Origin: Candidatus Marinacidobacterales bacterium
GTDB taxonomy: Bacteria > Acidobacteriota > Vicinamibacteria > Marinacidobacterales > SMYC01
Direction of reading: 5' to 3'
Assembly (NCBI GenBank): GCA_965224085.1
Contig: CBDCYI010000005.1
Span: 1,920,001-1,984,000, forward strand
Length of the DNA stretch: 64,000 nucleotides
The notes under the pieces were generated by a model. It ran no database searches and was not told the DNA's origin. It saw only the letters and a list, made by a program, of their open reading frames with translations. Position 1 is the stretch's first letter. The number at the start of each line of letters is the position of its first letter. The position numbers were made by a program, and so were the translations under genes. Positions 1 through 64,000 of the stretch are shown one piece after another.

Positions 1-337
1 CCGCCAGATATCCTCGGGCCCAGAAGTGCCGGCCCCAAAACTTCTTCCTCAGGTGAGCAAACTCCTGAAGGAGTACTCGGGAGCTTATTCCTTTTAGCCA
101 CTGCACGATCCTACTCAGGTCCTGGTGTGGTCGGTAGGATACGAACACGTGGACGTGGTCGCGTGCAACCTTACCCGAGATTATGTGCAGCTCATGTTCC
201 ATCGCGATCTGACGAATCAGATCGCGCACACGAACCGCTACTGGACCGATCAAAACCTTTTTACGATATTTCGGTATCCAAACGATGTGCGCTTTTAGGT
301 CCGTTTTCGTGTGCGCTCCGTGCCTGTAGTGACGCAC
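1..337 (-). CDS. tnpA: IS200/IS605 TnpA (Y1 HUH transposase), runs off window start
   Basis: Not in the ORF track. Hand translation of the minus strand from GTG337 gives MRHYRHGAHTKTDLKAHIVWIPKYRKK...DHVHVF...LKGISSR...FWGRHFWARGYLA, with HUH and FWxRGY motifs. Confidence 0.9.
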   Translation of the reverse strand, partial: MRHYRHGAHTKTDLKAHIVWIPKYRKKVLIGPVAVRVRDLIRQIAMEHELHIISGKVARDHVHVFVSYRPHQDLSRIVQWLKGISSRVLLQEFAHLRKKFWGRHFWARGYLA

Positions 338-357
338 GCGACCACAATACCACGATC

Positions 358-410
358 TTCTCTTCGCCTAAAGGCGAGGGGTTTCGACCATCCCCGGAAG
401 AGACACTAAG
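358..410 (-). mobile_element. IS200 left end with subterminal hairpin
   Basis: Hairpin TCGCCT-AA-AGGCGA followed by GGGG-TTTCGACCAT-CCCC, directly upstream of tnpA. Confidence 0.7.
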
Positions 411-668
411 AATGGGCTTGACTCGCCCGACCTGCTGGCGCACTACTGATCGACTGGAGAGATTGGAGGGGTATACGATGATGCGGTCACTGCTTCTCGG
501 CGCGTTGCTCGTATCACCCACGCTTCACAACGGCATCCGTTTTCTACGCCCTTGTGGGCGCGCGGTGCTCTTTCCCGTTCGGTCCCGGCAAAGTCGCTTT
601 CAGTGGCCCTCTTTTGATACTCTTGGAGCCAGTGCTGAGCGTGGAAACGACATCGAAAAGGAAGTCGA

Positions 669-1973
669 ATGAGTGCTATATTGAGCCGATGGTGTTGCCG
701 GATTTTTATTCTCACATTTGCCGTTTGCCTGTTCCCCCGGTTATCACTGGCAGCTGAAGGGCTGGACAGCGGGGACACCGCGTGGGTCATCGTCTCTTCC
801 ACGCTGGTGCTGATGATGACGTTGCCGGGGCTGCTCTTGTTTTATGCTGGTCTCGTCCGCTCGGTCAACGTAATTTCCACGTCAATCCATTGTTACGCGA
901 TTGCATGCCTCGCGTCGGTACTATGGTTCGCTGTCGGTTACAGCCTAGCGTTCGGAGACGGAGGGCAGGCCAACGCCTGGATCGGCGGGCTGGAAAAAGC
1001 GTTTCTCGCCGGTGTCGGTGCCGATGCCTTAGTCGGAACGATCCCGGAGTCGGTCTTCTTCACGTTTCAGATGACATTCATCATCATTACGCTCGGCTTG
1101 ATCGCAGGTGCCTACGCGGAACGGATCAAGTTCGCCCATGTGATGCTGTTTAGCGGCTTATGGGGGATTCTAGTTTACTCGCCGGTGACCCATTGGATAT
1201 GGGGCGGAGGTTTTCTGGCAACGCGCGGCGTGCTCGATTTCGCGGGTGGGCTTGTCGTTCATACCACGGCCGGCGTTTCGGCGATCGTGATCGCCTTGAT
1301 GCTGGGTAAACGGCTCCGTTTTCCGGATAAGCTAACGCCGCCCCATAATCCCATCTTGACCGTGATCGGCGCTTCACTGCTTTGGGTCGGCTGGTCTGGA
1401 TTCAACGCTGGAAGCGCGTTGGCAGCGAACGGCAACGCGGGCCTAGCCTTAGTGGCGACCCTTATTGCGGCCGCCGCCGCTTCTCTCGTGTGGATGGCTC
1501 TGGAGTGGTGCCACTCCGGCAAGCCCAGTCTAATCGCAACGGCAACCGGCACCATAGCGGGACTCGCCACGGTGACGCCGGCAGCGGGTTACGTAGCGCC
1601 TGCCGGGGGCCTTGTTTGCGGGATACTGGGCGGTATCCTTTGCTACTATGCGACCCGGTTTGTCCTGGGCCGATTATTAGTGGACGATTCCCTGGATGTA
1701 TTTGCCGTCCACGGCGTGGGCGGAATACTCGGCACGCTCCTGGTGGCGGTGCTGGGCGCCGAGACGTTTGGCGGATTGGGCCTCGAAAACGGCATCGCTT
1801 CTCAGTTTATCTCTCAAGCGACGGGAGTTGTGGCGGTGGTCGTATGGTCGGCGCTGGCAACCTGGTTGATCGTTCTCCTGACGCGTGCGATGGTCGGACT
1901 CAGGGTCAGTGAGAAGGAGGAAGCCGAAGGTCTCGATTTCGAGTCCCACGGAGAGCGCGGCTACACCTCGTAG
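669..1973 (+). CDS. amtB: Ammonium transporter (Amt family)
   Basis: Multi-pass membrane protein with DTAW, FFTFQMTF, DFAGGLVVH, GWSGFNAGS and DDSLDVFAVHG motifs. Confidence 0.95.
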   Translation: MSAILSRWCCRIFILTFAVCLFPRLSLAAEGLDSGDTAWVIVSSTLVLMMTLPGLLLFYAGLVRSVNVISTSIHCYAIACLASVLWFAVGYSLAFGDGGQANAWIGGLEKAFLAGVGADALVGTIPESVFFTFQMTFIIITLGLIAGAYAERIKFAHVMLFSGLWGILVYSPVTHWIWGGGFLATRGVLDFAGGLVVHTTAGVSAIVIALMLGKRLRFPDKLTPPHNPILTVIGASLLWVGWSGFNAGSALAANGNAGLALVATLIAAAAASLVWMALEWCHSGKPSLIATATGTIAGLATVTPAAGYVAPAGGLVCGILGGILCYYATRFVLGRLLVDDSLDVFAVHGVGGILGTLLVAVLGAETFGGLGLENGIASQFISQATGVVAVVVWSALATWLIVLLTRAMVGLRVSEKEEAEGLDFESHGERGYTS

Positions 1974-2115
1974 TGGGACCGGTGGGGGAACAGCATAAAA
2001 CAAGGGTGGACTTGCACATTGGGAGGGTAAGCCGCAATGGCTATGCTGCAATCGGCCCGGTTGTCGCTCTCGAGCGGCAGACCTGTCGTCGCCTATATCG
2101 CATGGACGGGTGGAA

Positions 2116-2248
2116 CTAGTCCCCTGGGTCTTTGATTACTATACAAAGTTAGACTTTTAGCCAGCCCATAAGATTCATAAGATTCATGCACTTAGAATGG
2201 TTTCGGCAAGCTCTGCTTTGTCTAGTTGTTTCTGCTACAGGGGACTAG
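2116..2248. mobile_element. 133-bp MITE-like element with CTAG-terminated inverted repeats
   Basis: CTAGTCCCCTG (2116) ... CAGGGGACTAG (2248). Its first ~85 bp recur at 42541-42626. Confidence 0.6.
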
Positions 2249-2440
2249 GGAAGGTGCAGCTCTTTCAAGCGAGCGGGAAGTCGACTATGTCTGTCTGCGT
2301 CCGCATCCGGCCGATTTCGCTCTTCACTACGACATCTAGGGCGGAGCAAGTAGCCAGTAGCCGAAAAGTCATCGGCGGGGCACGTTCGTTTAACACAATA
2401 GGTTCGTTTGGACTGCGAATCGAGAGGAGAAATGTGTCCA

Positions 2441-3318
2441 TGTTCGAGAAGTTAAGGCTATACCTAGTGAGTTTTTCTTTGATCCTGGGTTCTCTGAGTA
2501 TCGTCCCTGCGGCTCCGGCGCAAGACTCGATATACTCGTTCGGTGGCGATGCGGCATTTGCGAGCAAGTACATCTGGCGGGGTCAGAGGCTGACGAACGA
2601 CTGGAGTCTCCAGCCGGCCGCGACGGTGGGTATCGGCAACTTCTCGTTCAATGCGTGGGGGAGCTTGGATATCACGGCGGTGAACGAAGGGGATGCGCTT
2701 CCCATACCCGAGAATCCGTTCGCGCCTGATGGTGCAAGCGGCTTGAAGGGTAAGTTTTCAGAGATCGACTACACGTTCTCCTACTCTCATTCGCTCGAGT
2801 CCGTTTCTATCGATGGAGGAGTCATCTTCTATACTTTTCCCGAGCGGTCCGCCTCGCTGCCCTCGACCACTGAGGTATACGCGGGCGTGACGTTCGACAA
2901 CATTATGCTGGCGCCCTCGGGAACGTTTTACATCGACGTCAATGAAACCGGACAGGATGGGGGACGCACGGGTTTCTACTTCCTGCTCGCCGCCGGGCAT
3001 TCCTTCGCCACGAATAGCGATGTGGTCTCGGCCATCGACCTCTCCGCTTCGTTATCCCTGGCCAATAGCGGTTTCGGTGAGTACTACTATGGCGCGTCCG
3101 AAACGGGCATTCACGATTTCAACCTGACGGTGAGTGTTCCGTTCACACTGAACGATGAGTGGTCGGCGAGCGCCTTTGTTTCTTACAGCGCCCTGCTCGG
3201 GGAGTTCCGCTATCTCCAGTATCTAGATCCCCGAGATGTTTACAAGGGTACGGCAGGCGATCCCAAAAACTCAGCCGATACACTCTGGGGCGGAGTCGCC
3301 TTTAGTCTAGCCTTCTAG
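2441..3318 (+). CDS. Outer-membrane beta-barrel protein (TorF/Gcw_chp-like)
   Basis: Signal peptide from ATG2441, SKYIWRG, SEIDY and a C-terminal Phe. This family is often found next to amt genes. Confidence 0.7.
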
Positions 3319-4385
3319 TGGACTGTAACAGCTGAACGTTTAGTAGTTTTGATGCGCCGTGACGGATCGTTGTAGGTCCACTTCACGGGCTTAGGGTCTT
3401 TGTTGTACTTGCGAATGTAGCGCATGATCTTGCGGGTTAGGTCTTTGGTGGAGGTGAACACTCCTCGATGGATCAGGTCGCGCTCGATCTTGGAGAACCA
3501 GAGCTCGACTTTGTTCAGCCAGGAGGAGTAGGTGGGTGTGAAGTGCAATTGGAGTTTCGGATTGGCCTGGAGGAACTCGGTGACCTTGGCAGTTTTGTGG
3601 GCCGAGAGATTGTCGAGGGTGACGTGAATTTCACGCTTTCGCTTGTGGCTCGCAACCAGCTGCTCCAAGAAGGCGACAAACTCCTGGCTGGTATGTCGGC
3701 GGACGGTCTTGCCAAAAACTTCCCCCGTCTTCGTGTCAAAGGCGGCGTAGAGAGAAAGCGTTCCATTCCGGACGTACTCGAAACCGTGTCTTTCGGCCCG
3801 CCCGGGAGACAACGGCAAGATCGGGTCCCGTCGATCCAGGGCTTGGATCGCCGTTTTCTCGTCAATACAAAACACCGCAGCGTGCTGAGGCGGATTCATA
3901 TAGAGACCGATGACATCCGCTGCCTTCTTCTCGAAATCCGGGTCGTTGGACGCTTTGTAATATTCAATTCGGTGTGGCTGTAGACCGTGTTTTTTCCAAG
4001 TACGAGCCACCATCATGTGATGGATTCCCAGTTTCTTCGCAAGTCGGCGCGTGCTCCAGTGAGTCGAGCCGTCGGTCGGGCTCTTTTGAGTCCACGAAAG
4101 AATCCGTGCTTCCATCCGAGGCGTGAGCACCTGAACCGGACGTCCCTCGTGACGCGAGTACAGACCTGCCAGCCGCTCCTCCAAGAATCGGCGCTTCCAC
4201 TTGCTGACAAAAGGCGCCGTGCAGCCTACCCACTGCTGCACCTGCGTGTAGCTCGCACCTTCGTCCAACAAGAGCAACACGCGAGCAATCCGCGCGTCGT
4301 CAGCACGACCGCTACGGCTCGAAACTCGTTTGCCAAGTTCCCTACGTTCCGCTCGAGTCAAAACAACGCTGGTCCTCTCTTGCAT
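3315..4385 (-). CDS. IS630 transposase
   Basis: HTH region plus DDE: CIDEKT, LDNLSAH, PTYSSWLNKVE. Confidence 0.92.
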   Translation of the reverse strand: MQERTSVVLTRAERRELGKRVSSRSGRADDARIARVLLLLDEGASYTQVQQWVGCTAPFVSKWKRRFLEERLAGLYSRHEGRPVQVLTPRMEARILSWTQKSPTDGSTHWSTRRLAKKLGIHHMMVARTWKKHGLQPHRIEYYKASNDPDFEKKAADVIGLYMNPPQHAAVFCIDEKTAIQALDRRDPILPLSPGRAERHGFEYVRNGTLSLYAAFDTKTGEVFGKTVRRHTSQEFVAFLEQLVASHKRKREIHVTLDNLSAHKTAKVTEFLQANPKLQLHFTPTYSSWLNKVELWFSKIERDLIHRGVFTSTKDLTRKIMRYIRKYNKDPKPVKWTYNDPSRRIKTTKRSAVTVH

Positions 4386-4429
4386 GAGAGAAGTATATCA
4401 CTAAATTCTTATTTGTTACAGTCCACTAG
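3315..4429 (-). mobile_element. IS630-family element, complete
   Basis: IRs CTAGTGGACTGTAACA (3315) and TGTTACAGTCCACTAG (4429); TA/CTAG target. Inserted at the stop codon of the upstream gene. Confidence 0.9.
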
Positions 4430-4562
4430 TGCATAGTATCGTAAGTCATGTTAATATTGCCATGGTACTTTTCCAGGAGGAAACCCGTGGCCAATCGCTC
4501 CCGCGTCATCGCTTTGAGCGTCAATGACCTCAAAGAGCTCGTGTTTCGGTTCAGCTGGAACA

Positions 4563-4722
4563 TGACAGTCCTGAAGTTAAAATACGCACATGGAAAAAGG
4601 AGCTGTCAAAGGTCGTCGTCGTCACACTGCGGAGCAAAAGGCAGAGCTGTTGCGCCAGCACGTTGCCGAGAAAAAGCCGGTCTCGGAGGTATGCAACGAG
4701 GCAGAAATCCAGCCGAGCCTTC
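4563..4722 (+). pseudogene. IS3-family left end and OrfA N-terminal fragment
   Basis: TG-start end, then MEKGAVKGRRRHTAEQKAELLRQHVAEKKPVSEVCNEAEIQPSL, truncated. Confidence 0.6.
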
Positions 4723-4758
4723 GCGACGAGCCTTGAAGGCAGAGATGAGAGCGGGAAC

Positions 4759-4843
4759 AAACGACGAAATCATGCCGGCATGGTGCTGGCAGACCGGAGA
4801 TTAATCAAGTTTGGTGCGCGCGGATGAATAAATAGAAGGCACA
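4759..4843. repeat. Repeat E (~85 bp ending GAATAAATAGAAGGCACA), IS481-like end
   Basis: Near-identical copies at 8318-8401, 35451-35534 and, inverted, 58787-58853. Confidence 0.85.
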
Positions 4844-5173
4844 GGCATTGGTGTCACCTCGTTCGAATAAGCGAGGATCTCCACGACCGCCTAGGGTCAA
4901 CCCTGGCGTCCAGAACAAATAGGCCGGATATTCGAAAACAGTCGCACGAGCGAGCCCGTCGTGTGCTGGCCAATATCCGTCAATACGCGATCTTCTTTTT
5001 TGCGGATCACAGGTCTCCATCATCATTACACTCGACGCGCTGCTTGAGTCCAACCTGCTCGGGACGGCTGCTGGACTTCGCACCAGCTTACACCTCTACC
5101 CCTGAGTAGAGCCGACGCCGGCTCTCAAAACGTCCTACATGAAGACGGCCACAGCGTTCTGGTTGCAGGCAGT

Positions 5174-5211
5174 TTGCCAATCTCATGCAGCTCAAGTTTA
5201 TGGAAGGGACA
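5174..5211. repeat. Repeat G (ending GTTTATGGAAGGGACA), IS481-like end
   Basis: Second copy at 8806-8841. Confidence 0.75.
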
Positions 5212-5233
5212 ACGCACCCAGACCAGCAACAGA

Positions 5234-6655
5234 TTACACGGGCTCGATGCGGACGATGCGAAGCACATTGGTGGCGTCAGGTGTGCCAAAAGGCACCCCG
5301 GCAGTGATGACCACCGTATCGCCCGGCCCAGCGACTTCCTCAAGCGCAGCCGCAGCGACCGCCTTGCGCACCATTTCGTCGAAGTCCCGTACGTCCGCCG
5401 TATGCACGCTGTGTACGCCGTAGGTTAGCGACAGACGCCGTGCGGTTGCAAGTTCGGACGTGACGCCCAGAATCGGCTGCTCAGGGCGCTCGCGGGCGGC
5501 GCGCAACGTCGTCGACCCGGAGGTCGTGTAGGTTACAATGGCGGCGGCGCCGATGGTGTCGGCCACTTGATGGGCCGCCACCGAGATCGCATCCGCAGAG
5601 GTTGCCAGCGGCCGGCGATGGTCGGCGGCCGCAATGTGACGGTGCAGCGGGTCGCGCTCCACCCGTTTAATCACCCGGTCCATGATCTGGACCGTCGCAG
5701 TCGGATAGGCGCCGGCTGCGGTTTCCGCCGACAGCATCACCGCATCCGCGCCGTCGTACACCGCCGTCGCTATGTCCGAGACCTCGGCGCGCGTCGGCAC
5801 CGGCGCCTGGACCATGGACTCCAGCATCTGCGTTGCCACGATCACCGGTTTGCCGGCGTCGCGGCAGGTGCGGATGATGGTCTTCTGCGCGACCGGCACT
5901 TCCTCCGGAGGCATTTCCACGCCGAGATCGCCACGAGCCACCATCACGGCATCGGCGGCAGCGACAATCTCGTCGATACGGTCGAGCGCAGATGGTTTCT
6001 CGACTTTGACCAGAACATGGGCGCGGTTGCCGATCAGCCGGCGCGCCTCGACCACATCCTCCGGGCACTGCACGAAGGACAGGGCGATCCATTCGCAACC
6101 GAGTTCGAGCGCGAATCTCAGATCGACTAGGTCCTTTTCGGTAAGCGGCGAGATCGGCAGCATCACGCCGGGCAGATTGATGCCCTTGCGGTCGCTGAGC
6201 CGGCCGCCGACCAGCACCTGCGTCTCTACTTCTGCATTGGATTTCGAGGTCACATTCAGCCGGAGCCGCCCGTCGTCAAGCAGCATTTCGTCGCCAGGCT
6301 GGACAGCGGCGAAGATCTCCGGATGCGGCACGGAAACCCGAACGGAAGTGCCGGGCCGGTCCGAACGGTCGAGTATGAAACGCCGTCCCGGCTCAAGCTC
6401 GACGCTCCCGCCTTCGAAGACGCCGACGCGAAGCTTGGGTCCCTGCATGTCGGCCATGACGCCTATGGGCCTGAGCGCATCCCGTTCCAACTCGCGCACG
6501 ATCCGATGGCGCCGGGCGTGGTTCTCGGGTTCGCCATGGCTGAAATTGAAGCGGAAGACATCGACCCCTGCCTCGAACAGTGCATTGATGGCCGTTGCAC
6601 TTGAGGTCGCCGGCCCCAGCGTCGCGACGATCTTGGCCCTACGTTTGCGGCGCAT
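5234..6655 (-). CDS. pyk: Pyruvate kinase
   Basis: KIVATLGPA, RFNFSHG, DMQGPK, MVARGDLGVE, ATQMLESM, DAVMLSAET. Confidence 0.97.
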   Translation of the reverse strand: MRRKRRAKIVATLGPATSSATAINALFEAGVDVFRFNFSHGEPENHARRHRIVRELERDALRPIGVMADMQGPKLRVGVFEGGSVELEPGRRFILDRSDRPGTSVRVSVPHPEIFAAVQPGDEMLLDDGRLRLNVTSKSNAEVETQVLVGGRLSDRKGINLPGVMLPISPLTEKDLVDLRFALELGCEWIALSFVQCPEDVVEARRLIGNRAHVLVKVEKPSALDRIDEIVAAADAVMVARGDLGVEMPPEEVPVAQKTIIRTCRDAGKPVIVATQMLESMVQAPVPTRAEVSDIATAVYDGADAVMLSAETAAGAYPTATVQIMDRVIKRVERDPLHRHIAAADHRRPLATSADAISVAAHQVADTIGAAAIVTYTTSGSTTLRAARERPEQPILGVTSELATARRLSLTYGVHSVHTADVRDFDEMVRKAVAAAALEEVAGPGDTVVITAGVPFGTPDATNVLRIVRIEPV

Positions 6656-6798
6656 CGTCTCCGGTGCTCCGCAAAAACTCGATCCGTCGTTGATTCCGCA
6701 GTTTAGACCTGCCAGGATTGGCCGTTTCGCGGCGAGTGGTACGTCATCATGGATCTGAAGATAACACCCTCGGGCCAGACGATTGTAAAGCCCACGGC

Positions 6799-7604
6799 GG
6801 TATTGTCAAATTGAGCTGGTGACTGACAGAATGGTCCAATGAAGACCGATGCGCCAAGCTACCACGGCTATCGATTTCCACCGGAAATCATCAGCCACGC
6901 CGTCTGGCTCTACCACCGATTCTGCGTGAGCTTTCGAAACGTCGAAGAGTTGCTCGCTCAGCGAGGCATCACGGTTTCTTACGAAGCGGTCCGACTGTGG
7001 TGCATTAAGTTCGGGCCGGAATACGCTCGGCGACTGAAGCGTCGGCAGGGTCGTCTCGGTGACACATGGCACCTGGACGAGGTCTTCATAAAGATACAAG
7101 GTGAACGCCAATACCTCTGGCGCGCGGTAGACCAAGATGGTGATGTAATCGATATCCTCGTCCAGCCTCGCCGTGATCAGAAAGCCGCCAAACGATTCTT
7201 CCGCAAGCTGTTGAAAGGGCAAGGCCGTCCGCCCTGGCAGCTGGTCACCGACAAACTGAGAAGCTACAGCGCCGCTCACCGCGAGGTCATGCCGTCCGTC
7301 GTCCACGACACTGACCAGTACAGAAACAACCTAGCCGAAGTCTCGCACGAACCGACGCGACAACGGGAACGACAGATGCGGAAGTTTAAAGCTCCTGGGC
7401 AGGCGCAACGATTCTTGACCGTGCATGGACTCGTGCAAAATCTCTTTCGCGTCGGACGGCATTTGTTGCAAGCGCATCATCATCGGGAGCTACGAGACCG
7501 CGCTTTCATCGTCTGGCAGGAGGTAACCTGTGCCGTCCGATGAGAGCAAAGGAAGTCAGCTCGACGCGATAGGGTTGCTCGCTCAACGTCAACTTGACAA
7601 TACC
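6799..7604 (+). mobile_element. IS6-family element (806 bp), no matching TSD
   Basis: IRs GGTATTGTCAAATTGA and TCAACTTGACAATACC; the two flanks differ. Confidence 0.9.
6839..7543 (+). CDS. IS6 transposase
   Basis: YRFPPEII, WHLDEVF, YLWRAVDQDG, VTDKL, NNLAEVSH. Confidence 0.95.
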   Translation: MKTDAPSYHGYRFPPEIISHAVWLYHRFCVSFRNVEELLAQRGITVSYEAVRLWCIKFGPEYARRLKRRQGRLGDTWHLDEVFIKIQGERQYLWRAVDQDGDVIDILVQPRRDQKAAKRFFRKLLKGQGRPPWQLVTDKLRSYSAAHREVMPSVVHDTDQYRNNLAEVSHEPTRQRERQMRKFKAPGQAQRFLTVHGLVQNLFRVGRHLLQAHHHRELRDRAFIVWQEVTCAVR

Positions 7605-7790
7605 AGCATACTCCATGCTGCAATGTTCCTGGAGCGCTTGAACATTGATTCCTTTCGCGCTGATCTGGGAGAGTGAAGGCCCATTAGGTAGTGGGACGAA
7701 GGGTTCTTCAGTGTACGCCACATGCCCACTGGAGACTGCCGGGTGGCTTTCGATTTGACAGAGAGCAACACGTAACGCTCGCATACTCAT
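7605..7790 (-). pseudogene. Possible carbon-nitrogen hydrolase N-terminal fragment, cut by IS6
   Basis: Starts MRALRVALCQIE and ends at the IS6 right IR. Confidence 0.35.
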
Positions 7791-7918
7791 ACCATCGCCC
7801 CTTCTACACCGACCGGCCTTTGCCTGCTTCAGCTCCTGGTTGACCCACCCCTACGCGACGGGACTGCACGGAGCGACTTCCACATCGGTCGAGGGGTGCT
7901 TCCGCCATCAAGTGTTGG

Positions 7919-8222
7919 GATGGACTCCTCCGCTGACATAGACGGCATCGATGTGCCAAAGTCAGTCGAAAGAACGCATCGAAAAAGGAGGAGTTCCGAA
8001 TGAAAGATACGACGATCGCTGTGGATCTTGCAAAGAACGTCTTCGAGATTGCCATCTCGCGCGAAGCGGGGAAGGTGTCCAAGCAACTCCGTGTGAGTCG
8101 ACCCAAGTTGGTGTCGTTTTTTGCGAAACAGAGCGCTGCCACCGTGCTTCTTGAAGCCTGCGGCTCGGCTCACTTCTGGGCAAGGACGTTGCAACGGTTG
8201 GGACACGACGTCGTCCTGCTCC
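7919..8222 (+). pseudogene. IS110/IS1111-group left end and transposase N-terminus, truncated
   Basis: ATGGACTCCTCC subterminal motif; MKDTTIAVDLAKNVFEI...LEACGSAHFWAR. Cut exactly at the repeat-A end at 8223. Confidence 0.85.
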
Positions 8223-8841
8223 CGTCCTGTGCCAAAACTCGGCCCTTTTGAAATAGCCGATAAATCAAGCAGCTTAGTGTCTGTATTTACGGCCGTGCCA
8301 AGGGCCGAGCGCGAACAAACGACGAAATCATGCAGGCATGGTCCCTGCAGACCGGAGACCAATCAAGTTCGGGGCGCGCGGATGAATACATAGAAGGCAC
8401 AACTACTGCCGTGCCCGTCTGGTCAAAATACTCATGCGGCTTCCCGATGGTAGAAATTGTCGACGGTCGCCAGCCCGTTGGGCTGACCTCGAGCTACCTC
8501 TTGCATCATCCGTTTCTCGACGATTGGGACAAACAGCGCGCCCTCATCGCAACGTCTTAAGGCAGACCACGCTGTAAACCAACCCGCGGCGTCGGCCACG
8601 CTCGCTCTTGGCCTGCGCTGTGTCGGCGAACGCCATCGGCCCCGTCCTGTCCAAAAATACAAACGAACTCAAGATCAGACCCAGAATTGCCTATTTTTCA
8701 TTGGTTTCCAGCCAAGACCGGCCAGCTCCGGTCGGCCTGTGCTCCGCAAAAAAAGAAGATCGCGTACCGCTGGGTCGACTTTTTGCGGAGCACAACCGGA
8801 AGTTCGCTAATCTCATACAGCTCGAGTTTATGGAAGGGACA
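8223..8841. repeat. Cluster of nested IS481-like ends (A, E, C, B, D, G) with a serine-recombinase C-terminal fragment
   Basis: Ends at 8223, 8401, 8416, 8643, 8738-8794 and 8841. The segment 8455-8560 encodes IVDGRQPVGLTSSYLLHHP, near-identical to the C-terminus of 19615-21276. Confidence 0.8.
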
Positions 8842-8861
8842 ACCGATGAAATCACTGGTAC

Positions 8862-11800
8862 TTATTGCGCTTCAGGTTCTGACAATCTCGCAGCCCAAGT
8901 CCACCAACGGTATACGCAATCTCTTGCAACGCCATTTGGCAGTTTGTTAGCTGCCGGGCTTGCTAAAGCACGAAGCTCTAGTTCGTTCTCAACTAAAACG
9001 GGAAGGTCGTCGATATAGCCGTTTTCGCGTAAATATTGATCAAGATTGTCAAAACTACTCCGTCGGAAACCTTCCAGGCGTGGATCTTCTTTCGTCTCAA
9101 GGACAGTGATAAGCATCTCCGGATCGCCACACAATTCATCGGCGATCGCAACAACGTCACCTAGATAGCGCTCGCTCAAGGCACCACTATTTTCGATAGC
9201 TTCGCGATCGACGGGCCGGCCCCTTCCCTGTTTCCACAACTCACAGAAGACCTCAAGCAGGTCCAACCGGAACGCGATCTCCTGCGAAGATATCGAGCGG
9301 GAACCCAATTTATCGGCCAGCGCGGTACCTGAAACGATTTTCCATTGTCCTGCCGACTCGATGCCGTTCACCAGAAAGTCATGCAGCAGGTCCGGATCGT
9401 CCCACAGGACATAGAAAAAGTGCTGCGCTGCATATCCAAGAGCAGGTTCCAATAAGGGTACGCCAAGAGCCACACCATATTCTGTGGCTGATAATCCATT
9501 GGGTGCCAGGACCTTTGGCCTCTGCTCGACATGGAGCGCAAGCGGCCCGCTCACGCTAGCTGCCTGTGAGCGGATTAAGCCGAGGTCGATCTTGGCGGCT
9601 ATCTCGCAATTCTCTTCGGCGAGCGCATACTGAATACGGTCAATGTCGAAAGGGTCGCTGGTGAGATAAAATATCTGGCGCTCCTGGTCGTTCGCGATAC
9701 GTCCAAGGCTGCGAACAATCGCTTCGAAACGTTCAGGATCGCTCTGATCCAGCGCCTCATCGAGAAACAAAGGAAGTGTTCTGCCCTGTTCCACCTCCTC
9801 GGCAAAAGCTATTCGTGCCGCCAACAGCAACTGGGCGCGCGTACCGTCCGAAAGTTCTTCCAGTTCTCGACCCTCGCCACTGTGTAGCTCGATAGCAAAC
9901 AAACGAGGCTTCTTGGCTTCTTTGCCTAAACGTAGTTCGTAGTTGTGATGTGTAAATGCGGAAAAATGGCTTCGGGCACGTTCAAAAACGCGAGGCATCT
10001 GGGTCTGTTCATACTCCTGTTCGACAGTGTCAATCAGAAATTTTCCGGCCTTTGCGAAAAGCGCCTCGTCGAGACGATCCCGCAGTTTTGTTCGGACTTT
10101 TTCACGCACAGCAATGAGATCCTGAATGTTGCTGCCGCTCTTGGCTTCGTTCACCTGAGCCTTGATTTCTGCAATCGCATCCCGCAATTTGGCCGCCTTT
10201 TCCACTGCCTGGAAAAGGTCGCCCTGAAGCCGTTCGAGCGCCGGCCTGTCGCAATCGGCGAGTTCGGCTTCATTAGCTTTTTCAAGCTCGCCACGATCAA
10301 GCTCAATCTGACCTTCAAGCCGTGCCGCGGTGCTCTTTAGGTCAAGATAGTGCGGCAATGAATGCAGCAGTGCCGTAAGGCCATGCAAATCGCCGTCATC
10401 CAGTGACACTTCCGAGTAGATTGTTTTATCGAATTGAGCGCCACGTTGCGATCGCTTGAAATCTGCTCGCGTTGTTTGGTAGCCCATTGTTTGTCTGACA
10501 TTGCTTTTTCTAACCGCATGCTGCGATCCGCCAAATTGTTGAGATAAGCCCTGGCCGTTGCAGCATCCGTGGGCCGCGATTCACCATGACGCTCGAGAAG
10601 ACCAGCTAGGTCCGAGAGATATCTTGTGTATCTCGCTTCAAGACCCTCGACCTTACCGGCAACGCCTTCGTTCTTGCTGCGGGCTAAGCGGAGTTGGTCG
10701 AGTGCTCGTGCAAAATCTACGAGTTCCGCGTCGGACAGGATCGAGTCAAGTTTCAGGCTGTCCTTCAGCTTCTGCCTTCTAGATTTGAGGGCAGTTTCCA
10801 TTTCTGACAATCCGTTCAACTCGTTCGTGAGCGTGTGCCGTTCTACATCGCGATCGCGCGCTCGTTGCAAACTTGCTTCGACAACTGCGGTTTCTCTCTC
10901 CAGACTGCGCAGTCGAAACTCGACCGAAGGGATATCCCATGTGTCGGGTTCTTCGACACCAAGCTTTTCGAACGTTTCCTGTGCAGCATTTCGTTCGCCC
11001 AAAGAAGCTCTAGGATTGCCCAATATGAATACCGGTATAGCAATCCCCATGCTTGCGGCCGCCAACAGGGCAAACATCGGATCAACGAAGACGGCCAATC
11101 CGGCACCCGCAACAGTCATAGCAAAGGAGAATAATACCCAGGATCGACGAGTCCGAATCCTATCCGATAGTGGCTCCTCTTCGGGTACGCGCAGCCAAGA
11201 CCGCAATTCTTCAGCTGCGCTTCGGGTTCTCTCAAGGTCACGCGGGTTGCCTCCGGACTGTTCGACATGCGCAAGGAGACGCAATCTTTCTTCGATGACG
11301 TTGCCCCGCGCCTTATGTGCTTCGACAGCACGTAGGAATTCGAACAACTGGCCATGGTCGGCCAAATCCAGCAGCGCCTCATCTACATCGCCTCCGCCCA
11401 GCGCCGCTAGCGCCGCCGCAAGTTCCTTCCGGCGAGCGTTGTGTTCGGTTCTCGCCGCCTGAAACGCCAATTCAACCGTGCTCAACTTGTCCGCCTTTGC
11501 GCGCTGAGTCGTAAGTTCTGCATGGTCCAAAGGGGCTGATAGGCAAGTATCCTGTTGCGCAAGAGTGGCATCCGCCAACTGCTTTTCCACTGAACGGGCC
11601 CGTTCGGAAAATTCATTGAGCTGACCTTGGAGCTGCTCGATTTGCTCGACCTCTTTTCCTGTAAGTTTCGCTAGGCCGTCAGGCAGGGCTGCCATCTTTT
11701 CGGCGACGCCGGCATATTCTTCCAGGCGACCGGCAAGTCCGAGAGCGCGTTCTACAGACGAGAGGCGATCTGCGCTCGATTGTGCCGTGGCGAGTTGCGT

Positions 11801-12361
11801 CCCGAGGGACTCCAGCTGATCCGCGCGCTGCTGAAGGCTCGACTGCTTTCCTTCCGCCTCCCTAACATCCTGCAACGCCGTATTGAGATCGTTTCGCTCA
11901 CGACGGCCGTGTCGTGCGCTCACGCCAGCGAACAGGTCGGACGCAATCCGGTCCAAATCAAACCCGCCCGACATCTGGCGCCGAATCTCGGAAGCAATGT
12001 CTTGCGTGCCGTCCGGCGACGGATCTATCAGATCCCTCAGGCGCAGGAAAAAACAGCGATGGTTATGGGATGCAGGCAGGTTTGGCGGCACGCTGTCCTC
12101 TCCACCACGCTGCCAACGCACACGTGATCCCTCACGCTCCGCCCACCATGCATCCCTATCCAACTCAAACTCACCATTCACCAAGGTTCGCGGTGACGGT
12201 TCACGGTCTTCCCAATACAAACTTTCAACCGCGCGGCAAATGCTCGATTTACCGATCCCGTTCGGCCCGAAAACAACGTGGAAACCTGCTCCTGCCGGCT
12301 CGATCTCAAACGGTTGGCCGATCCCCGGAAGCCGGTTTATGGTGAGTCGTTTCAGTTTCAC
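8862..12361 (-). pseudogene. YhaN/SbcC(Rad50)-like ABC-ATPase, split by a 1-bp frameshift near 10425
   Basis: ORF 10337-12361 has Walker A GPNGIGKS and a coiled coil. ORF 8862-10487 has LSDGT and LFLDE. The frames join at ...SIKQ/IYSEVS. Confidence 0.85.
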
Positions 12362-13725
12362 GATGGATCGCCCTGCACATGGCGAGAGAGCATGGCGTTC
12401 AAGGCTGCCTTCCCGGATCGAAAGAGAATGTCGCGCAAGGCATCGTCCGATAGAGGGTCTGTCGCGTTGCGATGATCTTGAACAGGCGACCAGATATCTT
12501 TCCGGGAAATATTGCTCAACTCGGCACGCGCCTTTTCGAGCAATGCCCTGGACCGGTCATCATCGCGCTGAAGTATTAGGAGTCGTTGCGCCATCAGAGC
12601 TGCCGGGTCATCTCCCGCTGCAATTTCCGAGAGGTCTAGCCGCACCTCCATCGAGTCGATGATTTTATTAAAGAAGACGGCAGTATCACCGACGATACGT
12701 CCCAGCGTGTTCCATTCGTCCCCAGCAATCCGCTGCCGGATGTCCTCATATCGAGGGCTTGCCCCTGTCAGCTGCACACGCAGGCCGAGTGCGCGGGGTG
12801 CGGTGCCAGCTTCGCCGAGCTGGCGAACAAATCTCTCCGCTTCGCCCAGCAATCTGTCAGGCACGTCCTCAACATGCTCAAGCCCATCGATTGAAACGGT
12901 CGCATATTCCCATCGAAGAGGTGCGAGCGGCACCTGCTCAAAGTGAAGATCGCCACCATTGGATATTCTCAAGAGCCAGGGGCCATGCGGGCCTACTTCC
13001 GACGGATCGAGCCCAATCAGAGAACCGAGATAGCCAGATGGCCGAGAATCTGTCGATGCTGAGAGCCTTTCGATCGAAGGTTTATGAATATGGCCCAACA
13101 ACCAAGCATCATAGCCGGTATTGTCGAGTTCGGCCTGCCTGATTGGCGCATAATGCCCGCCGGAGGCGTCGAGATCGGCATGCAGCAAACCAATCCTCGG
13201 GATCGGTGACGAAGGCGTCTCCAGCGGTTCTTCCAAGAGCTGCGCAACCGGGCTTTGACGCACAAACCGTTCACCAAAAGACCAGCCAATTATTTCCGCA
13301 ACTGGAGACTGGTTTTTGGTTATCATCCTCGCTTCCCATTGGCCACCGGCGCCCAACAGGGTGAAACCGTCGATCAAGGCCGCCAGCCTTGGCAATGCCT
13401 CAACATCATGGTTGCCTGCAACAGCGATGACCTGGATTCCCGCTTCCAATAGCCGTCGAATGCTTTCCTCAAGTGGCAGCATTGCCTCGAACCTAGAATT
13501 GGTGCTTTCAACGACATCGCCGGCGAATAGCACTGCATCCAGCTTCTGTTCAATCGCAAAATCGACAGAAAGTTTGAGAGCGGCTGCAGGCGTGAGTTCC
13601 CTCGGATCAAGGCCCCAGGATGAAATCTCGTCAGGCACTCCCGAGCAAGCCGTGCCGAGGTGAACATCACCAATCGCGAGAATTGCAGCGCCTTCATCCA
13701 TTCGATTTTGGACCACCCTGATCAA
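12358..13725 (-). CDS. YhaO/SbcD(Mre11)-like metallophosphoesterase nuclease
   Basis: GDVHLG, AGDV, GNHD and LGHIH motifs; overlaps the start of the ATPase gene. Confidence 0.9.
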   Translation of the reverse strand: MIRVVQNRMDEGAAILAIGDVHLGTACSGVPDEISSWGLDPRELTPAAALKLSVDFAIEQKLDAVLFAGDVVESTNSRFEAMLPLEESIRRLLEAGIQVIAVAGNHDVEALPRLAALIDGFTLLGAGGQWEARMITKNQSPVAEIIGWSFGERFVRQSPVAQLLEEPLETPSSPIPRIGLLHADLDASGGHYAPIRQAELDNTGYDAWLLGHIHKPSIERLSASTDSRPSGYLGSLIGLDPSEVGPHGPWLLRISNGGDLHFEQVPLAPLRWEYATVSIDGLEHVEDVPDRLLGEAERFVRQLGEAGTAPRALGLRVQLTGASPRYEDIRQRIAGDEWNTLGRIVGDTAVFFNKIIDSMEVRLDLSEIAAGDDPAALMAQRLLILQRDDDRSRALLEKARAELSNISRKDIWSPVQDHRNATDPLSDDALRDILFRSGKAALNAMLSRHVQGDPS

Positions 13726-13958
13726 CGAAATGACAATAAACCGTGGTACCCAGGATTCATTGCCGCGGGTCCGCCAGATAGTCGAAATGCTCTAGAAAAT
13801 TAACAATCATATGGAACGCCTCCGCCGCCTTCGCATACCCACCCGCTATTTCCATGATCCTCCTCGCCAATCAAAAGGTACTTATATACTTGACGCTGCT
13901 CAGAGCTTCCATCGTTGATCTCAATTCTCCATAGTTCGGCACAGGTTTTGTTGATCTG

Positions 13959-14413
13959 TCACTCAAGCAATGCCTTGAGTAATGCATCTGGCGTGTCCGA
14001 GTAAAACTGGATGTTGATCCGCGTCGCCATGTCGTCGGAGAGTTCGAACAGTTGCTTCCTTGCCGACACTGGCATGAGCATGGTATCGGCGCCTTTCTCA
14101 ACGGCGACCTCGATAATACCAACGGCATTGGTCAGTGGCTCCACTGAACCACCGAGATTGAGTGCGCCGACCACGATCAGACCACCCTTGGTGCTTTTCT
14201 CAAGCAGTCCGCCGCAAAGGGCCATAAGTGTCGGCAGGCCGAGCGACGTTCCGCTTCGATCATTATCCATAGCACGGAGCTGTAACGAAAACTCGTGAGA
14301 GCGCGGATCGCGGTCTCCAACCAGTTGCTTTGACCTTGTATACAGGTTTTGCTCGGCGTATCTGACACTCTCGCGAAATGTAGGTGGAACCGGTGCATTC
14401 AGGATCTTAACCC
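13959..14413 (-). pseudogene. brxL: BrxL-like Lon-protease C-terminal fragment
   Basis: Encodes GGLIVVGALNLGGSVEP...AVEKGA..LMPVS...IQFYSD, homologous to the tail of 60511-61835. The 5' part is replaced by a repeat-A end. Confidence 0.75.
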
Positions 14414-14552
14414 CGTCGTGTGCCAAAACTCGGCCCTTTTGAAATAGACCATAAATCAGCAGCTTAGTGTCTATGGTGCGCTCCCGTGAACGGCTTTGGC
14501 GGGTTGCTACGTTTCTACCATCGGGAAGCCGCATGAGTATTTTGACCTCACG
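14414..14552 (+). mobile_element. 139-bp internally deleted rve-integrase element (left end A plus right end C)
   Basis: Starts CGTCGTGTGCCAAAACTC. Ends with the integrase tail GGLLRFYHREAA-stop followed by GTATTTTGACCTCACG. Confidence 0.75.
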
Positions 14553-14857
14553 GGGACATCCCCGTTAGGGGCTGGCCGCCAACACTTAACCCTAATCGCA
14601 AATAGACGTCACCGTGTCTGAGGTCTTTGGCCCCGTGAATAGCACCTTTTCCAGGTTCTGCATACACCGTGCAGAATCACCTATAGTGGCGGCGAGCGGG
14701 TGCCCCAGCACGAGCTTCTCGCCTGCGCCCAGTGCGGCTGTTTCGCGTTTTCGTGCTTCGAAGATTTTGCGATTAGGGTTAATTGCGGAAGCACCGTGGA
14801 GGATTGTGACATTGAGCAAATTATACCTTTTCGGCTCCCCTCTCTCACGCACGCCCA

Positions 14858-17800
14858 TCAAGAATGCGCGATCTTGCAGAAAACGTTGAGCAACGACACC
14901 TCGTTCATCGAGCCAGCCGAAGCACCTGCGATGCGCGGATCGCCTACGATGACGGCCATGCACTGTGCCCGAGACAGAGCTACGTTGATCCGGTTGCGGT
15001 CCAGAATAAAGGAAAGTCCACGGGAGCCGTACTCCCCGTAGCTTGAGCAGGTCGAGAATATGCAGATCGGCGCTTCCTGGCCCTGAAACTTGTCCACACT
15101 ACCAACACGCGCACCGTCTAGGAGTTCCGCTTGAAGAGCGCGAACTTGTGCGTTGTAGGGAGTGATGAATAGGAAGTCATCTAAGGCCAGCTTCTTGTCG
15201 CTTCCATCTGATGTACGATACGTTCTTCCAAGTAGCTCTTCGTATACTGCCTTCACCTGCGCAATCTCTTCGTCGCTCTGCTGAATGTTGCCGTCGTGCT
15301 CAATGCCAATAAACACAACGCCGTTCCCTTTTGTTATTAGGCTGGCGTTCTCCGGAATTTCTACTTCTTGCTTCGCGCAGTCCGGATGTGACACAAGACG
15401 GCCCTCATAAGCGGTCTCAGATACGAAACGACACACAGAAGGATGCATGCGTCGAGACTCCCCAAGGAAGAGCCCGTGGTCCACAGGCACGACGGCGTGA
15501 TACACGGGCCGATCAGGCTTGCTCGCCTCAAAGTCCTTAAGTACGTATTGCAGCGACGACAACCCGGAATCTCCTGGATGGGTCCCTTGGATAGGTTGCT
15601 CAAGCTGCATCTGGTCACCTAGCAAGACAAGATTCGTAGTGCTACGGGCCATCGCAACGGCATTCGCTAGAGACACCTGACCGGCTTCATCGATGAAGAG
15701 AAAGTCGAGCGCGCCCTCCCACTCTGGGAGGGTAAACAGCCATGCCGTTCCGCCGACGATCCCACCGCCATACGCATCCTTAGCGTCTTTATTGCTCTTG
15801 ATGTGCTGGAGTTCGGGATTGTCCTCGAATAGCTGGATATCTGCGTCGCCTCCGATCTTGATGCCACGAAGTGTATCGCCATTCGCGCGATGTGCCTCCC
15901 CACTACCTTCAAGAAGGCGCACTATGGCCTTGTGACTATTGGAGGCCACACCGACACGTTTTCCCGCATCCAGTAAAAAAGTGATCATCTGCGCGGCGGT
16001 ATACGTTTTGCCAGTCCCTGGCGGGCCTTGCACAACGAGACATTCGCCATTCATCGAATGCGCGGCTTGGACAGCTTCATCGACCTGAGACTCGGCCTTC
16101 TTCTCGGCGATGGCAACTGGCGCCTGTCGTTCCAGCATCGCTACGATGGGCGGGTGCAGTTTCTGTGCGAGGTGCTCCTCCGCAATGTTTGTAAGCGCGG
16201 CCTGTATCGAGGCGGCGGGCACATACTCGTTTGGTATCAACGAGCCGTAGTGCGGGAACGCACCCCCGAGCTTCTCGTCCAAGCCCTTCTGGCTGATCTT
16301 GACCTGAAGTCGTCCTTCCTGAAGGTCCAACGAGGCAAGGCCCAACGTTGCGCCAATGTTGTGGGAAAACATAACCCTTGTCTTGCCATCAGCTGCAAGC
16401 TTGCATTCCTGAGAGGGGTCGAACTCGTAGGTCTGAACCAGGGAGCGCTTCTCCGCTTCTGGTGGGCCAACAGCCGTGACGCCTTGGACGCAACCCGAGT
16501 CATCCCAAAGCTCTTCGTCACTCGCTTCGGCGCGGTCAAACATCCGCCACCACATCGGCTTTTCCTCGCGCCGATGAAAGTCGACGAGATCTGCAAGTGT
16601 GGCGGAGATCGAGTCATCCCGCTTGCGCAGATTTTCAACAGCTGCCCGTCGAGCGAGCACCTCAGGCGGCAGTTCCTTATCACCAGAATCAGCGGATTTG
16701 GAAGAGGAATCCCCGACGGCAGGCGACGAGTAAGAGATCTTGTTTTCAGCGGCGAGCGTTCGGAGCCAAGCAAGAAAGTCTGAGGTTGAAGCGCAGTCGT
16801 CCTCGTTATAGTCCCGGATGCCTTTCAAGATCGCACTATCTTCCCAACGCGGCCCCTCCTCACTCCCACTCCAATGGGCGTAACGGACAACAGAGCCTAG
16901 CGCTGTTGTCACATCCGTGGATCGCCCAGGCCGATAGAGGCGCTCGATAGATTTCAGTGAATAATCTTGTTCTCCGACAACAAGGCCACGACGCAATACG
17001 CGATAGAGATCGACGAATACGTTGCCCCGGAGCAAATCATCGACTTCGTCCTGCCGCGTGTCGTGACGGGTGCTTAGTCGTCGTAACGCGCCCACGTCAT
17101 AAGCACCGAAATGGTAGATGTGCATCGCTGGGTTGTCTTTCCAGCGGCCGTGGATCCAATCGATGAAGCTCTCGAAAGCGACCTTTTCCTCATCGCGTGT
17201 GTGTGCCCACCAATCATGGAATTGTGGATCGCCGGTTTTCGCGTCGAAGGTCCGTGCGCCAAACAGATATTCCAGGCCACCGGGAACGAGCGGGTAGCCC
17301 TCGATGTCAAAGACTACGTCTGCAGGATCTACCGGGGGTAACGTGGCAAGGCCGACGGCCTCATAGTTCGGCCCAGTTGAAGGGAGTAATTCGTATCGTG
17401 GCGGTGCACCCGGATTCGCGGTCCGGTCTTCACGAGTGCCACATTGTAGCCGGGCCTGTGTGGAAAGCTTTTCGAGAGAATTCTCCGCAAGCTTCGGAAT
17501 CGACGTTCCGGACGCCTCAGCGAGTTGGGCCATCGTTGTTACGCCCGCGGCCTTCAGTTTCTTTATCTGACCGACTGTGATGCCCGCGACGCGCACGAGG
17601 TGGTCGGTTTTCCCAAAGAAGTGCTCTGCATGCGAAGTCCATCGCCCATGGTCAGCTCCAGGCAACGGCTTCGGGCGGTCGTCGATGTTACCGGAAAAGC
17701 CGTCCTGCATAGCTAGAAACTCGGCCTTTAAGTGACGGTAGTAGTGGAGAAAATCTTCGACACGAAATTCAACCCTGTCTTTTGTGCCGAGAATAATCCC

Positions 17801-18283
17801 GAACTTTTCAGGCAGCGCCTCGTCGGCGGATTCCGCAAGCATTTCGGAATAGCAGCATAGCTGGATCGCATAGTAGGGTTTCGGGGAGTGCGCAAGTTTC
17901 GCATCCCAGACTTGGTATTGCTCCGTGTCGTCAAGGGTCAGAAAGTCGGCGAAGCCGGCGAACCGGTCGTGCTCAAGAGCCGCTTGGTAAATGATGGGAG
18001 CCTTCGTTTTGAGAGCCTCTAACGTATCGGCACGTGCTTGCCTTATGTCGTCCGTCGCGATTTCGGCGACCCCTATCCCAGATGCCTTGAAATCCTCCAG
18101 GACCGAGTGCTCATGCTCGTTTCCTGTTTCGGCGATGAGTCTTTGGTCCTCTGTCTCTTCGTCCGGTTTCAACTCACCCGGATTCTCAAGATTGAAGCGA
18201 TCCATCCAAGAGGAAAACGGAGAGGCGACGAAACGCACCAAGTCACTCGGCGAAAAGATTATTTTGTCTCCGTGGGTGATCAT
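14858..18283 (-). CDS. TM0106-family RecB-like nuclease / RNase H-like / SF1 helicase fusion
   Basis: FSPSDL, GFADFL, DAK..QL..Y; FDIE, YSLK, YNEDDC; QGPPGTGKT, IDEAGQ, GDQMQL, VDKFQGQE, NVALSRA. Confidence 0.9.
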   Translation of the reverse strand: MITHGDKIIFSPSDLVRFVASPFSSWMDRFNLENPGELKPDEETEDQRLIAETGNEHEHSVLEDFKASGIGVAEIATDDIRQARADTLEALKTKAPIIYQAALEHDRFAGFADFLTLDDTEQYQVWDAKLAHSPKPYYAIQLCCYSEMLAESADEALPEKFGIILGTKDRVEFRVEDFLHYYRHLKAEFLAMQDGFSGNIDDRPKPLPGADHGRWTSHAEHFFGKTDHLVRVAGITVGQIKKLKAAGVTTMAQLAEASGTSIPKLAENSLEKLSTQARLQCGTREDRTANPGAPPRYELLPSTGPNYEAVGLATLPPVDPADVVFDIEGYPLVPGGLEYLFGARTFDAKTGDPQFHDWWAHTRDEEKVAFESFIDWIHGRWKDNPAMHIYHFGAYDVGALRRLSTRHDTRQDEVDDLLRGNVFVDLYRVLRRGLVVGEQDYSLKSIERLYRPGRSTDVTTALGSVVRYAHWSGSEEGPRWEDSAILKGIRDYNEDDCASTSDFLAWLRTLAAENKISYSSPAVGDSSSKSADSGDKELPPEVLARRAAVENLRKRDDSISATLADLVDFHRREEKPMWWRMFDRAEASDEELWDDSGCVQGVTAVGPPEAEKRSLVQTYEFDPSQECKLAADGKTRVMFSHNIGATLGLASLDLQEGRLQVKISQKGLDEKLGGAFPHYGSLIPNEYVPAASIQAALTNIAEEHLAQKLHPPIVAMLERQAPVAIAEKKAESQVDEAVQAAHSMNGECLVVQGPPGTGKTYTAAQMITFLLDAGKRVGVASNSHKAIVRLLEGSGEAHRANGDTLRGIKIGGDADIQLFEDNPELQHIKSNKDAKDAYGGGIVGGTAWLFTLPEWEGALDFLFIDEAGQVSLANAVAMARSTTNLVLLGDQMQLEQPIQGTHPGDSGLSSLQYVLKDFEASKPDRPVYHAVVPVDHGLFLGESRRMHPSVCRFVSETAYEGRLVSHPDCAKQEVEIPENASLITKGNGVVFIGIEHDGNIQQSDEEIAQVKAVYEELLGRTYRTSDGSDKKLALDDFLFITPYNAQVRALQAELLDGARVGSVDKFQGQEAPICIFSTCSSYGEYGSRGLSFILDRNRINVALSRAQCMAVIVGDPRIAGASAGSMNEVSLLNVFCKIAHS

Positions 18284-18341
18284 GAAGCGTCTACCTGAAT
18301 CCGTGCAAGAGATGGAGTATTACTCGGACACGGGGGGGATG

Positions 18342-19455
18342 GTCGAGTAGCTCAGCCATTCGGCTTTCGCCCTCACAGATCCGAGCGTGCGGCTTTCCCG
18401 CACTCGGCTCCTCCTGAAGGTATACCCGAAATCAGACAAGGCAAGGTAGTCGGGACGGAGTGAGGTGAGGGACTGGTAGGGGAAAGCGCTCCAACAACAA
18501 GTGAAAACGAGGCCAGGTCATTCGGCGCTGACTCCGCCGACGAAGGCTTCGAAACCACAACCGTGTCACCTCCTCAGAAAAGGATTGGAGAGAGCGGATG
18601 TTGCTGGGAAGTCCGTAGTACGCGTAGTGACCGCGCAGCACCTGGCAAAGCCAGCGATGCTGGACGGCGACTGGAGCATGCATACGTTGCTTCGCGCGAA
18701 GCCGTAGCGACTTGAGTTTGGCTCGTAGCCGCTGGCTCTGCGTTTTGCGCTTCACGACGAAACGGCCATCGCGGGTTCTCCCACAATAATGAGTGAAACC
18801 CAGGAAAGCGAACGTCGCACACCGCCGAAGGCCCCGTTGCTCGCGTGACAAGGAAGGTAATCTCCCGAACTCGAGCAAACGGGTCTTGTTCTCGTGGAGC
18901 GCAAGCCCGAATCGGGCTAGTCGCTCCTTGAGCGCTCTCATCATCCTGCTGGCATCGGTCCGATGCTGGAAGCCCATGACGAAGTCGTCAGCGTATCGCA
19001 CGATGGAAATACGGCCTTGTGCTTCGAGCCGGCGCCATCGATGAACCCACAGATCTAGAACGTAGTGCAGAAAGACGTTAGCCAAGAGCGGGCTCACACC
19101 TGCCCCTTGCGGTGTCCCTTCAGTTGTCTCGCTCCACTCTCCTTTCTCCAGTACGCCGGCTCGCAACCACTGACGGATGAGTCGAAGGATGCGTTTGTCG
19201 GCGACCCGGTGCGAAAGCATCCGCATCAACCACTCGTGGTCCACCGAGTCGAAGAACTTGCGGATGTCCGCGTCGAGAACCCAGTTCACGCGTTGCGTCA
19301 TGAGCGCGGTGTGGAGCGCGTGCAACGCTTGGTGCGGGCTCCGTCCGGGCCGAAACCCGTACGAGAACCCGATGAAATCGACTTCGTAGACGGCGCTCAA
19401 AACCTCGGCTACCGCTCCTTGGACAATCTTGTCTTCCAGTGCGGGGATGCCAAGA
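18342..19455 (-). mobile_element. Group II intron, 3' portion (5' end deleted)
   Basis: RT ORF followed by domain V GAGCCGAGTGCGGGAAAGCCGCACGCTCGGATC and domain VI ending CTACTCGAC at 18342. Confidence 0.9.
18432..19455 (-). pseudogene. ltrA: Group II intron reverse transcriptase/maturase, N-terminally truncated
   Basis: LGIPALEDKIVQ, SYGFRPGR, DADIRKFFD, GTPQG, RYADD, FLGF and a maturase domain. Confidence 0.9.
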
Positions 19456-19614
19456 AACGAAGATGACTCCGCAGACGGTCCAGTACAAGGAGCTATCCGA
19501 GTCTGGAAACCATGACAGGAAATTTGGGCCAGTTTGAGTCTGATTGGTGGAGGCCAGTGTCGGAGAGCAGCTTGCTGCTAACCGAGCCTATTCACGAAGT
19601 GGGCGCTGGCAGGC

Positions 19615-21276
19615 TCACAGCGTTTTGACGAGCACTCGCTGTTTCTCCCAATCGTCGGGAAGCGGATGATGCAAGAGGTAGCTCGAGGTCAGCCCAACGG
19701 GCTGGCGGCCTTCGACAATGGCGCGGACGATGTCGGGAGCCAGGAAGGCATAACGGATTGCCTTGCGCACGCGGTCCGTTGGGATGGCGTTTTCGGTGGC
19801 AATCTGCTCATAGGTTTTGCCTGCTTTGATTCGGTCGAGCCAGGAGAGGGCGTTTCTGATATTGCGCAGGAGTGTGCGGTCGACGGATTTCGTGGGGTTG
19901 CCCAGAACAAGCTTGGTCTCGACGCCGCGTCGACGCAAGCGGAACGGTGCGAGGATGCGGAGTGCATCCTCGCGAATGCGTTCGGGTCCCATAAAGAGGC
20001 AAGCAGCGAACGCATTGCGGTCGAGCAGGATGGACACAGAGCCGGGGCTGATGTCGACCCGCCGGATAAGACGGAGCAGGGGGGCTGCCGAGGCACTATC
20101 ATCATTACTACCGGAACACAGCCCGTCTAAAAAGCGACGCACCGAGGCGAGCTCTTGCATCGTCGGAGTGTGGATCAACGAGGCCGAGAAGGTCGTGGCA
20201 TCCACATGCTGTCGGATGAGATGCACGACGGTCTGTTCCAGCATCGGGGCGGGCAGTCGCCAGCCGGAGAGGTCCTTTTGGCCACTGTGCTGGATGAGGC
20301 GCCGGGAGACGTAGTAGCGGAGCCGTTGCCCGTTTTTCTTTTTGGTGTGGCTCGGCGTCAGCCGGTCGCCGGTCTCGTCGAAGAGCTTGCCTGCCAGTGG
20401 GGAACGGGCTGCACGGCCCTTCGTCGTGCGTCTCCTTGGTTTGGCAGCCCCTGCCTGCAGCTGCGTTTGGACCGCGTCCCAGAGCTCCGGAGCAATGATC
20501 GATGGATGCTGGCCCTCGTAGACACGCCTCTGGTGCCGGATGCGGCCGGCGTAAAGAGGATTGGTCAGCAGGCAGTGGAGGTGTCCGCGACGGAACGGCA
20601 GCCCGCCCGTTCGGGTTCCATCCGCGGTGAAGCGTTGCTTGGTACGCAGTCCCAGACGGTCCGCCTCGGCCTTCACCTGCCGGAGCGTTCCGTGCTTCCG
20701 GTACAGCGCATAGAGCATCCGGACCGTTTCGGCCTCAGCCTCGTTGATGCGCAGCGTGCGCTCGTCCTTCTCATAGCCGAGCGGTACGCGGCCGCCCATC
20801 CATAGTCCCTTGCGCTTGGAGGCAGCGACCTTATCGCGGATCCGCTCGGCCGTGACCTCGCGTTCGAATTGTGCGAAGGACAGCAGCATATGCAGCGTCA
20901 GTCGTCCCATGCTGGTCGCGGTGTTGAAGGACTGAGTCACCGAGACGAAAACCGCGCCGGCCGCCTCGAGCCGTTCGACGAGCTTCGCAAAGTCGGAGAG
21001 GGAACGGGTCAGCCGGTCGACCTTGTAGACCACAATCTGCTCTACGAGACCTGCGTCGATGTCGGCGAGCAAGCGCTGCAGGCCCGGGCGCTCCAGGGTT
21101 CCTCCCGAGAGCCCCGCGTCCTCGTAGACGGTTGGCAGCAGCACCCAGCCCTCCGCTTTCTGGCTCGCGACATATGCGGCGCAGGCTTCTCGCTGTGCAT
21201 CGAGGGAGTTGAACTCCTGTTCGAGACCCTCTTCCGCGCTCTTTCGTGTATAGATGGCACAACGGATTTTCTTCAT
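19615..21276 (-). CDS. Large serine recombinase
   Basis: CAIYTRKS, DAGLSG, VYKVDRLTRS, FAQFERE and a recombinase domain (LLTNPLYAG). Confidence 0.93.
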   Translation of the reverse strand: MKKIRCAIYTRKSAEEGLEQEFNSLDAQREACAAYVASQKAEGWVLLPTVYEDAGLSGGTLERPGLQRLLADIDAGLVEQIVVYKVDRLTRSLSDFAKLVERLEAAGAVFVSVTQSFNTATSMGRLTLHMLLSFAQFEREVTAERIRDKVAASKRKGLWMGGRVPLGYEKDERTLRINEAEAETVRMLYALYRKHGTLRQVKAEADRLGLRTKQRFTADGTRTGGLPFRRGHLHCLLTNPLYAGRIRHQRRVYEGQHPSIIAPELWDAVQTQLQAGAAKPRRRTTKGRAARSPLAGKLFDETGDRLTPSHTKKKNGQRLRYYVSRRLIQHSGQKDLSGWRLPAPMLEQTVVHLIRQHVDATTFSASLIHTPTMQELASVRRFLDGLCSGSNDDSASAAPLLRLIRRVDISPGSVSILLDRNAFAACLFMGPERIREDALRILAPFRLRRRGVETKLVLGNPTKSVDRTLLRNIRNALSWLDRIKAGKTYEQIATENAIPTDRVRKAIRYAFLAPDIVRAIVEGRQPVGLTSSYLLHHPLPDDWEKQRVLVKTL

Positions 21277-21277
21277 G

Positions 21278-21744
21278 TTAGGCCTTGCGCTTGGGCGTCA
21301 GACCGAAAAAGCGTGGTCCTGACCAGTGGGTGCCGGTGATTCGCTTTGTGATGGCGGTGAGGGACGGATAGGTTTTGCCGTCGAACCGATAGCCGCTGTC
21401 GATTACCTCGACCTGGTAGGTTCGGCCATTCCACTCGCGGACGAGATGCGTGCCGGCAGAAACGGAACCTGCGGGAGAAGAGTGTTCTGGTGTGCCGTTC
21501 ACCATGGCAGCCAGAGCGCGCCGGGTTGTAGCCGAAAGCCCCCATGGGTCCGGCACTGGCGTTCGTACGTCAGAACGCGGCGCATGAAGATACGTGAGAG
21601 CGAGCGCAAGGGAGCAGCCCCGAACGTTTGCTCCCTGACCCGCCGCAGGCTGGCGACGTCCAAACCTTCCAGAACGCCGTTTCGGCCAGCCCCTGTATCC
21701 CTTCGCATCACCGAACGTTCGCTCTTCTGCTCGATAAAGTCCAA
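21278..21744 (-). pseudogene. DUF2924-family protein, frameshifted
   Basis: GTHLVREWNGRTYQVEV...YPSLTAITKRITGTHWSGPRFFGL, with the N-terminus in another frame. This is the usual partner of this recombinase family. Confidence 0.8.
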
Positions 21745-21745
21745 T

Positions 21746-23001
21746 CTAATTAGTTCCTGTCCAGAAACACCATAACTTGTTGTGTACGAGAGGCCTATCG
21801 AAGATGTGGGTATTATACGTTTTCAGTCGGCACCTTCCCATCCAAGATCACGCAATCCAAAATCATCGAGGACGAGCCACCAGTCAAACACACCTTGTGA
21901 CCGTAGAGAGTCTCGCGCCGGTCTTCGTAGAGTTCGAGCTTGACCGGTGCGAATAATGTCGGTGTGTTCTTCGAAGATCGAAACGACCTTTTCCTCCGCA
22001 GGCACACGCTCTTCATCAATCACTCTACGCCGAGTTTGGTTGATGACTTTTTCGGTGAGGACGAGAAAGTGCTTAAAATCCGCGGCGATCTTCTCCGCAC
22101 TCGCTCGCTTCACCGGCTCGGTCAAGCCGGACTCGTCCAACTGGTCTGCAACGCGTTGAGCGGAGCGATAGGTTTCTTCCGACACCTTCAGTAGATCTCG
22201 ATAGACGCGACGCCTTTGTTCCTTATCCTTCGCGTTTAGAACTCCCAGTCGACGTCTCTTCGCTCGACGCGTTCGATTGCCGAAGACCACTACTGTACCC
22301 AGCAGTTCGCGAGTTCGGCACATGAGGCGAGTGAGAACTCGGACGCAGTCATAAAGAAGCTCGGAGTCCGTAGGAGAATGAATATTCGACTCCACTACCG
22401 TTCAGTCCACTCGTACTTTTCTTCCTTTTTCGATCGCGGTCTTCTCGGCAACACTCACCAACTCTCGGTTGATTTTCTCCAGCGTTTCGAACTTCACGGC
22501 TTTGATGTTTGCTGCTAGGGTCGACTTCGACGGGCTCGGCTCTATGATGCCGAGCTGGCAAAACGTCCGATAGCTTCGAGAGTCTGCCAAGTGAAACGCC
22601 AACTCCCGATAGGTGAACTGATTCAGCTGCTTGACCAACAACGCCCGGAGAACCTGCTCCGCGCTCATTCCCCCACGACCAACATCGCTCCCTGCCGATG
22701 GGGTGACCGACCTCAGGTCTTGCAGTACCAGCTCATTGAGCTTAGGATGGGCATCGAGCAGCGATGATATCGTTTCGAGTTCGCGTGCGTGCTCCAGCTC
22801 CAGCCAGGGCTCGCGAAGGCTTGGTTGTGGGTTGATCGTTTTTCGCATTTAGGGCTGGTCTCCTTTGGAGTTAAGTCGTTTAGAATCTGCGTTTTTGTCG
22901 ACTCGATACTAAAACGACACTCCCTCAGAAGGCTAGCCCTAAATTTGCGATTACCCCTTTTTTCTCAACCTCTTACACCTGTCAGGACGGGTACTAATTA
23001 G
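21746..23001 (-). mobile_element. ISNCY/IS5-like element with a disrupted transposase (stop at 22402, 3' deletion)
   Basis: Imperfect IRs TTAGTTCCTGTCC and GGACGGGTACTAA, with CTAATTAG at both boundaries. Protein motifs VRVD*TVVESNIHSPTDS, KVVSIFEEHT, YGHKV. Confidence 0.8.
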
Positions 23002-23399
23002 GGACTTCCGGGTGCGAAGCTCACTGCCCGCAACTCGCCCCACAGCCGATTTGAGCCAGCCGTGCGCACCCACGGTGGGCCTGTCGATCGCCACCCGCAG
23101 CCCAGTGGTCGGAAGCCAGCCCTGCAGCGCGAAATACCCTCGATTCCGCGCGGATTCCAAGGGCGTCTAAGCTGCTGATTTGTGGTCTATTTCAAAAGGG
23201 CTGAGTTTTGGCACAGGTCGGGATCTGGTCGGTATCCGCGGCCGCCAGCGAAAAAGCGGCGACCAGCGCGAAGACTAGCACGGTAGTTGAGCTTTTCATT
23301 CTAACCTCCCTGTCTGGCGGCGCCAGGTTACCGGTGCCCCTCAGATGCGTCAAGCGGAGCCTACTTCGCGACCCCGGAAGACCGGGCAGCCGTCGAGCA

Positions 23400-24857
23400 T
23401 CACCTGTTCGGACTACGTGATCTCAGGATCTGCTGGGCGCACATGTAGCCCGTGGTCCCCGCTACCGAGCCTCCAGGGTAGCCCGCGGCGCCACAGTAGT
23501 AGATGTCGTCGTTCGCGCCGAATCGGTAGAAGCTCGCGTCCGGATCGGTCGAGAAATGCCGGTGACAGAAGTTCTGCCCTTCAGTCATCATCGTGTGATC
23601 GATGTTTCCTTCTGGGAACAGGAACCGCTCTTTGAGATCGAGCGGGGACAACATGCGTGACCATGCGAGATCGCCGGGGTTGTCGATATTTGCGAGCACG
23701 GTTTCTCGGATGAAGTGAGCGACGTCGGGCAACTCGTCTCCGCGCTTGGCGAAGCGCACGTTCTTGAAAAACGCGATCACGCGCTCGTAGGGCTCGTCGA
23801 CTCCCATGTGGCGCATGCCAGCGCCATCGCAATAGAGCTGGATGTAGCCGGGCTCGAAATCGGACTCGGTCACGACGCGTTGCGCGCCGTTCTCCATAGA
23901 GTCGAGCGAATCGTTCGAAAAGATGAAGCGGAATGCGGTGTCCGTTTCCGGCGAATCTTTCCAGCGCACCGGCTCGCGGAACAACAGCGTGAGCTTGCCG
24001 GATGTTCCCAGGTAGTGCCGCTCGGGCGCCGGCTGTCCGCAGAGCTTCGCCGCGGTCACGGGGTCGGTGGCGAGGACGACGATGTCCGCGTCCAAGTCAT
24101 CGACGCTCGCGATCGGTGACGACGTCTTCATGCTCACGCCGAGCGCGACGTTGAGCCGCGCGAGCTCCTCGGTGATCTTCCAGATGCCACCCTTGACGAA
24201 TCCGTAGTAGCCACCGAACACCGAGCCCGAATCGAGGAGCGGCACGTTGAAAGCCGACAACCGCGCGTCGAGCGATACTGGACCGCTCTCGATGACGGTC
24301 ATCGCCATATACAACTTGGTGAGATCCGAAGTGAAGGAGTGATCGAGGAGCGCGCGCGCGGAGCCTTCGATGAAGCGCTCGGTCAGCTCTTCTCCGAGGT
24401 CTCGACGCGCGTCTTCAAGGCTCGGTGCGCGGGCCGCGCGATAACCGTCTCGTAGAAACGCGACTACGCGTGCTTCGTCCGAGCGGAAGTCGGCGACGTT
24501 CCCTTGCTCACCGCACTTGTCGCGAAGCTCTTGCTCTAGTGCTTGGGGGTCGCGGTGGATGTACACGGGCTCGGGAACGCCCGGGAAGTGAACAAGCTTC
24601 GGGTGCGGGGGCGCCCACGTCTTGAGCCGACTCGAAAGGCCGGTCTCTTCGAGCACGAAGTCCTGCATGAACCCGAGCACGGTGGCTCCGAGCGGAAACT
24701 CGTAGTCGACACCGTCGACGGTGACCGCTTCGGAAACGCACGCGCCGCCGACGTGCGGGCGTCGTTCGTGGAGGGTGACGCCGGCTCCGCCGCGCGCGAG
24801 ATAGTTCGCGGCCACGAGACCGTTGATGCCGCCTCCGACGATGGCGATACGTGTCAT
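23400..24857 (-). CDS. FAD-dependent oxidoreductase (phytoene-dehydrogenase-like)
   Basis: IVGGGING, HVGGAC, KGGIWK, GNIDH and YPGGSVAG..G motifs. Confidence 0.85.
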   Translation of the reverse strand: MTRIAIVGGGINGLVAANYLARGGAGVTLHERRPHVGGACVSEAVTVDGVDYEFPLGATVLGFMQDFVLEETGLSSRLKTWAPPHPKLVHFPGVPEPVYIHRDPQALEQELRDKCGEQGNVADFRSDEARVVAFLRDGYRAARAPSLEDARRDLGEELTERFIEGSARALLDHSFTSDLTKLYMAMTVIESGPVSLDARLSAFNVPLLDSGSVFGGYYGFVKGGIWKITEELARLNVALGVSMKTSSPIASVDDLDADIVVLATDPVTAAKLCGQPAPERHYLGTSGKLTLLFREPVRWKDSPETDTAFRFIFSNDSLDSMENGAQRVVTESDFEPGYIQLYCDGAGMRHMGVDEPYERVIAFFKNVRFAKRGDELPDVAHFIRETVLANIDNPGDLAWSRMLSPLDLKERFLFPEGNIDHTMMTEGQNFCHRHFSTDPDASFYRFGANDDIYYCGAAGYPGGSVAGTTGYMCAQQILRSRSPNR

Positions 24858-25445
24858 GGCTCATTCTATTATCTCGCGGGTGCTTGCGCTGTTTGCTGTT
24901 GGTGATGTGTACGTATCCCTTTGCAAAAAAGAGCTTCCGCTCCATTTAGCGTGCGGCGAAGGTCGAGAGTGCTATTTTGGCTGTACTTTAATGCAACGTG
25001 AAGCTTAGCGTCATCTCACCAACACTTAATGGCGGAAGCACCAGTCGTAGATCGCGAGCGCGCCGCAGCGGGGAGGATGGTCTGTGTTCTCAACGACCCG
25101 GGATCGACGGAGGCGGCTCCGAAGCCCTGTACGCTTGCCGAAGCATCAGTGCAGCGAAAGCGTGTGTTGCGGGAAGAGTCGGTAGGAAATGTCTGTGTAC
25201 AAGGCCTCATCCCGCGCCTCTGGCGCGAGGCCAGCATCCTCTCGCGCCTTTGGCGCGAGTCAGTCAGATCGTCTCGCGCCGGCAAGAAGAGGGTGAACCT
25301 GCTGTGCGACAATAGTGAGCCCCAGCCGCTACAAACGACCGGGGTTCTGATGTTTGGATGGCCCCCGGAGGAGGCGCTCCACTACAAGTTGAAGCTAGCC
25401 TCTCACATCCGGGCGGCCATCGTCCAGCACTTTGCTGAGTTCCGA

Positions 25446-25860
25446 ATGGCCACCAAACCTGTCGTTCTTCTCCGGCTTTTCTGCCGCAACAAAAGCTGTG
25501 GGATGCCTTTCTTCATCTGCAAGTCATGTTACCAGGGACAGTGCTACTGCGGTCCAACCTGCCGTGACGAAACCCGGCGATAAGAACCAGCGCGAAAATA
25601 ACCGAAATTACCAGAAAGGTTTCAACTCACGAAAACTCCACGCGGCTCGGCAACAGAATTATCGTCTACGCCAGGCGGCGAAAATAGTGACGGAGCAAGG
25701 GTTCATTCACCCCAGTAATTCTGGCAGTCTAGGAGTTCGTGAAATTCAAGCTAGTGGCCCGATGGCTCATTCAATGAAAACGAAGATTGACAGTATCAGA
25801 TATGCCAAATGCTGTATCTGCGGCCGACGCGGGAGGCTAAAGGATGTCGAAGCTGGGTAA
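25446..25860 (+). pseudogene. Cys-rich Zn-binding protein of the type found beside IS21-like transposases, with an internal stop
   Basis: LFC..KSC..FFICKSCYQGQCYCGPTC...RR*KNQRENNRNYQ...HAARQQNYR. Family assignment is from recall. Confidence 0.45.
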
Positions 25861-26260
25861 TGAACCGCTCACGAGCGATGCTCTGACAGAAAACAATTAC
25901 GTCCGGACGATTTTGGACCTCTATCTTTCCATTCCGAACACACCTGAGCGGCCACGGCGCGACGACCGCTTCATCGCGACGCAGCTCTACCGCCAAGGAG
26001 TCCCGTTACACGAATTCGAGTGTGCCCTACTTCTGGGTTGCGCTCGTAGGGAGCTACAAGAACATGAGGAGCCACTGCAGCCCATTCGCTCCCTTCGTTA
26101 TTTTTCACCTGTGCTCCAGGAAGTGCAAAGTCAATATCTAGACCCGCCTTATGTTCTTTACATTCGAGAAAAACTCTCGGACGTGCTTCGCCCGAAACTA
26201 CCGAGAAAAAACCGAGCACGAACTCGTGGCATCGCGCGACAACTCCGATTGCCATGGTAG
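25844..26260 (+). CDS. Hypothetical protein, mobile-element accessory type
   Basis: YVRTILDLY..P.TP.RPRRDDR...IRSLRYF pattern; overlaps the upstream gene. Confidence 0.5.
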   Translation: MSKLGNEPLTSDALTENNYVRTILDLYLSIPNTPERPRRDDRFIATQLYRQGVPLHEFECALLLGCARRELQEHEEPLQPIRSLRYFSPVLQEVQSQYLDPPYVLYIREKLSDVLRPKLPRKNRARTRGIARQLRLPW

Positions 26261-26467
26261 AGCAAATATCACGATGAGCTTGGACTATTTTCGATTTCGT
26301 CAGCAGCTTGCCGGCAACGCCATACGTCGCCCTGCGCTCCTAGCGCCAGGAATGGACATGCGTGCCGGCAATTCTTTTGTGATGGACATCCAGTGGGGAG
26401 TTGCGCTTCGAGCGCCAGTACAGGGGCCGATGAAACATCACATGCGCTGGCGGAAATGAGTTCTTCC

Positions 26468-26522
26468 ATGAATCAACTCAAATACGACTTCTTCGTCGGT
26501 ATCGACCTTCATGCGCGCTCAT
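26468..26522 (+). pseudogene. IS110-family transposase N-terminal stub
   Basis: MNQLKYDFFVGIDLHARS, then the similarity stops abruptly. Confidence 0.55.
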
Positions 26523-26757
26523 TCGGAGCTCGGCAACCGCGCCGAAGCGCTACGCGCTCTATCATCATTGCCGCGAGCTTCTCAGAGGCGAGCTGGGCGT
26601 CGGCCCGTCGCCGCAGACCGAAGCGGTCTATCTGAAGATCCTGAAAGCCGGATGATCACTCGCGGTTTGTGGTAGAAATCTAGCTTATGGCGGGAGCTTG
26701 GGAGTTGTCGGAGAAACCCTCGGTCGTCATCACCGGCGCGTCGAGCGAGGTTGACTT

Positions 26758-27000
26758 TTGAAACGACGCGATGTCTTGCGCTCGCTCATCGGTGTCGCCG
26801 GCGTTGGCGCCGCGCTTCCGGGCGAAGCACAGGCGTTGTCGCCCGCTGCAGTGGAAGAGCTCATGCGCGCGCATGGGCTCGAGCCGCAGCCGGGCGAGGG
26901 TGCTACGGTCCTGGCTTTCCTCCTGTCGGTACGCCCGCGAACACTACCGGCTCCACGCATCGAGCCGGCTATCCGGATGGATCCGGAGGTCGACGCGTGA
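26758..27000 (+). CDS. Small Tat-signal protein, GatC/AtzG-like candidate
   Basis: MKRRDVL twin-arginine signal, AQA cleavage site and a C-terminal EPA. Overlaps the amidase start (GTGA). Confidence 0.55.
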   Translation: MKRRDVLRSLIGVAGVGAALPGEAQALSPAAVEELMRAHGLEPQPGEGATVLAFLLSVRPRTLPAPRIEPAIRMDPEVDA

Positions 27001-28392
27001 GGGTCGCGCCCGAGCTTCTCGTCGCTCCTCTCCACGAGCTATCCGCACTCCTCGACAAAGGAGAGATCACTTCCGAGGAGCTCGTCCGAGCCACGATTGA
27101 ACGGACCGAGGCGCTCGAGCCCGAGCTCAACAGTTACATCACGTTTCTTCCCGAGCGTGCGCTCGAAGCGTCACGCCGCTCGGATGAACAACGACGGCGC
27201 GGCGAAAGCAAAAGCCTACTTCACGGCATCCCGATAAGCTTGAAGGACGTGTTCGACACCGCGGAGATCGCGACCACGGCGGGCGCGCGCTTTCTGAAGA
27301 ACCACGAGCCGACAACGGACGCTGAAGTCACCCGACGCCTCGACGAGGCCGGCACGATCCTTATGGGAAAAGCCAACTTGAACAAGTTCGCAGGCGGCGA
27401 GTCAGGCGAGAACCCCGACTTCGGCAACATGCGGAATCCGTGGAATCGCAATTATTCGCCGAGCGGATCGAGCGGCGGCTCAGCGGCGCAAGTCGCCACG
27501 GGCCTCGCGGCGCTCTCTGTCGGTTCGGATAACGGCGGCTCCGTCCGAAACCCCGCCTCGGTATGTAACGTCGTCGGGCTCAAACCGACCCACGGCCGCA
27601 TCAGCACCGAGGGGATGTTTCCTCGGGCTTATTCGATCGATCACGCGGGTCCGATCACGCGCACCGTGAAAGACGCCGCCATCGTGATGCGCGTGCTCGC
27701 CGGGCACCGCGACGGCGACACGACGACGAGCCGGCGCGGTGTCCCCGACTACGAGGCGGAGCTCGACGGGTCGGTGCGCGGCACGAAGCTGGGCATCGAT
27801 CGCGAGCTTGCGCGCGTCGCCGAGCCCGCGGTCACGCGCATCTTCGAGCGCGCCCTCAGAAAGCTCGAAGAGATCGGCTGCGAGAATCGTCGACCTCAGC
27901 CTCCCGACGCCAGAAGAGATGACAGAGGCGATGTATCTCATCTTTTTGTGCGAGTGGGGCGCCGGACACGAGCCGTGGATGCGGGACCGACCCGAAGAAT
28001 ATGGAGGCGGTGCGCGCGGCGCGCTCTTGATTCCGGCTGTCGACTATCTGAAAGCACAGCGCGAGCGGCGTACGTTTCAAGTACGGGCAGCTCAGGCGAT
28101 GAAGGGCGTTGATCTTCTCCTCTCGCCGACTTATCCGATTGCGCAGCGCTCGCATCGCGGGCTCCCCTCGATCGCGGGACGGCGTCTCGACACCATGGAC
28201 GTGCTACGGTTCACGATGCCTTACGATCTGCTCGGGCTCCCGGCGGTGTCGCTACCTGGCGGCTTCGCGAAAGACGATGCGCCGGTGGGCATCCAAATCG
28301 CTGGGAGGGCGTTTCAAGAGGCTCGCGTGCTGCGCACGGCCTATGCTTACGAGCAAGCGACGGATTGGCACTTGCGACATCCTGATATCTAA
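26997..28392 (+). pseudogene. Amidase-signature enzyme (GatA-like), frameshift near 27885
   Basis: HGIPISLKD, SPSGSSGGSAA, GSDNGGSVRNPAS. The C-terminal half (GLPAVSLP, PVGIQI) is in ORF 27739-28392. Confidence 0.88.
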
Positions 28393-28435
28393 TACCTAGG
28401 AGGGCCCGCGTGGACCCTAACTTTTGGAGCTGAAC

Positions 28436-29851
<1,416 letters not shown>

Positions 29852-29911
29852 ACTTGGATCCTGCGGGGCGGCTCACTCGTTGGTTAACCGCGAAGCAGCT
29901 TCGCGCAACAC

Positions 29912-30250
29912 CTTGACGGTGGAGCGCGGTGGAACGATCGAGCAGCGAGACAAAGAGCTCGATGTCGAGCCGGGAACACGGCGCTTCGCTCGTCCACACC
30001 ACCTCGATGGCCAGATCAGGGCGATGTTCACCGATAAGGTAGCACCTCCTCGGCTCCTGCCCGTTCTCCTTGGGTGGGCTTTTCGAGACCATTCCGTTGT
30101 CGAGCGCGTGAGCCTCGATGAGGCGCCCAATGTAAGACTTGATGCGCTTGTGGTTCCTTAGGGCGCATCAGCTCGAGCACGCCGTCCCAAAAGGCGATAC
30201 GGCGCAGGGGTCGATTGCCGCGCAGGGCGAGCTGAGCCTCATAGTGACTC
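29912..30250 (-). pseudogene. Degenerate Uma2-family endonuclease
   Basis: Minus-strand remnants RIAFWDGVLELM, CYLIGEHRPDLAIEVVWTS; contains stops and frameshifts. Confidence 0.6.
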
Positions 30251-30395
30251 CTTAAAGCACGCCGGGGCTGGGACGCGCGAAAACGCCTCGACGTCTGGGC
30301 GGAGCTTTTGCGAACGCAGACATAAACATTGCCCGGATCGGGAGGTTCTCTCTCCGTTTTGTCGTCTCCAACGTAGATGGAGGTAGAATGAACGT

Positions 30396-30977
30396 ATGGC
30401 GACAGCTGCAGAAACCATTGATCAGCGGCGCTTCACGGTAGAGGAATATCACCGGATGGCAGAGATGAGGATCTTCAAACCGGACGAGCGCGTCGAGCTC
30501 ATCCGTGGCGTGGTGCGACGCATGAGCCCGAAAAACTACGCTCACGTCGTCGCAGCCACGAAACTGTACCAGTCGCTCGTGAAATCCCTCGCCGGACGTG
30601 CGAGCGTCTTCAAGGAAGACCCGCTGAAACTCGTTCGTTTAGATTCGGAACCTGAGCAGGATATCCTCGCGGTTTCCAGCCCAAATATCGAGGACTACGG
30701 AACGGAGAGGTCTAGACCTCTGCTCGTCATCGAGGTCGCGGCGTCATCGCTTCGCTACGATTTGAACGCGAAAGCTCCGCTTTATGCCGAGGCGGACGTT
30801 CCCGAATATTGGATCGTGAACCTCGTTGGCCGCGAGCTCGTGGTCTTTCGCTCTCCGGAGGAAGGCGCCTATCGAGACCGCATCACCTACCGCGCCGAAG
30901 ATCGCGTCGCGCCGGAAGCTTGGCAAGATGTCGTGATCGAGGTCGGCGAGCTCTTTCCCGCCGAAGAGCCGTCCTGA
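30396..30977 (+). CDS. Uma2-family endonuclease-fold protein
   Basis: RRFTVEEYHRM, RVELIRG, LVIEVA.SS..YD, K..LYA...VPEYWIVNL. Confidence 0.9.
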   Translation: MATAAETIDQRRFTVEEYHRMAEMRIFKPDERVELIRGVVRRMSPKNYAHVVAATKLYQSLVKSLAGRASVFKEDPLKLVRLDSEPEQDILAVSSPNIEDYGTERSRPLLVIEVAASSLRYDLNAKAPLYAEADVPEYWIVNLVGRELVVFRSPEEGAYRDRITYRAEDRVAPEAWQDVVIEVGELFPAEEPS

Positions 30978-31050
30978 AGCCTACGAGAACGTAGCCGGTC
31001 GGACTCTGGGCCAGGTACTTTCGACTGACACTCCCGGCCGAAGGCATTTT

Positions 31051-32439
31051 TCATGATATGGATTGATCGGGAACGAGGCTGAAGCCGAGTCGGGTAGCTT
31101 TGCGTCGGAGATTACTCAGGAGGCGTTGCTGGTATTGCCTTTCATAGGCGTCCTGACCGAGCTCAATGAACTCCTCTCCAGTCGCAAGCATGCGGAAGTA
31201 GATGGTCGCTATTTTACGGGCGGTAGCTGTGATGGCCTTTGGAGCACCTCGTCGCGATCGGATTCGTCGATAGAAAGCGCCGAGCGCGGTTTGGGTATTG
31301 CGGACAGCGCACGCGGCGAGGCGAAAGAGTTTTGCAGCACGACTGGAGCTCATTGGGGTTGCCCGGCGAAAGATTCGACCAGCGGACTCCTTATTATTCG
31401 GTGCGAGAGCTAGCCATGAGGTGAAGTGCTTGTCACTTTTCCACGGGCTCATGTCGCAACCGGTTTCTCCTACGAGCTGCAGAACGGCATAGCTACCTAA
31501 GCCGGGAACCCTGGTTAGGTCCACCCCCGTGAGTCCCAATAGAGACTCAGCGAGCGGAAAGCGCGGCCCGTTGCCGCTACGCGCTCGCCGTGTCCGTGGT
31601 TTCGGCTTAGGCCGAGCGTCCTGAGGCCGGGTCTCCAATTTGGACAGGCATCTCTCGATCCGCTTGTCACAGTCTTCCATTTTCTCTTGATAGAAATCGT
31701 ACAACTCCACCGACTGTTGAAGAGCGAAAACATGCTCGCTCCGATAGTTACCTTCTAAGGCTTTCGCGATCGTGGCCTCATCGTTGTGGCAACGTTCATG
31801 CCTCAGTTTTGCTAGGTCACGAGGATCTCGCTCTCCTCTCAAGATCGCTCGGATGATCGCAAGGCCGGTGACTCCGGTCACGTCGCGCAGGACGTGTTGT
31901 AGCTGGAGCCCCATTTGGTTGAGCGCTTTGTGCATATGCTGAATGTGGCGAGCCGCTGACTCCACCAGCGAGCTTCGTTGGCGGGTGTATGCCCTTAGCT
32001 CGCAAATCGCCGATTCCGGCCGAAAGGTTTTTGGGAGTAGCCCGAATGTATGCAGCTGTTGCAGCCACTCCGCATCCGACACGTCTGACTTGCGCCCAGA
32101 TACGTTTTTCACTTTGCGAGCATCGACCAGATAGACTTCAAATCCCTCGTCTTCCAACAACTCGTACAGTGAAATCCAATAAACTCCGGTCGACTCCATC
32201 GCCACCGTGCACACGCCGCACGCCTTCAGCCAATTGGCCAGCTCTCGCAGCGAGCATACAAAGCTCTGAAACGTGCGGACATGTTCGCCCTCAGGAGTGC
32301 GCCCCTTCGGGACTGCCGCCACGATTGACTCCGCTCCAATATCAATCCCTGCAGCATCTAGATTTACCGTGTCGAGCTCGTGCTCCAATTTTTTCCGTCT
32401 TGCTTGACGACTGCTTTTTGTCCTGACGCGACGTGCCAT
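31051..32439 (-). CDS. IS110 DEDD recombinase/transposase
   Basis: RuvC-like AGIDIG, VAMESTG, KSDVSDA; Tnp domain with NNKESAG serine; ITATARK. RBS AGGAG precedes ATG32439. Confidence 0.95.
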   Translation of the reverse strand: MARRVRTKSSRQARRKKLEHELDTVNLDAAGIDIGAESIVAAVPKGRTPEGEHVRTFQSFVCSLRELANWLKACGVCTVAMESTGVYWISLYELLEDEGFEVYLVDARKVKNVSGRKSDVSDAEWLQQLHTFGLLPKTFRPESAICELRAYTRQRSSLVESAARHIQHMHKALNQMGLQLQHVLRDVTGVTGLAIIRAILRGERDPRDLAKLRHERCHNDEATIAKALEGNYRSEHVFALQQSVELYDFYQEKMEDCDKRIERCLSKLETRPQDARPKPKPRTRRARSGNGPRFPLAESLLGLTGVDLTRVPGLGSYAVLQLVGETGCDMSPWKSDKHFTSWLALAPNNKESAGRIFRRATPMSSSRAAKLFRLAACAVRNTQTALGAFYRRIRSRRGAPKAITATARKIATIYFRMLATGEEFIELGQDAYERQYQQRLLSNLRRKATRLGFSLVPDQSIS

Positions 32440-32449
32440 TTCTCGCTCC

Positions 32450-32680
32450 TTTCGGCGCAACCAGGAGAGAGGGGCGATTCAAAACATTCTTTCGAACGGG
32501 GTCATGCCTCGCGACATGCCACCACGGATACTCCCGCTAACCCTCCAGACCTTGCTGTCAAACGGGCACTGAGCACCATCGTACCTTCGGCCTTGACTCC
32601 CGGCTGCACTCGATCGGAGTCTACTTCCTCCCACAGATCTCAAAGGGTCAGTCTCCGATTACCTTCGCCCGCCCGGGCGA
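32450..32680 (-). ncRNA. Candidate IS110 bridge RNA
   Basis: Position matches IS110 left-end bridge RNAs. Nested stems seen by eye (GGAGTCA/TGACCCC, GGTAC/GTATC, CCCGTT/AGCGGG). The loop contains TTGACAGCAA, identical to the flank at 32686-32695. Confidence 0.6.
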
Positions 32681-32686
32681 TGCCAT

Positions 32687-32726
32687 TGCTGTCAACTTGA
32701 GCTGGCAACGTCAACTTGACATGACG
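32687..32726 (+). mobile_element. ~40-bp collapsed IS6 (left IR fused to right IR)
   Basis: TGTCAACTTGAGCTGG matches the start of the IS6 at 6799; CAACGTCAACTTGACA matches its end. Confidence 0.7.
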
Positions 32727-32811
32727 GACGGAAGGCCGTTCGAAGTCGACATCTTCGGGCGCATCGACTCACCCGACAACATCGCCAAAACGTACCGCAT
32801 CCCGATCGCCA

Positions 32812-33291
32812 TTAGTCGTCGATCAAGTCCTTGAGCGCTTCGGCGTGCGTCTCCAAGAAAAGACGATCTTTCGGACGATTTGCTTTTGCCTTGGACGTAA
32901 CGATGTGCGTGAGCCGCGCCACCGGAATCTCGACGTCTTCGACACGGAACACACGTCGCTCGTTCCACACTTGATCGAACTCGAATCCTGCCATAACGAA
33001 CGTGAGGACGACTTCCAGACCGTCGTCGTCAGTCGCTTTGGTCAGTGCCTTTCGTTCGACGACAGCTAGCAAACGGTCGAGTGGCTTTCCCAGCGGCTCG
33101 GCACCTGCCCAGAGCTGCAGGCCCTGAGCGTCGATCGTCCGCCAAACGGTTAGCAGGTTCTCCGGGTCCGGCGGAAGGAAAAGGTTGCGGTCCTTCGTCG
33201 TGAATAGGGTCGCTCCCGACATCGCGTAGTAGTTCGCGCCAGCGACGTCGACGAGTACACATCTTGCTGGCTCACGCGAAAGTGTGCTCAT
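32812..33291 (-). pseudogene. Nucleotidyltransferase-fold protein, degenerate
   Basis: AGANYYA...TTKD.NLFL...IPVARL.HIV.SK..ANRPKD pattern. Confidence 0.5.
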
Positions 33292-33299
33292 GAGCTCAC

Positions 33300-33884
33300 G
33301 GAGTTCTTCTAACGCTGCAGAAGAGATGGTCTCGTGGCTGGCAGGCGCTCGCCTCTTATACGTGGTCGGAGGCCACTGGGCTCATTGGCTCGAACTGGGG
33401 CGGGCCGGGCGGCTCGCAAACCAGTCGCGTCACGGGGTTCACGAGCCAGGCGGGCAGAGACCCCAACAATTTCACCAACGCGACGGGGAATTTGCGCAAC
33501 GACCGGACCCACATGGTCCGGTTACAAGCCGCCGTGGAGGTACCCAAGGTCGAGATTCTTTTAGGCGCCAACTACGACCATGTCACTGGAAAACCGTACG
33601 CATCCCGCGCTCGAGTTCGTCTTCCGCAGGGGTCCCAGCAAATCTACATCGAACCGCTCGGAACCCGACGGATCGCTAATTCGGGCATTCTCGACTTGCG
33701 CGTGTCGAAGATCTTTCGTTTCGGCGAGACCGGCCGGTTCGAGATCATCGGCGATTTCTTGAACCTCACGAACGACCAGGCACCTCAGAACATCATCAGC
33801 CGCCAGTACAACAGCCCGAACTTCGAACAGCCGAGCTTCTGGCCGACACCGCGCCGCATCATGATCGGCTTGAAGTTCGCTTAG
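33300..33884 (+). pseudogene. TonB-dependent receptor C-terminal fragment
   Basis: NDRTHMVRL...LDLRVSKIF...DFLNLTN...PRRIMIGLKF; no N-terminus. Confidence 0.6.
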
Positions 33885-33992
33885 CGTGGGACGTTGACGG
33901 CAGGTCGGTCGTCGCTGTCGCGGTAAGGCAAGAGCTCGACGTGAGCCATCGAGCTCACGTAAGATGGCCCGTCCCATCGCGAGAGGAGAACG

Positions 33993-35333
33993 ATGTCGTC
34001 GTCCCTTCCCTTTCACCCGTCGATGCTTCTCGGGATTCTCGCTTTGTTGGCATCCCCAAACCTCGCGGCGCCCGAGGACTGGCCCGAGTGGCGAGGCGCA
34101 GGTCGCTTGGGGGTTTGGAACGAGACGGGTATCCTCGATGCCTTCCCCGACGACGGTCTCGAAGTCACCTGGCGAACGACCGTGGGAAGCGGTTACGCGG
34201 GGCCGTCCGTCGCAAACGGGCGCGTGTTTCTCACGGACTTCAGCCCAACCGATCGCAACCAGGGTTTCGAGCGCATTGTTTGTCTCGATGAAGCGACGGG
34301 CGAGATTCTGTGGGAGCACGCCTGGGAAGCGGACTACACCGGCCTCCAGCTCGTCTATGCCATCGGCCCACGCGCGACGCCGACCGTGGATGGTGATCGC
34401 GTCTACGTCTTGGGAGCGATGGGGCGGCTCCTTGCTTTGACGGTGGACCACGGTAAGGTTCTCTGGGAGAAAGACTTCGTTCGCGACTACGAAGCTTCGG
34501 TGCCCGTCTGGGGGATGCCCAGCGCGCCTATCGTGGACGGAGAGCGGGTCATCGCACTGGCCGCCGGCGAGCCGAACGCCAAAGTTGTCGCCTTTCATCG
34601 AGATACCGGTCGCGAGATTTGGCGTGCTCTTTCTTCCGACTGGGAGCCCGGCTATAGCCAGCCCGTGTTCTTCGAGGCGGGCGGTGAGCGACAGCTTTTG
34701 ATCTGGCATCCGCGCGCGATGAGCTCCCTCGATCCTGTTACCGGTCGCGTGTACTGGGAAGCGCCCTTCATCGTGAGCATGGGGATGACCGTCTCCACGC
34801 CCATCGTCGAAGGCCGCCACCTCTTCGTCTCTTCGTTCTATGACGGCGCCCGGATGTGGAAGCTCGACGAAGACGGGTCGGGCGTCACTCTTTTGTGGGA
34901 GAGCTCAGGCGACAGCGAAGTGCGAAGCGACAAGATCCACACGCTCCTCAATACGGCCGTCATTCGAGGTGACTACCTCTACGGCGTCGACAGCTACGGC
35001 CAGATGCGATGCCTCGAGATCGAGACCGGACGTCGCATGTGGGAGACCATGGCCGTGACCCGCGAGAAGCAACGATGGGCCGCCGCGTTCTTCGTCCGAC
35101 ACGGCGACCGCTACTTCATTAACAATGACCGAGGCGAACTCATCATCGCGAAGCTGTCACCCGAGGGATTTCAGGAGCTCGACCGCACCCAGTTGATCGA
35201 GCCCACCTCCCCCACGGTCCGGAGACGGGATCTCGGGGCAGTACACTGGTCGCACCCCGCTTACGCCAACCGCCATATCCTCGTGCGCAACGACCGGGAG
35301 ATTTTGCGGGCGTCTCTGGCCAAGACAGAATGA
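33993..35333 (+). CDS. Secreted PQQ-binding-like beta-propeller protein
   Basis: Signal peptide, DWPEWRG, repeated ..D..TG.I.W blades, WSHPAYAN. Confidence 0.88.
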   Translation: MSSSLPFHPSMLLGILALLASPNLAAPEDWPEWRGAGRLGVWNETGILDAFPDDGLEVTWRTTVGSGYAGPSVANGRVFLTDFSPTDRNQGFERIVCLDEATGEILWEHAWEADYTGLQLVYAIGPRATPTVDGDRVYVLGAMGRLLALTVDHGKVLWEKDFVRDYEASVPVWGMPSAPIVDGERVIALAAGEPNAKVVAFHRDTGREIWRALSSDWEPGYSQPVFFEAGGERQLLIWHPRAMSSLDPVTGRVYWEAPFIVSMGMTVSTPIVEGRHLFVSSFYDGARMWKLDEDGSGVTLLWESSGDSEVRSDKIHTLLNTAVIRGDYLYGVDSYGQMRCLEIETGRRMWETMAVTREKQRWAAAFFVRHGDRYFINNDRGELIIAKLSPEGFQELDRTQLIEPTSPTVRRRDLGAVHWSHPAYANRHILVRNDREILRASLAKTE

Positions 35334-35744
35334 AACGCTCGGTGTTCGCGTGTCTCGCTGCCGGTCTTGATCCTGAACGGGGACACGTTCGAGCTGCTCG
35401 GATGCGAGGGTGAGTGCGACGAGGGCGAGGCGATCGCCCGCCTCGATCGAAACGACGAAATCATGCAGGCATGGTCCCGGCAGACCGGAGACCGATCAAG
35501 TTCGGGGCGCGCGGATGAATAAATAGAAGGCACAGCCGAGTTTTGGCACAGGACGGGGAATGTTTCACTCGGTTAGCCTATCCTAAAAATGGACCACTTT
35601 TCAGCACCCGATGAAGTACGGGATACCTTTTCCACGCAATGAGTTATACTGTTTTTCCGTCAGGACGACTTACCCCATACGAATCCGCGTAGACCCTAGA
35701 AAGGAAAATTCATACTACGGGGGAGATTCCAAGGAGGGCCTATA

Positions 35745-36060
35745 AGTCGATTGAGATCTGCCGATGCCATCCTCGACGCTGCCAACAAATGGAAGCAGCA
35801 ATGCCTGCTCGATGGTGCTTCGCTTTTCGGCGAGGAAAGGCTCTGGACGCGTGAATATTTCGAGGAACTTCAAAACACTTCGTCGGGCGTCGCGATGCGG
35901 GAAGCGGGTCGTTCCAAGAGAAGCTGGGAGTCCAACTAGAACCCGCACCCTCGGAAGCGAAACGTCTTTTCGCGGAAATCATGTGGCTATATTACCTAAT
36001 TGTGAGTTCCGTTAAACGGGTTACGAAGCTCGATAGGATCAGGACGGTCTACGAGTGGTC
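35745..36060 (+). pseudogene. mcrB: McrB-like N-terminal fragment; GTPase domain deleted
   Basis: AANKWKQQCLLDGASLF...SFQEKL..QL...LFAEIMWLYYL, frameshifted and fused directly to mcrC. Confidence 0.55.
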
Positions 36061-37064
36061 ACCTCCTGTGCTACGCCTGGGGTCATTTCGACGAGCGCGA
36101 TGTGGTGCGGTTGGACGAACTTGACCAGATGGAAAGAGTGCACGATCTCCTGGGCAAGGTGCTGGCCGAGGGGACCTTTCGGTTAATTCGCAGAGGCATC
36201 GATCGTGGCTACCGAGAGGTGCGTGAGGACCTCGCCGGCATACGCGGAAAGATCGCCGTGGGAGAGACCGCGAAGCGGGCGCTACGCGCTCGCGGACAGG
36301 TGACTTGTGATTACGAAGAGCTGTCCCACGACGTGTTACACAACCGTATCCTGCGCTCCACGTTGAGATCCCTGATGCGCCTCCCGGACTTGCATTCGGA
36401 CGTACGCGCCGAAGTGCGAAGCGCGTACGCGAAGCTCGGCGGCGTAACGTTGGTTCCGCTGAGACGTCTGGTGTTCCAGCAGGTGCAGCTCGACCACAAC
36501 CGTCGGTACTATCGATTCCTGTTGTCTGTGTGCTGGCTTATCCATGAGCAGTTGCTAGTCGACGAGCAGTCCGGAGAGGCCACGTTCACCGCCGTCAGCG
36601 AAGAGCGGATGGAAAGACTGTACGAGGACTTCATCATCGAGTTCTATCGCCGTGAGCAAAACCGTTATCGGGTCAACAATCGTGGGCGCACCATCGCGTG
36701 GGCCAGCGAAGGAACACTCGACCAGCACCGCTCGAAGCTTCCGCGCATGGAAGCGGACGTCATTCTCGAAGCACCGAGTCGGCGTATCATCATGGATGCC
36801 AAGTATTACAGGGAAGCCTTAGGCGGCCGTTACGGCGGGAAGCTACGTTCGAACAATCTCTTTCAACTCCTGGCTTATCTAAGAAATCGCGAGGCTACCG
36901 TAACCCAAGGGGCGAGGCACGAAGGGATGCTGCTCTACCCGACAGTCGACGCGTCGGTGGAGGTCGATGTCTGCCTGGAGGGCTTCTCGATCCGTGCCCG
37001 GAGCATTGATCTTGCTCAGAACTGGCACAACATCCATCAAGATATGTTGGACTTGATCGCATAA
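36061..37064 (+). CDS. mcrC: McrC-like 5mC-specific restriction subunit; first codons missing
   Basis: LLCYAW, IRGKI, HNRILRSTL, LYEDFI.EFY, EADVIL, IMDAKYY, LFQLLAYL, GMLLYP. Confidence 0.9.
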
Positions 37065-37302
37065 TCTGCGTTTTCCTCCGTCGCGTCGCGAAGGCGAACC
37101 AGGATTCACTACCCGTCCTGTGCCAAAACTCGGCCCATTTGAAATAGACCATCAGTGTCATGAATTGACGGACACGAGCTACCCTCAAAAGGAGTGGAAA
37201 TGAAGTAAAGTAATTGGAATCCTTCGTTCAAGGGGAAACCGTAGTAGTACCCTAAGAGCGTCTTTCAATGCAGAAGGGGGCAGTACCATTTGGAGGAAGA
37301 CT

Positions 37303-37554
37303 ATGGCCAAAGCGCGAGTGTTGACGAGGTCGGAACTAGCCGAGCATTTGGGCGTCGATAAACAGATGGTAACAAAATGGGAGCGGTTTGGGATGCCGGT
37401 CCACACTAGAGGGCGCGGCGTGGCGTCTCAATTCCGTCTGCGGGAGGTCCGTGCGTGGCTAAAGGTGCGGGAAGCCAAGGCCAAAGCGGCGGAGAAGGCA
37501 AAGGTGCGAGAAGCCAAAGCGGCAGAGAAGGCGAAGAAGACAGCGAAGCAATAA
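37303..37554 (+). CDS. Small HTH protein, terminase small subunit Nu1 / excisionase-like
   Basis: LTRSELAEHLGVDKQMVTKWERFGMPV...FRLREVRAW; RBS GGAGG. Confidence 0.6.
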   Translation: MAKARVLTRSELAEHLGVDKQMVTKWERFGMPVHTRGRGVASQFRLREVRAWLKVREAKAKAAEKAKVREAKAAEKAKKTAKQ

Positions 37555-38228
37555 GACGCGGCGGCGATGAGATGAGACAAGTCTGACTGCGCGAGTCCTT
37601 GGAACTCGCTAGTCTCGCGGTACCGGTTGCCAACGACGCTGCTCGGGGAGCGCGATGACGTCGTACTCCTGGTCTTCGGTGACGAGTGCCTCTTCGAAAC
37701 CGCGAAAGCTGTAGACGGCTTGCTTGCCCAGATGGGACAGCAGGGGGTGGCCTTCCCTGGGATCGTGAGCTTGCTCAGGGACTTGAGGCTGACTTGCTTT
37801 CCTTTGATAGGGAAAGCGCTCTATTCCTGGAATCCACAATTCTACGAGACGGAAGGTGCTTATTGAGCAGCTCCTAGAAAGCGTTCGACTCACCTTGTTT
37901 ATCTCATCATATAGTTGCGCGAGTTCGTCGGCAGCCTCTCCGCAAGTTGGATTTGCCAAGAGTGCGGTGACTAGAATCCTCAGCTCGTGGCAATACCATC
38001 CCGGCAACGACTTTAGCTCTTTGCTTTTCACGAAGTCTGTGAATTTCTCTGATATGGCCGCGTGTGCGCTTTCGTTCGCGGCCTTTGCCGCCTCAATGAT
38101 GGTCGTCTGGTCAATAAACTCAAACGCGCTCCCGTAGGCCAGTTTGAGAGGGCTTGGCCTCGGCCTGTTAGACCGGTTGAATCACAGGTCGTGGTCAGGT
38201 ACTTACTCTAGTTCTCCGGGGAGACACA

Positions 38229-38954
38229 ATGGACTGGAAGACCATGCTGGCGTACATCACGGGATCGGTCGACCGAGAACTGCTCCTGCGCAACGAGTAC
38301 CTCGTTACCGAGAATCGTATTCTTCGAGATCAGCTGCAAGGCCGTTTGCGCCTGACCGATGGTGAGCGGAGAACCTTGGCGGAGATCGGAAAACAGCTCG
38401 GCAAGCGCGCGCTCGAAGAGGTGGCGAGTATCGTCAGGCCCGATACGATTCTCGGGTGGCACCGCAAGCTCATCGCCAGGAAGTTCGACGGTTCCAAGAA
38501 CCGGACGTATCCGGGGCGACCACGAATCGACGAAAAGATCGAACAGCTGATTATCCGCTTCGCGAGAGAGAACCGATCGTGGGGCTATGATCGCATTGCC
38601 GGGGCCATGGCGAACCTCGGGTATCGAGCGAGCGACCAAACCGTCGGCGAAGAGGTGGGTATCAAGACCGTCAAACTGCCTGCGAGAAGCCCGAATTTGA
38701 ACTCCTTCGCGGAGCGCTGGGTGAAGTCTGTGAAGGAAGAATGTCTATCGAAGCTGATCTTGTTCGGCGAGCCAGCATTCAGACGGTGTCTGGCTTCCTA
38801 TCTCGCTCATTATCATGGAGAGAGGAACCATCAAGGCAAGGAAAACGTCATTCTCTTTCCGTCTGTAGAAAGCAGCGGCCCCCGCGAAGGGCCAATCCTT
38901 TGTCGGGAAAGGCTCGGTGGGCTGCTGAGATACTACCACCGAGAGGCGGCATGA
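38229..38954 (+). pseudogene. rve integrase-core transposase (IS481/IS3-like) with an in-frame internal deletion
   Basis: EYLVTENRILR, PDTILGWHR, ENRSWGY, then a jump to PARSPNLNSFAERWV..KEECL, HYHGERNHQG, RLGGLLRYYHREAA. The first two catalytic Asp regions are absent. Confidence 0.85.
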
Positions 38955-39413
38955 AAACTGGAGCCACGGCCGGCGAGAAGGAAATTCAGACCACCGGGTT
39001 CTTTGTCTTCGGCGCCCTCACTTTGATCGTGGCACTCCTTAAGCTGGCCGTTTTCAGCGACTGGTCGTGGTGGCGAGTATCACTACCCATCTTGATCTTT
39101 GTCGGCTTCAATATCGCTTACATAGTCACGGGCTTTGGCTATCTGTCCTTTGCTGAGGCCAGGGAAAGACCCTCCCAGGGACGAAGTCAACCCACTCGGT
39201 CAGCATCACGGCCCGCTCTACTGGAGCTCGATGCTCTTCTTCGCGGCGTTTGCCGATAATCTGGTCCGATACCTGGAAGGCACCGAGGACTCATTCTGGT
39301 TTTGGGGTCTGTCTGGGCGCCTTGAAGCGGTGTTCATTTTCGGCAGTCTCAGTATCGTCGGCCTATTCCTGTATTGGTCGGCGATCACACGTAGCCTTGT
39401 TGAGCCGGAGTAA
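38951..39413 (+). pseudogene. Membrane protein, frameshifted
   Basis: Hydrophobic helices (LKL..FSDWSWWRVSLP) continue in ORF 39135-39413. Confidence 0.45.
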
Positions 39414-39419
39414 TTCGTG

Positions 39420-39695
39420 TAACACGGCCGTGTCAACCCGTATTCGGGTCGTGCCACGCGATCGAAGTGACGGACGAATTTCTTGACCAAACGGGCAACG
39501 GACGCAATCTGGGCCAGTGCCTCGCGGCCCAAAGCCTGGGCCTTGACGGCGAGCCCGCGTCGGTCGTCGTCAGAGAGCCTGAGACGCGTGCCCCGAAGCC
39601 CGGCTCGGAGCACACGGTTCTCCTCTTGCAGGTAGTCGATCACATCCTGCTGATGGCGGTTGACCCAGCTGGCCACAACAAGCAGTAGGAATTTC
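39420..39695 (-). pseudogene. rve integrase N-terminal fragment
   Basis: FLLLVVASWVNRHQQDVIDYLQEENRVLR...RLSDDDRR.LA.KA..LGR.AL. Confidence 0.75.
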
Positions 39696-39704
39696 GGCCT
39701 CTGG

Positions 39705-39903
39705 GGTCTATTTTTTTGTCGGGGCCACCTATGGGTTCACTTGTGTTACGGCCCGGTGATTCGCTCACCATCCTCAAGATGGCTTTGTCAGTCAGCTTCA
39801 TCTGTCTCGTTTCCTCCACGAACGTGACTCAAGCTACGGGGCGCTAACTTTTTCCCCGGTGGGACTGTCTCCCACTGAACATGCCAGCCTTCGCTGGACG
39901 CAC
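39705..39903 (-). mobile_element. Group II intron 5' end (domain I remnant)
   Basis: Minus strand begins GTGCGTCCAGCGAAGGCTGGC...GTGGGAGACAGTCCCAC...GGCCGTAAC..AAGTGAA, i.e. a GUGYG start and domain I-type hairpins. Confidence 0.7.
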
Positions 39904-39943
39904 TCGTGTCCAAAAATACAAACGAACTCAAGACCCTTGCACC

Positions 39944-40037
39944 TGTGCTCCGCAAAAAATCGATGCGGCGTTGATTGCGCGTTTTAGACCTGCTATGCTC
40001 GGTCGCTTGTGGCCGATCTTCTTTTTTGCGGATCACA
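39944..40037. mobile_element. Repeat-D mini element (TGTGCTCCGCAAAAA...TTTTTGCGGATCACA)
   Basis: 94-bp copy. Relatives at 63432-63525 (94 bp), 8738-8794 and 45015-45070; half copies end at 5011 and 48463 or start at 6663. Confidence 0.8.
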
Positions 40038-40422
40038 GAGGTCGGTCAGCTGGCTTTTTCGTCAACTTGACTTGGCAGTACCCGTTGCGCCGCCCGTGCC
40101 TTCTTCTTCGTCGTCTCCGGAGCGTTCTCGGAGTAGCTGCGACCCAACGCCTCCGTCAACTACTGCCAGGATACTTCCCAGTTGTAGAGCTGCGCGCCAA
40201 TGGAGCGTAAGCGCTTTTTTCAAAGGGATGCGTACACATCACCAACAGTAAACAGCGCAAGCACTGCGGCCGGGCTGGATCCGGCGATCCGGGCAACCGA
40301 CGCGTTCCCTTGCCTTGCTTCGACCTGAGTCGTATCCTCGTCACGGGCCGCAATCCAACGACGACGACGGACACCATGCATAAAGCATTCGATCCTCTTT
40401 TCCCGGCTGCGGAGAGACCCCA

Positions 40423-42408
40423 GTGCCCGAGCGCGTTCTCGTTCTAGTCGGAAGCGAGCATCTTGGCAAGGATGAACTCTCGTTTCTGGGTCGATGTGCG
40501 TCCCGCGGAGCCCGGGTGGTGGCTTGGCAACACCCTATCGTCGGACAGGATCGATTCCCGAGCCCTGACATCGCAAGGTACCTTCAGGCTTTGGGCATCG
40601 AGGCGACTCCACTGCCGGTTGCGCTGGGCGAGCCTGTCAACACGGAAGTAGAGGAAGCGGTCATCGCATGGATGAAGCGCCTCGGACGCACCCCACTCGG
40701 TCCCTCAGGCAGCTTTCGAAGCACCTTCCGGTATGGGGAACGCTCGCTCTGGTGGTGGGTGGAACTCTGGTTGTACTACGACACCGAGCTTCGGCTCCAC
40801 GTGAGGGACATCGAGGCTCTCGCTCGCCTTCTGGAACACGAGACTCCGGATCGCGTGGTGGTCGTGGGAGATGTCCGGCAGCTCGCTAAAGTGGTCCGCG
40901 ATCTCGCAAAGAAAAGTGAGGTTCAATCCGCCGTACGGGCACTAGGACCGAGTCGGCCTCGCCCCAGCTTCAGCTTCTTGTTGGAACTCGCCAAACTGAT
41001 CGGCGCTGGCGGGACGTCGTTGCTCTGTAAGCGCTCGGCGCCCACCGAGTCGAAGGGGCTCCGTGTCCTCTGTCTGACGCACTCCTCGATGTGGTGGGAG
41101 AGGCGGGATCCAGAGACCAAAGCAACGGAAGCGGTCGAGATGTACTTCGACCAAATCATCCCGAGCCTCAGAGCGGAGGGTAACGCCTTGCGCATCGTCG
41201 GCGTGGGGCCGCCCGTACCGTTCAAGCACCGTACGTTTTCACGGAAACTTCGCGAGCTGGCGAAGCTCGACACGCGTGGTCTCCCCTACATCCCATTCGG
41301 GACCTACCTCACACCCAGAGTGGCTTTGAAAGCGGCGCAAGCTTACTTCCACTCCTGGAGGTGCCTGCGTCGTTTCGAGCGCCTGCCCGATCTCAAGAAC
41401 GCTTTCTCTCATCGCGGAATCGAGCTGACGAGCGTTGGAAGCGCGGCAATGCGTGAAGCCTTCTTGCGCCTCGTGCCGTGGGCGTTGCGTTCCTTCGAGC
41501 AGGTCCGGGCTATGCTGGAGGTCGAGAGACCGAACATCATCGTCCTTTACGCCGAGTCGACCGCCCTTGGACGGGCGGTGGTGGCCGCCGCTTCCGATGC
41601 AGGTGTTCCATCCCTTGCTATTCAGCACGGCATCATGTATCCGCGCTACTACTCCCACGAGCACGCTTCTGACGAAGTAATGGCGTCGTATGGCGGGACC
41701 GACTCTGTACCATTGCCGGATCGTACGGCCGTCTTCGGTCGCATGGCCCGAGACGTGCTGATCGAGCGGGGGCACTATCCGCCAGAAAAGATCGTCATCA
41801 CCGGAAGTCCGAAGTTCGACGTTCTGCTCCGAGCCGGGCGCACTTTGAGGCGTGAGGAAGTCCGCGCACGACTGGGGCTCGACGCCACCGCGAAAATGCT
41901 CATCGTCGCATCCCGTTTTTCATCGTTCGGACCCGTGTTCGGAGATCTCCTCAGGGCGGCGAAAGGGGTGCCCGGACTCTGGCTGTTGGTGAAACCTCAT
42001 CAAGCGGAAGGCAGGGAGTCCTATCGGAAGATCGCGGAGCAGGAGGCCTCGTCTCGGGTCCGTGTTCTCTCCTCCTCCGCGAACCTCCTAGAGCTCATCG
42101 TGGCATCGGATGGGCTGATTACCGTGGACTCTTTTGCTTCCTCCGAAGCACTCATCCTTGGCCGGCCGGTTCTCATCGTCAACCTACCCAACAACCTCGA
42201 GATGCTCGTGGACAAAGAGCTGGCCAAAGGCGTTTACCGGGGCCAGGACATGACCACACCCATCCGCCAGCTTCTAGACCCAAACGAGCTCGCGAAACTG
42301 AAGGTGAGGCTCGGTCGGCTTCGGGATGAGTTTGCTTACGGAGCGGATGGCGGCTCGACAGAGAGAATCCTCCAGGCGGTCTATGCGGTAGCGAGTCGAA
42401 AGCGTTAA
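40423..42408 (+). CDS. Surface-polysaccharide GT-B fold protein (CDP-glycerol glycerophosphotransferase / epimerase-like)
   Basis: IQHG, ITGSPKFD, VKPHQ, S..SSEALILGRPV and DGGSTERI motifs. Confidence 0.7.
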   Translation: MPERVLVLVGSEHLGKDELSFLGRCASRGARVVAWQHPIVGQDRFPSPDIARYLQALGIEATPLPVALGEPVNTEVEEAVIAWMKRLGRTPLGPSGSFRSTFRYGERSLWWWVELWLYYDTELRLHVRDIEALARLLEHETPDRVVVVGDVRQLAKVVRDLAKKSEVQSAVRALGPSRPRPSFSFLLELAKLIGAGGTSLLCKRSAPTESKGLRVLCLTHSSMWWERRDPETKATEAVEMYFDQIIPSLRAEGNALRIVGVGPPVPFKHRTFSRKLRELAKLDTRGLPYIPFGTYLTPRVALKAAQAYFHSWRCLRRFERLPDLKNAFSHRGIELTSVGSAAMREAFLRLVPWALRSFEQVRAMLEVERPNIIVLYAESTALGRAVVAAASDAGVPSLAIQHGIMYPRYYSHEHASDEVMASYGGTDSVPLPDRTAVFGRMARDVLIERGHYPPEKIVITGSPKFDVLLRAGRTLRREEVRARLGLDATAKMLIVASRFSSFGPVFGDLLRAAKGVPGLWLLVKPHQAEGRESYRKIAEQEASSRVRVLSSSANLLELIVASDGLITVDSFASSEALILGRPVLIVNLPNNLEMLVDKELAKGVYRGQDMTTPIRQLLDPNELAKLKVRLGRLRDEFAYGADGGSTERILQAVYAVASRKR

Positions 42409-42540
42409 TAAAGCACCCGTCGGGCGGGAACTTTCAGCTGTCCAGTAGTCGCCGAGCGACCGAGAAACAGGTGGGGCCCCCGCAGCATTGAGTGATGAGC
42501 ACGTGGCGAACGAGCCCTGAGGCTTCGTGTTCGCTCGGAG

Positions 42541-42640
42541 CTAGTCCCATGGGTCTTTGATTACTATACAAAGTTAGACTTTTAGCCAGCCCATAAGATT
42601 CATAAGAGTCATACACTTAGAATGGTACTGTCAAGTTGGC
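42541..42640. repeat. Second copy of the 2116 MITE left part, abutting an IS6-type end
   Basis: ~85-bp match to 2116-2201, followed by GGTACTGTCAAGTTG. Confidence 0.7.
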
Positions 42641-42689
42641 GTCATTGTAGCCAGACTGGTCCCGGTTGGCTGTTGCGCTTCGAGATTTC

Positions 42690-42818
42690 GTCAGGCACAG
42701 GTGACCCTACGATTCGCCAGCGCATTCTTGATTATAACGAAGACGATTGTCGTGCGATGCGTGTTCTGCGGGATGCTCTTGACACCTTGATCGTGATGCC
42801 AGAGGGGGGGCCGCATGA
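42690..42818 (+). pseudogene. TM0106-like RNase H domain C-terminal fragment
   Basis: RQRILDYNEDDCRAMRVLRDAL, compare YNEDDC in 14858-18283. Confidence 0.6.
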
Positions 42819-43668
42819 ACAATACACAGCAAACGCATGACGCTCAACAAATACTCTCCAGCCTGAGGGACCATCTTGCGCGGCATGACAAGCCTATCGC
42901 TTTCTTCTTAGGTGCTGGCACATCTTGTGCGATCAGAGTGGCGGTGCCCGATGACAAGGATAAGACGCAGCCGCTCATACCTGCCGTTGCCGAATTGACC
43001 AAGATATGCCGGGAAAAGGCGCGTGGCTTAGGCAAAAAGTATGAAGAGACATGGCAGTTGATCGAGGAGCATTACAAGGAAATGAAGCAGGACCCTAATG
43101 TTGAGAATATTCTTTCGCGCTTGCGCATGATGCTCAACGCCGTGGGCAACACCGATACGTTGTCGGGCCTAAGAAAGGATGAAATCGAAAAACTTGAAGA
43201 ATCTGTGCGCAAGACGATAGCCGAGATTGTAACGCCAAATTTAAGCAAAATTCCTAATGAGTATCCACATCGCAAATTCGCCCGCTGGCTGATCAAAACA
43301 TCGCGCCAGAATCCTGTTGAGATATTTACGGTGAATTATGATGTGCTTATCGAGCATGCCCTTGAGGCCGAACGCATCCCGACGTTCGACGGCTTTGTCG
43401 GCAGCTTCCGACCCTTCTTTCACCCAGATAGCCTGCGCCGATCGGAGTCCGCACCTGGTGCAAATTGGACCAGACTCTGGAAAATGCATGGTTCGGTCAC
43501 GTGGCGGCGCATCAAGCAAGATGCTCGGGTCCGTGTTGTCCGAGGGGACCCCGATACGGCGGGCGAAATGATCTACCCGTCATTTCAGAAATACGATGAA
43601 TCCCGACAACAGCCCTATTCTGCCTTTACAGACCGTCTGAGCCGATTCCTTGAGCAGGATGATAGCCA
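42815..43668 (+). pseudogene. SIR2-domain defence protein, 3' truncated
   Basis: FFLGAGTS, IFTVNYD..IE, FDGFVG, LWKMHGS, IYPS..KYDES. It ends before the GYSF/DxH region. Confidence 0.85.
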
Positions 43669-44307
43669 CCTGCAAACAGATGTGGATCACGCTGGATGTT
43701 CCGGACGACATCGCGGCCGGGCTTGCCCAAGATCAATCTCTCGGCCACGTGCTGCCATCGCCTGATTCCGGCGTTACGTTGATCGTCGGTGACGTCGAGA
43801 CTTCGCACGAGCGAGCACTCCGCGCGCAGGCTCAATGAATCGGCGTGGCGCATCGGTCGTCGCCCTCGTCGCTTCCTCAACGAGAGTTACGAGCTGGTCA
43901 ACCGCCTCCGTGTTTAGAATCGGCTTCTCTTCACGCATCACGTCTACAGTTCCCTGTGGCAACGAATCGCGAGAACAGTGGTTCGCCATTCGTCGGCGGG
44001 CCAAGGTGTGAAATCTTGGCGCTGCGGTCTTCCAGATGTCGCGCCGGTCACTTCGTCGAGGCGTCCAAGTTCTGGCATGTTGTTTACTAGTCTAACATCT
44101 CTGGCCGAGAAAGTTAGAGATCCTCGCTGCACCATCTGGAGCTTAGATGTTGCAGTTGGCTACGGGCCGCGCCAGTCACCTATGGCGGCCGGCCTCCCTC
44201 GCTCCGACCTACTACTTCATGAAGTTGAGGCTGGGAATCGTGTCGACCGCGAGCCGTCGTTGAGCGGGCATTGGACCTCGCCTCGAAAGGTCTGTCGGAG
44301 CTTCGAT

Positions 44308-44802
44308 TCAGGTCGTCTCGAAGCTGTTGTAGGAAGTACGGAGATCTACGGCGGTGTAGATCTCCAACAGAGCCTGACGCACCGGATCGCGTTCCTCGAC
44401 ATAGCGAACCTGCATAGCGCGGATGCGCGCCTTCGCTTCGTCGAACGAGACCCTGAAAGCGGACGAGTTGGCGAGCAGGTCGGCCGTGCTTCCGGCGGAC
44501 TGGTACGTCGGCTTCTCATGTCCGGTCTCGTCACGCGCGATCTTGATCGCGAGCGTTGCCTGACGTTGGGCCGAGGGATTGCCATGGTCGCGCAGACGCC
44601 GGCGCATGTTGCGCGTCCTGCCCACGTAGAGGTGCTCGTTCGGCTCACTGAGGAGGTAGACGCCAGCGGCTGCGGGTACCGGAGACGGGTGCGCGTCCAC
44701 ACGGACCGGATGCATTCCAAGCAACTGCTCATAGGCCGTCTTGATGTCCGCGATGACGGTTGCGAAGTCGACGCGGTGTTTCCGTTCTGGGTCGGTTGTC
44801 AT
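44308..44802 (-). CDS. GIY-YIG nuclease family protein
   Basis: AGVYLL...LYVGRT.NMRRRL..H, and a late Glu (ALLEIY). Confidence 0.8.
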   Translation of the reverse strand: MTTDPERKHRVDFATVIADIKTAYEQLLGMHPVRVDAHPSPVPAAAGVYLLSEPNEHLYVGRTRNMRRRLRDHGNPSAQRQATLAIKIARDETGHEKPTYQSAGSTADLLANSSAFRVSFDEAKARIRAMQVRYVEERDPVRQALLEIYTAVDLRTSYNSFETT

Positions 44803-45129
44803 GACCGGCGCATTCTACTCCTGGCGGCCCGCCCGCGTATGTCTGATCTCCGGGCGGCGGAGGCGTCCGGCGGATTGCTCCATTTCTACCATCGGGAAGC
44901 CCGTCGTGTCCGAAAACGCGAACGGAGCGAAAAGTTCGAATCCTAGAGGCGTTCTCGAAATTTGTGGAGACCAGCCGACACGGCACTGGGTCTGCGATAG
45001 TCGCTCCCGAGCAATGTGATCCGCAAAAAAGAAGATCGCGTACCGCCGGACCGACTTTTTGCGGAGCACACCAATGCGAAACGTTCCAGCGCGCCGGTCT
45101 TGAGCCCGTTTGTGTTTTTGGACACAAAG

Positions 45130-45521
45130 ACGTCCAACTGGCGGACGAGGATGCCGAGATCGAGCCGGTTCCGACTAACGGCGGCGGCCACAGACCGGAC
45201 CCCGAACTCGACCGCCTCTCGAACATCCTCAAGAGCTTCAACGACCAGTTCGGGAACATCCCGTGGACCGACGGCGACCGCGTCCACCGACTCATCACGG
45301 AGGATATCCCGAACCGCGTGGCCGCCGACCGAGCCTACCAGAACGCCAAGCAGAACTCCGACAGGCAGAACGCTCGGATCGAGCACGACAAGGCGCTCCG
45401 GCGGGTGATGACGGGGTTGCTGCAAGACGACACGGAGCTGTTCAAGCAGTTCAGCGACAACGAGTCGTTCCGGCGGTGGCTGACGGACACGGTATTCTCG
45501 ATCACCTATGAGGCCGCGTAG
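45130..45521 (+). pseudogene. hsdR: Type I restriction subunit R C-terminal fragment
   Basis: PELDRLSNILKSFNDQFG.I.W.D...AYQNAKQNSD.QNARIEHDKAL...LFKQFSDNESFRRWL. Begins at a repeat-B end. Confidence 0.8.
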
Positions 45522-45759
45522 CGGGTGCGGGGGCTCGGGCTTCCGAGCTGGCTGACGAGGGAGGGCGCGCACCTTGAGGCGCCTATGCGGCCGGAGATTC
45601 GGGTTCCCCGTGCACGCAGAGAAACACCGTCCAGAAACGGGATGCCACGCTCTTGGGCGAAGACCTGGGTCCAGGTCCTGGGGAAAGATGGACATCAAGG
45701 AGCCCGGGCCACACCTGGACCAGAACGTGCTAGGCCAGTCAGGAGGCCCGCGTCAACGT

Positions 45760-46012
45760 TTCTGAGTTGCGCCGCATCGAGCTCGACCCAACGTTCGACC
45801 CGAACCCACGCACTATCTTCCAGCTCGAGCAGTACTTCAAGCTTCCCTCAAGAAGCCTAGTGGTGCTGTCCGGCGCCGTTCACGTCGATGACAATGTGCG
45901 CGAGGAGGTCGTCCGTTTTGCCGCGAGTTCCGAGAACATCTTTGGACTTACGAAGGAGCAACGCAAGCACCTTAACCGATTCGTGAAGTTCCTTCGAGAG
46001 AACACCGACTGA
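45760..46012 (+). pseudogene. HTH regulator C-terminal part (CapH-like)
   Basis: PRTIFQLEQYFKLP..SLVVLSG...VRFAASS...LT.EQ...L..FVKFL; stop overlaps the peptidase start. Confidence 0.55.
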
Positions 46013-46638
46013 TGAAGAACCGGCTGATAGACCCGCTCGCGGCGCAAGATATTGAGGACCAAGTTGACAAGGTTCTGCGTGGTCTGGGCAACCCAGAGCC
46101 ACCTCTGGACCTGCGCGACGTGCGCGAGTTGCTCAAACTCGACCTTCAATTCTACAGCAGCACGAACACCGGACCGCTGCGCGAGTTCGTGAGCAAGGTC
46201 AAGCTGGGGGCGAAGCAGCTCGCGATGAAGCCTACCCTCATCCTCGACTTGGTCCGCCAGGCAGGCTTGAAGGCCCTTTGGCTTCCTGACAGAAAGCGCA
46301 TCCTCATCGACGAAGGTATGCCTGACCTCAAGATGCGGCACACAGAAGGCCATGAGATCACACACAGCATCACGCCGCACCACCGCCTGTTCTTGTTTGG
46401 CGATGACCGCGAGACGTTGCGTACCTCGTGCCACGAGAAGCTTGAGGCGGAGGCGAACTTCGGCGCCGGACAGCTCCTTTTCATCCGGGGCCGCTTCGTT
46501 GCCGAGGCTCATGATCTTCCCCGAACGCTGGCAACCGTTCGCGCACTGGCCAAGACCTTCGGCAACACCATAACGATGACACTGTGGCGCCTCGTCGAAG
46601 AAGCGCACGATGACGAGCCCCTCTTCGGGGTCATCTAG
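46012..46638 (+). pseudogene. ImmA/IrrE-family metallopeptidase (CapP-like), probably 3' truncated
   Basis: HEITH zinc motif, EAEANFGA, FGNTITMTLWR. The stop abuts an IS3 fragment (LERENRELKRAN). Confidence 0.75.
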
Positions 46639-46742
46639 CTTGAGCGAGAGAACCGTGAGCTAAAGCGGGCGAACGGCGTCAGGACGTTTCGGACTAGAGG
46701 CGTCTAGGCTTGGTTCGCCCATGAAAGCGAGAATCCTCGGTC

Positions 46743-47060
46743 ATGAACACGCCGGTCCAGCCCTTGATATGGTTGGTCGTCGCCATCGCTGGTTGGATCC
46801 AGCGTGACCAACAGGCGGCTATCGTCTACTTGCTCAAGGAGAACAGAGTCCTCAAAGCTCGGCTTCGCCGGAGGAAGCTTCGTCTCACACCGACAAAATA
46901 ACCCTTTCGACGTAAGCGTTCAGATTCGGCGAACGGTACGGCAGCCGAATGACGTCCGTTCCGGCGTGCTCGAGCAAATCTCGGAACTGGGCTAAACAGC
47001 CTGGAGGGCAACGTGTGGGACGCCGTCGCAGTCCTGAAGAAGATCCTCGAGACCGCGGCA
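46743..47060. pseudogene. Head-to-head rve integrase fragments
   Basis: Plus strand: AGWIQRDQQAAIVYLLKENRVLK. Minus strand: RLPYRSPNLNAYVER. Confidence 0.7.
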
Positions 47061-47469
47061 TGGCCGTCTGCTGCAAGACGAGAGCCTGAAGAAAGCCATA
47101 CACAAGAAGGTAGCTCGATCCTGGTCGAGGGTCGTCGGACATCTCTTCGTGCGCGCGGAAAGCGAGTTCGGTATCACCGATGACGTCCAGGCAGCTACAC
47201 AGCTTGTGATACTCCGCAGAGTCTTCGAGGATTGCGCGGTGTTTTCGCGGCGCGTTGATGAGTTCGCGAATCTCCTGTTCGAGCTCCGTGATTCTAGTCA
47301 TGTCGGGGTGTCCCACATCTCCGTCTCACCGTCTTGGGTACGTTGCCCTGGCGACAGGAAGGATTCTGTGCAGCGGCGTTGGATCCTAACTTATCGCCGC
47401 TCCCGTCAAGGTCTCGCTCGAAGGCCGTCGAGCCCTGACGAGTGCGGCGGGTCATCGAATCGGTCGGCG

Positions 47470-47580
47470 GCCCCATCCTCGACTTTCGCCAGCGAGGCAG
47501 GCTGCCCAGTCGTCCATGAGCCGATGACGGCGCTCGAACAGGTCCGTGCGCCGATAGGCCGCCTCAACCTTGTTCTGGAC
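47470..47580 (-). pseudogene. P4-type tyrosine integrase C-terminal fragment
   Basis: VQNKVEAAYRRTDLFERRHRLMDDWA (catalytic Tyr region). Confidence 0.65.
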
Positions 47581-47606
47581 CAATCCGCCGCGGCCGTCTC
47601 CGCCAC

Positions 47607-48302
47607 CTACCCGGGATGTTTCTCCCATGATGTCTGTTTCTCGTTCATCCGGTAGTGTGTCACGTTGTAGCCGACCAGATGCGATGGGTCCAGCGGGCGC
47701 TTTGCAAACTGGTTGTGGTACACGTCCAATGCGTGCTCGGGGTCTCCTGTCATTCTCGCAGAATCAGACCAGAACTCCCGTAGCACGGCGATGCAGGACA
47801 CCGAGGTGTTCATGTCGGCAGTCAGCTTCTTCCCAGGCCCTGGTCGGTCGGGGCCGAAGACGGGAGGCGAGCGCGGGTCTGCTGGAACGTAGACATCGAT
47901 GACATCCAGACCGCGCATGGCGGTGAGCACGCTGTAGCAGTCGTCGTGCTGCGAGTTCACCGTACGATTGTGCACAACCAACATTCCAGGCTCAGACCCG
48001 CAAAACGCCTTCAGTTGCTTGTTCACCTGCGAAATCACCCCACGAAGCCGCTTTCCCGGATTGGCACCTTGGAGCACTAGTTCACCACCAACAAGGCGTC
48101 TTCGCGCCTCCTGCTCCTCTGGATTGGGATCGAACTGCTTCACCTCCACGACGATACCAGCGCTGTCAGCCAATCGGATGCGGAAATCTGGCACCTTGCT
48201 ACCGGGCGGCATCGAGTGTGCGTCAATCCGCGCGGTCCGCCAGCCGCGGGACTTGCAGAAACGGCAAAAGAGCTCTTCAGATTCATTCATTCGACATTCC
48301 AT
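47607..48302 (-). CDS. Hypothetical PD-(D/E)xK nuclease-fold protein
   Basis: SEELF...KVPDF...VVEVKQ motif, KQLK and HNxFA. Confidence 0.55.
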   Translation of the reverse strand: MECRMNESEELFCRFCKSRGWRTARIDAHSMPPGSKVPDFRIRLADSAGIVVEVKQFDPNPEEQEARRRLVGGELVLQGANPGKRLRGVISQVNKQLKAFCGSEPGMLVVHNRTVNSQHDDCYSVLTAMRGLDVIDVYVPADPRSPPVFGPDRPGPGKKLTADMNTSVSCIAVLREFWSDSARMTGDPEHALDVYHNQFAKRPLDPSHLVGYNVTHYRMNEKQTSWEKHPG

Positions 48303-48463
48303 CTCTCAAGTCGGTGTGTTTGCGACATCCCCAAGGGCCGTAGGCCGGCGCTTGGGGATGTCGTGGCTGTCCGAGTTTTGGCACAGGACGGGTACGGAAG
48401 CAAGCCGATTGCGGCAGGTCTAAACCGCGCAATCAACGCCGGATTGACTTTTTGCGGAGCACA

Positions 48464-48646
48464 GGTTGACCCAGCCAGCTAGAACGAGCAGTAGGAATTG
48501 CGCGTGGTACGTCATCATGAAGCTGAAGATAACACCCTCGGGCCAGACGATTGTAAAGCCTACGGCCCTTGGCCCCGGCGCAAACACAGACACTAAGCTG
48601 CTGATTTATGGCCTATTTCAAAAGGGCCGAGTTTTGGCACAGGACG
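48464..48646 (-). mobile_element. Left end (A) plus start of an rve integrase gene
   Basis: On the minus strand, CGTCCTGTGCCAAAACTC leads to MMTYHAQFLLLVLAGWVN, which is cut by a D end. Part of this segment recurs at 6738-6798. Confidence 0.75.
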
Positions 48647-48654
48647 GGATGGGT

Positions 48655-49248
48655 CATGAGCCGCCTGAAGGCGGCTAAACCACTATTGGGCCTTCTTGGC
48701 CGACCAAACCAGATTCAGCTGCTCTAGGCGTTGATACTCCTTTTCTTGGTGCCGGATGTATTCACGAACAACTTCTTCATCCAAACCTACCGTGGACACG
48801 AAGTAGCCCCTCGCCCAGAAACTCTCCCCCGTGAAGTTACGCTTGCGCCCCAGGAAGTTTCGAGCCTATCGAAATTGCGCTTTTCCCTTTCATGAAGCAC
48901 ACCACACTCGACACCGCAAACTTCGGTGGAATGCTGATGCACATGTGGACGTGACCGCCCTTCAAATGCCCTTCCAAGATGCGACTTTCCTTCTGCTTCG
49001 CCAGCTCGTGAAAAATCTCTCCCAGATGCCGCCGAATCGCCCCGTAGATTTTCTTCCGTCGGTATTTGGGTATAAAGACAACATGGTATTTGCAGTCGTA
49101 CCGCGTGTGCAATAGGCTTTCGTAGTTTTTCATTGAGTCCTCCTTGTTTGGAAGTTGGCGCTTTCCAAGGAGGACTTTGTTATTACTGCCTCACACGGTC
49201 AAACCTCTGCCAGTCACCCCGGCAGAGCCGGGGGTTTACCTGTGATAA
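48655..49248 (-). mobile_element. tnpA: IS200-family element with frameshifted tnpA (48683-49133)
   Basis: YDCKYHVVFIPKYR, GHVHM, FWARGYFVST, EYIRHQ. End hairpins AGCCGCC-TGAA-GGCGGCT and CCCCGGC-AGA-GCCGGGG. Confidence 0.9.
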
Positions 49249-49250
49249 TT

Positions 49251-52200
49251 ATGAAAGGTCTCGAGTTTGAGCTCGATATGGAGCAGCGCCTCCAGGGCAA
49301 GACGCTGCTCGGAGAAGTTGTGTTCGACGAGGAGCGTTGCGACTGGGTTGCGTCGGCCCTGAAAAAAACGGTGCAACATTCAGGCTCTGCGGGACTCCTC
49401 GAAGCGCAGCGCGAATTTCCCCTTACGGTCGCGCTTTGGCTGGTTAACGAAGCCTTCTTCAACTTCACCTCTGGTAAGTATTGGCCTCCTGTCCTAGGCA
49501 AGATCGGAATCACTGAGGTCGGAAACACGTCTGTTCGCCTCGGGCAGGCTTTCCTGAAGTTTCTTGAAAAGCGGAACCTTCCGCGCTTTCGTCGCATCAA
49601 GACGAGATGGTCCTATTTAGGGCCGATTCTCGCGCATTGCGGGGTTCCCGAATCCTGCCTGGCGGAATTTTTTGAGAGGGTCGTTCCACGGGCTATTGAA
49701 TACGGCGCCCATACTTCGCAAGGATTCGAAGGCCTCAAGGACAGCATTGCTTCGCTATATCTGACGAAGCCCACTGAACGGTTCATCGTCTTCGGTGACA
49801 AGGTCGCGCATGATTTTGTCCGGCGCTCGGCGGATATGTTTCAGTTCTGGCAGAGCCAGGGAGGTGTACTCGACTCGGCTTACGACGCGCTTCCAGCCCG
49901 CGTGGTCGAGGCATTCGAAGAGTGGAAATCGACTGCAGAGAAGTCTCGACGCACGGATACGGTGGTGCGGCCGTCCGTTCGCCGGCCGGTCGCTCTGCTG
50001 GACCCGCGTCAGGGTTTCTGCTTGACGCTTCCCGAGCAATCGGTCAAATCGGGACAGCATGATCTCCAGTGGGTGGTGGAAGCGGACGCATCGGAGCCAG
50101 AAATCTTCCCGGCCACGACAGAGCCCGGTGAGCAGCGGACTCAGTCGAGGGAGGTCGCGTTTGCCGAACCTTTTGCGTCTTTGAAAGTTCAACTTCTCGA
50201 GAGTGGGGATCTGCTGGGTAGTTGGGATTTTCAAGGGATCACGCAAAACAGTCCGCTTCTCTTTTTTGAGCCTGAGCTCAATAGAATCTTGGTGCGGCGC
50301 TCTATCGAGGCGGGGCCATTGGGCATTGTTCACCCGAAAGACTGGGACGTGCTGGTGGTTCGGGGCGGCAAAACTGTTGCTCCAAACGTCGTTGCGAAGC
50401 TCGGCCAGCTCCCGTTCGGATGGACCTCGCTCGTCGCCAATGTTTACGACCTGACCGATGCCGAGGACGTTACCTTCCTGGGTGATGACGGCCAGACGAG
50501 CGCATCCGTCGAGCTCGCGGATGTCGCAGCGCCGCCGCCGCGCCTCGTCCCCGGCGAGGGAGACCGTTGGCCGTCGCGGGACGACCAGCAGATATTTGTC
50601 GGCGCCGCACCGACTATCGAGCTCGAGGATCGCACTCAGCAATCCGTCGAGTCCTTCGGTGAATCTTGGTCCATCGAAGTTAGGCCCTCGCCAGATCTCG
50701 AGGGAAAACAGGAACCGTTCTCGGTCGCGCTGAAGGATCTGAATGTTCAATGCGACAGGGCGGCCACGCTCTCAAGCTACTCGGTCTTCCTAGGTCAAGA
50801 GCGCCTGCTTGGAGATTCGCCGTGGGGCTCCTTCGAAGTCTACGCGAGAGGTCCCTTGGGACAGGACGCTCACTTCTCGCTTCATGTGCTACCACGGCTC
50901 GAGATCGCCAGCGACTGGGACCCGTCGTCTGAGGGCGAGAGCTCCGCTCAGGTTCGGATCCGAGTGCCTGCCGACACTGAGCTGCGAGGCGCGTATCCTA
51001 CCGACGACGCCTCGGTCTATGAACTTACCTCTGACGGTCGGCCGATTCGTATCCATCTTACAACGATCGGGTTTCGAGGGCGGCGGTGCGAACTTCCGGT
51101 TGAAGTCGACGTTCCTTTGCCGTCCTTTGCTCTATGGGAGCCGAACGCGTCGAGACATGTTCTGGACTGGACGCGCAGCCCGCTGCGTCTATCGATTGCC
51201 GAGCTCCAGGGGCGAAATCCGTTCCTTCTACTTCGGCTCGCGACTACCTGGGGAGTTCCCTCGGGAGGAACCCTTTGTCTGCGAGGCTCGTCCGGAGATG
51301 CGCTCCGCGACAATATTGAAATTGACGACCACGGCTACGCCAAGGTGGACCTATCAAGAACGCTGTCCGAGACGACTCATCGAAGGATCTCGCGTTTCAA
51401 CCTAGTCCTCGAGCTTCAACTGAAGCGCACCGTGAATGTTCCCTGCGGAACGATTTATCAAAATTGGATGCCCGACGCACTCGAGTGCGATGTCGGGCCG
51501 TCTGAGACGAAGTTGCATTGGAAAGAGCAGATTCCTGTCGAGAATCGCGTTGTCCAGGTGCAGTCCTTGCTGACTCCGTGGGAAGACGTGCGCTCGTACT
51601 CGATACCTGACGACGTCGAAGGCGTTTGGGAGATCGACACCGCGTCACTTCAACCTCAGCCTGGACTCTTTCGCCTCGAGCTCGGTCTGACGGACACCTG
51701 GACAGATCTCTTCGAGCCCTCGGGTCGCAGCCTCCGCATCCAATCGGGTACGCATGACGATTGGCTGCGGCATCCGTTGAGCTCTGAGGAGGGGCCTTCC
51801 GGGTTCCTCTTCAGAACGCTCGTCCGCCACTACGCCGGCGATCTGGAAAAATATGAAGAGACAACGCCGGCGCTTCCCGAGGACAAGAACGGGCTCGCGG
51901 AGCGCCTCCTGCGCGCCCGTGCGACCGCTGCGGCTGACGGCGACCGCTCGCTTCGCCGGAAGCTCGATCGACTGCTCTCGTCGCTCCCTATTGAACATGT
52001 GTTGGCGGCGATCGCGGAGTGGCCGGTCGCCTTCGAGCCATCGATGATTCTGAACTCTCGGCTTTTTGCGCGGCATTGGCGACACGGGGAAGATGCTGTT
52101 TGGGGCGCGAGCATTGCGGAGAAGCTGTGGCGCCTTTGGCACCCGTTGGGCGCCTGGGCAGACTTAGTGATGCTCGGAACGGATGCAGCGGGCGCCGAAA

Positions 52201-53135
52201 AAAGATTGATTCACCATTTGGGCGATGAGCCATTGAAAACGCTCTGCCCTATTCAGCAAGGTGGGAGCTTGACCTTCTGGGGAGCCGAGCCGGAACAACG
52301 CGTTGAAGCAACAATCACGAAATTGGTCAACGAGCATGAAGTTAACGCCTTTCAGCTCGCACGTCTGGCTCCCGGCGTGGCTGTCATGCTCCGTGGCGAT
52401 CGGCCGGCGGATATCCACGAATATGACGTCGAGCTCTCGAGGAGGGATGACGGCGGTTGGCGCCTGGATAAGGACGACGTCGCCACGTTGCCGCGATCGT
52501 TCTACCAACTCGTCGGAGACAAAGCTGATCGGCGTGTTGGGTTGTTCTATCCTCGCTCACAGCGCGGATATGGCACCCATACCGATGTTCCCGTCATCGA
52601 CCTGATAAAGGCACGCAATGGGATCTTGCTGGAAACGATCCGGTCTCGATTTCAGCTTCCGAGCAGTGCCGTTGCGCCCGAGGCGTTTCAAGCCGCGTGT
52701 TTCGAGTGGTCCATTCATGCAGCCAGCGATCCAGACTGTCGGGCGCAGTTAGAGAATCTCTGCTACGACTACGCGATCCCTTTTGCGGACGATCTTTTTG
52801 CGTTTCAGCACCCCCCGGGCTCGACTCCGGAATGGCGCGCTCGGGATGAGCTCAAACATCGTTGGCTGCCAAACGCCAAACTCGAAAGGCTAATGGCTGT
52901 CCCTTTCCTCTCTTTAGCAATAGCTACGAACCTGATTTGGCGCGGAATGGGTAGGCCGTCGCTTTTTAGCATCGGCGAGGAGTGTCTTGTCGATCTGGCG
53001 GTGACGTTTCATGAGCTCGCCCCGAAGCTCCTCGAACACGACCTGACAAAAGTCTGTGCTATCGAAGCCCTCGAACGGTCACGTAGGAACCCATACGAGC
53101 TTGAATCCCGCGAAACTGACGCAAGACCTGAGTGA
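49251..53135 (+). CDS. Large DruH-like protein (partner of a DUF1998 helicase, Druantia type III-like); start uncertain
   Basis: ~1300 aa with an N-terminal YW...LG..F...ILAH.GVP..CL..FF pattern; overlaps the helicase start. The ORF-track start at 49155 lies inside IS200. Confidence 0.55.
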   Translation: MKGLEFELDMEQRLQGKTLLGEVVFDEERCDWVASALKKTVQHSGSAGLLEAQREFPLTVALWLVNEAFFNFTSGKYWPPVLGKIGITEVGNTSVRLGQAFLKFLEKRNLPRFRRIKTRWSYLGPILAHCGVPESCLAEFFERVVPRAIEYGAHTSQGFEGLKDSIASLYLTKPTERFIVFGDKVAHDFVRRSADMFQFWQSQGGVLDSAYDALPARVVEAFEEWKSTAEKSRRTDTVVRPSVRRPVALLDPRQGFCLTLPEQSVKSGQHDLQWVVEADASEPEIFPATTEPGEQRTQSREVAFAEPFASLKVQLLESGDLLGSWDFQGITQNSPLLFFEPELNRILVRRSIEAGPLGIVHPKDWDVLVVRGGKTVAPNVVAKLGQLPFGWTSLVANVYDLTDAEDVTFLGDDGQTSASVELADVAAPPPRLVPGEGDRWPSRDDQQIFVGAAPTIELEDRTQQSVESFGESWSIEVRPSPDLEGKQEPFSVALKDLNVQCDRAATLSSYSVFLGQERLLGDSPWGSFEVYARGPLGQDAHFSLHVLPRLEIASDWDPSSEGESSAQVRIRVPADTELRGAYPTDDASVYELTSDGRPIRIHLTTIGFRGRRCELPVEVDVPLPSFALWEPNASRHVLDWTRSPLRLSIAELQGRNPFLLLRLATTWGVPSGGTLCLRGSSGDALRDNIEIDDHGYAKVDLSRTLSETTHRRISRFNLVLELQLKRTVNVPCGTIYQNWMPDALECDVGPSETKLHWKEQIPVENRVVQVQSLLTPWEDVRSYSIPDDVEGVWEIDTASLQPQPGLFRLELGLTDTWTDLFEPSGRSLRIQSGTHDDWLRHPLSSEEGPSGFLFRTLVRHYAGDLEKYEETTPALPEDKNGLAERLLRARATAAADGDRSLRRKLDRLLSSLPIEHVLAAIAEWPVAFEPSMILNSRLFARHWRHGEDAVWGASIAEKLWRLWHPLGAWADLVMLGTDAAGAEKRLIHHLGDEPLKTLCPIQQGGSLTFWGAEPEQRVEATITKLVNEHEVNAFQLARLAPGVAVMLRGDRPADIHEYDVELSRRDDGGWRLDKDDVATLPRSFYQLVGDKADRRVGLFYPRSQRGYGTHTDVPVIDLIKARNGILLETIRSRFQLPSSAVAPEAFQAACFEWSIHAASDPDCRAQLENLCYDYAIPFADDLFAFQHPPGSTPEWRARDELKHRWLPNAKLERLMAVPFLSLAIATNLIWRGMGRPSLFSIGEECLVDLAVTFHELAPKLLEHDLTKVCAIEALERSRRNPYELESRETDARPE

Positions 53136-56100
53136 GGAATATGCCAGCTATTTAAGGAGCAGGTTCTTCTTCAAAGACTCGTTACTCCAAGAGCAGTTCC
53201 GTGAGCTGCTTCAGACTGATGGGCGTCTGCATTCGGGGCCTTTTCTCGAATTGACACCACCCTTCAAAAAGGGATCGAGTCCAAAAGAGTTGGTGGAGCG
53301 TGGTGTGCTTCAGGAAGCGCTTCTCCAGGTATCGCGTGACGCGCTACACGCAGAGCGACCGTTGTACCTACACCAGCAGAAGGCAATCGAAAAGGTCCAG
53401 AGTGGTCGCAACGTCGTCGTTGCGACGGGGACCGGTAGCGGTAAGACGGAAACGTACCTGCTGCCGATACTAAACCATATACTCTCAGAGCAAACTGGCG
53501 CCAACAGTAAGCGTCCGGGAATTCGAGCGCTTCTCGTTTATCCGATGAATGCTCTCGCGAACGACCAGCTCAAAAGAATTCGCGAGCTTCTCCGAGAGTG
53601 TCCAGAGGTTACTTTCGGGCGCTACACAGGAGAGACGCCAAGGGAGCGAGAAAAGGGACTGGCGCGGTTTCGTGAGACGTGGCCGCTCGAGCCCGTCGTA
53701 CCGAATGAGCTGAAAAGCCGCGAAGAGATGTGGCAGTCGCCGCCTCATATTCTGATTACGAATTTCGCGATGCTCGAATATCTGCTCGTAAGACCGCAGG
53801 AAAGCATGTTCTTCGAGCCTGGAGTCGCGGAGGTCTTCAAGTTTCTCGTGCTGGACGAGATTCACACCTACGACGGTGCGAAAGGGACCGAGATAGCCAT
53901 GCTTCTCCATCGTTTGAGGCAACGCGTCGGGTTTCGGGAGAGAGGACGACTCCGCTGCATAGGCACGAGCGCAACAATGGGCGGCGGGAAGGACCTCCCT
54001 GATATCGCTCAGTTCGCGACCAACATCTTCGATGAGGCTTTTGAACATGGGTCGCACGCCAAAGATGTGCTCGAGGCTGAGCTACGGCCGTATGAGAAAC
54101 CGAAGGAGCTGTGGGGTCCGTGTAATCCCTCTTTTTACGCGGAGGCGTCGAGAGCGTCGGAAACTAGGGATGCGAATCCGGATGCTGTCCTTCAGGCGCT
54201 TCTGCTGGCGGCGGGAGAGGACGTTCCCAACGGTGCTCGCGAAGCAGCGAAGCGAGCGTTGAACGCGGCGCTCCGCCGTAAACAAGATTCAGTCGAGGCG
54301 CAAACGGAAACGGAGCCGGTGGACGAGTGGGACTGGGGGGTTCCCCCTAAAGCACCAGAGACCCCGCGGCTCGAACTGGATGACGGCATCTCGTCAGCAC
54401 TTTATGAGCTTATGCGAGGCGACCGATTGGTCGCTGCTATCCGGGATGAATGTCGCGATTATCCGGCCTCCGTCTCCGAACTGCAAAAGCGGCTGTTCAC
54501 GGATGGCGGCGACCTCATGCCTTTGGTCGCGGCGGCGAGCAAGGCTTGCGAGGCTCCGGGTGAGTCGCCGCTCATACGGGCGCGTTATCACTTCTTCGTT
54601 CGTGCGCTTGAAGGCGGGTTCCTATGTCTCGAGGACCACTCCGGGAGCGGGCCGCGACTCTACCTTGAACGGCGGAAGACATGCGTGGAGCACCCGAACA
54701 TTGCGGTTTTCGAAATGGGTCTGTGTCGCCGATGTGGCGAGCTGATGATAGTGGGGAGTCTCGTCAACGATCCAGCAAGCGGACTTCATTTGCTCGACAG
54801 CGAAGACCCCACGCAGGAGAGCATTCTAGAATCTGACAAGGTGCGGCGAGCTGTCCTGTCACTTGGTGCGGATTCTGCGGACGAACCCAACGAAGATGAG
54901 CTAGTCGATCATGAGGGCCAACGTTCCGAGTCCGGGTTCACCTCACTTTGCTTGTGCCTAGGTTGTCGAGTTTTGGGGGAGGCGGACGATTGGTCCTGCC
55001 TTTGCGAGCAAGAGAGCTCTCCCATTTCGGTCACACGCGTGCCAACCCGCCGGCGAGATATTCAGCTCTGTCCATCATGTGGGACACGTTCGCTGCAGAG
55101 GGACGTTCTTCAGACTCTATACACCGGTCCGGACGAGCCGGTCACTGAGCTCGCCACTACAATTTTTCAGTCTTCGAACGGCGGCTACATCCGCGGGACG
55201 GAGGAGAAAAAGAAGTTACTTACCTTCTCCGATAGTCGCCAGGATGCCGCCTACTTCGCACCCTACCTGGAGAATCAACATCGAGCGACCCTTCGTCGTC
55301 ACGTACTCCTGAGCCTAGTTGCCAACCAAACGGAGCCATTGCCGATCGACGCTTTGGCGGGACGGGTCGCAACGTATCTTTCCGGGCGAAAGTGGCTAGG
55401 GGAAGACGCCACGAATGACGCCGTCGAATCCGAATCATGGCGGTGGGTCGTTGGCGAGCTCATGCACGGCAACCGTACGCGGCGGAGTCTCGAGGAGCTC
55501 GGAATCGTAGACTTCACGGCGCGGCGCTATCCGGACGTGCCGCCACCGCTCCCTTTTCTAAAGGCGCCGTGGAACATGAGCGAGGCCGAAGCGTGGTCGC
55601 TGATCCAGATACTCGTGGACACACTGAAAAACGCCTATGTGGTGACACTGCCGCCCGGGGTAAACGATGACGACGAGGTCTTCGCACCCGCACGGGCCAA
55701 CGTTGCCGTCGCGATCAAGCGAGAACCGAACGACAAACGTACGCTCGCTTGGGTGCCTCAACTCATGTACAAGTGGATTCGTTCGACTATACAAAGAAGG
55801 CACCTGCTCGGAGCGTTGGCGAACCGCGGACTCTACCCCAAGTATGGCTTTCCCGTAGATGTCGTCAATCTCGAGATCGCACCCGAAGCGATGCGCAAGA
55901 CGGGCCGCGAGGGAAGAGGACGTCAGCTGGACGATTTCGGTTTGGAGCTATCGCGTGACCTGAAGCTTGCGATATCGGAATATGCACCGGGTAGCGAGGT
56001 CGTAGCGGGTGGGTACATATGGCAATGCGCCGGCCTCAAAGTACTACCGGATCGTCGCCTAGAGGAGATCCACTACTACGCCTGTCCCTGCGGCGCGTTC

Positions 56101-56615
56101 CAGGTCGTACCGGCTGGAGAGAAGCCCAGCACGTGTCCGCATTGCGGCGAGGCGCACAAATCCGCCCACGCAGGCCGCTACATCCGCCCTGAATTCGGAT
56201 TTGTCACGAAACAAGACAAACCGCGACACGCAAGCACGCGTAAGCCAGAGAGACAGTTCGCGACGAGAGTCGCCTTCGCTGGGTATGTGGCGGATGACGA
56301 GCAGAGCTACGTGGAAAGGTGGCTTGGTGTGCGCGTCGGCCTACCGCGCCTGGCGACGCTCGTCACGATCAATACTGGCAAAGGCCAAAGAGGCTTCCGG
56401 TTCTGCCAGCAGTGCGGATTCGCGGAGCCCGCGGCGAGCAGCTTCAAGCACGCTCGCGGTCACCCAAGTCCGCGCGGCGCGATATGTCGTGGAGAAGTCA
56501 GTTTCAACGTCGACTTGGGTCACGACTTCATCACTGACGTTCTCGAACTGAGAGTAAGATCCCGAAGCATATCCACGCAGATCGGCTGGTGGTCGGTCGC
56601 GTACGCACTCGTGGC
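53101..56615 (+). pseudogene. DruE-like DEAD/DEAH helicase with an internal deletion and truncated DUF1998 region
   Basis: LYLHQ, TGTGSGKT, YPMNALANDQ, DEIH, TSAT, FSDSRQDAA, Zn ribbons, PKYGFP, AISEYAPG. Helicase motifs V and VI are absent. Confidence 0.8.
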
Positions 56616-58416
56616 CAGACACTGACTCGTCGTCGGCACGCGAGAAGCAGACCAACGACACTCGCACCGCCGCGCCGTCAATCACCCACGGCTCATCACT
56701 CCACGCATCGAAAATCCGCCGTGCCTTGGTCGCCGTTTGCAACGCCCGCCGATTCGCGCCGCCTCGTATGGAATTGGTCGCGACGAGTCCGGCTCGCGCC
56801 GCCTTGCCCAATGCGATCTGCTGGCCCGCCTTCTCGAACCAGTAGCAGACGAGATCGGCCTCCGCCGGTACCCGGCCGACGTACGTCGCGAACATGCGCG
56901 AGACGTATTCCTCGCTGAGGTGCGTGATCAAGAGCTTGCCGCCCAAGAACGGCGGGTTGCCGATCACGACATCCGCCATCGGCCAGTCCGGTTCGGTACC
57001 GTCCGGAGTCAGGATCGCGTCACGGCACTCGATGGTATCGAGCGGCTTTAGGATCGGGTCGCGTGCCTCCGAGAAGCCGTTGCGCCGCATCCACTGGATC
57101 TCGCCGATCCAGACGGAAACGCGAGCCAACTCGGCGGCGTAGGGATTGATCTCGATGCCCTTGACGTTGGCCGGGCCGATCTCCGGAAACGCCCGCTGGA
57201 AGCCGAGAGCCTCCGCCTCGAACTGCACCCGGTGCTCCAGGTCCTTGAGGGCCTGCAAGGCGAGATACAGGAAGTTGCCTGAGCCGCAGGCCGGGTCGAG
57301 CACCGTGAACGCACGCAGCCGGTTGAGGAACGCCCGGTACCGCCGCTCGGCCTCGTTCCGACGCTTGGTACGAGCGGCCGTTGACTTGGTGGCTTCCGCT
57401 CGCTCCAACTCGGCGGCGATCTCTGCTTTCTCCGTGGCCCACTCTGCGAGCCACGGGCGGATCACGACCGGCTCGACGAGCAGCATGATCTTGTCGCGGT
57501 CCGTGTAATGCGCCCCGAGCTGGGCGCGCTTGCCCGGATCGAGTCCACGCTCGAACAGCGTGCCGAGGATCGATGGATCGATCTCTGACCAGTCGAGGCG
57601 CGATGCGGCCAACACGGTGTCGATGTCGGACCTCTCCAGCGGAAGCGCTGTGGCGTCGTCGAACAGTCCGCCGTTGAACCAGTCAACCGTCTCGAAACCG
57701 ACCCGGCCGCCGCGAGCCATCACCCGGAACAGATCGTCGGCAAGGTCGGCGAAGTGCGCTGGCGTGCGCCGCGCCTGCTCCAGCATCCGGGTGAACATGT
57801 GGCCGGGCAGCAGGCCTACGTCGTCGGCGAACATGCAGAAGACGAGCCGGTTGACGAAGTGCGCGACCGCGTGCGGATCGTGGCCGCGTTCCCGCAGCGA
57901 CTGCGCGACCGCCGCGAAGGACTGCGCCGCCTGTTGGGTGAGCGATTGCCGCGTCTCGCCCGGCCGTAGCCGTTCAGGATCCGAGAACGCCCACTTAAGC
58001 CTGTCGCGTGCCGCGGCGTCGGCCAGGTCGTCCAATCCGAACTCGTAGGTCTTGCTGACGCTATTGGTCCAGTTGGTGCGGATGCGGAACCGCAGCATGT
58101 CGGAGACGATCAGCAGCGGCGGGTTCTCCAGCGCCAGGGCGTAGAGCCGCAGCTGTCCGAATGCGGCGTCGAGGTCGGCCCGCTTGCCCTTGTACTCCCA
58201 GGCGAAGTGGTGGCGCTTCCAGACATCGGCCCAGCCGTCGCCGCCGGTGTCCTTGCGCGCGCCGCGCTCGAAGCAGTACATCTCGCCGGTCGGGTCGGCC
58301 TCGGCGGGCGTCGGCTCGCCGAGCAGGTGGCACAGGTCGATGAAGTGCTCCTGCGACGCCGAGCGCTCCTTGAGTGCCGAGGCGCGCCACTTGGCGATGA
58401 ATTCGTACGGCGTCAT
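56616..58416 (-). pseudogene. MmeI/YeeA-like type IIG/IIL restriction-modification enzyme, 3' truncated
   Basis: ADVWK..FAWEYK, GAHYT, LDPACGSGNFL, GNPPF, ATNSI. The TRD is missing and the gene is fused to the helicase end. Confidence 0.88.
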
Positions 58417-58554
58417 GGGCGCATTCAGCGTAGCCGATAATGACCGGCACTTGCCAGGACGGGGCCGATCCGCGCGTCGGCCATCGTGCGGATGGAGCAT
58501 AGGAGACGAAGGATATACGTCAAGGCGAAGGCCGAGAAGTCTTGGCGCTTCTTG

Positions 58555-58786
58555 CGCCAAGGTTTCGGCTGGAAGCGATGGAGTAGGCGATGGATGTATG
58601 CGACTGTCGGACTGTTCACAGATTACCGAGTTCGATATCTCGTAGATTCGCCGAAAGACGCCCCGGCTCGATAGGTCACATAAAACCCTTCGCGGGAAGT
58701 GTGCAGGAGCGCGTAGTGCGGAAAGCCGCACGCTGCGTGCGATGTGGCGGGGGTTGGAAACGGACTTACGGTGCGGCTAGTGAGGC
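58555..58786 (+). mobile_element. Group II intron 3' remnant (maturase tail plus domain V)
   Basis: RQGFGWKRWSRRWMY..GLF.DYRV, then GAGCGCGTAGTGCGGAAAGCCGCACGCTGCGTGC. Cut by repeat E at 58787. Confidence 0.7.
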
Positions 58787-59469
58787 TGTGCCTTCTATTT
58801 ATTCATCCGCGCGCACCGAACTTGATTAGTCTCCGGTCTGCCGGCACCATGCTCCCGTCTATGTCCTTGAGTACCTGCTGGGTAACTACTGTGCCTCCAA
58901 TGACCAAGTCGTGATCGAGGACGGTCTGGCTACCGTGAAGCGCATCCTCTCCGAGAACTACGTGCGGGCCGGACGAGGCAGAAAGGGTGAAATCCACCAT
59001 CCGCGAGCGGGGCAGTTTGAAGGTTATCGATAAGGTGACGGTCACGCTGAATGAAAAACGAGATGTCTACGAGGCGCTTTTGTCGAACCTGGGAACGAAG
59101 GGCGTCGGAATCGGTACGGAGACAGTCCGAAAATACGAGAAGTTACTGGCTGGCGGGATCTGGTCGATCATTACGATGCAATATTTTTGTGAGGAGGGGC
59201 AAAAGGGGTCGCCTTTCATTATCGATGAGCTCAATCCAATCCAGATGCCGAACATGGATATGGACGAACTGTTCGCCGGGAGGCGTCAGTTTACCGAGGC
59301 ACAGTGGATTGATGTGTTGTTGCGTTCCTGCGGGTATGAGCCGACGCAGTTCGATGAGCGCACGAAGTGGCACCTGCTGTGCCGTCTAGTACCGCTGGTG
59401 GAGAACAACTACAACGTCTGCGAGTTGGGTCCGAGGGGAACCGGAAAGAGCCATATCTATAAGGAAATC

Positions 59470-60510
59470 GGGGATTACAAGTAAACCTTGACAGGCATTC
59501 CGCTAACCACAACATCTTGCGGTCGGCTTGATCGGGTTGGTGGTCGCGGGGATGAAGCTAGTTGTCATTTAGCCTGAACAGGTTTTCGTCTGCACCAAGT
59601 TCCCGCAGCTCTGAAATGATTCTGCGCGCTTCTTTTTCAAGTTTAGTCACATTGAAGATGAGGCGCCGAATCTCGGATGGAGGGAGCCATTGTTCATCAT
59701 GAGGCGGGTTGTTATTGTACTGATCTACGTTTTGCCCAAGCAAGGCGCAAATTAGCAAGTGCATCATCACGTTTCTTGCGAGAAACGGCAAGCTCGCCGC
59801 GTATGACACTGGAACCACATGAAAAATGGGCCGATCCGAATATAACGCTTTTGGAGAACCTCCGTAGCATCTCAAAGCTATTGTCTCCTAGCGTTCGAGT
59901 TCAGATTGTCGTTCCGGATCCAGAAACCGACTGACTGTCTCATAGCTTCGTCCAGCCCCACAAAAGCGCAACCCATAAACCCCATCCGACCAGGCTCCAC
60001 GGCAGTCTGATTCCCCAGAGGATTCTGCCCTCTTTCTCAAGTTTCTCGCCCACGTGGATCATGACCAGACCTAGTCCTACAACAGCGAACGCAATACAGG
60101 CGTCGCCGAACCCCCACGAAATATGCGCGCTAGGCTCATCGTATGGGTCTAGCTCATGCACCCCACCTGGTTGCAGCATTCTGACATCCTGTTGTCCCGG
60201 AGAAGTGGTCACCGGGCCAGTTCGTCACAACGAACCGCATGTGGTTGGCATGCAGGATCCCGCCTATTTCCCCCCTGTGGTAAGGAGGTCTTGTATTCAG
60301 CGAGTGACCCGATGGTCGAGCCACACGCGGTTCATTGTGACGGGAAGGAGAATACCAGAAACGAGGAGGGGAATAAGACCACAAGATGTAGTGGTCGGGG
60401 CCTGAAACGCGGAACCACTATATGTAGGGACGGGGCGCTCAGGCTGCCATTTAGGAAGGCGCTTAAACACAACGGCTTACGGGGTCTGTCAAGCTATCGG
60501 TGTAATCCCC
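59470..60510. mobile_element. 1041-bp non-autonomous insertion cassette
   Basis: IRs GGGGATTACA-N7-CTTGACAG at both ends; TSD AGGAAATC at 59462-59469 and 60511-60518; no transposase ORF. Confidence 0.9.
59940..60212 (-). CDS. Small two-helix membrane protein (cassette passenger)
   Basis: Two hydrophobic segments; start uncertain. Confidence 0.35.
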   Translation of the reverse strand: MTTSPGQQDVRMLQPGGVHELDPYDEPSAHISWGFGDACIAFAVVGLGLVMIHVGEKLEKEGRILWGIRLPWSLVGWGLWVALLWGWTKL

Positions 60511-62044
60511 AGGAAATCAGTCCGAATAGCATCCTTGTCTCCGGGGGGCAGACCACCGTTGCGAACCTGTTTTACAACCTGGCCAGCCGAACCGTTGGGC
60601 TGGTCGGGCTCTGGGATGTAGTGGCATTCGACGAGGTCGCCGGAATCAGCTTCAAGGACAATGCTGGCGTCCAGATCATGAAGGACTATATGGCGTCTGG
60701 ATCGTTCGCCCGGGGTCGCGACCAGGTGAACGCCTATGCGTCGATGGTCTTCGTCGGTAACATCAACCAGCCTGTAGACACGCTGGTCAAGACAAGCCAT
60801 CTCTTGGCTCCATTTCCAGAGGCCATGATCGACTCCGCATTCTTCGACCGCTTCCACGCCTATATTCCAGGCTGGGAGATCCCGAAGATGCGGCCGGAAT
60901 TCTTCACGAACCAGTATGGGCTGATCGTCGATTATCTGGCTGAGTTCCTGCGCGAGATGCGCAAGCGGAACTTCGGCGATGCGATCAACAAATACTACAA
61001 GCTAGGCCGAGATCTGAATCAGCGGGACACCATCGCGGTCAGGCACACCGTCTCTGGCCTGCTTAAGCTTCTGTACCCGAACGAAGAGTACGATGACGAA
61101 GCAGTGCGGCGCTGCCTGGAATACGCTCTCGAGACACGGCGAAGGGTAAAAGAGCAGTTAAAGAAGATTGGTGGGATGGAGTTTTATGATGTCCACTTTT
61201 CCTACATCGCCCCGGAGCCGATGGAGGAACGGTTTATCAGCGTTCCTGAGCAGGGAGGGGGTGCCCTCATACCCGACGGCCCGCTCAACCCTGGCGTACT
61301 TCACACCGTCGCGACGGGTAGCAGTGGGCACCTAGGGGTCTACCGGATCGAGACTCAGGTCACCGCTGGAAACGGCAAGCTCACACTGTCCGGCGTGGGG
61401 TCTAATACCACAGCAAAGGAAAGTATTAAGGTCGGCTTCGACTATTTCAAAGCCAATGCCTCTTCGGTCAGTGCCTCAGTGAAACCCGGTGATCACAACT
61501 TTCACTTGCATGTGGTCGAACTTCAAAACACAGGACCGACTGCGGCAATGACGCTTGCAACATTCGTGGCTCTTTGTTCCGGCATCCTCGGTAAGTCGGT
61601 TCAATCACAAATGGTCGTGCTGGGGAGTATGAGCCTCGGTGGGAGCATCGTTCCGGTTGAAAATCTCGCCGGGTCACTTCAGGTCGCATTTGACGCCGGC
61701 GCGAAGAGAATCTTGCTTCCTATGGCGAGCGTCGGAGACATCCCGACCATTCCAGGAGAATTGTTCGCAAAATTTCAGACCAGCTTCTACTCGGATCCAC
61801 GAGATGCGGCGTTCAAGAGTCTGGGGGTCGATTAGTGCGACGATGGAGGGGTAGTGTCAAGTTTTCCACGGCCTGACAGCCACCCCGAATGAATGAAACG
61901 CGGTAGTCTCTGGAGGTGGCACCGGCTCAACACGACGCCTGAGGAAGCTCGGTTTTGACGTCACTGCCCCCAAACGTTACACCCTGAGTTTCTTACTAGT
62001 TGACGTTGCGGGAGCAAGCCGATGCCATCGGCATGACACCGTGC

Positions 62045-62350
62045 AGCAACGGGATGCCACGCCCCCAGAGCGAAGACCTGGATCCAGGCCTGGGGAAAGA
62101 TAGGCATCAAGGAGGCCTGGGCCGCACCTGGACCAGAACGTGCTAGCCCGATACGCCGCAGTAACCCGGGCCTCGATTCTGGGCCTCTCGGGTGGCCTCT
62201 TTTCCGCCGCCGCACGGCCCGGTCAGCGGCCCGCCACCCTATTTGGTGCAAACGTGGCACTCGAAAATCGGGATTAGAGACGAATGCCGAAAATGAGGCC
62301 CGTTCAGCCCTTCTAGCGCGTCTCTGGTGACACCTATCCCTGCAAAACCC
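62045..62350. repeat. ~300-bp non-coding repeat family
   Basis: Diverged copies at about 63120-63430 and a partial copy at 45595-45745 (GATGCCACGC...GACCTGG.TCCAGG...CACCTGGACCAGAAC). Confidence 0.8.
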
Positions 62351-62780
62351 CGCCAACCGCGCGGAAAATCTCATCCGTCTCTGCAGTGCCACAATTGGCC
62401 GGACTGGGTGGCGGATGGTGCAGGTTGGAGCTATCCGGTCTCGGCAAAAGGCGGTCCAGCTTTTAGCGGAAATCCTCAAATAGAAAAATAAGTGGAGATT
62501 CAGGAGGTTTCGAGTTTCGGGCATTTCTTGACTTTTTTGACGCGTACGAACAGGTTTTGCGAGAAGGCTGTTTTACGCCCTCTCGGGTTTCAACCATGAT
62601 GCCAATTTCGTTACATCCTCTTCTCCTACAGTGATTTAACGGCCTCAGTCACGTGCTGGTCCCCGTACGCATTATCGACGGGTGGTCGCTCGAGCCGGGA
62701 TTTTAATTGGCTTTAGTAATATTTTCTATACGGCAATTTCAATCTCCCGGACGCCTGAAAGAAGGTCGTGTCGTGAACCC

Positions 62781-63043
62781 CGTCGTGTCCAAAAACACAA
62801 ACGCGTCGCCCAGCCCTTGATGGTTGCGCTCTTCTCAATAATGATAGATGAACTCGGCGACAGCCCGGCGTGCGGGTCTTAGAGTTCGTTTGTATTTTTG
62901 GACACGACGCCGTTGGCAGCAGCACCCAGCCCTCCGCTTTCTGGCTCGCGACATACGCGGCGCAGGCTTCTCGCTGCGCATCGAGGGAGTTGAACTCCTG
63001 TTCGAGACCCCGTCCTGTCCAAAAACACAAACGAACTCAAGAT
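62781..63043. repeat. Three repeat-B ends bracketing integrase and serine-recombinase fragments
   Basis: Ends at 62781, 62909 and 63011. The segment 62911-63010 nearly matches 21130-21229. Confidence 0.85.
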
Positions 63044-63591
63044 TGGCGCGCCGGGCCGTTTCGATCGTCATCGCCCCGTGGCGAGCCCCAGATCTGGGGC
63101 GTGTCGGAGACGATGTCGGCGATTCGGGTTCTCCGCACGCGCAGGGAAAACACCGTCCAGCAACGAGATGCCACGCTCCCGGGCGGAGACCTGGATCCAG
63201 GCCCGGGCCGCACCTGGACCAGAACACGTGCTAGGCCAGCTACCCCGCGGTAACCTCAACCTCGATTCTGAGCCCCTCGGGCGGCCTCTTTTCCGCTGCC
63301 CGCAAGGCCTCCGGTCAGAGCCCGCTCCCCTATTTGGCGCTCGGAAATCGAGATTAGAGACGAAAACCGAAAATGAGGCCCTTTCAGCCCTTCTAGCGCG
63401 TCTCTGGTGACACCTATCTCTGCAAAACCCCTGTGCTCCGTAAAAAATCGTTCCGGCGTTGATTGCGCGTTCTAGACCTGCTATGTTCGGCTGCTTCTGG
63501 CCAATCTTCTTTTTTGCGGAGCACAGCCAGATGCGTCGTATGGCCTGCGCCAGTGGACCGGCTGGGTGGTTGGCCCCGCGGATGAGGATCC

Positions 63592-64000
63592 ATGATGGAC
63601 AAGGACTCCAGCTACTGGAATCGTTTTTGGGAAGGGCCGGAGATTGGACTGCAATGGAAGCACAAGGTCGCTGCGGAACTCGTCGCATCCGAGCCCGTGG
63701 TGGACATCGGCTGCGGGTCCGGACTCCTGCTGGAACTTCTCCGACAACGAGGGTTCCGCTCGCTCCTCGGCTGCGACATCTCGTCGAGCAGCTCCAAGCT
63801 ATTGAAGGAGAAGGAGCTGGACACTTTGCTTTGCGACGCAAGCCGACCCCTTCCGTTCGTATCGGACAGCTTCGCGACTGCTACTCTGGTGGACGTGCTC
63901 GAGCATTCCTTTGACCCGGAGAGGGTCCTTGCCGAAGCCGCGCGTGTAGCCCGCGAAGTCGTGGTCGTCGTCCCGAACTTCAATTCGGTGGTCGCTCGCG
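63592..64000 (+). CDS. Class I SAM-dependent methyltransferase, runs off window end
   Basis: Hand translation: MMDKDSSYWNRFW...VVDIGCGSG...GCDIS...LPF...DVLEH..DP...L.EAARV. Confidence 0.85.
   Translation, partial: MMDKDSSYWNRFWEGPEIGLQWKHKVAAELVASEPVVDIGCGSGLLLELLRQRGFRSLLGCDISSSSSKLLKEKELDTLLCDASRPLPFVSDSFATATLVDVLEHSFDPERVLAEAARVAREVVVVVPNFNSVVAR

What the first reader, a model, noticed from the sequence alone, without database searches (positions are those of the whole stretch)
31014..32726. IS110 whose candidate bridge RNA appears programmed against IS6 terminal inverted repeats
Seen in sequence: the ~250-nt non-coding end upstream of an intact IS110 recombinase has stems closing a loop with TTGACAGCAA (plus-strand 32552-32561). 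The same 10-mer is at the left junction (32686-32695). GGTGCT, the complement of the right half of the inferred target, is also present at 32572-32577. The flank is an IS6 IR missing its terminal GG, and GGT(ACT) reappears at 31014 on the other side. Excision gives GGTGCTGTCAACTTGAGCTGG, close to the IS6 end at 6799 (GGTATTGTCAAATTGAGCTGG). Established: IS110 elements use bridge RNAs with target and donor guides, and IS4321/IS5075 target Tn21 IRs. Inference: this IS110 is an RNA-guided parasite or inactivator of IS6 ends. Caveat: the TGACA and GGTGCT segments may be clade-conserved scaffold rather than guides, and I could not assign the donor loop firmly (candidates CGAAGGTA or TCGAAAG versus right-end GTCGAAAGTA).
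Basis: partly seen in the sequence, partly recalled or inferred. Interest (0 to 1): 0.8.

Follow-up and report, generated by a model that had tools for sequence, protein, structure and literature searches.

The report
Bridge-RNA IS110 that targets IS6 ends
This is an intact IS110-family insertion sequence whose guide RNA matches the outermost bases of IS6-family insertion sequences, so it and a 66-bp miniature derivative insert again and again into the ends of those other mobile elements.

Summary
On the minus strand lies a 1671-bp IS110-family element (31018-32688) flanked by a duplicated AG core. All 30 left junctions in the genome read TTGAC-AG-element, and the right junctions read element-AG-TACC. 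Of the 30 junctions, 18 abut an IS6 transposase gene; others lie in IS6-type MITEs or solo ends.

In homologues (39-59% protein identity) the scaffold GGTGC...CCCG-[6 nt + AG] is conserved. The 6 nt vary and reappear 121-142 nt upstream at each element's own left junction (82 of 102 identities against 31.5 in shuffles; 0 of 20000 shuffles reach it). So UUUGACAG (32562-32555) is a true target guide. GGUAC (32585-32581) is the better second guide, and UCGAAAG (32495-32489) is a donor guide.

Twenty copies of a miniature element (19 are 66 bp, with neither gene nor guide loops) occupy the same site. Such miniatures occur in eight of the 40 related genomes searched. IS6 ends with T at position 5 are never occupied.

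This is a new member of a known kind. Whether insertion disables IS6, and whether the T variant is an escape mutation, remain untested.

The parts
31018..32688 (-). IS110-family element, 1671 bp counted with one copy of the 2-nt core
   Evidence: Boundaries come from comparing copies with different flanks and from empty sites. The length was computed. Contigs of public DNA runs break at 31014 and at 32695-32705.
32689..32690 (-). Left copy of the core dinucleotide (AG on the minus strand, CT on the plus strand)
   Evidence: TTGAC-AG-CAATGG at 30 of 30 left junctions.
31018..31019 (-). Right copy of the core dinucleotide
   Evidence: TCGAA-AG-TACC follows 12 full-type and 22 mini-type right ends.
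31014..31017 (+). GGTA, the outermost four bases of the interrupted IS6-type repeat (right target TACC in element orientation)
   Evidence: Constant next to every right end, then unrelated DNA.
32691..32705 (+). Rest of an IS6 left-repeat-like sequence (GTCAACTTGAGCTGG), which is the left target
   Evidence: Compared with 6799-6819.
32706..32721 (+). IS6 right-repeat-like sequence abutting the former. Together they form a relic without a transposase gene.
   Evidence: Matches 7583-7598. No IS6 transposase hit in the 1.1-kb flank.
31051..32439 (-). IS110-family DEDD/Tnp recombinase gene, 462 aa, uninterrupted
32440..32688 (-). Left non-coding end (249 nt) that encodes the bridge RNA
   Evidence: Contigs from RNA libraries cover 32315-32622.
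32547..32593 (-). Target-binding loop. The closing stem is 32593-32589 with 32551-32547.
   Evidence: RNAalifold and pair counts: closing stem 96.7% paired, with 2 pairs changed on both sides.
32555..32562 (-). Target guide UUUGACAG, identical to left flank plus core. The next bases, CAA (32554-32552), match the first bases of the element.
32581..32587 (-). 5' strand of the target loop, AAGGUAC. Its GGUAC is complementary to G-TACC (core G plus right target).
   Evidence: Register shared with L036, L041 and L054. Permutation test: 31 of 78 pairs against 18.1.
32572..32577 (-).
   Evidence: TGGTGC in 17 of 18 aligned sequences and TGGTAC in L048, although their targets differ.
32489..32495 (-). 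Donor guide UCGAAAG, identical to the right end plus core (TCGAA-AG)
   Evidence: Exact 7-of-7 match to the element's own right end in 14 of 18 homologues.
32500..32520 (-). Inner hairpin of the donor-binding loop
   Evidence: All 6 of its pairs change on both sides among homologues. A variant in one DNA run changes C-G to U-A and U-G to U-A.
31020..31050 (-). Right non-coding end (31 nt)
6799..7605 (+). Complete IS6-family element of the targeted family. Both ends are of the GGTATTGTCAA (T) type and unoccupied.
42624..42634 (+). Unoccupied cognate site GGTACTGTCAA, a solo IS6-type end without a transposase gene beside it

Best explanation
This is an active or recently active IS110-group insertion sequence that moves by bridge-RNA-guided recombination.

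Mechanism. The 249-nt left end encodes an RNA with two internal loops. One loop carries UUUGACAG and GGUAC, which together read the sequence TTTGAC-AG-TACC. On the other strand that is GGTA-CT-GTCAAA, the outermost 12 bases of IS6-family terminal repeats. The other loop carries UCGAAAG, which reads the element's own right end. The recombinase exchanges strands at the 2-nt core (AG, or CT on the other strand). The element therefore lands six bases inside an IS6 end, always in one orientation, with its left end against the IS6 body.

Miniature. A 66-bp derivative keeps only about 43 nt of the left end and about 23 nt of the right end. It has neither the gene nor the guide loops. It is most likely moved in trans by the same recombinase and RNA.

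Why IS6 ends. They serve as a repeated, harmless and horizontally travelling landing site. Cutting the terminal GGTACT off the rest of the repeat probably disables that IS6 end as a side effect.

Shown: the anatomy, site specificity, guide-target and guide-donor covariation, and the RNA structure. Inferred: catalysis, circle formation, trans-mobilisation, and the effect on IS6.
For: Site specificity.
- 30 of 30 left junctions in the genome read TTGAC-AG-CAATGG. Of these, 18 of 30 lie 36 nt from an IS6 transposase gene on the opposite strand. Two lie in 116-bp IS6-type MITEs.
- Right flanks beyond TACC are unrelated to one another.
- In seven other genomes, 10 of 10 left junctions read the same, and 11 of 13 right junctions read AG-TACC.

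Independent insertions.
- Nine IS6 copies that are identical at all 37 informative columns are 3 empty, 5 with a miniature (of at least 2 variants) and 1 with the full element.

Guide covariation.
- 20 of 32 sequences examined carry the scaffold. In 13 of those 20 the variable 8-mer recurs with at most 1 mismatch 121-142 nt upstream, at the junction.
- Permutation test: 82 of 102 identities against a shuffled mean of 31.5; 0 of 20000 shuffles reach it.
- The nearest relatives, in G010 and G018 (66-74% nucleotide identity over short stretches), have other guides that match their own flanks at 7 of 8 positions.
- For three multi-copy families the ends were mapped without using the guides, and the guides still match the flanks.
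- Donor guide: exact 7-of-7 match to the element's own right end in 14 of 18.
- Second target guide: 31 of 78 Watson-Crick pairs against 18.1; 16 of 20000 shuffles reach it.

RNA structure.
- 92.5% of cells pair, against 78.6% in shuffles (0 of 500) and 33-46% when partners are slid. 11 of 20 pairs change on both sides.

Protein and published mechanism.
- Family assignment.
- The published mechanism was read in passages of PMC11208160 and PMC11208158. These include the finding that a 22-bp donor suffices for IS621 when the RNA is supplied in trans.
Against: - Nothing was tested at the bench.
- The fourth guide, expected to read the element's left end, could not be assigned.
- No sigma-70-type promoter was found at the integrated junction or at the computed circle junction.
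- No circle-type or tandem junction is present in the assembly. No joint was seen in the four public runs laid, all of which are contigs.
- Expression rests only on contigs from two RNA libraries of one study. These may contain DNA.
- For 9 of 30 sites I could not show that the flank belongs to an IS6 element.
- Many cognate GGTACTGTCAA sites stay empty: 9 in this genome and 63 in G002. Activity is therefore low, or something else also limits insertion.
- Rfam has no matching family, and no solved structure was found by sequence.
- The order of long and short guides in the loops differs from IS621, unless the core is read as CT on the opposite strand.
Confidence: 0.85

Rival explanations
1. 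Hitch-hiking. One ancestral insertion into an IS6 end was then copied around the genome by IS6 transposition. The shared flank would then reflect common descent, not targeting.
For: 14 of 29 copies of one IS6 family carry the miniature, and these IS6 copies are 96-98% identical to the window copy. Three genomes share one right flank next to a miniature (L089, L091, L093). That case does look like inheritance or co-transfer.
Against: At least ten different left-flank types carry the element, including MITEs and solo ends without a transposase gene. IS6 copies with the same haplotype are empty, carry different miniature variants, or carry the full element. Homologues with other guides sit in other sites that match those guides. 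Splitting the terminal 6 bp from the repeat should hinder IS6 transposition; this last point rests on established knowledge of terminal repeats and was not tested.
Confidence: 0.07
2. Scaffold coincidence. TTGACA and its neighbours would be conserved RNA scaffold, and the target would be chosen by the protein or by DNA structure.
For: These parts are GGTGCT, the AG at the end of the guide, and the following C(A/G)UGG, all conserved across homologues.
Against: The six bases before AG take 18 different forms among the 20 sequences that carry the scaffold. They track each element's own left flank.
Confidence: 0.03
3. Control system. The element, and above all the miniature, is kept because it silences IS6 ends to the benefit of the host. 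It would be a domesticated anti-IS device rather than a selfish element using a safe site.
For: 17 of the 24 left ends of the main IS6 family that carry the C-type target are occupied. Unoccupied T-variant ends are common only in genomes that hold the element.
Against: The full element is identical in genomes of different families, which suggests horizontal spread typical of a selfish element. Its relatives target REP-like repeats and other sites, so using repeats as safe sites is the family habit. No host-side selection was shown.
Confidence: 0.05

Closest known systems
IS621 and the IS110 group with bridge RNAs (Durrant et al. 2024, PMC11208160; Hiraizumi et al. 2024, PMC11208158; passages read)
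   Same: DEDD plus Tnp recombinase. A long left end that encodes an RNA with two internal loops. Guides that include a 2-nt core. One guide identical to flank plus core and one complementary to core plus the other flank. Two bases next to a target guide that match the donor, like a handshake guide.
   Different: Protein identity is too low for phmmer against PDB chains, and the recombinase is 462 aa against 326 aa. The core reads AG on the coding strand. The long contiguous guides lie on the 3' strands of both loops, whereas IS621 has them on the 5' strands. The layouts agree only if the core is read as CT on the non-coding strand, in which case the gene is inverted relative to the core. The target is another IS's terminal repeat, not a REP sequence.
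IS4321/IS5075 (IS1111 group), which target the 38-bp terminal repeats of Tn21-family transposons (Partridge and Hall 2003; seen only as a reference and short mentions in PMC11187229 and PMC11208160)
   Same: A DEDD-family IS that inserts in one orientation at a fixed place inside the terminal repeat of another transposon family.
   Different: They belong to the IS1111 group, with the guide RNA in the right end and sub-terminal repeats. Their target family is Tn3/Tn21. Here the element is of the IS110 group, with the RNA in the left end, and it targets IS6-family ends.
MITEPpu9, associated with ISPpu9 (PMC12288879; discussion passage read)
   Same: A short non-autonomous element with the ends of an IS110-family IS, thought to be moved in trans.
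   Different: MITEPpu9 carries an sRNA gene (ssr9). The element here is only 66 bp, has no guide loops, and sits in IS6 ends across nine genomes, counting this one.
REP-targeting IS110 elements (ISPpu9, ISPpu10, IS621; abstracts, reference list)
   Same: Use of a short, repeated, harmless sequence as the landing site. The homologues found here in Acidobacteriaceae do the same at TGTCATCCTGAG.
   Different: The repeat used here is itself the working end of a mobile element.

Membership tests
IS110 family, IS110 group | DEDD (RuvC-like) domain plus Tnp domain recombinase | tested here: met
   PF01548 E 7e-25 (residues 30-176). PF02371 E 2.3e-8 (308-390). NF033542 E 1.4e-76, covering 2-342 of 343 profile positions. 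Individual catalytic residues were not checked.
IS110 family, IS110 group | No terminal inverted repeats; insertion flanked only by a duplicated 2-nt core | tested here: met
   AG lies on both sides at all junctions. The ends CAATGG... and ...TCGAAAG are not inverted copies of each other.
IS110 family, IS110 group | Left non-coding end much longer than the right one and holding the guide RNA | tested here: met
   The left end is 249 nt and the right end 31 nt. The criterion is from PMC11208160, section 12.
IS110 family, IS110 group | Bridge RNA with a target-binding loop whose two guides match the target | tested here: met
IS110 family, IS110 group | Donor-binding loop whose two guides match both element ends | tested here: inconclusive
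   The guide for the right end is clear, matching exactly in 14 of 18. The guide for the left end was not found.
IS110 family, IS110 group | Circular intermediate with a promoter formed at the junction | tested here: inconclusive
   No sigma-70-type promoter at the computed junction. No junction in the assembly or in contigs of four runs. Raw reads were not available.
Rfam RNA families | Match to a curated covariance model | tested here: not met
   0 matches at E up to 1 in 30500-33300.
IS6 family (the targeted element) | IS6-type DDE transposase | tested here: met
   NF033587 E 4.2e-63 and PF13610 E 1.1e-37.
IS6 family (the targeted element) | About 0.8 kb long with short terminal inverted repeats that start with GG | tested here: met
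   The element is 807 bp, with GGTATTGTCAA at both ends of the window copy. That IS6 repeats start with GG is recalled.
IS6 family (the targeted element) | 8-bp target duplication | tested here: not met
   The window copy has different 8-mers on its two sides. This is common after cointegrate events (recalled), so it carries little weight.
MITE-like non-autonomous derivative | Short, many copies, ends of a full element, no gene, bounded like the full element | tested here: met
   19 copies of 66 bp plus one deleted variant. They have the same cores and the same site. The hits are 84-88% identical to the full element over a stretch that spans the flank and the first 41 nt of the left end. Mobility in trans was not tested.

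The most novel reading that the evidence does not exclude
Two insertion-sequence families are in an arms race. The RNA-guided IS110, and above all its 66-bp gene-less and guide-less miniature, spreads through IS6 ends across genomes. IS6 copies escape by a single C-to-T change at position 5 of their terminal repeat. That change alters the core dinucleotide where strands are exchanged.

The evidence so far:
- No junction shows an AA core among 30 left junctions and 34 right ends next to TACC.
- In this genome, 40 T-type ends are empty.
- In the nine genomes with occupied sites, empty ends are 252 T-type against 224 C-type. In the seven genomes with such ends but no occupied site, they are 7 T-type against 51 C-type.
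Probability: 0.3. Interest if true: 0.75.

Novelty: new member of a known kind. Interest (0 to 1): 0.6.

Why it matters
- **A clean natural example.** It shows a bridge-RNA element using the working end of another mobile element as its address. The guide, core and donor are all readable from sequence, and many independent insertions confirm them.
- **The natural minimal donor.** The 66-bp miniature shows how little DNA is needed in nature: about 43 nt of one end and about 23 nt of the other. This agrees with the 22-bp donor reported for IS621.
- **Guide layout.** It documents a clade whose guide layout, or whose gene orientation relative to the core, differs from IS621.
- **A possible limit on IS6 spread.** IS6-family elements are important movers of genes in many bacteria. 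A natural RNA-guided element that splits their ends, and a one-base variant that seems to avoid it, give a testable model of conflict between transposons.

Tried and rejected
- **Rfam.** A scan of 30500-33300 at E up to 1 found nothing.
- **PDB.** phmmer of the recombinase against PDB chains found nothing at E up to 0.01, so no residue-level comparison with IS621 was made.
- **Promoters and terminators.** The scan of 30900-32850 found 0 of each. My own hexamer scan of the computed circle junction and of the integrated junction found nothing at 8 of 12 or better.
- **Circle or tandem junctions.** A search of the assembly found 0.
- **Public runs.** Two RNA-library and two DNA runs were laid, all as contigs. 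There were no joints, so neither a circle nor an empty site was seen. The cover of 32315-32622 and 31014-31614 by RNA-library contigs is only a weak hint of transcription.
- **The fourth guide.** I tried to assign the guide that should read the element's left end, first by a fixed register and then by a position-by-position scan of 17 homologues. There was no clear signal.
- **GGTGCT as a right target guide.** Rejected, because it is conserved in homologues with other targets.
- **The single-sequence fold.** z = -1.9, which is not convincing on its own. The comparative structure was used instead.
- **A relative in G010 as parent of the miniature.** Rejected, because its left end is unlike the miniature.
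- **Protein search beside the junctions.** The IS6 transposase search found nothing at 12 of 30 sites. ORF inspection of eight of these flanks did not show IS6 genes.
- **Literature.** One search used the terms IS110, IS6, terminal inverted repeat, target site and bridge RNA. One search used IS110, miniature, non-autonomous and bridge RNA. One search used IS110 family, IS6 family, inverted repeat and inserted into. A 'find' in 10.64898/2026.08.14.744561 was also run. None showed a paper describing an IS110 element that targets IS6 ends. I judged this from titles, abstract starts and the passages returned.
- **What I could not see.** Supplements are closed. Supplementary Data 2 of PMC11208160, which holds natural target motifs per guide, may already contain this target.
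Full report
**What is there**

The minus strand of 31051-32439 encodes an uninterrupted 462-aa protein. It has the two IS110 domains: PF01548 (E 7e-25) and PF02371 (E 2.3e-8). It also makes a full-length match to NCBIfam NF033542, 'IS110 family RNA-guided transposase' (E 1.4e-76). Upstream lie 249 non-coding bases and downstream 31.

Shuffles expect 0.10 matches. The element at 6799-7605 is an IS6-family IS. It is 807 bp long, its transposase matches NF033587 at E 4.2e-63, and both of its ends read GGTATTGTCAA.

**True ends and target**

The window's genome (12 contigs, 6.87 Mb) holds seven near-full copies and several fragments, all 99-100% identical to the window copy. In element orientation, every copy shares the left flank ...AAnTTGAC-AG. 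Every copy ends ...GTCGAA-AG-TACC, and unrelated DNA follows.

Unoccupied sites in the genome read ...TTGACAGTACC or ...TTGACAATACC. The element is therefore 1671 bp (31018-32688, counted with one core). It is flanked by a duplicated AG, at 32690-32689 and at 31019-31018. It sits in TTGAC-AG-TACC, which on the IS6 strand is the terminus GGTA-CT-GTCAA.

That led to an inferred target (GGTGCT...) which is not what the empty sites show. Contigs of public DNA runs break at 31014 and at 32695-32705, just where the shared sequence stops.

**Census of insertions**

A scan of the genome finds 30 left junctions of the form TTGACAG followed by the element's first bases. Ten are of the full type (one truncated) and 20 are of a miniature type. 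Nineteen of the miniatures are 66 bp, counted with one core.
- 18 of 30 lie 36 nt from an IS6 transposase gene on the opposite strand.
- 2 lie at the end of 116-bp MITEs with IS6-type repeats.
- The window copy lies in a relic made of an IS6 left-repeat-like stretch (32689-32705) and a right-repeat-like stretch (32706-32721).
- For the remaining nine I could not show an IS6 origin.

TACC follows 12 full-type and 22 miniature-type right ends.

I compared 29 copies of the main IS6 family. These were chosen from the 39 BLAST rows; the ten dropped rows were fragments or about 83% identical. Their left ends are:
- 7 empty with C at position 5;
- 3 empty with T at position 5;
- 14 with the miniature;
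- 2 with the full element;
- 3 rearranged.

Nine copies that are identical at all 37 informative columns are 3 empty, 5 with a miniature (of at least two variants) and 1 with the full element. That pattern argues for repeated independent insertion rather than copying of a single composite.

**Is the RNA match a guide or scaffold?**

A search of one genome per species gave 53 loci that encode relatives, with best-segment identity of 39-59% apart from one 100% identical fragment. I examined 31 of them plus the window copy. I took one locus per multi-copy set and left out fragments.

Twenty of the 32 carry the motif GGTGC-loop-CCCG-[6 nt + AG]-C(A/G)TGG. The six bases vary, with 18 forms among the 20. 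In 13 of the 20, the 8-mer recurs with at most 1 mismatch 121-142 nt upstream, directly before the aligned start of the element.

For 17 non-redundant sequences, the six variable guide bases match their own left flank at 82 of 102 positions. Re-pairing guides and flanks at random gives a mean of 31.5, and 0 of 20000 shuffles reach 82. One caveat applies. For single-copy loci I placed the junction with the help of the match itself. However, in three multi-copy families (this one, L041-L046 and L048-L053) the ends were mapped by copy comparison alone, and the guide still matches.

The closest relatives, found in genomes G010 and G018 of the same bacterial family (66-74% nucleotide identity over short stretches), carry the guides TAACTAAG and TAAGTTAG. 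Each matches its own left flank at 7 of 8 positions, 135 and 137 nt upstream.

So UUUGACAG (32562-32555) is a target guide. It matches the main IS6 left repeat at 8 of 8 positions and the window flank at 7 of 8.

The two bases after the guide match the first two bases of each element. This gives 29 of 34 against 19.2 in shuffles, and 2 of 20000 shuffles reach it. It also resembles the handshake guide described for IS621.

**Other guides**

The 5' strand of the same loop is AAGGUAC (32587-32581). Its GGUAC is complementary to G-TACC. In the same register, L036, L041 and L054 pair with their own right flanks or with the consensus of their REP-like target. Over 13 homologues the six bases give 31 of 78 Watson-Crick pairs against 18.1 in shuffles, and 16 of 20000 shuffles reach 31.

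In the second loop, UCGAAAG (32495-32489) equals the element's right end plus core. The aligned 7-mer matches the element's own right end exactly in 14 of 18 sequences. This test is partly circular, because the right end was located by that match. In the multi-copy families, however, it coincides with the mapped end.

The guide expected for the left end of the element could not be found.

**RNA structure**

RNAalifold was run on 18 sequences. It predicts a closing stem and an inner hairpin for each loop, and 11 of the 20 pairs keep pairing through changes on both sides. Counted on the same alignment:
- 92.5% of cells pair, against 78.6% in shuffles (0 of 500 reach it) and 33-46% when partners are slid;
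- the covariation score is 0.448 against 0.197.

The structure was derived from this alignment, which favours it. A variant contig in one DNA run changes C-G to U-A and U-G to U-A in the inner hairpin of the donor loop (32507-32513).

**Relation to IS621**

In IS621 the long guide that equals flank plus core lies on the 5' strand of each loop. The short complementary guide lies on the 3' strand and is followed by the handshake bases. Here the long guides lie on the 3' strands.

If the core is read as CT on the IS6 strand (GGTA-CT-GTCAAA), the layout agrees with IS621. GGUAC becomes the left guide on the 5' strand. UUUGACAG becomes a long right guide on the 3' strand. The following CA becomes the handshake guide for the donor. 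In that reading the recombinase gene lies on the opposite strand relative to the core, compared with IS621.

I cannot decide between the two readings. Published work states that IS110 subfamilies have diverse RNA structures.

**The miniature**

The miniature hits are 84-88% identical to the window sequence over a stretch of about 60 nt. That stretch spans the flank and the first 41 nt of the left end. Its last 11 nt match the right end at 10 positions. It has the same cores and the same site, but no gene and no guide loops.

In this genome it sits in at least four different flank types. It also occurs in G002, G003, G010, G012, G016, G021, G025 and G033, eight of the 40 other genomes searched. 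In the loci I read, it always lies at ...TTGAC-AG...AG-TACC (TATC in one case).

IS621 works with a 22-bp donor when the RNA is supplied in trans. A MITE-like partner is also known for ISPpu9. Movement in trans is therefore plausible, but it is not shown here.

**Spread**

G021, a genome of another family in the same order, holds six full copies listed at 100% identity. G002 and G003 hold fragments at 100%. One public record with a 100% identical fragment is titled as a Candidatus Marinacidobacterales MAG. Contigs of two sponge metatranscriptome libraries cover parts of the element.

**The T variant**

No junction carries an AA core, among 30 left junctions and 34 right ends next to TACC. In this genome 40 ends of the T type (CAANTTGACAATACC) and 9 of the C type are empty, while 23 junctions match the occupied pattern.

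Across 41 genomes, 16 have such ends:
- In the nine genomes with occupied sites, empty ends are 224 C-type and 252 T-type.
- In the seven genomes without occupied sites, they are 51 C-type and 7 T-type.

The genomes are kin and the IS6 subfamilies differ, so this is only suggestive.

**Verdict**

This is a well-supported natural case of bridge-RNA targeting of another IS family's ends. The guide assignments and ends needed correcting. It is a new member of a known kind. The nearest precedents are IS4321/IS5075 on Tn21-family repeats, the REP-targeting IS110 elements, and MITEPpu9. My searches found no description of an IS110 element aimed at IS6 ends. Supplements were closed.

Noticed in passing
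window 7890-8251 (plus strand); 11 copies in the genome: This is a second, unrelated IS110-like element. A repeated left end is followed by an ORF that starts MKDTTIAVDLAK, and the window copy is cut to 83 aa. It lies about 360 bp from the IS6 at 6799-7605. Several copies share the left flank ...GGTGCTTCCGCCATCAAGTGATGGG, so it too may be site-specific. It contains the 11-mer TCAGTCGAAAG, which equals the right end of the studied element. This may be chance: about 3 such matches are expected per genome, here multiplied by the repeat. I did not run Pfam on it.
   Followed up: partly
L035 (about 2860-2880) and L103 (about 2150-2200): In two homologues, a right end is followed directly by core and left end of another copy. 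These are natural tandem, circle-like junctions.
   Followed up: no
Genomes G010, G012 and G016, for example G012:C1:95157-95276: Pairs of IS6-type ends lie in inverted orientation only about 105 bp apart. This points to a family of roughly 120-bp IS6-derived MITEs that is common in these genomes. Two of the insertions in G000 sit in 116-bp elements of this kind.
   Followed up: partly
L041-L057 (Acidobacteriaceae MAGs): Homologous IS110 elements insert after TGTCATCCTGAG. This looks like a REP-like repeat (...GAGCGCAGCGAAGG...). Their guides read AUCCUGAG or UUUCUGAG.
   Followed up: partly
G000:C5:1101083-1104450: Two IS6 copies in inverted orientation, about 1.8 kb apart, each lack their first 45 bp. 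Each is joined directly to the right-end part of a miniature. This looks like a deletion product or a composite structure.
   Followed up: no
window 30396-30977 and 32812-33291: The insertion lies between a Uma2-family gene (PF05685, E 2.1e-28) and a 159-aa ORF without a Pfam match. Neither gene is interrupted.
   Followed up: no
window 42624-42634: An empty cognate target, GGTACTGTCAA, lies 10 kb from the element. It belongs to a solo IS6-type end with no transposase gene next to it.
   Followed up: partly
L089, L091 and L093 (G016, G012, G033): In three genomes, the same right flank (CAGGTGCGTGGC...) follows a miniature. This suggests that the locus is part of a larger shared or transferred segment.
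   Followed up: no
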